A stretch of 64,000 nucleotides of DNA. It comes from the human T2T-CHM13v2.0 reference genome, Homo sapiens. This document shows, piece after piece, positions 1 to 64,000 of the stretch (the first letter of the stretch is position 1; each line of letters starts with the position of its first letter). Position numbers and translations under genes: made by a program. The DNA lies in the NCBI RefSeq assembly GCF_009914755.1, contig NC_060944.1, one strand, 5' to 3'. The notes beneath the pieces are model-generated. The model saw only the letters and a list, made by a program, of their open reading frames with translations. It searched no databases and had not been told where the DNA came from.

Positions 1-339
1 CCATGCTAACTAAATCTGGCTTCATGCTTAACTTTATTAAAAAAGAATGGCCAAACTGCCAATGTATTTCTTTACAATATTTTTTATTTTACTTTCTTCA
101 AGATTAAGAACTTTATGAACAGTGTTAATTCGCTGAATTTCTCCAATTTTCTATCAGCTTTTAAAGAATATTTTACTATCTAAGCTTTTTCAACTTTTTT
201 TTTTTTTTTTAAATAACCAGTCATTTTACTTTAGGACAAAAATTTACCTTACAATTTACCATCCTTTCTCATATGAAAGTATTCTCTTTTCTTTATACCC
301 TTCCTTACCAAAAACACATCTTCATATCTGTAACTTTCT

Positions 340-639
<300 letters not shown>

Positions 640-758
640 CATATCTGTAACTTTCTTCACATCACTCTCCCCTACTTACTGATTCCTTACTACTTTGTTT
701 CATGAATAACCTTTTCAAGTCCATATTTTGAATTAAACTTTAGATAACTTCTGAATTA

Positions 759-986
<228 letters not shown>

Positions 987-1614
987 TCATTTTCCACTGG
1001 GTCTGATTTCTCAAAAGTCAAATGACATGCTCATGTGTTCTTGTAAAGTGAAAAAATGGAAGGATTTGGGAGACCAGGGAAGGAGGAAGAGACTGGATTG
1101 GGCCAGATGAGAATTTGGGCAGAGCAGCATGGGGCTGAGTGCCCAGATGACGGTGGATGGTCAGGAAGGCTTGGAATTCTGGAGAAGAGGAGTGAAGCAG
1201 GATGTGATTAGTGCTGCTGACTCAGGAGAGGGGCCTCAACACCCAGCCTGATGGTCCAGGGCTCAGACCACACTGATCCATTCTTGCTCATGACAGTGGA
1301 TCAAGCCATCACTGCACCCTGCATTGACAATGACAAAACCAAGTGAACGGTTGTTTTAAATTTAAACACAAGGAAAGCCTCACTGAGCATCTCCACCAGT
1401 TTGGGATGATACAGAGGTTTCACTGATGATCATAGATGCTCCTTAAAATGTCAGGATTCCAGCTGTCTGTGTGTAAGTGCTGTGGGCTCCTGGAAGCCCT
1501 GTGTGGCAGCAGATTTCATGGCAGAATATGCCATGTATCTCCGCTAATGTCTTAATTCAGTTGTAGATGACAAATAACAAACTCGAGCAGCCTCCTAAAG
1601 ACTTCACTTAGTAG

Positions 1615-2050
1615 ATGTTTCTGCTATTAATCCTGAGTAACAAACCATCTCAAAACTTAATAGCACAAAACACAATTTTAGCTTCCTCACAGATTCTGTG
1701 GGTCAGAACAGCTTATCTCTGCTCCAAGATGTCCGGGGTCCTCAGCTGGGAAGACTCAAACAACTCGGGGTGATTTGAGAGCAGGGGGTTGGAATCATTT
1801 GGAGTCTTCTTCACTCACCTGCCGGCTGGTTGATGTTGGCTGTCAGCTGTGACACCTACACATGGCCCCTCTGGGTACTGGGTACTGGTATCCCAAGGGA
1901 GCAAAATGGAAGCTGCATGGTACTTTTGTGATCTGGTTTTGGAAGTCACGTAGTGTCACTTCTGCTTATACACAGTTAGTCAAGGTGGTCACGAGAGCCT
2001 TTCTAGGTTCAACAAAGTGGCCACTTCATCAGTCTTATCACAATGGCATA
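1615..2050 (-). mobile_element. MLT1-type MaLR LTR fragment
   Basis: 'aacaaaccatctcaaaacttaatagc...cacagattctgtgggtcag' motifs. Confidence 0.5.
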
Positions 2051-2059
2051 CAACCCTGA

Positions 2060-2629
2060 TGTTACCGGTGGGCTGGGGGAGGTCCCCAAATGCCAATGGG
2101 ACCTTGACTCCAGCCAGCATCCAGGCTCTTGACACCATTGCAAGAAGGAATTCAAGGATGAGTCAGAAAATAGTGAAAGTATGGAGATTTATTGCAAAGT
2201 GAAAAGTACTCACTCAAAAAAAGGGGAGTGCAGGTGCACTTAAGAGAGTCATGCGAGGGGCTTTGAGGCTGCTACCTTTGTGGATTTCTTTAATCAAGGG
2301 GTGGAATGTTCATAAAGATTCCTGAAAAAAAGTGGACATTTCAGAACTGTGGTGCCATTCATTTTTACACCAAATATGGATGTTCCTGGAACTGTCATGG
2401 TGCTGGTGGGTGTGTAATTTAGTATGTTAATGATCATATAATGAGGGCCTAGGTGAAACCTAGGTCAAATCCAGTGCCATGTTTGGTCCAGTTGGTCTTA
2501 GCCAGTTTGGTGCACACCATTTTTCACCATCTTATCAGCTATTTCAACAGTTTCATTTTACTAGTCATGTGAAACTGCTGCCTGGGATTTTCTGTTCTCT
2601 TGCAACCACCCTGTATTATTCATATCTCA
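2060..2629 (-). mobile_element. ERV1 (MER4-group-like) solo LTR
   Basis: TG...CA bounded ~570 nt, reverse polyA signal (tttattg), typical 'caagaaggaattcaagg' segment. Confidence 0.55.
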
Positions 2630-2834
2630 TTTTCAGTGACCCTAGCATCTCTGAAGTGGTTCACTTTGTTTCTTCTTAGCTTCACCACCCTGACCTTCAA
2701 TCCCACACTGATAATCTTATTTGCAGGTTGACTACTAAAAAGAGTACTATGCTACTCCAGTCCTCCTATTTTTCAGATGAGGCAAGTGAGGTTCAGAAAG
2801 ACAAAGAGCATCCCCCAGAAGCAGCAGGCTGGTG

Positions 2835-3335
2835 ATTCCCAGGAAATACTTGGTTTCTTATTTCAACTGCATCAGAAGCCACCTCGATATTCAGTAGCTT
2901 AATAAACCCAACACTTTATTATTTTTCATGCTTCTGTGGATTAACTAGGTAGTTCTAAGTGTGGCGTTGGCTGGGGCACTGGGATAGCTGAACAGTCCAA
3001 ATGACCTCACTCACACAGCTGGTAGTTTTGTCAGCCACTGTTTAGGAGCTCAGCTGGGACTCTTGGCTAGGGAGCCTCTGTTCTCCTCCACATAACTGCT
3101 TGAGTTTCCTCCTATTATGGTGGCTGGGTTCAAAACAAAGACATTCCAGAATGGCGAAGGTGAAAGCTACAGATTTCTTAAGGCCTAGCCTTGGAAGTTA
3201 TACAGTGTCAATTCTACTATTATTTTTGTCAAAATAGCCCATGAGTCAGCCCAGATTCAAGGAGACAGGAAGTGGACTCCACCCAGCAATGGAATGAGTG
3301 GCAAAGAATATGTGATCATCTTTAATTCACCACAG
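2835..3335 (-). mobile_element. MLT1-type MaLR LTR fragment
   Basis: 'ggctgggttc...aggcctagccttggaagt...cccagattcaagga' motifs. Confidence 0.5.
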
Positions 3336-4190
3336 GTTCTCCAGTTGGTAGTGAAGCAGGTGAGCAAAGTTGAAGGCCCAGGTGTCAATCCCAGAGTGGT
3401 TTGTAAACATGAGGAACAACTAATGACCAACAGGAGGAGGATAGTTAAAATAATTATGTTCAATATATGCGGTGGAGTACTCTATCACTGTTAACAAAAG
3501 ACACAGAAACGTATTTGTAATACATTGCTACATGAAAAAAGAGCTTATAAAAACACTGTGCAGGGCATAATCCCATTTTTATTTAGGGAAAATTTTACCC
3601 AACTTTACCTGTATGTGCACAGAAAAGCTTCTGAAAGAAGATACACCATCATTCTTGTGGTGGTTATCTCAGAGGGTGACATTGATTTCTTTTTTTCTTC
3701 TAGCGAATTTGTACCTTCTTTAAAAAATTACCACAGAAATTGATTTTTTTAAATAAAAAAGAAATTCCCAAAGGGCACCAAAACAACCCAGTTATTCTCT
3801 CTGGGAATTGCAGCCAGGCACTGCGCCTGAGGCCTTCCCTTCAGTGTAGCCCTCACTAGTGTCAGTGCGGCCCCAGCTCAAGAGAGCCTCTTTGAGTAAA
3901 GACTTCCCAAGGCCTCTTCTCCTGCCCTGTGCTCCCAGCCAGGATCCTCTCCCAGTGACTTGGGAGTCTTGGACAAGGCAGCACCCACAGCTCAACCTAG
4001 GGGCTCTTTGGGTGAGAAAATCCTTGTGCCTTTTGGTGTTAGTGGGTTAGTTTTTGGATTAGGTGAAGTGACCTCTTGAGTGTAAATTCACGGACACAGG
4101 TCAGGTGTGACAGAGAGGAGGGTAAATGGGAAGGAGCTAGTGTTTATTAAATGCCTAGCAAGTGCAAGAGCAGTGCCAGGCATTGCCCAT

Positions 4191-6473
4191 TGATACGGTT
4201 TCGCTGTGTCCCCACCACAATTTCAACTTGAATTGTATCTCCCAGAATTCTCACATGTTGTGGAAGGAACCCAAAGGGAGGTAATTGAATCATGGGGGCT
4301 GGTCTTTCCTGTGCTATTCTCGTAATAGTGAATAAGTCCCACGAGATCTGATGGGTGTATCAGGGGTTTCCACTTTTGCTTCTTCCTCATTCTCTCTTGC
4401 CACCGCCATGTAAGCAGTACCTTTCACCTTCTGCCATGATTCTGAGGCCTCCCTAACCATGTGGACCTGTAAGTTCAATTAAACTTCTTTTTCTTCCCAG
4501 TCTCAAGTATGTCTGTATCAGCAGTGTGAAAACAGACTAATACAGTAAATTGGTACCTGTAGAGTGGTGTGTTGCTGAAAAGGTATCCGAAAATGTGGAA
4601 GCGACTTTGCAACTGGGTCATAGGCAGAGCCTGCAACAGTTTGGAGGGCTCAGAAGAAGACAGGAAAATGTGGGAAAGTGGAAATTCCTAGAGACTTGTT
4701 GAATGGCTTTGCCCAAAATGCTGATAGTAATGTGGACAATAAGGTCCAGGCTAAGGTGGTCTCAGATGGAGCTGAGGAACTTGTTGGGAATTGAAGTAAA
4801 GGTAACTGTTGTTATGTTTTAGCAGAGACTGGCAGTATTTTGCCCCTGCCCTCAGAGATTTGTGGAACTTTGAACTTGAGAAAGATGGTTTAGGGTTATC
4901 TGGAGGAAGAAATTTCTAAGAAGCAAAGCATTCAAGAGGTGACTTGGGTACTGTTAAAGGCATTCAGATTTATAAGGGAAGCAGAGCATAAAAGTTTGGA
5001 AAATTTGCAGCCTGATTATGTGATAGAAAAGAAAAATCCATTTTCTGGGGAGAAATTCAAGCTGGTTGCAGAAATTTGTATAAGTAGCAAGGAGCCTAAT
5101 GTTAATCCCCAAGGCCATGGGGAAAATGTCTCCAGGCCATGTCAGAGACCTTCATGGCAGCCCCTCCCATCACAGGCCCAGGGTCTCAGGAGGAAAAAAT
5201 GGTTTTGTGGGCTGGGCCCAGGGTCCCTGTGCTGTGTGCAGCCTGGGGACTTGGGGCCTTGCATCCCAGCCACTCCAGCTGTGGCTGAAAGGGGCCAACA
5301 TACAGCTTGGGCTGTGGCTTCAGAGGGTGGAAGCCCAAGCCTTGGCAGCTTCCACATGGTGTTGAGCCTGCAGGTGCACAGAAGTCAAGAATTAAGGTTT
5401 GGGAACCTCCACCTAGATTTCAGAAGATGTATGGAAACGCCTGGATGCTCAGACAAAAGTTTGCTGTAGGGGTGGTGCCCTCATAGAGAACCTCACTAGG
5501 GCAGTGCAGAAGGGAAATGTGGGGTCAGAGCCCCCACACAGAGTCCCTACTGTGGCACTGCCTAGTGATGCTGTGAGAAGAGGGCCACCGTCCTTCAGAC
5601 CCCAGAATGGTAGTTCCACTGACAGCTTGCATCATGCACCTGGAAAAGCCACAGACACTCAATGCCAGCTCATGAAAGCAGCTTGGAGGGAGGCTGTACC
5701 CTGCAAAGCCACAGAGGTGGAGCTGCCCAAGACCGTGGGAACCCACTTCTTCCATCAGTGTGACCTGGATGTGAGACATGGAGTCAAAGGAGATCATTTT
5801 GGAGCTTTGAAATTTGACTTCCCCACTAGATTTCAGACCTGCATGGACCATGTAACCCCTTTGTTTTGGCCAACTTCTCCCATTTGGAATGGCTGTATTC
5901 ACCCAATGCCTGTACCCCTATTGTATCTAGGAAGTAACTAGCTTGCTTTTGATTTTACAGGCTCATAGGCAGAAGGGACTTGCCTTGTCTCAGATGAAAC
6001 TTTGGACTGTGAACTTTTGGGTTAATGCTGAAAAGAGTTAAGATTTTGGGAGATTGTTGGGATGGCATGGTTGGTTTTGAAATGTGAGGACATGAGATTT
6101 GGAGAGGCCAGGGGCTGAATGATATGGTTTGGCTGTGTCCCCACCATAATCTCAACGTGAATTGTATCTTCCAGAATTCCTACATGTTGTGGGAGGGACC
6201 CAGGGAGAGGTAATTGAATCATGGAGGCTGGTCTTTCCCGTGTTGTTCTCATGATAGTGAATAAGTCTCATGAGGTCTGATAGGTTTATCAAGGGTTTCC
6301 GCTTTTGCTTCTTCCGCATTCTTTCTTGCCACCACCATGTAAGAAGTGCCTTTCCCCTTCTACCATGATTCTGAGGTCTCTCCAAGCATGTGGAACTGTA
6401 AGTCCAATTAAACCTCTTTTTCTTGCCAGTCTCGGGTATGTCTTTATCAGCAGCATGAAAATAAACTAATACA
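4191..6473 (+). mobile_element. Full-length THE1 (THE1A-like) MaLR element: LTR 4191-4544, internal 4545-6119, LTR 6120-6473
   Basis: Two ~350-nt LTRs (TGATAyGGTTT.GCTGTGTCCCCA...CTAATACA), ~1.6-kb internal part, 5-bp TSD CCCAT on both sides. Confidence 0.92.
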
Positions 6474-9400
6474 CCCATTGATTATTTTGTGAAACTCTCA
6501 CAGCCATCCTGGGTAATAAGGGGTCTTATCCTCATTTCAGATGAGGATGTGAGGCTCAGAAAGCTTAAGCGACCAGCTCAGGTCCATCCAGCAAGCAAGT
6601 GGAGCAGCTGGGACATGGCCCCAAGTATGACCCTAGAACCTGCTCTTTTTCACTGCTCCATAGCGAGTAGAGGCACAGAAAAACAAGAAGGAAAAACAAG
6701 AGGGTTTGGAGAAAAGAAAAAGGACTAGTCTCATGAGAACATGTGAGCAGCAGGAGATGGGTATAGTAAATTGGTACCAGATCATGAATGCATTGATGCC
6801 TGGAAGGCTGGCTGAAGAGTTTGGGTTTTCTCTTGCAGGCAGTGGGGAGCTACGGAAGTTTCTTGGGGAGGAGAGGTACCTGACATTGGTATTGGATATG
6901 CTGAGATGGACAAAGTAGACTGGAGTGAGAAAGGCTGGAGTCAGGGCCTTGGAGGAAGACAGGAGACCCCTGGGGGCAGGGGAGGGGATCTGATCAAGTG
7001 GACATTGGCATTTCATTTCATGAGACCTCCTTGAGTGAAGTGAGTGCTACCGCCTGGATCCCTGAGGTGTCCCCACTTCCAAGCCCCAAGGTCTGAGCTC
7101 AGGCATGAAGCCCCATCCCATGCCCCAGCTACCACCTTCTTTCTGCCATGCCTGAGGTTCTCCAACTGGATGCAGGCACCCTGCCAATGTCACCAATGCT
7201 TGCTCTCAAATGATTAAACTTTCTGTTTTGCACATGATTCTGGAGCAGAGTGAGTGTCTGTGGTTCACTGACACCATCAGCCTAAAAGTCCCCAGCATGG
7301 AGCTCAAGAAATGCAAGTCCTCTCCTGCTTCCCCCCATAAGACCTTTAATTTTTCGTGGAAACTGAGGCCCAGGACATCAAAGGGCCACTTACCAGGAGT
7401 AGTACGGCAGGGTCAGGACCCAGCCTCTGAGCCCTCATCAAAGTTTCTCTCACTTCATCATAGAAGCCCCAGGGCAGCAGGTAAAAAAATTGCAGATCCC
7501 CAGGCCCACACTCCCCAGAGCTTCTGTCTCAGTAGTTCCAGGATGGAGAACTGGAATCCAAATTTAATAAGCTGCATGGGTGGGTCTGATGCAGCTGGAT
7601 TGGGGGACACTTGGAGAAACATTGCTTTAGTCGACTCTTGCCTTTAGGCAGTCAGGGAAACTAAGGCTTGGAGAGGGCAAGGGGCACACAGCAAGCAGGT
7701 GATGGAGTTGATTGTAGAACCAGGTATTTGATGCCCACCTCTAAGTCCAGGTGACCGTGACTTACATGTGATGGTGTTCCACGGGATCCCTCAAGCCCCA
7801 AGAGTGTCTCCCTCCCCTGCTCAAGGTATGAGCCAAGTGTGACAGCTCAGCTGTCAACTCCCAGCCCAGCCACTTTCCAGGCAAAAGGTGACTCGGAAAA
7901 GGACGAATACAGAAGCTGGCATGGCCCAGGTTTGATAAAAACAAGCCGGGCATTTGCCCAAAGGGAGCCACAGGGGCTCAGCTCTAAGGAACACTTGTTC
8001 TGAGCCCTGAGCTGACTCCAGACCTGCCTCCCTCCCCGCCCCACCTGAATGCTGACATCTCACCTGTTGGCCTCACCAGATGCCATATATCTGCCCCCTG
8101 GGGGATTCCACACCTCCCTCCCAGTCTCTCAGGCCACACTGCCATGGCCCTATCAGTCCTCCTCCACCTGCTCTTGTCCTCACCCAGTCTTGCCACAGCC
8201 CTCTCCACTTCAAGTTGCTGGGACCCTTTTGTCGTCACTGTTCTGGTTCTGGACCTTCTTTCCTAGTTTCTGGACCCGAAAAGACTCCCAGGTCCTGTCT
8301 TTGCCCAGATCTGCCCTGTCATGAGTCACAGATCTGAGCATCTGATCCTTCATCCAGTGAGCATTAATTGAGCAACTACTATATGCCAGGTTATGTGGTT
8401 ATGTGGACAGCCTCCCTTCCCTATTGTCATCCAAATTTAGGCAGCTCTACTATTTTGTGGGCCAAGTGTGGACCTGGAAATCTTTGCCAAGTCTGTGATT
8501 CCCCCGCCAACCTCCATCCACTAACCCCTGGGGGTCTATTATTTCTCCAGTGTACTGCCAGGGGTCCAGGAGCAGGTTCCCATGCTCCTCCGCACACTTG
8601 GGCAGTGCCCTACCCCACAGGAGGGTTATAAAGCATGTTGTGGTTGCAATCTCACTTGACCCTCATCTGGGAACTGAGAGAGAAAGCAGAGATTCGAATT
8701 CCCATTTCACAAGTGGGGGAACTGAAGCATGGGAAGGTGATCTGGTGAGGAAAGGCAGTGTTGGGATGGTGATTCAGGCCTCCTGATCTCGCCTGCAGGG
8801 CTCTTTCCTCTGATCATTACAGCAACAATGGATCGAGTCTACTCGGTGCCCAGCTTAGTGATAAGCTCCTGGCATGCACTCATTCAGCCATCACAACGGC
8901 TCCTCAAAGCAGGAACAACCATTATCTCTACTTTACATGTGAGGGAATTGAGGCCCAGAGAGGGGAATTGAGGCCAGAGAGGGCACTTGAGGTCACCTGG
9001 TGCATGATGAGCAAAGTTCGGTTTCAAATGCAGGTTGTCCTGACATCAGAGCGCCAGATCCTAACCTAAGCCACAGAGATTATGGGGGGAAATTTAAATC
9101 CAGCCATAGGTGTGGTCCTGGAAAGTGGCCAGAGGAGGTGGGGGTGAGGTTAGGAGTCAGTCCACATTGCACTATCAGCATTGAAACTGACACTTGAATA
9201 ATCCTATACTCAAACCTATGGAGAGTTTTCTTGTATCCCTGCTGCAATTTACCTGATATAAGACACAGCATGGCCGTGGCTTCAGATGGGGGTTTCTGGG
9301 CTCCCTGATAGAAAAACAGGTGGAGCTGCTGTGGGGCTTGGAAGCCCTGCCCTGCAGACCCTTTCACCTCCAAGACTGCCCCTACTTAATGAGGATAACA

Positions 9401-9889
9401 CGGCAACCATGGTGATAGCTCTCTACTAAAGGAAGATGGACAGGATGGTCACAGTCACAGCTCGGATGGTCACAGTCGCAGCTCAGATGTTCCGAGCACT
9501 TGCCATGTGCCAGGTGCCACGTGGCCAAGCCCTATATTTCCCTATTTCTTTACTTTTTCTTGTCCTCATTTTACAGATGAGAAATTGAGGTTTAGTCAAG
9601 TTAGCTGACCACTTCAAGAGCATACTGCTCATAAATGGAAGACTCAGGATTTAAACCCAGTGCCCACAGATGCCTCGACCATCTTTAATCCAGTGGATTG
9701 GAGCAGGGATACAAGAAAACTGTCCACAGATTTGAATGTAGGATTATTTAAATGAATCCATTTCTGCAGTGTCATCATTCCTGTGTTCTCTTTTCCAAGA
9801 ATCTTCCTTTTAAGGGTGGCTTCTCCTTTCCCATCTTTTTTTCCACATTCTTTCTCCTGTTTTTTTCTTTTAAGTACAGGGATAATCGA

Positions 9890-10160
9890 ACATTTTGGGA
9901 GGCCAAGGTGGGCAGATCACTTGAGCTCAGGAGTTCGAGACCAGCCTGGGCAACATGGCGAAACCCCATCTCTACCAAAAATACAAAAATTAGCTGGGCA
10001 TTGGTGGTGCGCACCTGTGGTACCAGCTACTCAAGAGGCTGAGGTGGGAGGATCGCTGGAGACCGGGAAGTCAAGGCCACAGTGAGCTGAGATCACGCCA
10101 CTGGACACCAGCCTGGGTGACAGAGTGAGACCTTGTCTCAAAAATAAATAAATAAATTAA
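9890..10160 (+). mobile_element. Alu (AluJ-like)
   Basis: Alu consensus match. Confidence 0.85.
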
Positions 10161-10179
10161 TTAATTTAAATACAGGAAC

Positions 10180-10428
10180 TCGCTCTGACACTTGGGCTGG
10201 AGTGCAGTGGTGTGATCATAATTCACTGCAGACTTGAACTCCTGGGCTCCAGCAATCCTCCCACCTCAGCCTCCTGAATAGCTGTGATTACAGGCATGAG
10301 CCACTACATCCAGCTAACATATTTTTTGTAGAGATGGGGTCTCACTGTGTTGTCCAGGCAGCCTGCCCACCCCTGGCCTTAAGCGATCCTCCCACCTAGT
10401 GCTGGGATTACAGATAGGAGCTGCCACT
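10180..10428 (-). mobile_element. Alu (AluJ-like, degenerate), inverted relative to its neighbour
   Basis: Alu consensus match on the minus strand. Confidence 0.75.
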
Positions 10429-11094
10429 GAATCTTTCTGCTTCTTAGCATTTCTCTCTTTGTCCCCAACCCCTACTCAAGTGCATTGCCTGGGGGGCTCA
10501 ACCTCCAGGGCTCTGAACAAAGGGACAGAGTGATGCTCCAGTGGCCAGGAAGCAAGCCAGGTGGTTTTCAATTAGCTTTCAACAAAAGAGGAGTGTTGCT
10601 GCTGGTGGTGGTATTAATCTGCTGGAATTGTTGCAAAACCATTTTTGATAAAACATCATCACATGATTTTTGGCATTTACATTGAAAGCAGTTCAAAGAA
10701 TTGAGCAACACTGTTTTACCAAAACTCTGTTCATTCTTATCTGCTGACCTGTATTTGCTAAACAAATAAGCGGATGTTTTTTAAGAGCGCTTAGGTCTCT
10801 AAAAATGAAAATTAGGTCTCTGATGAGTGCTAAACACTGCCTCCTTCTAGCAATAAGCAAATTATAAATCTGTTAAAAGAACTAATTGGAAAAAAGCCCA
10901 ATCCATGTCATTAACACATCCATTTCCAAATCAATATTACTTTGTGTTTAATTATTATCAAAATTTGTTTTGATAAATTGTATATCACTATTAATAGTAA
11001 CAATCTAAAAGATTATTTTAAATACATAGTGTCCACTGGTCAAAGGAGATTTGAAAAAAATTTAATCAAGATACATATTTTTTTAATGTTTACT

Positions 11095-12090
<996 letters not shown>

Positions 12091-12664
12091 AAAGATAGAT
12101 ATTTCTGATGCAGAAGAGTCTACCTCTCTCCTTCCCTGTCCAACTTCATTCTCTGTTTTTTCCATTTGCGAGCTTCACACCAGCTTTGCTGGCCTCCTAA
12201 CTATTCCTGTAATGCACCAGCACCTTCCCCACCCCAGGGCCTCTGCATGTACTGTCCCTCTGCCTGGACTGGTCAACCTTCAATAGTATTATGGCTGCCT
12301 CTCTCACCCTCTGCAGTCTTCACTCTAAGTCACCTTCTCAGGGAAGGTTTCTCTGACCTCTGTATCTAAAATTTCTCCTCCTTCCCCTCAACTCTTTTCT
12401 CCTTCTGCCCTGCCTGCCTCCCCCTCACTCCACCAATCACTGTTATACTTATTTGCTTTGTTTATATATCAACTAAAATGTCAGTTATATGAGAACAGGA
12501 GCTTTTGTCTGTTTTGCTCACCTGGTGACCCCAGTACAGAGCCTGGCTTGTAGCAGACGTTCAATACACTGTATTTAGATGAATGGAGGAATGAGCAAAT
12601 GAAGGAATGGATGAATGAGTTTAATCAACATCGGACTTTCAAGCATAAATATCTATTACATTAG

Positions 12665-13094
<430 letters not shown>

Positions 13095-13274
13095 AGTTCA
13101 CATGTTTGTAAATGGACGAAGGTGGAAATCAAACCACTGTGGAATTTGTAGTCCATTGGATACATGTATAAATGCACATAAAGAAATATAAATGTATTCC
13201 TTTTAAATGTCAGTATTTGCAATCCCCTGAAAATAAAATTGACAACTACTTCAACTCATGCTGAAAATTTGAGA

Positions 13275-13830
13275 CGTCAACTTGCAAACGGGTGAGGGTC
13301 ATGTGATACCACCAGAATGGCTAAAGTGTAAAATGGGAAATGCCAAGTGCTGGCGATCAGAACTTGCCTTCATTGCTGGTGAGAGTATCAGATGGTGTAT
13401 GTGGAAATCTGCTTGGCAGTGTCTACTGGAACTGAATACTCACAAACCGCAGGATCCAGCCATTCCACTCCTGGGTACACACCCAACAGCAATAAGCACA
13501 CATGTTCACCAAAAGGCACCAGAAGCTTTGCAGCAGCATTGTACGTAAGCCCCAAACTGGAAACTGCCCAAACACCCATCAACAGTAGACGGAAAAACGA
13601 CATTGCGGTAACTTACACAATGGAGCACACTCAGGCATTTAAAATGAACAAACAAGGCCTGCACACAACCACATGGATTAATCACACAACTGTGATGTTG
13701 AGTGAAAGAACCAGGCACAAAAAGGCACGTTCTGCACGATTCCATTTACGTAACATTCAAAACCCAGCCAAATGAATCTGCAGTGTGAGACATGAGAATG
13801 GTACTGGAGTTCCCTTTGGGGGCAAGTTAG
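13275..13830 (+). mobile_element. Old L1 (L1ME-like) 3' fragment
   Basis: 'ccagccattccactcctgggtacacaccc...ccccaaactggaaactgcccaaa' L1M motifs. Confidence 0.65.
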
Positions 13831-13909
13831 AGACTGGGAGGGGCCTAAGTGGGGCTCTGGGGATGTGGACGATGCCATATGTTTTGCTTGGATGCTGGTT
13901 GGGTGGCAT

Positions 13910-14305
13910 GTTAGCCTGCTCAGGCTGCGATAACAAAGTACCCCAGACTGGGTGGCTTAAACAACAGGTGTTTATTTTTCTCATCGTCTGGAAGGCTCAA
14001 AATCCAGGCTCAAGGTATTGGCAGGGTCCGTTTCATTCCAAGGCCTCTCTCACTGGCTTGCAGATGGCCGTCTCCTTGCTCCATCTTCCCATGGCCTTGC
14101 CTCTGTGTGTGTCTGTGTCCTCATCTCTTCTTATAAAGACACCAGTCATACTGGACTAGGCCCCACCTCATGAGCTCATTTTAAATGGATTAATTACCTC
14201 GTTAAAGACACTATCTCTGAATACAGTCACATTCTGAGATACGGGGGGTTAGGACTTCAACATATAAATTTGGGGTGCTGGTTGGGGACACAGATTAGTC
14301 CCTAA
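13910..14305 (-). mobile_element. MLT1A/B-type LTR
   Basis: 'ggctgcgataacaaagtaccccagactgggtggcttaaacaacag...ggttaggacttcaacatataaattt'. Confidence 0.7.
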
Positions 14306-16711
14306 CCCCTGGGAAGTTTCACTTTGTACAAATCCCTACAGCCCTCTGCCTATGGTATGGGCCCTTTATGTATGTCTGTCCTGCTTCAATAAAGATGGTG
14401 TGAGGGGCACATGGTTTTAAGGAATTCTGAACAAAACATAGAGGTTGCTCTGACCATCAAGTATGGTGTTTCCTCCAAAGGCTGTAGAAATATGCCTGGC
14501 ATAAATCACAGAAGGCTATGAACAGCCAGAGAAATGGAGCATCCACCAGGACTCTGCATCAAACTCCAGGGAAGAGCTCCCTGGAGGTGGAGGCGCTGGC
14601 CAGGCTGGTCTGCCCCATCCCCAGCAGACCACCCTCTGGCCAGGCCTCCCACAGGGAGCTCTCCAGCCCCCAGATGCCTGCTTTTCTGATGGTGCAAACC
14701 AAGCTTCAAGCATGGGAGGCCCTGGCTCCTTGGCCGTGAGCACTCTCTCCCCGACTCAGCCTGGCCCTGCTGTCCTGTCCCTCAAGCCTGCCATCACCCC
14801 ACCCTGGTGGGGCCGTTTTTCTTTCTCCTGCTGAGTAAAGTGTGAAACAGGTGAAAAGGCTGCAGACAGACAGGAGGCCAGCCAGCCAGCCCCAGGCAGT
14901 GCCCCAGCCACCTTGTGGCTGACTCCCATTCCCATACCAGTGACACTCAGAGGGCACTGGGTAGAGCCAGGGTACCTGAGAGGGATGGCAGGAGGGATCA
15001 GGAGAGGCCCACTGGGGTCAGTGCTGTGTGACATGGCTCGGCCTCTCTGGGCTGCAGCCTCCTCCTGCTCTGACGTTCCTCAAACCCCCAAGAGGGTTTC
15101 AGGAAGAGTCACACTGAGGTTGTGAATGGTGACAGAAAGACCAACAGCCCCTTCAATGGGTACCACCCTTCACAGGTTGCAAGTTGCTCTCCTTGTCCCT
15201 CAGGGAGCAGGTGCTAAGGCCAGCACCAAGGGGGAACCTGAGACAGAGAAGAGTCAGTCCCACGACTGGCCAATGGCAGAGCTGAGACCTGCCCTGAAGC
15301 CCCGGTGCAGATTCCAGATCTGGCCTGGGATGTTCCGAGGGCCCTGGGTGCCCCTGGTGGGGAGGGAGAATTCCAGTGCAATGACTGGCATTTCCAGAGA
15401 AATGGTGACACTTCTGTCAGCCAGCACCAGGATTCCCTCAGGAAAACCGGGATCCCTTGGGAACATTGCCAATTCCCTAGAATTCCTGCAGGATTTGTAC
15501 AGTATCTTCAGAGACATTGACATTCTTATGGACAATGATAGCTCTGAGGAAACACTGAAGCGTCATTAGAATTCCTTCAGAAACAAGTAAAAGGTCTTTT
15601 GGAAATAGGGACATTTCATAAAGAAAGGCTGGCATTCCTCAGGAATTTGGGCTGTCCTCTCAGGAATGTGTGCATTCTCATGGGAATTTTGAGATTTCTC
15701 TGAGGAACGATGAGACCCTCACAGGAGGGCAGCGGGCTCCCCCAGACAGTGATTCTCTCCAAGAACACGGAGAGACTCCCCAGGGAGCTGCCTTGGAGTC
15801 CGGAGCTGGCTTCCCCGGGCTTAGGACAGCTTGAGCAATCAGCGGAAAGGGGTGGGCTCTTCCCCATGCATTGTGGATATTCACTCAGAACAGAGACCCG
15901 CCCCCCAAGAGACATACAGACAAGTGCACACACGTACACACACACAAAGCCACATACAGTTACATGCACAGATGCAGTCCACACAGACACACACAGGCAC
16001 CTGCACAAAAGCACACACAGACACAGACACACACCAGAACATACATGGACTCGCAGTGGCTTCAGGAAGTCACACTCCTCCCAAAGTTGCCAGCCCAGAT
16101 GACTTATGGCCTCATTCCCCTCAGGGTTCCAGGGCAGGGCCCTGGATGCCCTCCCCACCTCCGTCCTGGTGTCAGCCAGAGTGACTGGTGCTCCAGGAGC
16201 CCTGCTCAGGCCTCTCAAGCCTCTGCCCACCCCTGGCCCCGGCCCCCACTTGGCCTGCCTACCTGCAACTTAAGCTTCCCTCTGCTCCTGGATCTTACTC
16301 CGGAGGCAGATGCAGGAGTCCCACCGGTCTTGGGTGGCCGGAACCACATCCTAGGTAAGGACCCTGCCCTCCCTGCTCTCAGAGCCCTGGGGAATGCGCA
16401 GGTGATGAGGAGGAAAGAGTTGGAGCCCTGGGTCCCAGTCCTGGCTTTGTCACTGACCTGCCAGGGAACCCAAGGGCCTCAATTTCCAGATCTGCAAAAT
16501 GGGCACCCTCGGTCTTTTGTATATTATGTCTGTCAAACAGCCGATGCCCGACCTGAGGGAGAACCAAAGCCCACTCAGCCAGGGACCCAAACCATGTCAG
16601 CTCATGGATGTTTTGTGTTTATTTTGCTCGTCTGTGGTCCTTTTTAAGACAATGCCGTTAATTTTGGGGACAAAATTTCTTGCTCTGATAATCAAAAATA
16701 ATTATTCCAGC

Positions 16712-17038
<327 letters not shown>

Positions 17039-17674
17039 CTAACATGACTAAGAAAAGCTCCTACCTGGGGGCAGGGACATAAGGACTCAAAGAGATGGTG
17101 CAGGAGTGCTGTGTACAGGGCCTGGCGCTTAGAAAATGTTGTCGTCATCACTCTATGGGCTCCCCCATTAGCCCCGAAGAGAACAGGGTCCCTGCTTTGC
17201 ACAACTGCTTTGTGTGCACAGGTCCCAGGTGAGAAGGGAGCACCCTCACTTCCAGAAACGAGTTCATGCCCATACTCTGCAGGGGGGAAGCCGCGTGAGG
17301 AGCCATTCACGGGGGTGATGGGTAAGTTGAGTGTTTGCAAACAATAGTTGTTGTCGTTCCATTTCTCTGTCCAATTTCTGAGAAGAGAGAATTTCCGCCT
17401 ACTTTGTCTGTAGGGTTCTAGAGCAGACATGGAAAGAATGCCATTGGCTGTACAACACGCCACTCTTTTCTATGTACTAGCAAGAAAAAAAACACACTGT
17501 TACCTAAACACGTTGATGGTAAGATGCATTCTGATTTCCAAGAGAGTAAAATGAGAAAAAGATATGTCTTCAAGCCAATGAAACATGGTGTAAAAACCAT
17601 GACGGGGTCATCAAGGTAATTGATACGACCTCCCAGCCCTTAAGGGGCAAGGAGTGTCCTCCTTCCCACTGTAG

Positions 17675-18013
<339 letters not shown>

Positions 18014-18394
18014 CTATTCCACGTGTTTTAAATGGAGGTTTCAGTTGTATACAGTAAAAGATGCAGTAAGAAAGACAGGTTTTTGCTTATGTGTGCACCC
18101 TTGCAACCACCACCCAGATCAAGGGACAGGACTTTCCCAATACCCAGAAAGAGCCCCTTTTTGCCCCACTGCAGTCAGTACCTGCCCCCAGAGGTGACCC
18201 CTCTTCTGACCTCTATCTCTGTGGGCAAGTACTGTCTGCTCCTGAAATTCACAGAAAGAGCCATACAGTGTGAGCGATTCTGTAGCTGGCTTCTTTTGTT
18301 CAATGTCATGTCTGTGAGATCCCCCTATGTTGTTGCCTGTGTCAGCTTTCTAGCAAATTTATCTGTTTTTCTACATCACACTAAACCCGGTTCA

Positions 18395-18720
18395 GAATGG
18401 GTACAAAAGGGCATAGAGAGGGAAATAATAGACACTGAGGACTCCAAAAGGGGGGAATGGGGAAGGGGAGTGAGGGGGGAAAATTACCTATTGGGTACAA
18501 TGTTCACTATTAGGGTGATGGGTACATTGGAAGCCTAAACTGCACCATTGCACCATTTGTCTCGAACTCTTGTCCTCAGGTGATCCACCTGCCTCGGCAT
18601 CCCAAAGTGCTGGGATTACAGGCGTGAGCCACCACACCTGGTCCATTGCACCATTTGTTATGTGCAATATATCCATATAATAAACTGCACAGATAACTCC
18701 TACATCTATTTTTAATGAAA
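18395..18720 (+). mobile_element. L1 3' end fragment containing an 82-nt Alu piece (18561-18642, minus)
   Basis: 'aatagacactgaggactccaaaagggggg...aaattacctattgggtacaatgttcact' L1 3'UTR. Confidence 0.7.
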
Positions 18721-19538
18721 AATTAGAAAAAAAATGGAAAAATCTGGTTCAGGAACCCAGGCTTCTCCTCTCTCTTGCCCTCCCTGCTGGGGTGCACTCT
18801 GGCAGCAAACAATTCCCCCTGGCCTGTGCGTTGGCTGTGCCCAAGGCTCCCCACTCCGTCTGCAGGGTGGCCTGAGGGGATCCTGCTGGAGCCTCCATCC
18901 CTCAGCAACCTGAGGCCTGGACCCTTTCTTTCTAGCATGTGTCACCGCCCTGCATGAGGGCCACACATTCAGAGCTTCATCAGCATCCTTCAAGCGAGAG
19001 CTCAGATTTTCCCGTTCCATGTCTGCCCTCCTTATGCCCCACATGGGCAAGATCTGCCCTAGCTTGCTGTTCTCCAATCCCAAGCATGCTGGGCCCACCT
19101 TCCTCCTCCACCCATCTCACTCAGTCCTAGGCCTGGGTTTGCTTGAGCTCTCAAACTGGCAGTCCCAGGGATGTGTGCGGGTGTGTGTGTGCACACGAGA
19201 GAGACAAAGTGTATTTAAACAATTTTACAATTTTGAATTAGTTTATAGTGTTTTAAAACCAAGAGCTTTAATGCCTCCTCTTGACAAGTTGTTGTTGACT
19301 GTGTGCTATGATTCAGGCCCCTTTTCAGAGGCTGGGAATACAGAAGTCAACAAAACAAGGACATGGCCAAAAAGAAACTGACATTTTACAGGTGTTTGCA
19401 TTAGAATAATAAAAAAAATTCCTGCTTCTCCTAATAATGGAACATTTCATCCAGAATGGGTACACATATCCTACCTGGCAACAGTAAGAATGGATCCCAG
19501 ATCAGTGGTGACCTGTTGACCAACTGTTGTCTCCGCAG

Positions 19539-19641
19539 GCACCTGCTCTGAACATGGGGATGTTTTTGTGGACTTTCCTCCTCCCTTGGTACCTGCTTAG
19601 CATAAGCCATGCTCAGTTGGGAGGTTCCAGGTCCCAAACAG
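19539..19641 (+). pseudogene. BPIF-like gene: signal-peptide exon (ATG 19554)
   Basis: tgtctccgcag|GCACCTGCTCTGAACATGG...CAAACAG|gtaagc; MGMFLWTFLLPWYLLSISHA/QLGGSRSQT; good Kozak context (aacATGG); ends in phase 1; ATG 15 nt into the exon, the same offset as BPIFA2 exon 2. Confidence 0.8.
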
Positions 19642-20511
19642 GTAAGCCATCCCATCTTTCCTGGAAGCTCCTTCCAAGGAGATTCCAAAAGAAGCAAGTT
19701 TACCTCCATTGGACAAACAGTCATCTGTCATCAAATCTGATTCATTAGAAGAGCTTAGATTTGCAAGTGTCACAAGAGGCAACTGGAGGCAACTCAGAGG
19801 TTCCTAATCTCCTTTAGATCACCTCTTGGTGTCTAGATTATGTATTATATTAACACAAACCACATGCACTCTCTGCTGTCTTAATCATAGTATTCCATTC
19901 TTACACTTAGTTCCCAGGTAAATCTTTCTAGCCTTAATCACTGATGATCTGAGTCCCATGAGATTGCAGAAAGGAGCTTGACCAGTTGCTTTGGGACCAC
20001 ATATCACAGATTTATAGCTTCCAATTTTACAATAAAGAGCTCGTAAAAAAAATCACCCATATGCTTCGAGTCCACAGCCTGACCCATGTTTTCTCTGAAA
20101 ATTTCTTATCTGTAACCCAACTCCTGGTACCAGTTTCTGTCTTAGTTATTGGTTTGGTTGCAAGGAGCAGAAACTTTTCTGACAAAAAAGAAAACAGTAA
20201 AAAAAAAATTGTGAAAAGGGAAGTAGGGTTATCTCTCTGATATCAAAGTTTATACATCCCCTGGACCTCCCAGGGCATTAAAAACAAGATCTGGGAAACT
20301 AACAACAACTAAAGCAGCCACGATGCTTCTTTTTGATTCTCTGAGCATAACTATATCATTGTTTTCTCTTTATTGTTTATCCATTCCACCATAGATGGCC
20401 CAAGTGTGGTCACCACCATGTATCTGACTTTTCATTGCCTCCTGGGTCAAGTGCTCAAGAAAATCTAGTGCAAGATTGAGACTCAGTTCTAAATTTGCAA
20501 GGGTAATTCTT

Positions 20512-20711
20512 TTTTTTTTGATAGTGCTGATTTTCTTTTTTTTTCTTTTTTTTTATTATGCTTTAAGTTTTAGGGTACATGTGCACATTGTGCAGGTTAG
20601 TTACATATGTATACATGTGCCATGCTGGTGCGCTGCACCCACTAACTCGTCATCTAGCATTAGGTATATCTCCCGATGCTATGCCTCCCCCCTCCCCCCA
20701 CCCCACAACAG
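20512..20711 (-). mobile_element. Young 5'-truncated L1PA 3' end in the intron of the BPIF-like gene
   Basis: Near-consensus 'tttaagttttagggtacatgtgcacattgtgcaggttagttacatatg...'; putative TSD aattctt. Confidence 0.85.
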
Positions 20712-20831
20712 AATTCTTATCCTGATTCCTGAATGTGGTCACAGAGCTGGTTCTGGGTTGAGCTCCTTACTCCTATGTTCCTAATGGGAGTGTGTAGCCT
20801 TGAGTTCACCTATGTGTCTCTGTCCCAACAG

Positions 20832-23641
20832 GTAGTAGAAATGGAGGTCTCCTGGGCAGCAGTGGTCTCTTGGGTACAGGACTTCTCAAGAATGGCCAGG
20901 TGCTCGGCAATGGTGGTGTTCTTGGCACAGGCCTTCTCAGTGGGAATAACCATCAGGCTGGGGCCAACAGTGGTTCCCCAACTACAAGAGTTGCTGCTCA
21001 CCTCTCTGAGCCAAACCACCTTGAGAATGACCAGGAATACATTTATCTGAGTTCCCCTCATGCCGAAGATGCCACTGAGTACAGCATCAAGCCTGGGAAA
21101 TCCAGTATGTTCCAGATGCCCACTCTGCTGCCCACACCCCCAGTGAGAATGGCTGCTTCTGCCCCTACTCCATCTGTGAGAATCCATGTGACCAATCAAG
21201 ACACTATGGGTAAACTTGGTCAGAGTGAGATGGGCGGTCCAGGCTCTACTGACAAAAGTGCTGTGATCAGTCAAGGATCCTTAGGTCACAAAGGAATGAC
21301 TACCCCTGGACAATTAAGTCAGAAGGTTATAAAGAGCCTTGGCTACTCTGACCACAAGTGGATGACCCAATCTGGCCATACAGGTGTGGGTGATATGAGC
21401 TTCTCAGGCAGTGGTCAACCTTCAGATGCTTCTTCAGGAAATGCTGTTGTGTCTGGGGTGGCTTCACCTGGCAGTTACGGTCAGTATGGGGCTGAGTCAT
21501 CTGATGGTTTGGGTCAATCTAGGGCAGGACTAATAACTGATCATCCTGGGACTGGGAAAAATGATGATTTTGGTCAGTCTGAGGCAGGGTTAATGAGTTA
21601 TCAGACTGGTGGTAGGTCATCTGGTTACGGTCAAACTGGGGATAGGTCATATGAGTATGGTCAGCAAGGAAACAAGTCATTTGGAGGGTATGGTCAGTCT
21701 GGGGTGGAGTCAATAAACAGCCTGAGCCTGGGTCATCTGGTGGCTTGGGTCAATCTGGAGCAGAGCCAATGAATGGTAAGTAAGGGGCTGGATCATTTAG
21801 GGGTTTGGGTCAATCTGGGGTAGGTTCAATGAATTCTCAGACCGGCAATAGGTTTCCTAGTGGTTATGGTCAAACTGAGGCTGGGCAATCTGGTGGCTAC
21901 GATCAGTTTGGGACAGGGTCATTTGGAAGGTATGGTCAGTCTGAGGCAGGGTCAATAAATGTTCAATCTGGGTCTAGACCATCTAATGGTATGGGTCAAC
22001 TTGGAGCAGAGTCAATGAACAGTCAGCCTGGGGCTAAACCATCTGGTAGCCATGGTCAGTTTGGGACAGGGTCATTAGGAGCGTATAGTCAGTCTGGGTC
22101 TGGATCATCTGGTTCTTTGGGTCGATCTGGAGCAGGGTGAGTGAATGATCCAACTGGATATAGGTTATCTAGTGCTTATGGTCAAACTGGGGCAGGGTCA
22201 CTAAATGGTCAGTCTGGGGTTGGGTTATCTGGTAGTCTTGGTCAATCTGGGGCAGGGTCAATGAGTGGTCAGACTGGGGATAGGTTATCTAGTGATAATG
22301 GTCAAACTGGGGCTGGATTATCTGGTTGTCTTGGTCAGTCTGGGACAGGGTCAATGAGTGGTCAGATTGGAGACAGGTCATCTAGTGGTTATGGTCAAAC
22401 TGGGCCAGGGCCACTAAATGATCAGTCTGGGGCTGGGTTATCTGGTGGTCTTGGTCAGTCTGGGGCAGGGTCAATGAGTGGTCAGACTGGGGATAGGTCA
22501 TCTAGTGGTTATGGACATCTTGGGACAAAGACATCTGTAAGCTATGGTCAGTCTGGGGCAAGGTTAATGAATGTTCATCCTGGAGATGGGACAACTGGTA
22601 GTATTGATCAATCTGGGGTAGGGTCAATGAATGGTCAGCCTGGGCCAGGAACATATGCTGGTGACAGTCAGTTTGCACTAGGAGCATCTGGAGGATATGG
22701 CCAACCTAGGTATGGGTCACCTAGTCATTTTAGTCAATCTGAGACTGTATCATTGAATGGTCAGCCCAGAGTTAGGTCATCTGGTGTGCTGGGTCAGTCT
22801 AGGGTTGAATCAATGAATGGTCAGCTTGGGGTGGGACTGTCTGATGGCTCTGTTCAACCTGGGGCAAGATCATCAGGAGGAAATGTTCAACTTGGAGAAG
22901 GGACATCTGATCGTGATATGCATTCTGGGGCTGGATCATCTATAAATTCTGGTCAGTTTGGGGCTGGGATATCTGTTGGCTATGGTCAGTCTGGAGCTAA
23001 GTCACATGACAGTCATGGTCAGTCTGAAGCTCGGTCAGTCTAGAGGTTATGGTCAATTTGGGGCTGGAGTATCTTTTAGCTGTGGCCACTCAGGAGCTAG
23101 GCCACCTAATGATTATGACAAGTCTGGGGCTGGGTTCTACTTAGGTCACGGCCAGCCTGGGCGTGGCACCCCTGGCCCCTCTGGTCCACCTGGGGAAACA
23201 CCATCTGGAGATCTTGGCCACATGGGATCCCCAGTGGATGATAAGGCTCCCCAACACAGGAGTCCAGTCAATGGCAACACACTGCCTCCCCCGGTTCATG
23301 ATGGTCAAGGAGGGGGGTATAGGAGCAGGAGCTGGAAACACACTCAGTCAGCAATTGCCAACAACTGCCCTCAACAAAGACCTCCTGGCTCAGGAAGGGC
23401 TGCTTGGAGCCATCATTCTCAACAACCAGAATCTGGTTAGGGAGAGAGAGATGCTACTTAAGATCCTCCTGGGCAGCAGGACCTTACCTACTGGAAAAGA
23501 TCATCTGCTGGAGGCAGCAGGGTCTCTGGCTCTGGAAGGACTGCTCTGCAAGGGTTCTCTGGGGGGCCTCTGTGGCCACGGGAGTCTTGTTGGCATCAAC
23601 AATGTTCTGAAGAGCACTTCTTTCGGGAAACTCAACAGCTG
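20832..23641 (+). pseudogene. BPIF-like gene: giant 2810-nt exon with GLLG repeats and G/S/Q-rich (GQSG/GQTG) tandem repeats; disabled
   Basis: ctgtcccaacag|GT acceptor is in phase with the signal exon; ORFs 20870-21772, 21805-22140, 22141-23043, 22958-23440 and 23163-23645 tile one repetitive protein; ends AGCTG|gtaagt in phase 2. Confidence 0.8.
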
Positions 23642-24234
23642 GTAAGTTTAAGTCCTTCATCAATAAAACAGTTTCCCAATGCACTGATCAACAAGGGTTC
23701 TAGGTGCTCACTATATGTTAAGTGTTGGAGTCTGACTCACCTAATTGGAAGGCAGACAGTAAGAAGGCAGCCTCAGACGCCGCCTCCTCCTGCAAACTCT
23801 CAGCCCACTGCCCAGCATCCCATCATTATGGCTTCACCCCTTGGATTTATGAAGGTTTGTCTAAGCCTCCACTAAATTACAAATAGCATTGAAAAGGGGT
23901 ACAGCAGAAGCTCTTCCCAGCTAGTACTTTAGTTATTATTTAATACCCCAGTGGTTAAAAACAGCATCTTTGTATGCTAACACTGTAATTTCCAACTGAT
24001 GCTTTGAATTTGACATCTTAATTTTCCTTTAACATCTTAATTAACTACAAAAGTGTTAGTTATCAGCTAATGCTTTTCTTGTCTAGGATTTGGAAATGGG
24101 ATTTAGAATGGAAATCTAGGTCAAGGATACGAAGGCCCAGGATAGAAGAAAAGCCATGTTGAAGTTTGAGTAATAAGTCGAGAAGACTGGGAAGTTCTGC
24201 TTTTCCACTTCACCTTGCTCTTCCCATTCTTCAG

Positions 24235-24342
24235 GCTCAAAATCATCAACTTTGATATCATCCAGGTGGCGTGGAAGAAGGTCTATCCTTTATCCAACCT
24301 CCAACTAGAATTTCAGACCAGGTTGACTATCAAACTCCCAGG
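24235..24342 (+). pseudogene. BPIF-like gene: BPI exon homologous to BPIFA2 exon 4 (108 nt, phase 2-2)
   Basis: ttcttcag|GCTCAAAATCATC...CCCAGG|gtgagt; same length and phase as BPIFA2 exon 4, starts LKI, ends G. Confidence 0.85.
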
Positions 24343-24414
24343 GTGAGTAACTTATTCATGGCAAGAGAAGCCAGGTGGAAGAGAATTCTTGGAGATAGTA
24401 GGCAGTTTTTTTAA

Positions 24415-27400
24415 ATGTTTAATTTTTGTGGAAACATAGTAGGCATATATACTTATGGGTTACATGAGATACTTTGATATGGGCATGCAATATGTAATAA
24501 TCATATCATGGTAAATGGGGTATCTATCCCCTCACACACTTATCCTTGGTGTTATGAACAATCCAATTATGCTCTTTTAGTTATTTTTAAAGTACAATTA
24601 AATTATTATTGACTATAATCACCCTGTTGTGCTATCAAATACTGGGTCATATTTATTCTTTCTAATGATTTTTGTACCCATTAATCATCCCTTCCCCACT
24701 CCTATCACCTCACTACCCTTTCCAGCCTCTGGTAACCATCCTTCTATCACTATGAGTTCAACTGGTTTAATTTTTAGCTGCACAAATAAGTGAGAACATG
24801 CAAAGTGTCTTTCTGTGCCTGGCTTATTATACTTAACATAATGATCTCCAGTTCCATCCAGGTTGTTGCAAATAACAGGATCTCATTATTTTTATGGCTG
24901 AATACTACTTCATTGTATATATGTACCACGTTTTCTTTATCCATTCATCTTTTGATGGACACTTAAGTTGCTTTCAAATCTTGGCTATTGTGAATAGTGC
25001 TGCAACAAACATGGGCGTGCAGATATCCCTTCAATATACTGATTTCCTTTTTAGGAGTGTATATACTCAGAAGTGGGATTATTGGATCATAAGGTGGCTC
25101 TATCTTTAGTTTTTTGAGGACCCTCCAAACTGTTCTACATAGTGGTTGTACTAATTTATATTCCCACCAACAGTGTACGAGGGTTCCCTTTTCTCCACAT
25201 CCTCGCCAGTATTTATTATTTCCTGTCTTGGATAAAAGCCATTCTAACTGGGGTGAGATGATATCTCATCGCAGTTTTGATCTGCATGTCTCCAATGATC
25301 CATGTTATCAAGCACCTTTTCATATGCCTGTTTGGCATTTGTATGTCTTCTTTACAGAAATGTGTATTCAGATCTTTTGCTCATTTTCAAATTAGATTAT
25401 TAGATGTTTTCCTATAGAGTTGTTTGAGCTCCTTATATATTCTGGTTATTACTCCCTTGTCAGATGGGTAGTTTGCAAATATTTTCTCCCATTCTGTGGG
25501 TTGTCTCTTCACTTCGTTGATTGTTTCCTTTGTTGTGCAGAAGCTTTTAAACTTGATGTTATCTCATTTGTTCACTTTTGCTTTGGTTGCCTGTGCTTGT
25601 GGGGTATTACTCAAGAAAGTTTTGCCCAGACCAATGTCCTGGAGTTTCCCCAATGTTTCCTTTTAGTACTTTTATAGTTTGAAGTTTTATATTTAAGTCT
25701 TTAATCCATTTTTATTTGAGTTTTGTATATGGTGAGAGATAGGTGTCTAGTTTCATTCTTCTGCATATGGATATCCAATTTTCCCAGCACCATTTATTGA
25801 AGAGACTGTCTTTTCCCCAGTATATGTTCTTGGTACCTTTGTTAAAAATTAGTTCAGTGTATGGATTTGTCTCTGAGTTCTCGATTCTATTCCATAGATC
25901 TGTGTATCTGTTTCTATGCCGGTACCATGCTGTTTTGGTTATTGTAGCTCTGCAGCATAATTTGAAGTCAGATAATGGGATTCTTCCAGTTTTGTTCCTT
26001 TTACTCTGGATAGCTTTGGCTATGCTGGGTCTTTTGTGGTTCCAGATGAATTTTATAATTATTTTTCTATTTCTTTGAGCCATGTTATTTGTATTTTGAT
26101 AGGGATTGCATACAATCTGTAGATTGCTTTGGGTAGTATGGACATTTTAACAATATTGAGTCTTCCAATCCATGAACATGAAATATCTTTCAATTTTTTG
26201 GTGCCTTTTTAAATTTCTTTTGTCAGTGTTTTATAGTTTTCATTGTAGAAATCTTTCACTTATTTGGTTAATTCCTAGGTATTTAATTTTATCTGCAGCT
26301 ATTGTAAGTGGGATTACTTTACTTTAATTTCTTTTTCATATTGTTAACTGTTGGCATAAAGAAATATTACGGATTATTGCAAGTTGATTTTGCATCCTTC
26401 AACTTTACTGAATTTGTTTATCAGTTCTAATAGTTTTGTGGTGGAGTCTTTAGGTTTTTCCAAATACAAGATCATATCATCTGCAAGAAAGGACAATTTG
26501 ACTTTTTCTTTCCAACTTGGATGCCCTTTATTTCTTTCTCTTGTCTGATATCTCTAGCTAGGACCTCAGTACTACGCTGAATAACAGTGGTGAAAGTGGG
26601 CATCTGTGGCTTATTGCAGATCTTAAAGGAAAAGCTTTCAGTTTTTCCCCGTTCAGTATTATACTAACTGAGGATCTGTACATATGGCTTTTATCTTGCT
26701 GAGGTATGTTCCTTTTATACCCAGTTTTTTTTGTGGGGGGGGGGGGTTTATCGTGAAGGAATGTTGAATTCTATCAAATGTTTTTTCAGCATCATTTGAA
26801 ATTATCATATAGTTTTTATCCTTCATTCTATTGATATGATGTATAATACTGATTGATTTGCATATGTTAAACTATCCTTGCATCCCTGGGATAAATCCCA
26901 CTTGGTCATGATGAATGATCTTTTTGGTTTGCTAGTATTTTGTTGAGGATTTTACATCAATATTTATCAGAGATATAGAGATAATGGCCTGTAGTTTTCT
27001 TTTTTTTGATGTGTCTTTGTCTGGGTTTGGTATCAGAATAATACTGACCTCATAAGAATGACTTTGAAGTATTCTCTCCTGCTCTATTTTTTGAAATAGT
27101 TTCAGTAAAATTGGTATTAGTTCTTCTTTAAATGTTTGGTAGCATACAGCAGTGACACCACTGGGTCTCAGCCTTTCTTTTACTGGGCGATATTTTATTA
27201 TAGCTTCAATCTCGTTACTTGTTATTGGTCTGTTTAGGTTTTGGATTTCTCCATGGTTCAATCTTGGTAGATTGTGTGTATCCAGGAATGTATCCATTTC
27301 CTCTAGGTTTTCCAATGTATCAGTGTATAGTTGCTCATAGTAGCCAGTGATGATCCTTTGAATTTCTGAAGTATCCGTTGTAATATCTCATTTTTCATCT

Positions 27401-28160
27401 CTGATTTTATTTATTTGAGTCTTCTCTCTTTTTTCTTAGTTAGTCTGGTTAAAATTTTGTTCATTTTATTTATCTTTTCAGAAAATCAACTTTTGTTTCA
27501 TTGAACTTTTGTATTGTTTTCTTCATTTCAGTTTCATTTATTTCTGCTCTAATCTTTACTATTTCTTTTTTTCTATTAACTTTTGGTTTGGTTTGCTCTT
27601 GCTTTGCTAGTTCTTTAAGATCCATCATTAGGTTATTTATTTGAGATTTTCTTCTTTTTCTGATATAGGCACTTAGAGCTATAAATTTTCCTCTTAGTAC
27701 AACTTTCACTGTATCCCATAGGTTTTAGTATGCGGTGTTTCTATTATCATTTGTTTCAGTAAATTTCTCAGTTTCCTTCTTAATATAGTCATTGACCCAC
27801 TGGTCATTCAGGAGCATATTGTTTAATTTCCGTGTGTTTTTACCATTTCCAAAATTCCTCATTATTGATTTCTCATTTATTTCATTGTAGTCAGAGAAGA
27901 TGCTTGATATTATTTCAATTTTTAAAAATGTTTTAAGACTTGTTTTGTGACCTAACATATGGTCTATCCTTGAGAATGATCTGTGTGTTGAGTAGAAGAA
28001 TGTGTATTATTCAGCTGTTGGATGAAATGTTCTATAAATATCAATTAAGTCCATTTGTTCTATAGTGCAGATTAAGTTCCATGTTTCTTTGTTGAGTTTC
28101 TATCTGAAAGATTCGTCCAATGCCAAAAGAGGAGTGTTAAAGTCGATCTCTCAGCTTTAT
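24415..28160 (-). mobile_element. L1 (L1MA-like), 3'UTR and most of ORF2, degenerate
   Basis: ORF fragments such as [29 protein letters not shown] and LLNDQWVN match L1 ORF2p. Confidence 0.92.
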
Positions 28161-28384
28161 ATACCTGGGTGCACAAGTGCTCAGCAACCTTAGGACTCTA
28201 CCAGGAAAGCACACGCCTTCCCTGACAGTGCCCTGCCTATAGCGAGTGTGGTGTGCTCCCTTTTCTGTGCTCACGTCAAGAGATCCTGGACAGGATCTCT
28301 GTCAAATCACTTCCCATGCCATGTTGTAATTGCCTGTATATTGCCTGTGTGAGCTCTACAGGAGCAGAGACTGCCTTAGACTTA

Positions 28385-29005
28385 TGCCTTAGCCCACGGG
28401 AGCTCTGCCAGGCCACCATCCATGTTCACTTAAAGCCCAAGGGCGCCTCAGTCAGCTTGTGGTGAATGCTGCCCATGCCTGGGACTCATCCTTCAGGGCA
28501 GTGGCCTCCCGTCTGGCCCAGTGCAGGTCCACAAATGTCTAAGAGCCCAGGTCTGGATTTGGGGACCCCAAGAGCCTACGTGGTACTCTACCCCTCTGTA
28601 GCCAGGCTGGTACCTAAGGTGCAAGATGGAGTTCCCTTTATGTTTCCCTCTTCTTTTTTCAAGCAGAAAGAGTCTTTCACCATTGCCACCATAGCTGAGA
28701 GTGTACTGGGTCTCACCTGAAGCCAACACATCTCAGAGTCTCACCCAAGGCTCTGACATAGCACCTGGATATCACTGCTGGTTATTCAGGGCCTAAGGGC
28801 TGTTTATTCAGCAGGTGATGGATCCTCCCAGGACTGGCTCCTTCCCTTCAAAGTAGTAAGTTCCCTTCTGGCCCAAGGTGTGTCTAGAAACATGGTCCAG
28901 GAGCTAGGGCCTGAAACGCCAGCCTCACGACTCTGCCTGGTGCCCTATCCTATTGTGGCTGAGCTGGTATCCAAGATGCAAGACAAAGTCTTCTTTACTT
29001 TTCAG
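28385..29005 (-). mobile_element. L1M 5' region fragment, probably the same element as 24415-28160
   Basis: 'gttcacttaaagcccaagggc...ttcccttctggcccaaggtgtgtctagaaa...gctggtatccaagatgcaagacaaagtc' resembles old L1 5' sequences. Confidence 0.6.
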
Positions 29006-29224
29006 AAGGCAGTTTTTTAACAACTGACAAAATGGCCTTTGGTTATTCTTAGCATTTGCTGACAATTCTTGGCAATATCTGCCTAAACAGCTTCTTAGAG
29101 ATGGCTGTTAACAGGAAGTTAGGTGTGAGATTAATTTTTTTCTTTTTCTGCTATTTCTTTATGTCTTATTGTAACAAACTTGGGGAGAAAAATAAAATGC
29201 GGCAGAAAAAAAAAATCTCTAATC

Positions 29225-29652
<428 letters not shown>

Positions 29653-30105
29653 TTAACCATTCTACTGTTAGATACTTGGGTTGTTTTCAATTTTCACGCT
29701 TATAAATAACTTTGTGATTAATATCTTGAGGAATAAACCTTTGTTCATATCTCTGTTTACTTACTAATTCTCAGAAGGGTAATTTATAGCTTTTGATAAG
29801 TATTGCCAAATTATCCTCCAAAGAGATGACGGTGGTGATAAAACATGACCAATGTTACTGAGTGCTTAAAATATTCTAGGCCCCTTGTTAAGGGCTTTTA
29901 TGAATTGTCTCATATGATCTTCACCAGAACCTTAGAAACGAGGTACTGCTATTCTGCTCATTTTACGGAACAGGAAAAAAAAAAAAACTCAGAGAGGTTA
30001 AAGTCAATTGTGCTTGGGGATGTGGATGTGCACATATCTCCAGAAGGAGGCATGAAAAACATCGGTTGGGTAAGCATAGACACAGAATACACAAAGAAAG
30101 ACAGA

Positions 30106-30686
30106 ATGGAAGGAGGGGAGAAAGGGAGGAAGGGAGGAAGGGAGGAAGGAGGGAGGGAGGGAGGAAGGAGGGAGGGAGGGAGGGAGGGAAAGAGGGAGGG
30201 AGGGAAGGAGGAAAGGAAGGAAGGAAGGAGGGAGGGAGGGAGGGAGGGAAAGAGGGAGGGAGGGAAGGAGGAAAGGAAGGAAGGAAGGAGGGAGGGAGGG
30301 AGGGAGGGAAAGAGGGAGGGAGGGAAGGAGGAAAGGAAGGAAGGAAGGAGGGAGGGAGGGAGGGAAAGAGGGAGGGAGGGAAGGAGAAAAGGAAGGAAGG
30401 AAGGAGGGAGGGAGGGAGGGAGGGAAAGAGGGAGGGAGGGAAGGAGGAAAGGAAGGAAGGAAGGAGGGAGGGAGGGAGGGAGGGAAAGAAGGAAGGAAGG
30501 AAGGAAGGAGGGAGGGAGGGAGGGAGGGAAAGAGGGAAGGAAGGAAGGAGGGAAGGAAGGAAGGAGGGAGGGGGGGAGGGAGGAGGGAGGGAAAGAAGGA
30601 GGGAAGGAAGGAGGGAGGGAGGGGGAGGGAGGAGGGAGGGAAAGAAGGAGGGAAGGAAGGGAAAAGGAAGGAAGGAAGGAAGGAAA
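30106..30686 (+). repeat. (GGAA/GGGA)n purine tract with ~56-60-bp higher-order units
   Basis: Lines starting 30181, 30241 and 30301 are identical 60-mers. Confidence 0.95.
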
Positions 30687-30871
30687 ACATTGGTGAGGTG
30701 TGTGATCTCAACAGGGTTACTGGGTAGCGAGGGGACATTGGTGGGGGCCAGGCTCTTCACTGTACGTTTTTCCATCTTTTGAATTTTAAACCACAGCAAT
30801 GTATTCCGTATTCAAAAATAAACTAAAACATTTACTTAACTCACTTCCTATATACATTCAAAAACAAATCA

Positions 30872-31172
<301 letters not shown>

Positions 31173-31482
31173 TAAAAATATATACTGAACAGCAGGCATC
31201 ATTTAAAAAATTTTGTATATGGGCCACCTCTCTCACACACAAATGCCAGTACTTGTTTCTGAGTTTGAGAAAAGCCTTTAGAACATCTCCAGACACCTGC
31301 TCTGGGAGGAGAGTGTTGCTTACATCACTGAGGTGGAGAAGAAGAGACCAGCGATTTGTCCTGGACCTTTCCTGGAACTCTGGGTGCACCCTGGCAGGTG
31401 ACATCCCAGGCCATTCTTGCTGAGCCCTCCCTCTGGTGGGTCCCTGGGCTCAGCTCAGCCAGCCCTCCTGCTGTGTGCACAG

Positions 31483-31623
31483 GTTGCTTGGCTTCCTCAG
31501 TGGCTCCACAGTGGACGTGAACATCATGGCTACCTTTGTGCTCTCCCAGACCAAGCTGGGTCAAATCTCTCTTGACTTGCAGAACTGCCAGCCAGTCTTC
31601 ACTAGGATCCACATGCGAGCAAG
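31483..31623 (+). pseudogene. BPIF-like gene: BPI exon with first conserved Cys (141 nt, phase 2-2)
   Basis: gtgcacag|GTTGCTT...GCAAG|gtaggt; LLGFLSGSTVDVNIMA...QNCQPV. Confidence 0.85.
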
Positions 31624-32082
31624 GTAGGTACTGTGCAGAGCGGGCTGAGTGCCCTGCAGGGTGCAGTGCGGGGACAGTGCCATGCTGCAGTGATCACCAG
31701 GCTTACTGGGGCCAGAGCTCCAGCAAACTATGCCACCAGAATACCTTTCTTCTTATTTCAGAGTCCCCTCTTCTGCCCAGGTTTCTCTACCAGGGAGGTT
31801 AGATTTCTAAGCAGGAGGAATGCCTTCTTTCTGAAAGCACATGCCTTCCTTGATAGTGCCCCTGCCTATAAGGAGTTTGGCATGCTCCCCTTTTTGCACT
31901 TACATAGAGAGATCCTGGACAGGATCACTGTCAAATCACTTCCCATGCTGTGTTGTAATTGTCTGCATATGCCTGCATGAGCACTATAGGAGCAGAGGCT
32001 GCCTTAGATTTATCATTTGTTTATTCAACAAATATGGAGCCAGGTAGGCACTGTGTTGTTCCTGGAGAACAAGACGGAGAAA

Positions 32083-32240
32083 GATGGATGGATGGTTAAA
32101 TGAATAAATGAATGAAAGTGAGGATGGGAGGAGGGGTGGCTGGGAGGATGGATGGATGGATGGATGGATGATGGTTGGATGGATGAATGAAGGATGGATG
32201 AGTAGGTAGATGGATGGAGGCAAGGATGGATAGAGGGATG
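32083..32240 (+). repeat. (GGAT/GAAT)n simple repeat
   Basis: Direct inspection. Confidence 0.8.
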
Positions 32241-33372
32241 AACTGAAGTATAAATAGAGCAAATGATGGACTATAGTAGACTTTAGTAGACTCCCCTGAA
32301 AACTTCAGTAGACTACCCTGAAAAGACTTTAGTAGACTACCCTGAAAACCTAAGCTTGGCTCACGAGATGAGGTCTAAAAATACATGCTTACTTAATTTA
32401 AGAGCCATGAGCTCAGGGTTAACCAAGTTCTATAGCACTATATTTCAAACAGATCATTCTCTAAAAAAGCATCCAGAGGCTGGGCTGTGTACCCAATCAC
32501 CATGATGATCTCTAAGGTCATTATTTCATGGTTGAGAAGGATGCTGTAAGCCTCAGGGAGGTGCTATAAATCAGGAGTGCTACAGTTCAATTTCATCATG
32601 GGTTTAACAAGGTAGGCAGGCTAACCTGAGAGTTCAACCACATGTTCTCTGAGATCCTTTCTAACTCCCAGATTCTGAATTCAATGCCTTAGAACATGGG
32701 TCACATGCTCAAATGCCTATTAGGGGTAGGAAAGTGGCATAAATTAGTAAGCGGGGTCCAGTTTAAGGAAATACAACATTCAAGTTCAATTTCAATTTTT
32801 GGGATGCAATAGAGAGTGGTGGGCACTGTGGCGAATTGGACAGCACATGTCTCATCTGAAGTGGGCAGCCTCTCCTTGGCTCCAGTTGACTATGGCCATA
32901 TGGGAAGATGGGCCCAGTCTTGCCAGTTTTCTGTATTTTGAAGAAACTGGAACGTAAATTTTGAAACTTCACTGTAAAAATTTAAAAGACTATTTTTGCA
33001 AAAGAAAACACACCTGTGGGCCTCGTGTGGCCTGCAGCCTGCCATTCTACAGTCTCTATTTTAGAACATGATTTCTAAGGAGAAATGCCCTCTAAGTGCC
33101 TTAGCTCAAGTCACAAAGAATGTAAAACACACCCCTTGTTTAAGAGAAGGCAGGTACCCTGTGGTAATGGGTTGAATGCACTCCAGCCAATTTCTTTTCT
33201 TTCACTCATTTAGTCTTCACAACAACCCTATTTTACATTTTATAGATAAGAGGCACAGAGAGGTTATATAAATTGGACAAGGTCATATAGCCAGGAAATA
33301 GTGATGCTGGGATTCAAGCAATCTGTGTTTTTAACTATTCTGGTAGTTTGAGTTAATATATGCCATGAATTG

Positions 33373-33690
<318 letters not shown>

Positions 33691-33784
33691 TATGCCGTGA
33701 ACTTAGACTAGTCCCCGGAGCAAAGGAAACATTTTGTAACCTTTAGCTATAATTGTTATTGTTTCTAATGCTCCTACTCCCCAG

Positions 33785-33848
33785 CCTGCTCTCTGCAGTG
33801 ATGGAGACCATGTTGAAATGGATCCTGGATACCTCCCTACCCAACATG
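33785..33848 (+). pseudogene. BPIF-like gene: 64-nt helical exon (phase 2-0)
   Basis: ctccccag|CCTGCTC...AACATG|gtaagt; LLSAVMETMLKWILDTSLPNM. Confidence 0.8.
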
Positions 33849-34419
33849 GTAAGTTTGAAAAGGGAAACTAGGCAGACCCTTTGCAGCTGAAGTATGGAGG
33901 GGTAGCCAAGATGGGAGAGGCAGCCATGCCAGTTTTATTCCTGGGCTCTCTAATCTCTCAGAGTTTTCTTTCCTGTCCTTTTTATGAGTCCCTGATACTG
34001 GGCAAGGCGGAGAGAAAGGGACATTTCATGAGGGACAACTATATACCAGGTAGTTTACACCTGTGGAAGATGAAGATTTGCATTGTGTTACAAATTCTGA
34101 TAGAATCATTTAATCTCATCTGATAAATTTATTCTTCAAAGAGAAAGGCATACAGATTTTTTCTTATCAAGAGAATTCAGCATCTGTTTACTGGTTACAA
34201 TTTGATCAATGAGCTTTCCACCAGCAAGTTCATTATTACAAGGTTGGTAAACAATCAGCTTCTTCTGGCAAACATGGGTTTACAACTTAAACAAACAATC
34301 GCAATTCCCTACAACAGCCTAATAAACGCAGTGCCTCCATCACAAATATGTTTGGATTAAGGGTATAGGTTGCAATGCTTGCAAAATAACAAGAATTTTT
34401 TTTTTGAAAAAGAGCACTG

Positions 34420-34750
34420 TGTCCTGCTGACCAGGTTTGGATTCCTCCAGGAGCAGACACTGAAACAAGGGTTTGAATGCAAGCAGTTTATTTGGGAGGT
34501 AGTCCCAGGAAGTACAAGTAGGAGAGTGAGGATTAGAGACAGGGAAGAGGAGGCAGTTCATATGGTGTGATATCAAGCCAGTTACCATTATGAGCGCTGG
34601 AGCTTAGTCTCCTTGGGGAAACCTGGTTCAGTGCATGGAACATGCCTTAGAATTACCCCACCCAAGGGTGAGGAAGCTGGGGTATTTATATACCAACTCC
34701 CATCAGTCTTTGGTTGAGGGCTGCTCCTGGGAGCATTGATTCCATGGTAC
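34420..34750 (-). mobile_element. ERVL-type LTR (LTR16-like) fragment
   Basis: 'ggattcctccaggagcagacactga...gtttatttgggaggt' motif. Confidence 0.45.
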
Positions 34751-35203
34751 TTCCAGCCTATGCACAGGCAGGAAAAGCAGGTTTTGGAGGCTCCAATAGA
34801 CAGATGCAAGTGGGAGCTGGACTCAAGTGGCAAAGGAAGGGAGTATGGGGAGGTATGAACAATGTTTTCCTGACCTTCTTAGCAACCCAGCCAGAAATCC
34901 AATTTTATGATGACAAGCTAGAGAATAAATATAAATTTCACCTAAAGCATTTACCCCACCTGAATAAAGCTATTTATCCTTGGTTCTCTTACACTGTTAT
35001 GTGAATCTCCAACTTACTCCCTTATCTTTTAACTAAAGGTAATAATTAGCTCTTAGGATGCACTCACAAAAGCATCTTGTCAAGTCTTTTTCTTAAAAGT
35101 TTCTCATTAAAATGCCATCACATCTACTGATTTGTGCTTCTGTTCTTTAAATTTGTCAAACATTGAATTAATGCATTTGAGGCTTATCAGAATATCCTAT
35201 AAT

Positions 35204-35510
35204 TGGCTGGGCACCATGGCTCACGGCTTTAATCCCAACACTTTGGGAGGCTAAAAAGGGCAGATCACTTGAGGTCAGGAGTTCAAGACCAGCCTGGCCA
35301 ACATGGTCAAACCCTGTCTCTACTAAAAATATAAAAATGAGCCTGTCGTTGTGACAGGTGCCTGTAATTCCAGCTACTTAGGAGGGTGAGGCAGGAGAAT
35401 CACTTGAACTCGGGAGGCGGAGATTGCAGCGAGCTGAGATCGCGCCACTGCACTCCAGCCTGGGCAATAGAACGAGACCCCATCTCAAAAAAAAAAAAAG
35501 AAAAGAAAAG
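35204..35510 (+). mobile_element. Alu (AluS)
   Basis: Alu consensus match. Confidence 0.9.
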
Positions 35511-35721
35511 AGAATGCTATAATAATTAAATATTTGAGGCTTATAATTTTGTCGCCCACATGGCCATGCTATGAGGTGTAGACTATAATTCCTTCCATTT
35601 TTGAGATGAGAAAAAAGGCTCAGAGAGGTGGGGTGACTTGCCCAAGGACACTATATAAGTGTTAGCTGTTATCATTGCTAAATAGTTCATTGCTGAGTGG
35701 AGCTCAAACTGATTAAAACAT

Positions 35722-35931
35722 TGGTTCTCAACTCAAGGCAAGTTTGCATGCCAAGGGGTGTTGGCAGCATCTGGAGACATTTTTGGTTGTCACAACTAGG
35801 GGAGTGCTCCTGGCATCTAGTGGGTAGAAGCCAGGGATGCTGGTAAAAATCCTACAGGGCACAGGACAGCCACGCATGACAGAGAATGATCTGGTCCAAA
35901 ATGTCAATAGTGCCAACACTGAGAAGCCCTG
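35722..35931 (+). mobile_element. MER20 (hAT-Charlie) DNA transposon remnant
   Basis: 'tggttctcaa...tctggagacatttttggttgtcacaact...aatgtcaatagtgcc...gagaagccctg'. Confidence 0.8.
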
Positions 35932-36154
35932 AATGAAATGGTTGATGTTGATGGTGGTAATGTGATGATATTTCTATCATGCAGAAAATGGCAGAGCTCA
36001 GACTGGATTAGATTGATTTAGTCCCTTGATGGGGACCTGGAGGCCCATGGAGAGATAGGATCTATCTAGGGTCACACAGCCAGGTGGAGACAGCTGGGCT
36101 GCAAGGGTAGCCCAAGGCTCCTCTCACCGAGATCTCTGTTCCTCTGTATTTCAG

Positions 36155-36215
36155 CTGTGCCCAGTGGTCCAGTTCTGGTTCTACATTATCTATCAACAGT
36201 TGAACGTTCTGAAAA
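36155..36215 (+). pseudogene. BPIF-like gene: 61-nt 'LCP' exon (phase 0-1)
   Basis: tatttcag|CTGTGCCCA...CTGAAAA|gtgagt; LCPVVQFWFYIIYQQLNVLK, paralogous to the BPIFA2 ICPLIRIF exon. Confidence 0.85.
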
Positions 36216-36839
36216 GTGAGTTGTGCCGATGGCTTGAGACCAAATCTGTTTAGACCGTTGCATACCCCCTTCCCCCACTCCTGCTTTCTCCCCTTCATGG
36301 CTGCCAGAGAGATTTTTCTGGATCACATCTCTGATCAAAATCTTCTGCAGATGACCAGGAGGATCAAGGGCACACCCCCAAGGCTGGCAGTTGAGATCTC
36401 TCCTGCAACTGCTCCATCCAGCCTTAGTCTTGTCTTTCTTCTTGCTGCTCCAGCTGGTTGGCCTCAGCCACCCCCATACATGCCAGCCCCTTTTGAGACA
36501 CAATGGCTTTGCTCTTGGAGACTTCCTACACCCTCTTTCTGTGCCTGGAAAACTCTTTTACCCCTTCAAGGTGTGACTCCCATGATTTGTCCTTCCAAAA
36601 CCTTTGCAGATCTCTCCAGGCAGAAGGACTCCCTCCTGAGGACTTCTGCAGGACTGTGCACACCCATCTGGTATTCATCATATAGCTTAGTAACTCTCTG
36701 TTTCTTGGCTGTGTCTTTAATCTAGACCAGAAGCTTGTTAAGGGTTGAGACTTTGTTGTACTCTCTCTTGTATTTGTCTCATAGTCCTTGCTGGGCACAG
36801 AGTAGACCCACCATGTCAACTTTGTTGGCATAGGAACTG

Positions 36840-37450
36840 GAGATGAAAGGAAGAAATGTGGATGGACAGAAGTATGAATGAATGATAAAATAGAAAAATG
36901 AAAAGATGAATGGAAGAATGTATGGATAGAAGGGTGGATGAGTGATATTTAAATAGAAGGAAGTATGGATGTGAAATGATGGATGGAGAACAAAGGAAGG
37001 GAGGGAGAGAAGGAGGGAGGGAGGGAGAGAGGAAGAAAGGGAGGGAGAGAGGGAGGGAGGGAGGAAGGGAGGGAGGGAGGAAGGAAAGAAGGAAGGAAGG
37101 AAGGCAGGCAACTTGGATAAAAGGTGAAGAATATGTGGATGGATGGATGGGAGAAGCAAAGGGAGAAAGTTGGAGAAAAGTATGGAAAGAGAAGGAAAGA
37201 AGGAAGGTTGAATAGGAGGATGAATGGATTAAAGTGTACATAAATGGTGGTTGGAGAGGTGAGTGAATGAATGAAGGAAAGATTTATTACTGGATGTGTG
37301 GGAAGATGAATGGTGGCTAGGTGGATGGATAAATAATAGATGGATTAATGAATGGGTGAAGGAAGAAAAAAGCTATAGAGATGGATGAATGAAAAAGAAG
37401 GAAGAAAAAAAGGAAAACTTGGTGGCTGGGTGGATGGATGGGAAGATGTG
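36840..37450 (+). repeat. GA-rich low-complexity / (GGAA,GGAT)n region
   Basis: Direct inspection. Confidence 0.8.
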
Positions 37451-37739
37451 TAGAAAGATGCTGGTTAGGCAGGCAGTAAGGAGAGCTTCATGGCTGGACA
37501 AGGAAGAGAGATGGATTACAACATGCCAAGTTGAGAACGCTCCACTGTCTGAGCCAGAAGACAGTGGGCTTTATAGCTGCAATGTAACAGTTTGGGAATA
37601 ATCTCCGTCTCCTGCATAAATCTATGGATGACAAGGGAAAATGAATGAGCTTCATAAGTCTCCACCTCAGTTGACTTATCTCTTATGTTTCTCTTGTCCG
37701 CCCTTCCCGTCGCCCCCTGTCTCCCTCTGTCTCCATCAG

Positions 37740-37831
37740 ATGTCCACTTACTCAGATTATTTAGGGACCACCTCTCACCTCTCTCCCAAATACCCCTGTT
37801 GTCTCAGCAGTATCACTGCCTGGAGTTTCAG
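37740..37831 (+). pseudogene. BPIF-like gene: 92-nt linker-type exon (phase 1-0)
   Basis: Long pyrimidine tract, ccatcag|ATGTCC...TTTCAG|gtagga; ...LSQIPLLSQQYHCLEFQ resembles the BPIFB inter-domain linker. Confidence 0.7.
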
Positions 37832-38384
37832 GTAGGAGCAGCTGCTTCTCTCCTAAGGAATGTTCTGGGATTCGCCTCTGAGATTTTCTTCACATCTGAA
37901 ACTAGCTCAATGGTGCCCCATCACTCACTTGAGTCTCCCAAGCAAATGTGCCCACAGCTGTCCCCTTAAAAGAGGGAGTATGTGCCATGGCTTCAGAGCC
38001 AGGCAGGCTCTGCTTCTGCTTGACTGTGCAACCCTGGGCAAATCCCTTTACCTTTCTAAGCCTCGGTTTCTTCCTCTATCAGGTGAGGATGATTAGCATT
38101 CCCCATATAAAGCTAATTCATCACTTGCAAGACGTGCATTTTCCTTACATTGTAAATATCTTAAATTGGAATGCATTGTATATTCAATGGCATTTCATAA
38201 TTTAATTGGCAATTTAAAAATTTCTTAGTGGCACATTAAATAATGCATATCTTAATCAATGGTATTCTAGTGTGTGTGGAATATAATATGATGATTAGAT
38301 GAGAACATGCTTGGTTATTTACCTAGCACAGCCTAGGAGCTCAAACACTAGTGGTTTATTCCTCTTTACCTTTATTATTATTAT

Positions 38385-38682
38385 TTTTTGTATTTATTTA
38401 TTTTTGAGACTGAGTCTCGCTCTGTCACCCAGGCTGGAGTGATGCAATCATGGCTCACTGCAACCTCCACCTCCCAGGTTCAAGTGATTCTCCTGCCTGA
38501 GCCTCCCGAGTAGCTGGGATTACAGGCACGCGCCACCACACCCGGCTAATTTTTGTATTTTTAGTAGAGACAGTGTTTCACCATGTTGGCCAGGCTGGTC
38601 TCGAACTCCTGACGTCAGGTGATCTGCCTGCCTCGGCCTCCCAAAGTGCTGGGATTACAGGCGTAAGCCACCATGCCCAACC
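38385..38682 (-). mobile_element. Alu (AluSx-like)
   Basis: Alu consensus match. Confidence 0.9.
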
Positions 38683-39025
38683 TGCCCTTAGTTTAAAATA
38701 TTAAATTAAGTGAGTTACTTGGCATCACAATATTCGGGGGTTTTAAGTCCATGATGGGCCTGCATCCCTTTCCTCTCAGCTTCTCCCAAGCCTTAGCATA
38801 ATCCTGCCGGCCCCTCTAACTCACAGAAATTCTTGAATTACAGAGAATGTGTTTTGTTCCACAAAGTAGAACCTTCAGGGATCTTGGGGCAGAGCCATCT
38901 CTGAGTCTCCTTTCCTTGTCCATAATTCTTATATTGCAAGGTTGTTGTGAGGATTAAATGAGAGGCACATAGTCTAGCATACAATAGGTGCTCAACTAAT
39001 GTGGGCTATCTGGTTTTTTCCCCAG

Positions 39026-39068
39026 GACAAATACTTCCCAGGCTCTTTCATTAACTGGCTGCTTGAAA
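39026..39068 (+). pseudogene. BPIF-like gene: 43-nt exon (phase 0-1)
   Basis: ttttttccccag|GACAAA...GAAA|gtaagt; DKYFPGSFINWLLE; in phase with the preceding exon. Confidence 0.6.
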
Positions 39069-39249
39069 GTAAGTTTTGTTTTCTCATATCCACCCCACTG
39101 TCTCCCAGTCCTGCCTCCCTCTTCAGGGCAGGACAGTCCTTCCTCAAACATTGGTGTAAAACCGTAGGACCTCAGAGCACCTACCTGACACAGAATTTGT
39201 GCCCTGATCAATAGCACCAAAGCAGGGTTTCTGAATAGTCAATTTCATG

Positions 39250-39820
39250 GTGACCAGTGTTGCAGTGTGGTTCCTGAGATAGCCCACTCCACTATGATTA
39301 CTGTTACAATGCATTCTAGGGCCATCCTATTCCGTAGTGATTCTTGTTATTGAGGGATCTCTGGAGTGTCCATCCCATAGTGGCCAGTGTTAGGTTCGTG
39401 GGATAGCCCACTCTACAGTGATCAGTGTTAGGGTGGGTCTCCTGAACTGACCTACTGCGCAGTGAAGGGTTTTATCATGAGCTTCCTGTGATCACGCACT
39501 CCAGGATGACTAGTCTTCTGGTGAAATTGCTGAAATTTCCCATTCCATAATGATCAGTGCTGTGGGATTCCTGGGATAGCCTGCCCCACAGGGAAGACTA
39601 TTATAGTGAAATTCCTAAAATATTTCACTACTGTGGTCTGTTATTGAAATAACTGACTCCGTAAAGAAGGCATTACCATCGGACTCAGGACTAGCCCCTT
39701 CCCTTGGTGTTAAAGTGAAACGTTATGGTTATTACGGTTTTGGTGTTATAGCTACGTTCCTGGGCTATGCCACTTTTTGGTGAAGAATGCAGGGCTGGAA
39801 TTCCTGGGATAGCCCACTGC
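39250..39820. repeat. Old degenerate ~44-bp minisatellite
   Basis: Recurring units like gtgatcagtgtt...ttcctgggatagcccactc. Confidence 0.7.
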
Positions 39821-40935
39821 TCTATTGTGAGAAGCTTTCCAGAACTGATTTCTGAGTCTGGAGGAATTTTTAAAAAATCACTGTGCTTTCATTACATTTC
39901 CCAAATCTCCTATGCTTACTGCTGAGGCAAGAGCGGAGGGAGGTAGGCAAAGAAGGAGAGTTGTCCTGGACCAAACTTCTGGACTAACTGCCGTTATAGG
40001 GTGCCTTGTGCCACTTCTCAGTTTCTCACCGAGGCTGGGCACCAGGCAGGAGGCAGGAGAAAAGATGGGACACTCCTCTCCCCCAAGCAGGCGGGGAAGC
40101 CTATTGTTCCCCTGGGGAGACAGGGAAGCTTTTAAGCCCTCTTGCTGTTTCTCTGGGACTTCTCCAACATTATGGTGAAAGCCAGAAAAGGTGAGCAGAA
40201 ACAGCCCTAAGCCAGGCATCCTGAGACCTAGGTTTTAAGACCCAGTTCAGACACTAACTCTCTGGGAGAACTTATGCCAGCCCCACCCTCTCTCTGGGCC
40301 TCTCTCCTCTCATCTGTAAAGTGTGCCGAGTCTCCAAAGGCCTTTCTTTCAATAAGAATGTTGGGAAGGTGGAAAGCAGGGCAAAACCTTGGCCGCAACA
40401 AGTCTTTCTCATGGTGGCGTCTTCTAATGTCTTCTGTGCTGTCGGTTGCAGTGACCCCTCAGTCTTCCTATTTCTAGGATGAGCATGGGACCCCGCCAAG
40501 ACTATGGTAAGGATGTTCAAACGCTGGAGCATCACTGTGGGACTCCCCTCTAAGTGGCTGTGACCTTGATCTACCCACCAATGATTTCCCGCAGCCAAAC
40601 CACAAATAGTTCCTTCATTAGAGCTTATGTTTGGATATGCCCAAAGCTGATAAGCTGGGAAATTTCCCAAGGGAAGGTAATTCAGCATGGAGCTGATGGA
40701 GGTAGAAGAGCCTCTAAGAAGCAGACTAAAGGAATGGTGCCTGACAGGGGAAGGGAAGTGAATGCCCCTTCCACTTCAGACAGATGGTCGGATTTATAGC
40801 TTAGGATTTGAGTATTCTTGAGGACCATCTGAAGCTGATGAGATGTTCCATCCAGCAGGTCAATGGCCTTGCAGTAAGATGTATGAAGCCAGGTTACAAG
40901 CCTGACTTTAAGTCTGTTAGAACTAAAGGAAGTAG

Positions 40936-41240
40936 AGGCCAGGCATAGTGGCTCCTGCCTATAATCACAGCACTCCAGGAGCCTGAGGCAGGAGGATCGC
41001 TTGAGCCCAAGAGTTTGAGGCCAGCCTGGGCAACATGGTGACATCCTATCTCTACAGAAAATACAAAAATTAGCTGGGTGTGGTGGTGTGTGCCTGAAGT
41101 CCCAGCTACTTGGGAGGCTGAGGTGGGAGGATGGCCTGAGCCTGGGGAGGTCAAGGCTGCAGTGAGCCATGATTGCACCACTGCACTGCAGCTTGGGTGA
41201 CAAAGCAAGACCCTGTCTCAAAAAAAAAAAAAAAAAAAAA
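40936..41240 (+). mobile_element. Alu (AluJ-like)
   Basis: Alu consensus match. Confidence 0.9.
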
Positions 41241-44200
41241 GACCTGAAGGAAATTGGTGCTAAATGTAAAGTTACCTGGAACCCTTGGACTGTCTGCATT
41301 TCCAATTAACCACATCTCTGCACTCTGCTTTCCTCTCCTGCATAAGCAAGGTGCTCCCAAGCCACTTTCTCAATGAGTAAGGTTCACTTTAGGATCTGCC
41401 AAGGGAAATAAAGTAAAGAATGCCAAGATTATATACATTTAGAATTCCAGAAGGTCAGAATCTTGGCCTTAGAGATCCTGGGAACTCCAAGACCTTGGCA
41501 ATGGGTGGGAATGAGCAGAGGTGCTGGACCTGCTGGGTCCACAGGATTGAAGCCCTGCATCCTTTAATTGCATGAAACTCTCATGATGCAGTAGTGTGTT
41601 GGGAACTGGGTGGCCCCTGTCATGGCTTTTTGGTGTGGCAGTGAAAGGGACAGGCTTTAGGGTCAGGTAGACCTAAGTTCAAATTCCACCCTTCCAATGA
41701 CTCGGAATCTCAGGTTCCTCTTCCACAAAATGAGAGTGAGAATGGCACCTATTTTATAGGAAAATTGTGAGAAAATGCATGAAGAAAGCCTATGCTCAGA
41801 GCCTGGGTGACAGCGTGAGATGCTGTCTCAAAAACAGAAAAGAAAAAGAAAAAGAATGAAAGGAAATGAGCGCTAAATGTAAAGTTACCTGGAACCATTG
41901 CATTTCCAGTTAACCACATCTCTGCACTCTACCTTTCCTCCAGAGAACCAGAGGGTGGTAAAGCAGCTCTACCTCAAACACCCCAATCCCTGTGGTACTA
42001 ATGGGGGAAACAGACCAGAAGGGCATGGAAGACTCAGCGAAGACACTGTAGGGTGCCCCCTGCCTGAGGCTCCGGTCACCTCTCCCCTCCTGCAGCTCCT
42101 GCCTGCTGTCAAGAGGACCTGGGTGTGAAGCCCAGCTCTGCATCCTTCCAGCTGTGCAGAAGTGGGCCAGGCACCTCACCTCACTGGGCCTCAGTTTCCT
42201 TGACTGTTAAACAAATATGACCACTGGCAGATTGTCTAAACACCACCAGGCAGAGGGGACAGGCAGCTTGAGCTAAGGTGTGGAGTGGGGAACCGCAAGG
42301 GGCTGTGAGAACCCACAATCACACTCTCTGCCTCTCCCTGTTCCCCGTAGACAAGCACAGTGACAGAAGCTGGACACTGCCTGTCCTTCCACGTCTCTCC
42401 CGCTGCTGGCCACACACAGGGAGCAGCAGGTATGGCCTGGGCACCGGCAGGGCTCCCAGGCGGAGGGATTGGGGTGAGAGCAGGCACAGTTCTCAGATTT
42501 TGCCACAAGGTAGAGTTGTGACCCTGCTACTCCATGTTTCTCATACCTGTTAGAATTTAAGGATATTTGCATAATGCAGCATTTTATTTTTATTTTTATT
42601 TTTTATGCCAGGCACTGTGCTGGGCATTTGGCTTTCAGGATCGCATGTGATTTTCATAGCCACCTCTCAAGGTCAGCAGTATCATTATCTCTATTTTAGA
42701 GATGAGGAGACTGAGGTTCAAAGTGGTGATGGGACTGCATGGATGGACTGGGGAGTCTGACTGGGGAGTCAGAATTCGGCTCAAATCCCAGCTCTTCAGC
42801 CTATCAGGACACATAACCTCTCGTGCCTCAGGCTCCAAAGGGGAAAAATGGGGCCAATGATAGCAATAATATTTTGAATAGACCTTAGCTCTTTGTGGAT
42901 TGTTTATCCTATGCCCAGCCATGGATCATTTCATTCCGCCCTTTACCCCCCTTAAGAGGCAGCTGTTGATACATATTCATTCTGCAGATGAGGAAACTGA
43001 GGCCCAGTGAGGTTAGCTGCTGCCTGGCCCACTTCTACACAGCTGGAAGGAGGCAGAGCTGGGCTTCACACCTAGATCCTCTGGCAGCGAGCAGGAGCTG
43101 CAGGAGGTGGTGGGTGTCTGGGGCCTGGAGCAGGGGGGACCCTACTGTGTCTTGGCTGAGTCTCCCATGCCCTCTGGCCTCAGTTTCACCACTGATACCA
43201 CAGGGATTGGGATGTTTGAAGTGGAGTGCCTTCACGGTCCCCTGGTTCTCTGGAGAAAAATGCAGTGCAACAGCCAAGAAGCCATATCCAGGAGGCTCCT
43301 GGAGTTGCGGGGGTGGACCCTGCAGCAAGAAGAGGGCCCTCAGCTCCTGGGTGTCTCCCCATGCCCCAGCCAAAGCCACCCAGAGCTCAGTCCACACTGG
43401 GCCTCCCTAGTGTCACTTGGGTGCATGGCTGATGACACATATGACCATGTTTGTTTTCTCAACCTTTTCGTCAGGACCGCCTTTGTGAACAACCTGAGGG
43501 CCCTGCAGGCTGCGGGGAGAGTCACGTGGAGCCTGAGGGTGGCACAAGGAAGGCAGAGAAGAAGCAAGTGGAGCTGGCCTTCAGGGTTCCTGAGTCTCCA
43601 CAGGCCCAGGGCACCTGTTCTTGGTCCAGCAATAAATGCTCAGATGGATGGCGAGGACTTGGGTCACCACAGGATCCACTATGGGAGGCTCCTGGGAAAT
43701 ATCACCATCACGACATTCATTCTTTCAGGCAGTAAGCATAGCCAGGTCCCATTTGATATGAATCTGACCTGCAAATCTGCAACAGTGTCCTGCAACATAT
43801 TAAGTTTTACATGGTGACCAGAAAGTTAAATAAAACATCCCCTCCCCCCACCTTTTCCATTGTTAAGAACACACACCTAACTTGCTCAAGTCCCTCCCTT
43901 CTCAGGAAGAATAAAGGTCCCTTCTGTAATTCCACACTCCCTCCACCAACCTCCTTCCCTCTCTCGTCCCTTCGCAGCCAAAGTTCCTTAGAGCTGTGCT
44001 TCTCCACCTTGAACACACAAATGAGCCACCTGGGCTCTTGTTAAGATGCAGGTTCTAGAGCAGTTGGTCTGAACTAGGGAGAGGCCAGCGGTCCATGGGC
44101 CACCCTTTGAGCAGCATGCTTATTTTGGATACATCCACCCCACCACCCATCTTGTTTCCACTGGTTGCCCCACCAAACTCGGCCTTACCAGGTCCTCCGT

Positions 44201-44971
44201 GATCACCAGGTAGAGGAAGTCAATGGATCATAGATGAGGTCAGCCTCATCTTGACCATAGCACACATACCACTTCCTCCTCCATGAATCCAGTTCTTCCC
44301 TTGGCCTTACTCCCCTGGCTCTCCTCCTCCTCCTCCTCTGACCATTCTACCTCTGCCTCTTTGCAGATGTAATATTTTCAAATCGGCCAACCAGTGGCTT
44401 CCTTCACCCTGGCCACTTTGGTTGGTTCATTGCTCCGCATGTAACCCCAGCAGGACCAATGGGAATCAGTCCTAGAACTTGTGAAGAGATATTAGGAAAG
44501 ACATACTTTCTTCTGCTAGACTATTAAGAGAGAATGTGGACCTGAATCTGTTGGTGGCCATCTCTGCCACCTCTTTGGGGAAGTCAGTTTGAGGAGAAAC
44601 CCCAAGCCAAGTCATGGAAAGAAACAAAGGCCTGGAGATTTCTTTTGAGCACCTAGATTCAGCCATGCCTGAAACCCGTTGGCCTGCTAGTTACATGAGC
44701 CAATGACTTTCTTTCACATCTAAGTCACTTTGGGTTGTGTTTTCAATTACAAATATAACCCAAAGAATCCTGACAAATGCAACTGACAAACATTTCAGTT
44801 TATTGGCAAGCCATGGTGGGAAACCAGAGATGAACCCCAGAGAGAACTTGGCCTCCTGGAGTTGACAATGGAGAAGAGACAGCTGTGGGTGTGTAGGCAA
44901 GGAAGACACCTGTTCAAAAATGACAAGGCAGAACGTGAGAAAAGGTCAGCTGGGTGGCTCAATGAAGGCTT

Positions 44972-45588
<617 letters not shown>

Positions 45589-46770
45589 TAATGCCTCCCC
45601 AGTCCCTACTAGCCAGGATTAGCACCGATTTTAGAGAGCAGAAGACACTGTCTCAGACAGCGGCCATGCCTTGCCTAACATCACACAGCTGGCCAGTGGC
45701 GGAATCTAGAATGAGGCTCTGCCCTCTTTCCCACCCTTAATCCTGCCGCTGGGCACAGCACTTCTGAGTTATCTTTACTGAGCACTTATGATGTGCCCGA
45801 CACTGGGCTAACTCTTTTCCAGGCTTAAGTCCCAGATCAGCTATGTCAGGCAGATGATCATGGTCACCATTTTGCAAATGAGGAAATGCAGGCCCAGAGA
45901 GGCAATGCCACCATTCCAGAGTCACACAGCTAGAAAGCAGCAGGGTTAGGACCCAAATTGAGGTCTGGCTGGTTACCCAAAGCCCCTGCAAGATAAATAT
46001 ACCCAGACTTAGCCACGTTTTGGAATCCTCCCATCATTTGTCTTCTACATGATCTGTCTCCACCTACCCCACAGTGTCATAGCACTTCCTCTTTCACTCC
46101 CAAAGTGCTAACTTCGACCCCATTCAGTGCTTAAAGGAAGGACCTTCACCAGGGCTGGGCACTGTGCCAGGGACAGCAGCTCCCCATTTGCTTGGGGCCA
46201 TCAATGCACAGAAAATTTGCAAGAACTGTACCTGCTTTGTGGAAAGTAATTGTCAGTGTGCGTGTTGGCCTCTGCCCCTGCTGGTGGGGTCTAAGGATGG
46301 ACACATGTGGGGGTGCTCTGTGGGGCCCAGAGCCCCACACAGGACAGGACCCAGGTGAGACGCTCTGTAAGTGTGTGACGAATGAATGAATGACAGGATG
46401 GGTGGGTGGAGGGAAGGAAGGACTCTTCTTGTGATTCTGGGTCTCATCTACATTCATCTATTCAGTCTGTGGATTAACTTGCTTTTCTCACTTTAATTAA
46501 TTGTGGTATTTATTGGGATCCACCAAAAGCCAGGCCCCAGGCTGGCTGCTGAGGACACACAGATGGCAGAATCATGATCCCCAACCTTAAGGAGCCCCAG
46601 TCCAGCGGAGGAGAAAGGGCTAACCCACAACCCTTCAACCAGTAAGCTTTTATGAAGGGATTTCTCTGACACAGGCTTGGGGCTGGGGGTGCTAGCGCAA
46701 TGGAGATGAATCGAAAGGACCCACACAGCCCAGGGAGGATTCCGACTGTTAGAATATAAATGGCAGTGCT

Positions 46771-47035
46771 GCCGGGCACGGTGGCTCATGCCTGTAATCC
46801 CAGCACTTTGGGAGGCTAAGGCAGGCGGATTACTTGAAGTCAGGAGTTTGAGACCAGCCTGGCCAAAAGGTAAAACCCCGTCTCTACTAAAAATACAAAA
46901 ATTAGCAGGGTGTGGTGGTGCATGCTTGTAATCCCAGCTACTCGGGCGGCTGAGGCAGGAGAATCACTTGAATCCGGGAGGTGGAGGTTGCGGTGAGCCG
47001 AGATGGACTTTGTTTAAAATATATATATATATATA
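46771..47035 (+). mobile_element. Alu with 3' internal deletion and (TA)n tail
   Basis: Alu consensus to 47003; flanking repeat tataaatggcagtgc. Confidence 0.85.
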
Positions 47036-47719
47036 TGTACAGTATAAATGGCAGTGCACTGTGAGTAGCTCAGAGCATGGACTCCGGAGCCAGGTTTTCT
47101 GAGTTCAAGCCCCAGCTCTGCCACTTACTAGGTGTGTGACCTTAGGCAGTACACATTACCTCTCTGTGCCTCAGTTTCCTTGTTTATAAAATGGGAATAA
47201 GACAGTCCCTGCCTCTGGTTGCTGGGAGGAGTAAATGGAGAGAATATGCCTTCTTGCCAGACATGGGCCGATCGAATCAGCTCACCTACTGCCCTGGAGT
47301 TGGCCTGTCTCTGGGACAAGGACTGAGCTTCAGACATCTTTGACCCCATCACAGGGCTTGGGGTGCCCACTAAAGGGTTGTCAAAAGCATGAGTGGCTCC
47401 AGCAGAAAATAATTTGCACTTGTAAAGTGAATGAACAATAAATAAATGGACAGATGACTAGATACAGGGCCAGGCCCACTTTAGCAGGGAGGATCTGGAA
47501 GATGAGAGAGGGCACAGAGAGATTGAGGGGCCAAATTCCAGGGAGTGAGGTGAGAACAGGGAGCGACCCAGAGAGCTCGCTCATGTCAAGAGGCCCACCC
47601 ACCTGGGGAAGACAGAAAGTCAATGCCCATGAGGGGAACCAGACCCTGTGCTGGGTACTGGGACCTCGGAGATGCTGTGGTCTTGCCCTCAGAGAGTGGG
47701 ACTGGCGAGACGTGGCTGA

Positions 47720-47781
47720 CCTCCCTCCCTCCCTTCTTCTCTTCCTTTTCTCCTCCCTTTCTTCTTCTCTCTCCACATCCC

Positions 47782-47812
<31 letters not shown>

Positions 47813-47940
47813 CCTTCCCTCTCTCCTTTCCTGCCTTTCTTCCCTCCCTCCTTCCCTCTCTTTCCTTCTTTCCCTCCCTCTCTCTTTCCTTCCTCTCTCT
47901 TTTTTCCTCCTTCTCTCTCTCTCTTTTTCCTTTCTTTCCT
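47720..47940 (+). repeat. CT-rich simple repeat
   Basis: Direct inspection. Confidence 0.9.
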
Positions 47941-49244
47941 GCCACAAACATCATTTGACTCCTGCTGTAGACCAGACCCTGTGCCAGCTCTGGGGGAACG
48001 AAGGTGAACGAAGACAAGGTGCCCAGACTTCAAAGGACCCAGGGGAGGACCCTGACCCGGTGAAAACTCCTTTAAATTTTCTCTGGGAGTGTTGGATGAA
48101 GCATTCAGGGAACATTCCATGGGACAGGAGGAAGAAGACTCCAGCCTGCAGTGGGGCAAGGCCCCCTCCATCTGTCAGTCCATAGGAAGTGGCTCTCCAT
48201 ATTCTAAAGGCAGGACTTGAGAGGGGTCTATTAGTGTCCAGATGTGGAATCCGGGACTTAGGGAAATACTTGAGCGCTGAAAGAATAAACTGTGTCACCA
48301 GAAGAAAACCCGGCAAAGTCAAAATTACCAAAAGTTGAATTAAAGGTCTTCAGACTGTAACATTGTGACAACTTTATTAATTGCTCTATTTAGCAGTCAC
48401 AGGAAGGACAGTAACGTGTGAACAGGTTTTGTTGCTTTGATCTTTCTTATTTGCCCAGAATTCCTGAGTAGGCAGTTCAAGTGTGAGAAACCAGGACCTA
48501 CTAGAAATTGGATGGATGATTCGTACTTGACTGATTTCACAGGCAAAATGGTGACAAGCCTTTCAGCAATTTTACTAGCAAAATAAGGCAATTATCTTTG
48601 ATGGGTGCAATGGGAGTGCACACCTGTGTGTTTGTTATCTGGAGAAGGGGTGGGGGCTGCTTCTGTCCACAGGAGAAGGAAGGTCAGTGGGCAGTCTGGT
48701 CAGCTGAGCACCCCCCAGCCTGGCTGGCCCCTCATGCAACCCCAGCCCTGTCACTCGCTTTCTCTGGTCTCAGTAGGCTGCATGACCTCTTAGGCTGTTT
48801 CTAGCCAGGGCACTGAGCCAGGTATGGAAAAAGATACCAGCTTGGAGGTTAAGGCTGGGCCAGTGGGATCAGGAAGCTGCCCCAGCTGGGGATTAGCAGT
48901 CACGCAGCAGGTAGGATGTCCTAGTCTTGGCACAGCTAATCTTTAATGCCTCACTGGGAATTTTCAATAAGAAATTCATCTCGCGACCCTCATGGCTGGG
49001 GCCTTTGTCCCTAAGAGGCAAACATCTTCTATGTGAGAAGACTTTGTGTAACCTGGAGAGGGAAGAAGAGGAGGAGGAGGAGCACACAGGAGGAGTTGTC
49101 ACTGTTTCTTTTTCCGGAATGACTCAGACCAGCCAGCCTGAACCTCGGGTGACCTCTGAGGATCCCAACCTCCCCACCCACCAAGGACCCTATATTATAT
49201 ATTATATAATATTAATCTTATGACAGATGCTCCTCATTTTATTT

Positions 49245-49588
<344 letters not shown>

Positions 49589-51362
49589 TAGTAAAGTTGA
49601 AATATTGAAGTCAAACCATCGTAAGCCGGGACCATATGCGCACATATTCATCAGCATCTTCTTCGCCATCTTTGCTGTTGCCGTGCATCATGGGCCTACC
49701 CTATGCTAAGCCTTCATGGGTATTACACTAATTTGACCTCACAGCATGCCCTTGAGGTGAGCACTGTTCTTAGTCCCATTTCACAGATAAAGAGCCTGAG
49801 GCTCAGCAAGGTGCGGTCTCTGGCCCAGGTCACATGGCCAGCAACCAGCAGAGAGAGAGTATTCATGCCCAGGACAGCCCAAGCCCAGTGCCAGGCTCTG
49901 AGCACTGCCCTCAAAGCCCCTCACCATCGTTTTGATTTCCTAGGTCCTTGCCTGTCCACCATGCCTCTGAGATCCAGGAACAGCGTGTTTACCCATTTTA
50001 CAGATGAGGCAACTGAGGCCTGGGCCAACACCAGGTCTCGAGGTCACTGCATCATGCTCAGCACCCTGGGCTATGTTCCTGGGCTGGGACAAACTGCCTT
50101 CACAAGATTTCAGCACAGCCCTTGGCTCTGTGCTTCACAACTGGGGGAAGAGCGGGGCTCAGACGTTTGGAGAACCCGGTGTCAGGCAGCCAGGGAAGGA
50201 GGTGTGACAACCATTCAAGACCACAGGCAAGACTGCAGCAGGGGTCTAATGGTCTGGGCTCTTGGGGCCTGGCCATCACCTTCCTGCAGCCGCCCAGCTC
50301 TGTGCTGTAACAGTGGAGCCATGGTCAGTGTAGGAACAGCCAGCTCCTGGAGCCACTGGTCTTGTCCCACCGTTTGCTTGGTTGCATCATTTTGAGGACA
50401 GGCCCCCCAGGTCCTTGCTGAATTGCAGGTGGGTGAGCAGAAGGGCAGAGACCTATGGTGACCCTGAGCTCTGTGCCAGTCCTTCCCAGCCTGAGGCCAA
50501 GTGGGCACCCACCCGAGTTTCCTGTGCTGTTCCGGGTTGACACAGGCCCAATGCAGCAGGCGTTACAACCAACCCAAACATCAGTGGCCGAAGCAAAAAC
50601 AGGATACTCAGGCCCAGGGACTCTCCCTCTCTGCTAACTGACCTCAGCCTGATATGGGTGGAAGGGTCTTCCCTGGTGGCCCAAATGCCTGGTTCCTGTC
50701 CTTGCAAGTATGGACAAGCCACCTCCCTCTCTGAACTTCAGCTTTCTCAACTGGAAAATGGAGCTCTGAAAACCTGCCTTACAGAGTTTTCATAAAGACT
50801 AACAGAAAAGTGCATCTAAAGTGCCCTTTAGGGACACCAAGCCCAGTGTCAGCACAAGCAGCTGCCAGGCATCTGCTGCACCTGCCGGGTGCAGACCCCT
50901 GGGGGCAGGACGCTGTGCACTGGGAGGCTGTCTGACTCCTTGTGGGCCACAATTCTAGACCCATCTCGGTCCCTGTCTTGCTGAATGACCCCAGGCTGGT
51001 GGCTTCCCCTCTCTGAGCCTCAGTTTCCAAATGATGACGGAGTTAGACCGGATGGTCATTATGGGTCCTCCTGCCAGGACATTCTCCAATTCATTCATTC
51101 TCAGTCTTCTCCCAGTCCTCACCCACAAGGACCAAGGACCACCCCCTCGGTAGCTGCAGGCTCCATGAGGACCTGGTCTTAGTCTTGGCGGAAAGCCCTC
51201 TCCATAGCCATCCGTTTCAATTCAAGCATCCTGGGTGACCTTTGAGTTGGAAATCTCTCTCTCTGCTCATCCTGGAGAGGGGTTATTTTCCTTGGAGTGT
51301 CCTTGGATGATCCCAGAACCAAGGCTTGCTTCTGTGGGCAGCCTTCCATCCCATCTCCACCA

Positions 51363-51441
51363 TATAATAGCCGCCATTCAGCAGAATCCCAGCAGACTGT
51401 GCAGTGGGGCAAGGATTTCATGAGCATCCTCCTCTAAACGC
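51363..51441 (+). promoter_or_regulatory. BPIFA2: BPIFA2 proximal TATA-like box and non-coding exon 1 (~51392-51441)
   Basis: cTATAATag-type element at 51363-51368, ~30 nt before a short exon ending AAACGC|gtgagt (donor 51442). BPIF genes typically have a short non-coding first exon. Confidence 0.8.
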
Positions 51442-52377
51442 GTGAGTGGCGTGCTCCCCCCAGTGGCACCACACGTGGTGGTCTTTGGAAGGCTTTGGGG
51501 GCAAGAGGCAGAGGGGTGGGATTGCTTGGGTTAGCTAATATTTTGAATACAGCAGAGATAATCAATATATCTCTAAATGTGCTCTAAATGGCAAGTTCGT
51601 GATGAGTACTCACTAAAGATTCCATTTCCCTCTGGGCAATTCTTACTCCTGTTCTTCCCATGACTGTCCAGGTGTCAAGACAAATGGCAAATCAGAGTAA
51701 ATTTAGAGATCTATAGATTATATTAAAATAAGTGTCAAACTAATGAACAATGCAGGGTCATGAGGTGGTCTCCATTGATTTGTTCATACTTATATTCAAC
51801 AAAGATTTATTCGTTTACTGTACTGTACTAGGTGCAGGCTTTTTACTGGCGCCTGAGGATTCGACAGTGAAATAAGTCACAGTCCTTCCTCTAAGGAGTT
51901 CACAGCCTGGTAGGAAAGGTGGTCAAATCATCAGGGAAGTGTTATCCAAGACCTTGATCAGGATAATGAAGGCAGCAAGGTGGGACTCCTCCAACCTAGA
52001 ATCTGGGAAGGGGCCTACAGTAGGCTTCACAGAGGGCATGATGTAGGAATTGACCTAAGTGGAAAAGTAAAGAAGAAGAAAAATATTTTAGGCAGAGAAG
52101 ACAGCGTATGAAAAGGAACTTTGTGTCAAGAGTATGGGCTTGGAGTCAAGTCTGACTTTTCAAATCCCAGCTCCTCTGCTCACTGACTGTGTGTCTCCGG
52201 GCAAGTTGCTGTAGCTTTCTGACCTTGGCTGCCCATTTGTAAAATAGGAAATAACCACATCTATCTTAATGGAATGCTAAATGTTAAGAGTGATGGGAAC
52301 TCACTGAAGAGTCCATTTCCCTCTGGGCAATTCTCACTCCTGTTCTTCCCATGACTGTCCAGGTGTCAAGACAAAAG

Positions 52378-63792
<11,415 letters not shown>

Positions 63793-64000
63793 AGAGGACG
63801 AATGAGGAGGACCACTGTGGTGCATGCTGGTGAGGAGCCAGTCTCTGTGCCCCAATGCACAGGGGCCTATGGTGAAGTAAAAGTCAAGCGTGGCTTCCCT
63901 TATTTTTGTGTTAGAAGACTGTGCCTTCATCTCAGTCATAGATTGAGCCCTGGCCCCCATCCCAGGCTAGGCCCTGATTCTGGTCACACTCTGAACACTG

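What the first reader, a model, noticed from the sequence alone, without database searches (positions are those of the whole stretch)
21715..23320. All five disabling lesions cluster in the giant exon, while the BPI exons and splice sites are intact
Seen, judged against the repeat consensus: ~4-nt deletion at ~21719 (aacag[tcag]cctg), TAA at 21781-21783, TGA at 22138-22140 (consensus TCA), +1 insertion at ~23038 (tcaGtctaga), and probably +1 in the G-run at 23312-23317. Repaired length 2812 nt gives exactly the required phase 1-to-2. The signal exon and six downstream exons have no stops and perfect GT-AG. Inference: either a relatively recent primate gene loss (the big exon is simply the largest target), or residual function through an isoform avoiding the damage. 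As spliced now, it would encode a ~342-aa secreted fragment ending at TGA 21770-21772, likely NMD-targeted.
Basis: partly seen in the sequence, partly recalled or inferred. Interest (0 to 1): 0.7.

Follow-up and report, generated by a model that had tools for sequence, protein, structure and literature searches.

The report
Unannotated broken human BPIFA6 gene
Under a predicted non-coding RNA on human chromosome 20 lies a broken copy of BPIFA6, a gene whose protein is found in mouse tears; five mutations wreck its huge repeat exon while the other coding exons are still open, most likely because the gene was lost recently in ape ancestry.

Summary
All five lesions are real and at the stated places; horse, dog and unnamed mammalian proteins read through the three frameshifts. 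The locus is the human orthologue of rodent Bpifa6 (between BPIFB4 and BPIFA2), annotated only as lncRNA LOC105372714. The clustering is not significant: the exon is 82% of the coding length (P=0.37; range test P=0.15). The BPI part shows no faster evolution on the human branch, so loss is probably recent (roughly great-ape to catarrhine age). No rescue isoform with credible splice sites exists today, and RefSeq models lack the signal exon. Extras: exon sizes and sequence make BPIFA6 a truncated BPIFB3/B4-type gene, not a mouse-lineage SPLUNC, with chicken 'Protein 10' as candidate orthologue. Rodents lack the Gly/Ser/Gln repeat, and 5 of 6 unnamed mammalian fragments carry frameshifts of their own in it. 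Both stop 'lesions' sit inside the only two strong 5' splice sites of the exon, which hints that the repeat may have been partly spliced out before the final loss. Verdict: a new unitary pseudogene of a known family; moderate interest.

The parts
19539..19641 (+). Signal-peptide exon, ATG at 19554, 88 coding nt, phase-1 donor
   Evidence: aligns to N-termini of sloth P0005 and rodent proteins
20832..23641 (+). Giant exon 2 (2810 nt): unique 5' part, Gly/Ser/Gln repeat of 27/33-nt units, conserved Leu-rich 3' end that starts the BPI domain
20832..21270 (+). 5' part of exon 2 shared with rodent Bpifa6, open
   Evidence: rodent N-terminal pieces score above 500 of 500 shuffles
21719..21722 (+). 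Site of 4-nt deletion (frameshift); leads to TGA 21770-72
   Evidence: dog P0003 and P0026 read through
21773..21783 (+). Strong internal 5' splice site (exon would end at 21775, phase 1 in the ancestral frame) overlapping TAA 21781-83
   Evidence: score 11.4, top of the exon
22134..22142 (+). Strong internal 5' splice site (exon would end at 22136, phase 2) containing TGA 22138-40
   Evidence: score 10.9, next-best internal donor 7.4
23033..23040 (+). +1 insertion
   Evidence: 34-nt unit; horse P0001 and P0004
23074..23094 (+). Best candidate internal 3' splice site in the 3' half (exon would start at 23094, phase 1); RefSeq lncRNA models start at 23080
   Evidence: score 7.0-7.3; use untested
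23312..23317 (+). Six-G run with +1 frameshift, the only lesion 3' of 23094
   Evidence: horse P0001, P0004
23318..23641 (+). Open 3' end of exon 2, 75-87% identical to horse, dog, bear, sloth and P0004 proteins
24235..24342 (+). Exon 3 (108 nt; one codon longer than in all 14 homologues aligned)
31483..31623 (+). Exon 4 (141 nt), first conserved Cys
33785..33848 (+). Exon 5 (64 nt)
36155..36215 (+). Exon 6 (61 nt), second conserved Cys, 35 residues after the first
37740..37831 (+). Exon 7 (92 nt), open, in no listed RefSeq model
39026..39068 (+). Exon 8 (43 nt)
40452..40506 (+). Exon 9 (55 nt) with natural stop TAG 40475-77
   Evidence: rodent P0008 ends at the same place

Best explanation
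This is the human BPIFA6 gene, broken by three frameshifts and two stops in its repeat exon and likely inactivated recently, in ape or catarrhine ancestry, so that it is now likely a transcribed unitary pseudogene. Shown: orthology to rodent Bpifa6, the five lesions, open small exons, no speed-up of the BPI part on the human branch. Inferred: the ancestral boreoeutherian gene encoded a secreted protein of ~1140 aa with a signal peptide, a long disordered Gly/Ser/Gln repeat and one BPI/TULIP lipid-binding domain, acting in mucosal secretions such as tears and nasal fluid as mouse BPIFA6 does. After the first hit, lesions fell where the target is largest and most slippage-prone. A full-length mRNA would stop at codon 343, 1869 nt before the next junction, and be an NMD target. 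The RNAs that RefSeq predicts start inside exon 2, lack the signal exon and skip BPI exons.
For: Orthology: the 3' end of exon 2 hits proteins named Bpifa6 (P0007, P0011, P0023) and horse, dog, bear and sloth proteins. All small exons map in order. Fused hamster, Scotinomys and sloth models place the homologue after BPIFB4 and/or before BPIFA2. Rodent P0008 has 1 match in the human genome, this one (6 candidates scored), and the repeat is single-copy. Lesions are not shared with horse, dog, P0004 or P0026. Clustering P=0.37 / 0.15. Human branch 0.106 vs horse 0.17, dog 0.18, rodents 0.45-0.7; relative-rate counts human vs horse 10:18, vs dog 14:17; human breaks 2 of 50 invariant columns, others 0-6. 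Chance of the intact parts staying lesion-free under neutrality is <0.005 at d=0.03. Five lesions give d~0.012-0.016 (95% 0.004-0.038) (indel share recalled). The repeat was once coding: 48 of 49 units keep lengths divisible by 3, with 2 stops against ~12 expected. No credible rescue splice. RefSeq-type isoforms give 159-268 aa signal-less pieces.
Against: No primate orthologue DNA or protein was available, so the date is indirect. No full-length repeat-bearing protein was found in any species (crowded searches, weak evidence). 5 of 6 unnamed mammalian fragments have frame switches of their own in the repeat, so the giant exon may be dead or spliced out in many lineages. Horse, dog and bear models lack a signal peptide and may themselves be decaying, which weakens the rate comparison. 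Both stops lie in the exon's two strong donors, which random decay gives ~0.3% of the time per stop. A 312-aa signal-less frame from ATG 23238 is open if spliced ideally. The stop deficit falls to P=0.07 if shared changes halve the count.
Confidence: 0.72

Rival explanations
1. Stepwise loss of the repeat by splicing. Primate ancestors gained new 5' splice sites inside exon 2 (21775, 22136) and spliced out much of the repeat, for example 21775 or the signal exon joined to 23094 (both phase 1). TAA, TGA and the +1 at 23038 then lay in an intron, and only the 4-nt deletion and the G-run slip killed the gene, very recently or not in all people.
For: The two stops sit in the only two internal donors scoring like real ones (11.4, 10.9; next 7.4); simulated stops do so in 0.2-0.4% of cases. 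23094 is the best acceptor of the 3' half and matches phase. Rodents make a repeat-free 344-395-aa protein; signal exon plus 23094 onward spans about 389 codons with only the G-run slip inside (one search printed 388, one codon short). RefSeq models begin 14 nt upstream of this acceptor. The low human branch length fits.
Against: Noticed after the fact. The splice matrix came from only 20 donors and 19-20 acceptors in the window, and includes these same two 9-mers from this gene's real donors. The repeat unit is one change from a donor. A phase match has a 1-in-3 chance. No junction reads were seen. Today these junctions give 342, 144 or 50 aa, none intact.
Confidence: 0.15
2. Residual function today. 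A transcript starting near 23080 makes a signal-less BPI-domain protein of up to 312 aa from ATG 23238, and this keeps the small exons under selection.
For: The frame is open from 23145 to the natural stop. LOC105372714 once had a protein-coding RefSeq model, XM_017028195.1, listed as mRNA (PMC7766365, table passage). The small exons are intact with low divergence.
Against: A disulfide-bonded secreted fold without a signal peptide. No listed RefSeq model contains the full 141-nt or the 92-nt exon; the representative model gives 159 aa. The gene is now typed lncRNA. Human changes at two otherwise invariant positions and a one-codon insertion in exon 3. Intact exons are expected after a recent loss.
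Confidence: 0.07
3. Old loss, shared across placentals or primates, with the small exons intact by luck.
For: Other mammals' repeat fragments are also frameshifted; no full-length protein in the databases; no bovine homologue of mouse SPLUNC6 was found in PMC1839098.
Against: The lesions differ between lineages. P(no lesion in the intact parts) is <=4e-6 at d=0.07. The human protein branch is a third of the neutral expectation. Mouse BPIFA6 protein is detected in tears (PMC5502090).
Confidence: 0.04

Closest known systems
[quoted passage not shown]
   Same: Same position between BPIFB4 and BPIFA2; same signal exon, exon-2 ends and small exons; 55-62% identity over the core; detected in mouse tears, female-biased (PMC5502090 passages) and nasal proteome (PMC5807349 passage).
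   Different: Rodent proteins are 344-395 aa in most models and lack the ~690-codon repeat segment; the human copy keeps the repeat but is broken. PMC7078197 says Bpifa6 could not be mapped to a human orthologue.
BPIFB3 / BPIFB4 (LPLUNC3/4)
   Same: Closest paralogues: E 1.8e-17 and 1.4e-12 vs 0.043 for BPIFA2. Human BPIFB3 has exons of 105, 141 and 61 nt and BPIFB4 an enlarged ~508-nt exon in the place of the giant exon; chicken LPLUNC3 runs 105/141/64/61/92...43 (PMC3253384 Table 3).
   Different: Lacks the exons of most of the C-terminal BPI domain (jumps from 92 to 43 nt); one domain only; exon 2 expanded by a tandem repeat.
Chicken 'Protein 10' (ENSGALG00000006693)
   Same: Directly after LPLUNC4, with exons 189/329/61/92/43/124, the same 61-92-43 jump (PMC3253384 Tables 1 and 3, section 3.2).
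Human BPIF-cluster pseudogenes: BPIFA4P (BASE/latherin) and the BC018465 relic (BPIFB5P, name recalled)
   Same: Human losses in the same cluster, intact in other mammals (PMC1839098 passage; PMC2864566 supplement lists the BC018465 relic).
   Different: Those are catalogued. This locus is not among the 5 chr20 rows of the PMC2864566 supplement and is annotated only as a predicted lncRNA.
Hornerin / filaggrin-2 Gly-Ser-Gln repeats (resemblance recalled)
   Same: Low-complexity GQ/GS tandem units encoded in one large exon.
   Different: No S100 domain; no hit to them in the repeat search or at DNA level in the human genome; likely convergent.

Membership tests
BPIFA6 orthologue group | Position between BPIFB4 and BPIFA2, same strand | tested here: met
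   Hub annotation; fused models P0024, P0025, P0005 show the same order in hamster, Scotinomys and sloth
BPIFA6 orthologue group | Best mutual sequence match with named Bpifa6 proteins | tested here: met
   P0007, P0011, P0023 named Bpifa6; only human match of P0008; E 2.6e-80 vs 1.8e-17 for the next paralogue
BPIFA6 orthologue group | Co-linear exons from signal peptide to C-terminus | tested here: met
BPI/LBP/PLUNC (TULIP) fold | BPI N-terminal domain fold | tested here: met
   Tested on rodent orthologue P0008, not on the human sequence: model mean pLDDT 49 (domain 60-85); best matches BPI 1bp1 Z 9.6, rmsd 3.2, 144 aligned, and mouse BPIFA1 Z 9.0
BPI/LBP/PLUNC (TULIP) fold | Pfam PF01273 above gathering score | tested here: inconclusive
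   P0008 27 bits, P0017 26.2, horse 18.1, cut-off 28.8; 0 of 7 single human pieces hit
BPI/LBP/PLUNC (TULIP) fold | Conserved Cys pair 35-46 residues apart | tested here: met
   35 apart in the human exons; range from PMC1839098 passage
BPI/LBP/PLUNC (TULIP) fold | Lipid or LPS binding, secretion | not testable with these tools
   Hydrophobic N-terminus seen by eye; no predictor or assay
Unitary pseudogene | Disabling mutations with exon-intron structure kept | tested here: met
Unitary pseudogene | No intact copy elsewhere in the genome | tested here: met
   (lower-bound searches)
Unitary pseudogene | Functional orthologue in another species | tested here: met
   Open rodent proteins; mouse protein in tears (PMC5502090 passages)
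Unitary pseudogene | Lesions fixed in the population and no protein made | not testable with these tools
   One haplotype only; no variant, RNA or proteome data
BPIFA2-type (SPLUNC) single-domain genes by descent | Exon pattern 157/145/108/153/82/64 and closest similarity to BPIFA2 | tested here: not met
   Pattern is 108/141/64/61/92/43; E 0.043 to BPIFA2. BPIFA1/A3 were compared only exon-wise, weakly (best hit BPIFB4, E 0.005). It works like a single-domain SPLUNC but descends from a BPIFB3/B4-type gene.

The most novel reading that the evidence does not exclude
BPIFA6 is an old BPIFB3/B4-derived gene, shared with birds, that carried a ~700-residue Gly/Ser/Gln repeat in early placentals and shed it repeatedly. 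Apes were removing it through newly born splice sites, so three of the five 'lesions' are intronic. A rodent-sized secreted isoform (signal exon to 23094) is blocked by a single homopolymer slip, so humans lost a tear and nasal defence protein very recently, possibly with open alleles still segregating.
Probability: 0.12. Interest if true: 0.72.

Novelty: new member of a known kind. Interest (0 to 1): 0.42.

Why it matters
It adds an apparently uncatalogued human gene loss to the BPIF innate-defence cluster and re-identifies a predicted lncRNA as a gene relic. It also contradicts the printed view that Bpifa6 (equated with SPLUNC6 from recall) is a mouse-lineage duplicate without a human counterpart. 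It points to a second origin of single-domain BPIF proteins, by truncation of a BPIFB3/B4-type gene, and shows a long repeat exon being lost in several mammals. If the splice-site reading holds, it would be a case of a coding repeat turning into an intron, and a polymorphic-pseudogene candidate that a pangenome look-up can test at once.

Tried and rejected
Searches for full-length repeat-bearing orthologues gave none: 0 of 5977 candidates; 2 of 2657, both fused rodent models. Both searches are crowded and do not show absence. No primate protein appeared. Pfam on 7 single human pieces: 0 hits. PDB by sequence with P0008: 0 hits. Atlas with horse P0001: top hit a BPIB4-fragment cluster at 0.92, a lead only. 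Exon 28667-29178 of the lncRNA has stops in all three frames and is not a BPI exon. Skipping exon 2 entirely is out of frame (53 aa). Compensation of -4 by +1 fails because TGA 21770-72 precedes the 21775 donor. dN/dS between the 213-nt repeat copies is 1.25, and 0.49-1.87 over 4 comparisons, so residue identity in the repeat says nothing on constraint. P0030 looks like an unrelated repeat and was left out of the frame analysis. Literature: 'BPIFA6' 7 papers, 'LOC105372714' 1, 'BPIFA6P' 0, BPIFB4+BPIFA2+pseudogene+primates+gene loss (4 of 5 terms) 0. No mention in held supplements of PMC10195156 and PMC3580494, in the chr20 rows of PMC2864566, or in the main text of PMC2134963 and PMC10195156. 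The Bingle 2004 and 2011 family papers could not be read and may already note this relic; Ensembl, GENCODE, HGNC and TOGA were not checked; supplements of other catalogues were not seen.

Full report
Observation. The + strand carries a signal exon (ATG 19554, donor 19641), a 2810-nt exon 20832-23641 and seven small exons of 108, 141, 64, 61, 92, 43 and 55 nt, all with AG/GT ends (acceptor corrected to 20832). The small exons translate without a stop up to TAG 40475-77. In exon 2 the reading frame moves three times and meets TAA 21781-83 and TGA 22138-40. The repeat consists of 27- and 33-nt units: 48 of 49 units between 21479 and 23010 are 27, 30 or 33 nt, one is 56 nt (the 4-nt deletion), and the unit at 23017 is 34 nt. 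Spliced as is, the ORF is 342 aa and ends at TGA 21770-72, 1869 nt before the next junction.

Independent check of the frameshifts. A frameshift-aware alignment of 9 homologous proteins to exon 2 shows that horse P0001 and unnamed P0004 both need +1 at ~23032-38 and at 23312, and that P0026 needs a shift at ~21729. The dog model aligns to the residue before the deletion and runs on in frame. The frameshifts are therefore derived on the human lineage and not shared by all placentals. The two stops could not be checked this way, because repeat units do not align one to one.

What the gene is. The 3' end of exon 2 found 23 proteins among 6825 candidates, including three named Bpifa6 and uncharacterised horse, dog, bear and sloth proteins at 75-87% identity. 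Their later parts map exon by exon onto the window. Fused models of hamster, Scotinomys and sloth place the homologue after BPIFB4 and/or before BPIFA2, as here. Rodent P0008 has one match in the human genome, this locus; the repeat DNA is single-copy. A model of P0008 (19 sequences; mean pLDDT 49, domain 60-85) matches BPI (Z 9.6, rmsd 3.2, 144 residues) and BPIFA1. Pfam PF01273 scores just under its cut-off, and the Cys pair is 35 residues apart. The human protein itself was not folded. RefSeq lists only lncRNA LOC105372714, starting at 23080; a table in PMC7766365 shows it once had an mRNA model, XM_017028195.1 (passage).

Is the clustering special? Exon 2 is 82% of 3432 coding nt: P(5 of 5)=0.37. 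The chance that five points span no more than 1599 nt is 0.15. For the segment missing in rodent proteins P=0.08. Target size explains it.

When was it lost? Over the ~220-residue core the human branch is 0.106 changes/site (40 bootstraps 0.056-0.161), horse 0.17, dog 0.18, rodents 0.45-0.7. Neutral drift over 0.16 nt/site (recalled depth of the boreoeutherian split) would give 0.32. Human-unique versus horse-unique changes are 10:18; human breaks 2 of 50 invariant columns, other species 0-6. Intact parts would stay lesion-free with P<0.005 at d=0.03. Five lesions give d~0.012-0.016, 95% range 0.004-0.038 (stop share 0.036 computed, indel share recalled). By recalled divergences this is great-ape depth, catarrhine at most. 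Caveat: no primate sequence was on hand, and the horse, dog and bear models lack signal peptides and may be decaying too.

Was the repeat ever coding? Unit lengths divisible by three, and 2 stops against ~12 expected from 326 mismatches to the unit majority (P=0.0007; 0.07 if shared changes halve the count), say yes. Residues themselves look unconstrained (dN/dS 0.49-1.87 in 4 comparisons). Against a living long form: no protein of 518-2000 aa matched the 5' part, and only two fused rodent models exceeded 703 aa; both searches are weak. Of 6 unnamed mammal-like fragments covering the repeat (P0004, P0026-P0029, P0031), 5 switch frame at places of their own (~22668; ~22006-92 and ~23160; ~22815 and ~23020; ~22815; ~22556). 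These may be real independent losses, or assembly or model errors. Rodent proteins keep both ends of exon 2 and lack the repeat; P0017 and P0019 come from contigs of 1439 and 1537 bp, so the short form is probably a real mRNA.

Is there a rescue isoform? Using a splice matrix from 20 donors and 20 acceptors of the window, I listed every internal site pair giving an open frame from ATG 19554 to the natural stop. There are 14 direct acceptors and 850 pairs, but the best acceptors score 1.8-3.6 (4.5 in one pair with a weak donor), against 4.4-12.9 for 19 of 20 real ones; most of them cut into the conserved segment. Skipping exon 2 is out of frame. A signal-less 312-aa frame from ATG 23238 is open, but no listed RefSeq model has the full 141-nt or the 92-nt exon, and the representative one gives 159 aa.

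An unexplained point. The only two strong donors inside exon 2, at 21775 (11.4) and 22136 (10.9; next 7.4), contain the two stops. Simulated stops land in such donors 0.2-0.4% of the time. The 21775 donor is phase 1 in the ancestral frame, as are the signal-exon donor and the best 3' acceptor, 23094. An intron there would hold three of the five lesions, and only the G-run slip lies beyond 23094. This was seen after the fact, the matrix is small and contains the same 9-mers, and today these junctions give 342, 144 or 50 aa. I keep it as the main rival.

Descent. The human BPI part scores E 1.8e-17 to BPIFB4, 1.4e-12 to BPIFB3 and 0.043 to BPIFA2. An exon-wise profile search over BPIFB3, B4, A1, A2 and part of A3 was weak (best BPIFB4, E 0.005). 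Exon sizes match BPIFB3 (105, 141, 61 nt seen; 105/141/64/61/92...43 for chicken LPLUNC3 in PMC3253384 Table 3), not BPIFA2, and BPIFB4 has an enlarged exon in the same place. Chicken 'Protein 10' follows LPLUNC4 and shows the same 61-92-43 jump (PMC3253384: passages, tables, sections 3.2 and 4 read); orthology is by position and exon size only.

Literature seen. PMC5502090 (passages): BPIFA6 in mouse tears, female-biased. PMC5807349 (passage): nasal proteome. PMC7078197 (passage): Bpifa6 not mappable to a human gene. PMC1839098 (passages, Discussion): SPLUNC6 a mouse-lineage duplicate with no bovine homologue; its identity with Bpifa6 is recalled. PMC2864566 (supplement rows): 5 chr20 entries, none this locus. 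PMC10195156 (text and supplement search), PMC3580494 (supplement search), PMC2134963 (text search): no mention. PMC3505551: reference list only. Searches for BPIFA6P and for a primate loss between BPIFB4 and BPIFA2 gave 0 papers. The Bingle 2004 and 2011 family papers were not readable, so prior notice cannot be excluded.

Verdict. A real, apparently uncatalogued human unitary pseudogene of BPIFA6, most likely lost recently (0.72). The lesion clustering itself is ordinary. The descent of the gene and the stop-donor coincidence are the parts worth following. New member of a known kind; interest 0.42.

Noticed in passing
window 21773-21783 and 22134-22142: Both nonsense lesions lie inside the only two consensus-strength 5' splice sites of the 2.8-kb exon.
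   Followed up: partly
window 23270-23297: The sloth model P0005 enters exon 2 at the position of human 23295, where human has a pyrimidine tract but GG instead of AG; possibly a lost alternative acceptor.
   Followed up: partly
PMC3253384 Table 3, chicken chr20: 'Protein 10' after LPLUNC4 shares the 61-92-43 exon jump; candidate bird orthologue of BPIFA6.
   Followed up: partly
P0004, P0026-P0029: Unnamed mammal-like ORFs carry their own frame switches in the repeat, suggesting repeated independent loss; P0004 also changes conserved residues at the exon's 3' end.
   Followed up: partly
P0017: A BPIFA6-like mammalian protein is labelled as a Salmonella hypothetical protein; likely host contamination.
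   Followed up: no
window 24235-24342 and 36155-36215: Human exon 3 has one extra codon (108 vs 105 nt implied in homologues), and two otherwise invariant residues are changed (one in exon 3, one in exon 6).
   Followed up: partly
window 22087-22512: A 213-nt higher-order duplication inside the repeat, 85% identical, dN/dS 1.25.
   Followed up: yes
window 28667-29178, 24087-24234, 43475-43852: lncRNA exons with no BPI homology (cryptic or untranslated); 43475-43852 may be the gene's old 3' untranslated exon.
   Followed up: partly
window 32269-32349: A short 22-24-nt tandem repeat (about 3 copies) in the intron after the 141-nt exon.
   Followed up: no

What the first reader, a model, noticed from the sequence alone, without database searches (positions are those of the whole stretch)
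21400..23200. Hornerin/filaggrin-2-like G/S/Q tandem repeat in the N-terminus of a PLUNC-family protein
Seen: ~600 codons of alternating ~9- and ~11-residue units (GQSGAGSMS / GQTGDRSSSGY; 27+33 = 60-bp period at DNA level, ggtcagtctggggc...), continuing across the lesions. Known: similar G/S/Q repeats occur in the S100 fused-type proteins hornerin and filaggrin-2, where Gln-rich repeats are transglutaminase substrates; hornerin repeat fragments have been reported as antimicrobial. Inference: a signal peptide + disordered GSQ repeat + BPI fold would be an unusual secreted polymer-forming or barrier protein. The resemblance is probably convergent low-complexity expansion, not homology.
Basis: partly seen in the sequence, partly recalled or inferred. 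Interest (0 to 1): 0.78.

Follow-up and report, generated by a model that had tools for sequence, protein, structure and literature searches.

The report
Dead human BPIFA6 gene's repeat exon
The glycine/serine/glutamine repeat is real, but it is the decayed middle of one giant exon of a dead, unannotated human copy of the secreted lipid-binding gene BPIFA6, and it resembles the skin protein hornerin only in amino-acid composition.

Summary
Window 21440-23140 (+) holds about 570 codons of degenerate 27+33 = 60-bp units, in the one frame that avoids stop codons.

It is the centre of a 2810-bp exon (20832-23641). A signal-peptide exon (19554-19641) precedes it, and six short exons that encode a single BPI-fold domain follow it.

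The best database matches are mammalian BPIFA6 (SPLUNC6) orthologues at 56-87% identity. Two chimeric gene models place that gene between BPIFB4 and BPIFA2, as here, and the human genome holds no other copy.

The human copy is broken by three frameshifts and two stop codons, all in the giant exon. The other seven exons stay open with GT-AG splice sites, and the lncRNA LOC105372714 reuses those sites. I read it as a unitary pseudogene that RefSeq does not annotate as one.

Repeat-bearing ORFs continue in frame into the BPI domain in horse and a ruminant-like sequence; in dog and bear models part of the array is joined to it. Seven rodent or rodent-like sequences lack the repeat. No database protein combines signal peptide, repeat and BPI domain.

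With composition correction the repeat shows no similarity to the hornerin or filaggrin-2 loci, there is no S100 domain, and the periods differ. The resemblance is convergent.

Interest is modest.

The parts
19554..19641 (+). Exon 1. It holds the ATG and a 29-codon signal-peptide-like leader (MGMFLWTFLLPWYLLSISHAQLGGSRSQT), ends in phase 1, and has its GT donor at 19642.
   Evidence: Sequence and translation. It aligns to the leader of the sloth model P0006 (57% identity, E 3e-7) and weakly to rodent leaders. No signal-peptide predictor was run.
20832..23641 (+). Giant exon 2 (2810 bp). It comprises an N-terminal non-repeat part, the G/S/Q repeat array and the start of the BPI-fold domain. The AG acceptor is at 20830-20831 and the GT donor at 23642.
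   Evidence: The 3' 106 codons hit 16 mammalian proteins at 56-87% identity. The 5' part is colinear with P0017 and with dog P0003.
21440..23140 (+). Degenerate tandem array of about 570 codons, built of 9- and 11-residue units (27+33 = 60 bp).
22088..22577 (+). Best-preserved core of the array, with higher-order periods of 120 and 213 bp (84-86% matches for the period-213 rows).
   Evidence: Autocorrelation is 0.64 at lag 60.
21716..21717 (+). Frameshift 1. Two bases stand where whole codons are expected, and the reading frame moves from position-mod-3 = 2 to 1.
   Evidence: Dog P0003 continues in frame across this point.
21781..21783 (+). In-frame TAA stop.
22138..22140 (+). In-frame TGA stop.
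23030..23035 (+). Frameshift 2. One unit is 34 instead of 33 bases long, and the frame returns from mod-3 = 1 to 2.
   Evidence: Horse P0001 aligns to frame 1 up to 23037 and to frame 2 from 23033.
23309..23318 (+). Frameshift 3 inside a run of G, moving the frame from mod-3 = 2 to 0.
   Evidence: Horse P0001 and P0007 align to frame 2 up to about 23311-23317 and to frame 0 from 23313.
24235..24342 (+). Exon 3 (108 bp), BPI-fold domain, AG/GT kept.
   Evidence: (E 2e-10 with P0004). It is also an exon of LOC105372714 in the hub table.
31483..31623 (+). Exon 4 (141 bp). It holds the first conserved cysteine.
   Evidence: (E 1e-12 with P0005).
33785..33848 (+). Exon 5 (64 bp).
   Evidence: (E 0.002-0.08, weak when taken alone). 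It has the same bounds as an lncRNA exon in the hub table.
36155..36215 (+). Exon 6 (61 bp). It holds the second conserved cysteine, 35 residues after the first.
   Evidence: (E 8e-6).
37740..37831 (+). Exon 7 (92 bp).
   Evidence: (E 4e-5).
39026..39068 (+). Exon 8 (43 bp), the conserved FINWL motif near the C-terminus.
   Evidence: (E 2.5e-5). It has the same bounds as an lncRNA exon in the hub table.

Best explanation
The repeat is the decayed central part of exon 2 of the human orthologue of BPIFA6 (old name SPLUNC6, recalled). BPIFA6 is a single-domain member of the BPI-fold/PLUNC family and lies between BPIFB4 and BPIFA2.

In the ancestor the exon was coding throughout. A signal peptide (exon 1) led into a short Gly/Leu-rich stretch. 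About 570 residues of G/S/Q/Y-rich units of 9 and 11 residues followed, and then the lipid-binding BPI-fold domain (end of exon 2 plus exons 3-8).

In human the gene is a unitary pseudogene. Three frameshifts and two nonsense codons, all in exon 2, stop translation after 342 codons, before the BPI domain. Only the 3' part is transcribed, as the lncRNA LOC105372714, which reuses the old splice sites.

Shown here: the repeat, the frame, the lesions, the exon map, the orthology, the single-copy status and the lack of homology to hornerin.

Inferred: that the array was translated in the ancestor and may still be translated in some mammals. There it would be a disordered spacer with regularly spaced aromatic or aliphatic residues ahead of the BPI domain. 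That would suit self-association or tethering in tear or nasal fluid.
For: - **Orthology.** The last 106 codons of exon 2 hit 16 proteins. They include horse, bear, dog, goat, tree shrew, sloth and five named rodents, one of them named 'BPI fold containing family A, member 6'.
- **Pfam on orthologues.** PF01273 reaches its cut-off in 5 of 9 orthologue sequences scanned, falls below it in 1, and is absent in 3.
- **Exon-by-exon match.** The orthologues align to eight window exons in order.
- **Synteny.** The sloth model P0006 is a BPIFA6+BPIFA2 chimera colinear with the window. The hamster model P0016 is a BPIFB4+BPIFA6 chimera.
- **Single copy.** The tree-shrew orthologue matches only this locus in the whole human genome; 2 of the 12 candidates scored matched, and both lie in this locus.
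- **Coding nature of the array.**
  - All periods are multiples of three.
  - One frame is nearly free of stops, against 9-40 stops in almost all the other frames.
  - The frame is continuous with the non-repeat 5' flank in human and in P0017. Dog P0003 starts inside the array.
  - The frame is continuous with the BPI domain in horse P0001 and in P0007/P0008.
- **Lesions.**
- **Intact remainder.** Exon 1 is open, and the end of exon 2 through exon 8 reads 279 codons without a stop. All 7 introns keep GT-AG.
- **Conserved cysteines.** They are 35 residues apart, inside the 35-46 range given for the family in passages of PMC1839098.
- **Literature.** Mouse BPIFA6 protein is found in tears (passages of PMC5502090). 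Bpifa6 could not be mapped to a human orthologue (passage of PMC7078197).
Against: - No database protein shows the full architecture. 0 of 22 proteins combines signal peptide, repeat and BPI domain.
- Two length-restricted searches for long proteins and one exhaustive search found no long repeat-bearing protein.
- All 7 sequences with a signal peptide lack the repeat, so it is dispensable at least in rodents.
- Several repeat-bearing fragments (P0017, P0018, P0019) contain out-of-frame stretches, so the exon may be broken in other species too.
- Human exon pieces alone hit no Pfam family, and the orthologue profile hit no solved structure.
- The ratio of replacement to silent differences between the two 213-bp copies is 1.3 (25 against 7 differences). 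That gives no sign of protein-level constraint.
- The equation SPLUNC6 = BPIFA6 and the BPIF nomenclature are recalled. The nomenclature paper was not held.
Confidence: 0.85

Rival explanations
1. The human locus still encodes a protein without the repeat. A transcript would join the intact signal-peptide exon to an internal acceptor near the 3' end of exon 2. One in-frame AG gives an exon start at 23260, after CCCCAACACAG, which resembles the true exon-2 acceptor CCCAACAG. Alternatively a transcript would start inside exon 2. Either would read the intact BPI-domain frame through exons 3-9.
For: - Exon 1 is open, and 279 codons from 23313 through exon 8 are open.
- All splice sites are intact. 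With the annotated exon at 40452-40506 the frame ends 8 codons later.
- Frame 0 is open from 23145, and 9 in-phase AG sites exist in 23146-23420.
- The sloth model joins exon 1 close to this region.
- An earlier RefSeq model of LOC105372714 was an mRNA, XM_017028195.1, as listed in a table of PMC7766365.
Against: - No annotated transcript contains exon 1 or such a junction, and current RefSeq calls the locus lncRNA (hub table).
- No primate protein appeared among the 16 hits of a query taken from this very exon.
- The candidate acceptors have weak pyrimidine tracts, 0.15-0.55.
- Zero lesions in about 0.9 kb is not improbable by chance. At the exon-2 rate of 5 lesions per 2.5 kb about 1.9 would be expected (my arithmetic).
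Confidence: 0.05
2. The array was never coding. It would be a minisatellite that expanded inside exon 2 or an intron only after the gene had died, or independently in several lineages.
For: - Copies show no excess of silent over replacement differences.
- Rodent and sloth proteins lack the array.
- No full-length repeat-bearing protein is known.
Against: - Every period is a multiple of three.
- Only one of six frames avoids stops.
- Both ends of the array align colinearly, not just unit to unit, with horse, a ruminant-like ORF, dog and P0017. Identity is 42-62%, and those sequences run in frame into the flanking coding sequence.
- Presence in a primate and in Laurasiatheria points to an array older than their split.
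Confidence: 0.07
3. The repeat is homologous to the hornerin/filaggrin-2 repeats, for example through exon shuffling from the epidermal differentiation complex.
For: - Composition is similar (G, S, Q rich and K poor).
- BLASTP without composition correction gives 93-101 bits at 32-33% identity over about 300 residues.
Against: - With composition-based statistics there are 0 alignments to the hornerin-like frame, and the best E-value to the filaggrin-2-like frame is 0.011.
- A six-frame search of the whole genome with the 300-residue repeat frame found only this locus; 2 of the 28 candidates scored matched, and both lie here.
- An exhaustive search of 1.84 billion representative proteins gave 7 hits. 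Six are fragments of this exon's orthologues and one is an unrelated repeat protein; the S100 fused-type proteins did not appear.
- Periods differ: 20 and 71 residues here, against 13/26/39 and 75/77.
- None of the 37 S100-domain matches in the genome lies on chromosome 20.
Confidence: 0.02

Closest known systems
Rodent BPIFA6 (SPLUNC6), a secreted single-domain BPI-fold protein found in mouse tears and nasal cavity
   Same: - It is the orthologous gene, 61-66% identical over the end of exon 2.
- It has the same exon order and the same signal-peptide motif (…SHA/SHG).
- It has the same conserved cysteines and the same C-terminal FINWL motif.
- It has the same neighbours, shown by the chimeric models.
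   Different: The rodent proteins (354-477 aa) pass from the short N-terminal region straight to the BPI domain, with no G/S/Q array. They are intact and expressed (passages of PMC5502090 and PMC5807349). The human copy is broken.
BPIFA4P (latherin/BASE) and other human BPIF pseudogenes in the same 20q11 cluster
   Same: It is a lineage-specific loss of a BPIF gene that stays intact in other mammals, and it is still transcribed. The hub table lists BPIFA4P as a transcribed pseudogene. Passages of PMC1839098 say that BASE and LPLUNC5 are pseudogenes in human but intact in cattle.
   Different: This locus is not annotated as a pseudogene in the annotation supplied. It also carries a 1.7-kb coding-type repeat that no other BPIF gene in the window shows.
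Hornerin and filaggrin-2 (S100 fused-type proteins, 1q21)
   Same: One very large exon encodes a G/S/Q-rich, lysine-poor tandem repeat. The filaggrin-2 A-type repeats are G 28.8%, S+T 32.6% and Q 15.0% (passages of PMC2668185). The values here are G 25.6%, S+T 22.3% and Q 8.2%.
   Different: - There is no S100/EF-hand head.
- The chromosome differs, and there are 8 or more exons rather than 3.
- The unit is 9+11 residues rather than 13/39 or 75-77.
- No similarity survives composition correction.
- This is a secreted-type gene rather than a cytoplasmic cornified-envelope precursor.
Glycine-loop and SYGQ-type low-complexity domains (loricrin, keratin end domains, corneodesmosin, FUS family); recalled, not tested
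   Same: An aromatic or aliphatic residue recurs about every 9-11 residues in a G/S/Q matrix. Before the GQ anchor the residue is Y in 12, L in 7 and N in 5 of 33 cases.
   Different: This is only an analogy of pattern. No sequence relation was sought or shown, and no biophysical property was tested.

Membership tests
BPI fold-containing family A (short PLUNC) / BPIFA6 orthologue | LBP/BPI/CETP N-terminal domain (Pfam PF01273), one copy | tested here: inconclusive
   The human pieces alone gave 0 families for the 106-aa and 38-aa translations. In the orthologues that align to the human exons, PF01273 is at or above the 28.8-bit cut-off in 5 of 9 scanned (28.9-30.9 bits), below it in 1 (18.1 bits) and absent in 3. 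The orthologue profile hit no solved structure.
BPI fold-containing family A (short PLUNC) / BPIFA6 orthologue | N-terminal secretion signal | tested here: met
   Exon 1 gives M-G-M followed by a hydrophobic core and S-H-A. It is homologous to the sloth leader (E 3e-7) and similar to rodent leaders. This rests on inspection and homology only; no predictor was run.
BPI fold-containing family A (short PLUNC) / BPIFA6 orthologue | Two conserved cysteines 35-46 residues apart, and 6-9 exons for one-domain members (passages of PMC1839098) | tested here: met
   The cysteines in exons 4 and 6 are 35 residues apart in the spliced reading. Eight coding exons were mapped.
BPI fold-containing family A (short PLUNC) / BPIFA6 orthologue | Position in the 20q11 BPIF cluster between BPIFB4 and BPIFA2, as in other mammals | tested here: met
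   The hub table gives the human position. The chimeric public models BPIFB4+BPIFA6 (hamster P0016) and BPIFA6+BPIFA2 (sloth P0006, colinear with the window) give the neighbours elsewhere. A reciprocal search of a rodent genome was not possible.
Unitary pseudogene | Disabling lesions, no other copy in the genome, and a working orthologue elsewhere | tested here: met
   There are three frameshifts and two stops. Only this locus matches the tree-shrew orthologue in the human genome. Mouse BPIFA6 protein is detected in tears (PMC5502090 passages). Whether the lesions are fixed in humans was not testable.
S100 fused-type proteins (hornerin, filaggrin-2) | [quoted passage not shown] | tested here: not met
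   PF01023 gave 37 matches in the whole genome, none on chromosome 20. No family was found in the N-terminal 295-aa translation.
S100 fused-type proteins (hornerin, filaggrin-2) | Three-exon gene in the epidermal differentiation complex at 1q21 (passages of PMC2668185) | tested here: not met
   The locus is on chromosome 20 (hub table) and has eight or more exons.
S100 fused-type proteins (hornerin, filaggrin-2) | Repeat units homologous to hornerin or filaggrin units | tested here: not met
   With composition correction there are 0 alignments to the hornerin-like frame, and the best E-value to the filaggrin-2-like frame is 0.011. The genome-wide search found only this locus itself. The two chr1 loci were identified by position among the S100 hits (gene order recalled) and by their features, not by annotation.

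The most novel reading that the evidence does not exclude
The ancestral placental BPIFA6, and perhaps the gene still working in horses, ruminants or carnivores, would be a secreted protein of about 1,200 residues. In it a roughly 570-residue G/S/Q/Y domain with regularly spaced sticky residues is fused to a BPI lipid-binding fold. That architecture is not described for any BPIF protein. It could act as a self-associating or cross-linkable lipid-binding layer in tear, nasal or oral fluid. Rodents would have trimmed the domain, and the human lineage would have lost the gene some tens of millions of years ago.
Probability: 0.3. Interest if true: 0.55.

Novelty: new variant of a known kind. Interest (0 to 1): 0.35.

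Why it matters
- **Annotation gap.** The stretch between BPIFB4 and BPIFA2 that RefSeq lists only as an lncRNA is the relic of BPIFA6.
- **Older view revised.** Passages of PMC1839098 (2007) treated this gene as a mouse-lineage duplication. A passage of PMC7078197 says Bpifa6 could not be mapped to a human orthologue.
- **Gene age.** The gene is therefore old in placental mammals and was lost in our lineage.
- **New domain for the family.** BPIF proteins can carry a very long low-complexity domain, which gives a concrete target for proteomics in animals where the exon may be intact.
- **Human biology.** For human biology it is a dead gene, and the hornerin likeness has no evolutionary meaning.

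Tried and rejected
- **Vomeromodulin/BPIFB9P relic (my first guess).** Rejected. The literature listings gave nothing on this site. The homologues are single-domain BPIFA6, not two-domain BPIFB.
- **BPIFB7, BPIFB8.** The titles and abstracts listed concern chicken egg proteins, so these are irrelevant.
- **Pfam on six human translations.** No family, apart from one noise row at E 2.2.
- **Searches for long proteins.** The N-terminal 295 aa gave none among 7999 candidates. The 300-aa repeat gave none among 8000. Both searches are weak evidence, as the tool itself says.
- **Solved structures.** The orthologue profile against solved structures gave 0 hits.
- **Rfam.** 18000-45000 gave 0 matches.
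- **Prokaryote genome collection.** A scan for contaminant contigs carrying the ruminant-like exon found 250 pattern matches, none confirmed.
- **Replacement/silent ratios between repeat copies.** Values ranged from 0.48 to 2.0 depending on the pair, so they are uninformative.
- **Dating.** 324 one-step nonsense paths in 932 codons and 2 observed stops give about 15-45 million years for rates of 0.5-1.2e-9 per site per year. This is an order of magnitude only.
- **Literature.**
  - The nomenclature paper was not held.
  - The HGNC paper only cites it.
  - The main text of the unitary-pseudogene survey PMC2864566 has no PLUNC or BPI term.
  - A four-term search on BPIF and glycine-rich repeats listed 15 of 487 papers, none on a BPIF repeat domain.
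  - Another four-term search gave 4 papers, none on this locus.
Full report
**1. The observation**

The sequence at 21400-23200 is a tandem array.
- Tandem Repeats Finder gave 19 rows for 19000-26000. Thirteen lie in 21601-22577, with periods 27, 30, 33, 60, 93, 120, 153 and 213. The best row is 22094-22514 (period 213, 86% matches, score 639). The six rows outside the array are trivial.
- Base autocorrelation over 21440-23140 peaks at lag 60 (0.487), against at most 0.314 in 200 shuffles. The next lags are 153, 186, 33, 213, 246, 93, 120 and so on. Of the 15 strongest lags, 14 are multiples of three (lag 16, at 0.329, is the exception). The flanks show nothing.
- Translated, the array is about 570 residues of units that start with GQ. 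GQ-to-GQ spacing is 9 (5 times), 11 (9 times) or 20 (7 times) among 32 intervals. The residue before GQ is Y, L or N in 24 of 33 cases.
- Composition is G 25.6%, S 18.4%, Q 8.2%, Y 4.0% and K 1.2%.
- The array is unique in the human genome at DNA level, where all 4 matches fall inside the array. It is also unique at protein level, where only 2 of the 28 candidates scored matched and both fall in the locus.

**2. Frame and lesions**

One reading frame runs through the whole stretch but changes register three times.
- It is open for 294 codons from 20832.
- It shifts at 21716-21717.
- It then runs 441 codons with two stops (TAA at 21781, TGA at 22138).
- It shifts back near 23032 and runs 90 codons.
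- It shifts in a run of G at 23309-23318 and runs 109 codons to a GT donor at 23642.

The other two frames hold 15 and 22, 21 and 40, 9 and 1, and 2 and 2 stops over the same four stretches. The minus strand holds 29-51 stops per 600 codons. Each shift is confirmed by orthologous proteins that stay in one frame while their alignment to the window changes frame: dog P0003 at the first, horse P0001 at the second and third, and P0007 at the third.

**3. What gene it is**

My first guess, a vomeromodulin (BPIFB9) relic, was wrong.

The last 106 codons of the exon found 16 proteins at 56-87% identity. They are horse, bear, dog, goat, tree shrew, sloth, Nannospalax (named 'BPI fold containing family A, member 6'), Jaculus, Rattus, Peromyscus, Cricetulus and some unnamed fragments.

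PF01273 reaches its cut-off in 5 of 9 of these sequences scanned, falls below it in 1, and is absent in 3.

Aligned back to the window, the orthologues mark eight exons in order on the plus strand:

| Exon | Window coordinates | Note |
|---|---|---|
| 1 | 19554-19641 | signal-peptide-like leader |
| 2 | 20832-23641 | giant exon holding the array |
| 3 | 24235-24342 | BPI-fold domain |
| 4 | 31483-31623 | first conserved cysteine |
| 5 | 33785-33848 | |
| 6 | 36155-36215 | second conserved cysteine |
| 7 | 37740-37831 | |
| 8 | 39026-39068 | FINWL motif |

- All introns keep GT-AG. The reading from 23313 through exon 8 is 279 codons without a stop.
- The two family cysteines are 35 residues apart, within the 35-46 range stated in PMC1839098 (passages).
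- The exons of the lncRNA LOC105372714 in the hub table share these splice sites (23641, 24235/24342, 31623, 33785-33848, 36154/5-36215, 39026-39068). The lncRNA is therefore the transcribed remnant.
- Synteny: the sloth model P0006 is a chimera whose first half follows these exons and whose second half follows the BPIFA2 exons later in the window. The hamster model P0016 fuses BPIFB4 to this gene.
- The tree-shrew orthologue matches no other place in the human genome.

So this is the only human BPIFA6 copy. It is broken, and the annotation supplied has no pseudogene row for it.

In print, PMC1839098 (passages) regarded SPLUNC6 as a mouse-lineage duplication with no bovine homologue. PMC7078197 (passage) could not map Bpifa6 to a human gene. 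Mouse BPIFA6 protein occurs in tears and nasal cavity (passages of PMC5502090 and PMC5807349). That SPLUNC6 is the old name of BPIFA6 is recalled; the nomenclature paper was not held.

**4. Was the array coding?**

Evidence for:
- All periods are multiples of three.
- Only one frame is open.
- The human frame is continuous from the non-repeat 5' part of the exon into the first 95 or so repeat codons. That 5' part is homologous to the rodent N-terminal region.
- The same 5' junction is in frame in P0017. Dog P0003 starts inside the array.
- The 3' junction into the BPI domain is in frame in horse P0001 (about 165 repeat-region codons) and in the ruminant-like ORFs P0007 and P0008.
- The ends of the array align colinearly between species at 42-62% identity. 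That fits an array older than the primate-Laurasiatherian split.

Evidence against:
- 0 of 22 database proteins has signal peptide, repeat and BPI domain together. Seven have the signal peptide and none of those has the repeat. Ten have repeat sequence and none of those has the signal peptide.
- An exhaustive search of 1.84 billion representatives found only 7 hits. The best are a 374-aa fragment, the 362-aa bear model and four short fragments. The longest hit is an unrelated 513-aa protein.
- Some fragments contain out-of-frame stretches.
- Copy-to-copy replacement/silent ratios are uninformative.

Rodents show that the domain is dispensable.

**5. Hornerin and filaggrin-2**

The defining features were taken from passages of PMC2668185: an S100/EF-hand head, three exons, a 1q21 location and repeats of 75-77 residues in filaggrin-2.
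- No S100 domain lies on chromosome 20 (37 matches genome-wide, 0 there).
- I fetched the two chr1 loci that follow the fifth and seventh S100 hits of the cluster. I identified them as hornerin and filaggrin-2 by recalled gene order and by their features.
  - One is a 3195-aa open frame with S 34.9%, G 24.8%, Q 9.6%, H 9.6% and a period of 13/26/39.
  - The other is a 2356-aa open frame with a period of 75/77.
- BLASTP of the 300-residue repeat frame with composition correction gave no alignment to the first locus and E 0.011 to the second. Without correction it gave 93-101 bits at 32-33% identity.

The likeness is therefore compositional.

**6. How it works**

In human it does not work. A message from exon 1 would end after 342 codons, before the BPI domain. 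Current annotation shows only 3' fragments, as lncRNA.

In the ancestor, and perhaps in some living mammals, the inferred protein is secreted. Its glycine-rich domain is hydrophilic and of low complexity (mean hydropathy -0.68, entropy 3.6 bits). Y, L or M recur about every 10 residues, and the domain sits ahead of a BPI lipid-binding fold. I infer a disordered, self-associating or tethering domain. The many glutamines (47) and few lysines (7) would allow transglutaminase cross-linking. None of this was tested.

A crude clock from the two nonsense codons gives 15-45 million years since inactivation. No primate protein appeared among the hits, which agrees with that estimate.

**7. Residual doubt**

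Exon 1, the 279-codon BPI reading and every splice site are intact. In-phase AG sites exist near the 3' end of exon 2, for example giving an exon start at 23260. An older RefSeq model of the locus was an mRNA (table in PMC7766365). A repeat-skipping coding transcript is therefore not excluded. I give it about 5%.

**8. Verdict**

The feature is real and its identity is solved. It is an unannotated unitary pseudogene of BPIFA6 whose giant exon preserves an ancient low-complexity coding repeat that is new for the BPIF family and unrelated to hornerin. The interest is modest for human biology. It would be higher if an intact repeat-bearing orthologue proves to be expressed elsewhere.

Noticed in passing
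P0015: A 344-aa protein labelled 'hypothetical protein, partial [Salmonella enterica]', on a 1439-base contig, is a rodent-type BPIFA6. It has a signal peptide and PF01273 and is 62% identical to the human exon. This looks like host DNA contamination in a bacterial assembly.
   Followed up: no
P0006 and P0016: Two public gene models are chimeras of neighbouring BPIF genes. The sloth model (675 aa) fuses BPIFA6 with BPIFA2. The Chinese hamster model (1338 aa) fuses BPIFB4 with BPIFA6. They are useful as evidence of synteny but wrong as proteins.
   Followed up: partly
window 29842-30811: A purine-rich simple repeat in the third intron of the relic gives long open frames on both strands (GGREGGKEGRKEG… and SLPPSFLPS…, up to 292 aa). 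It overlaps a stretch masked as repeat in the hub table, and I read it as non-coding. A smaller block of the same kind lies at 36779-37344.
   Followed up: no
window 23080-43852 (LOC105372714): A table in PMC7766365 lists an alternative ORF in the '5'UTR' of XM_017028195.1 for this locus. An earlier RefSeq release therefore modelled it as an mRNA, whereas it is now listed as lncRNA.
   Followed up: partly
window 20840-20965: The start of exon 2 encodes a Gly/Leu-rich stretch (GGLLGSSGLLGTGLLKNGQVLGNGGVLGTGLLSG). It resembles the GGLLG-type run that precedes the BPI domain in the BPIFB4 part of P0016, and it is partly kept in rat BPIFA6.
   Followed up: no
P0021: A 513-aa protein of unknown origin has a different 11-residue repeat (GQTGDRLGTDW…). 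It matched the query at E 1e-6. It looks unrelated to BPIFA6, with no flanking similarity.
   Followed up: no
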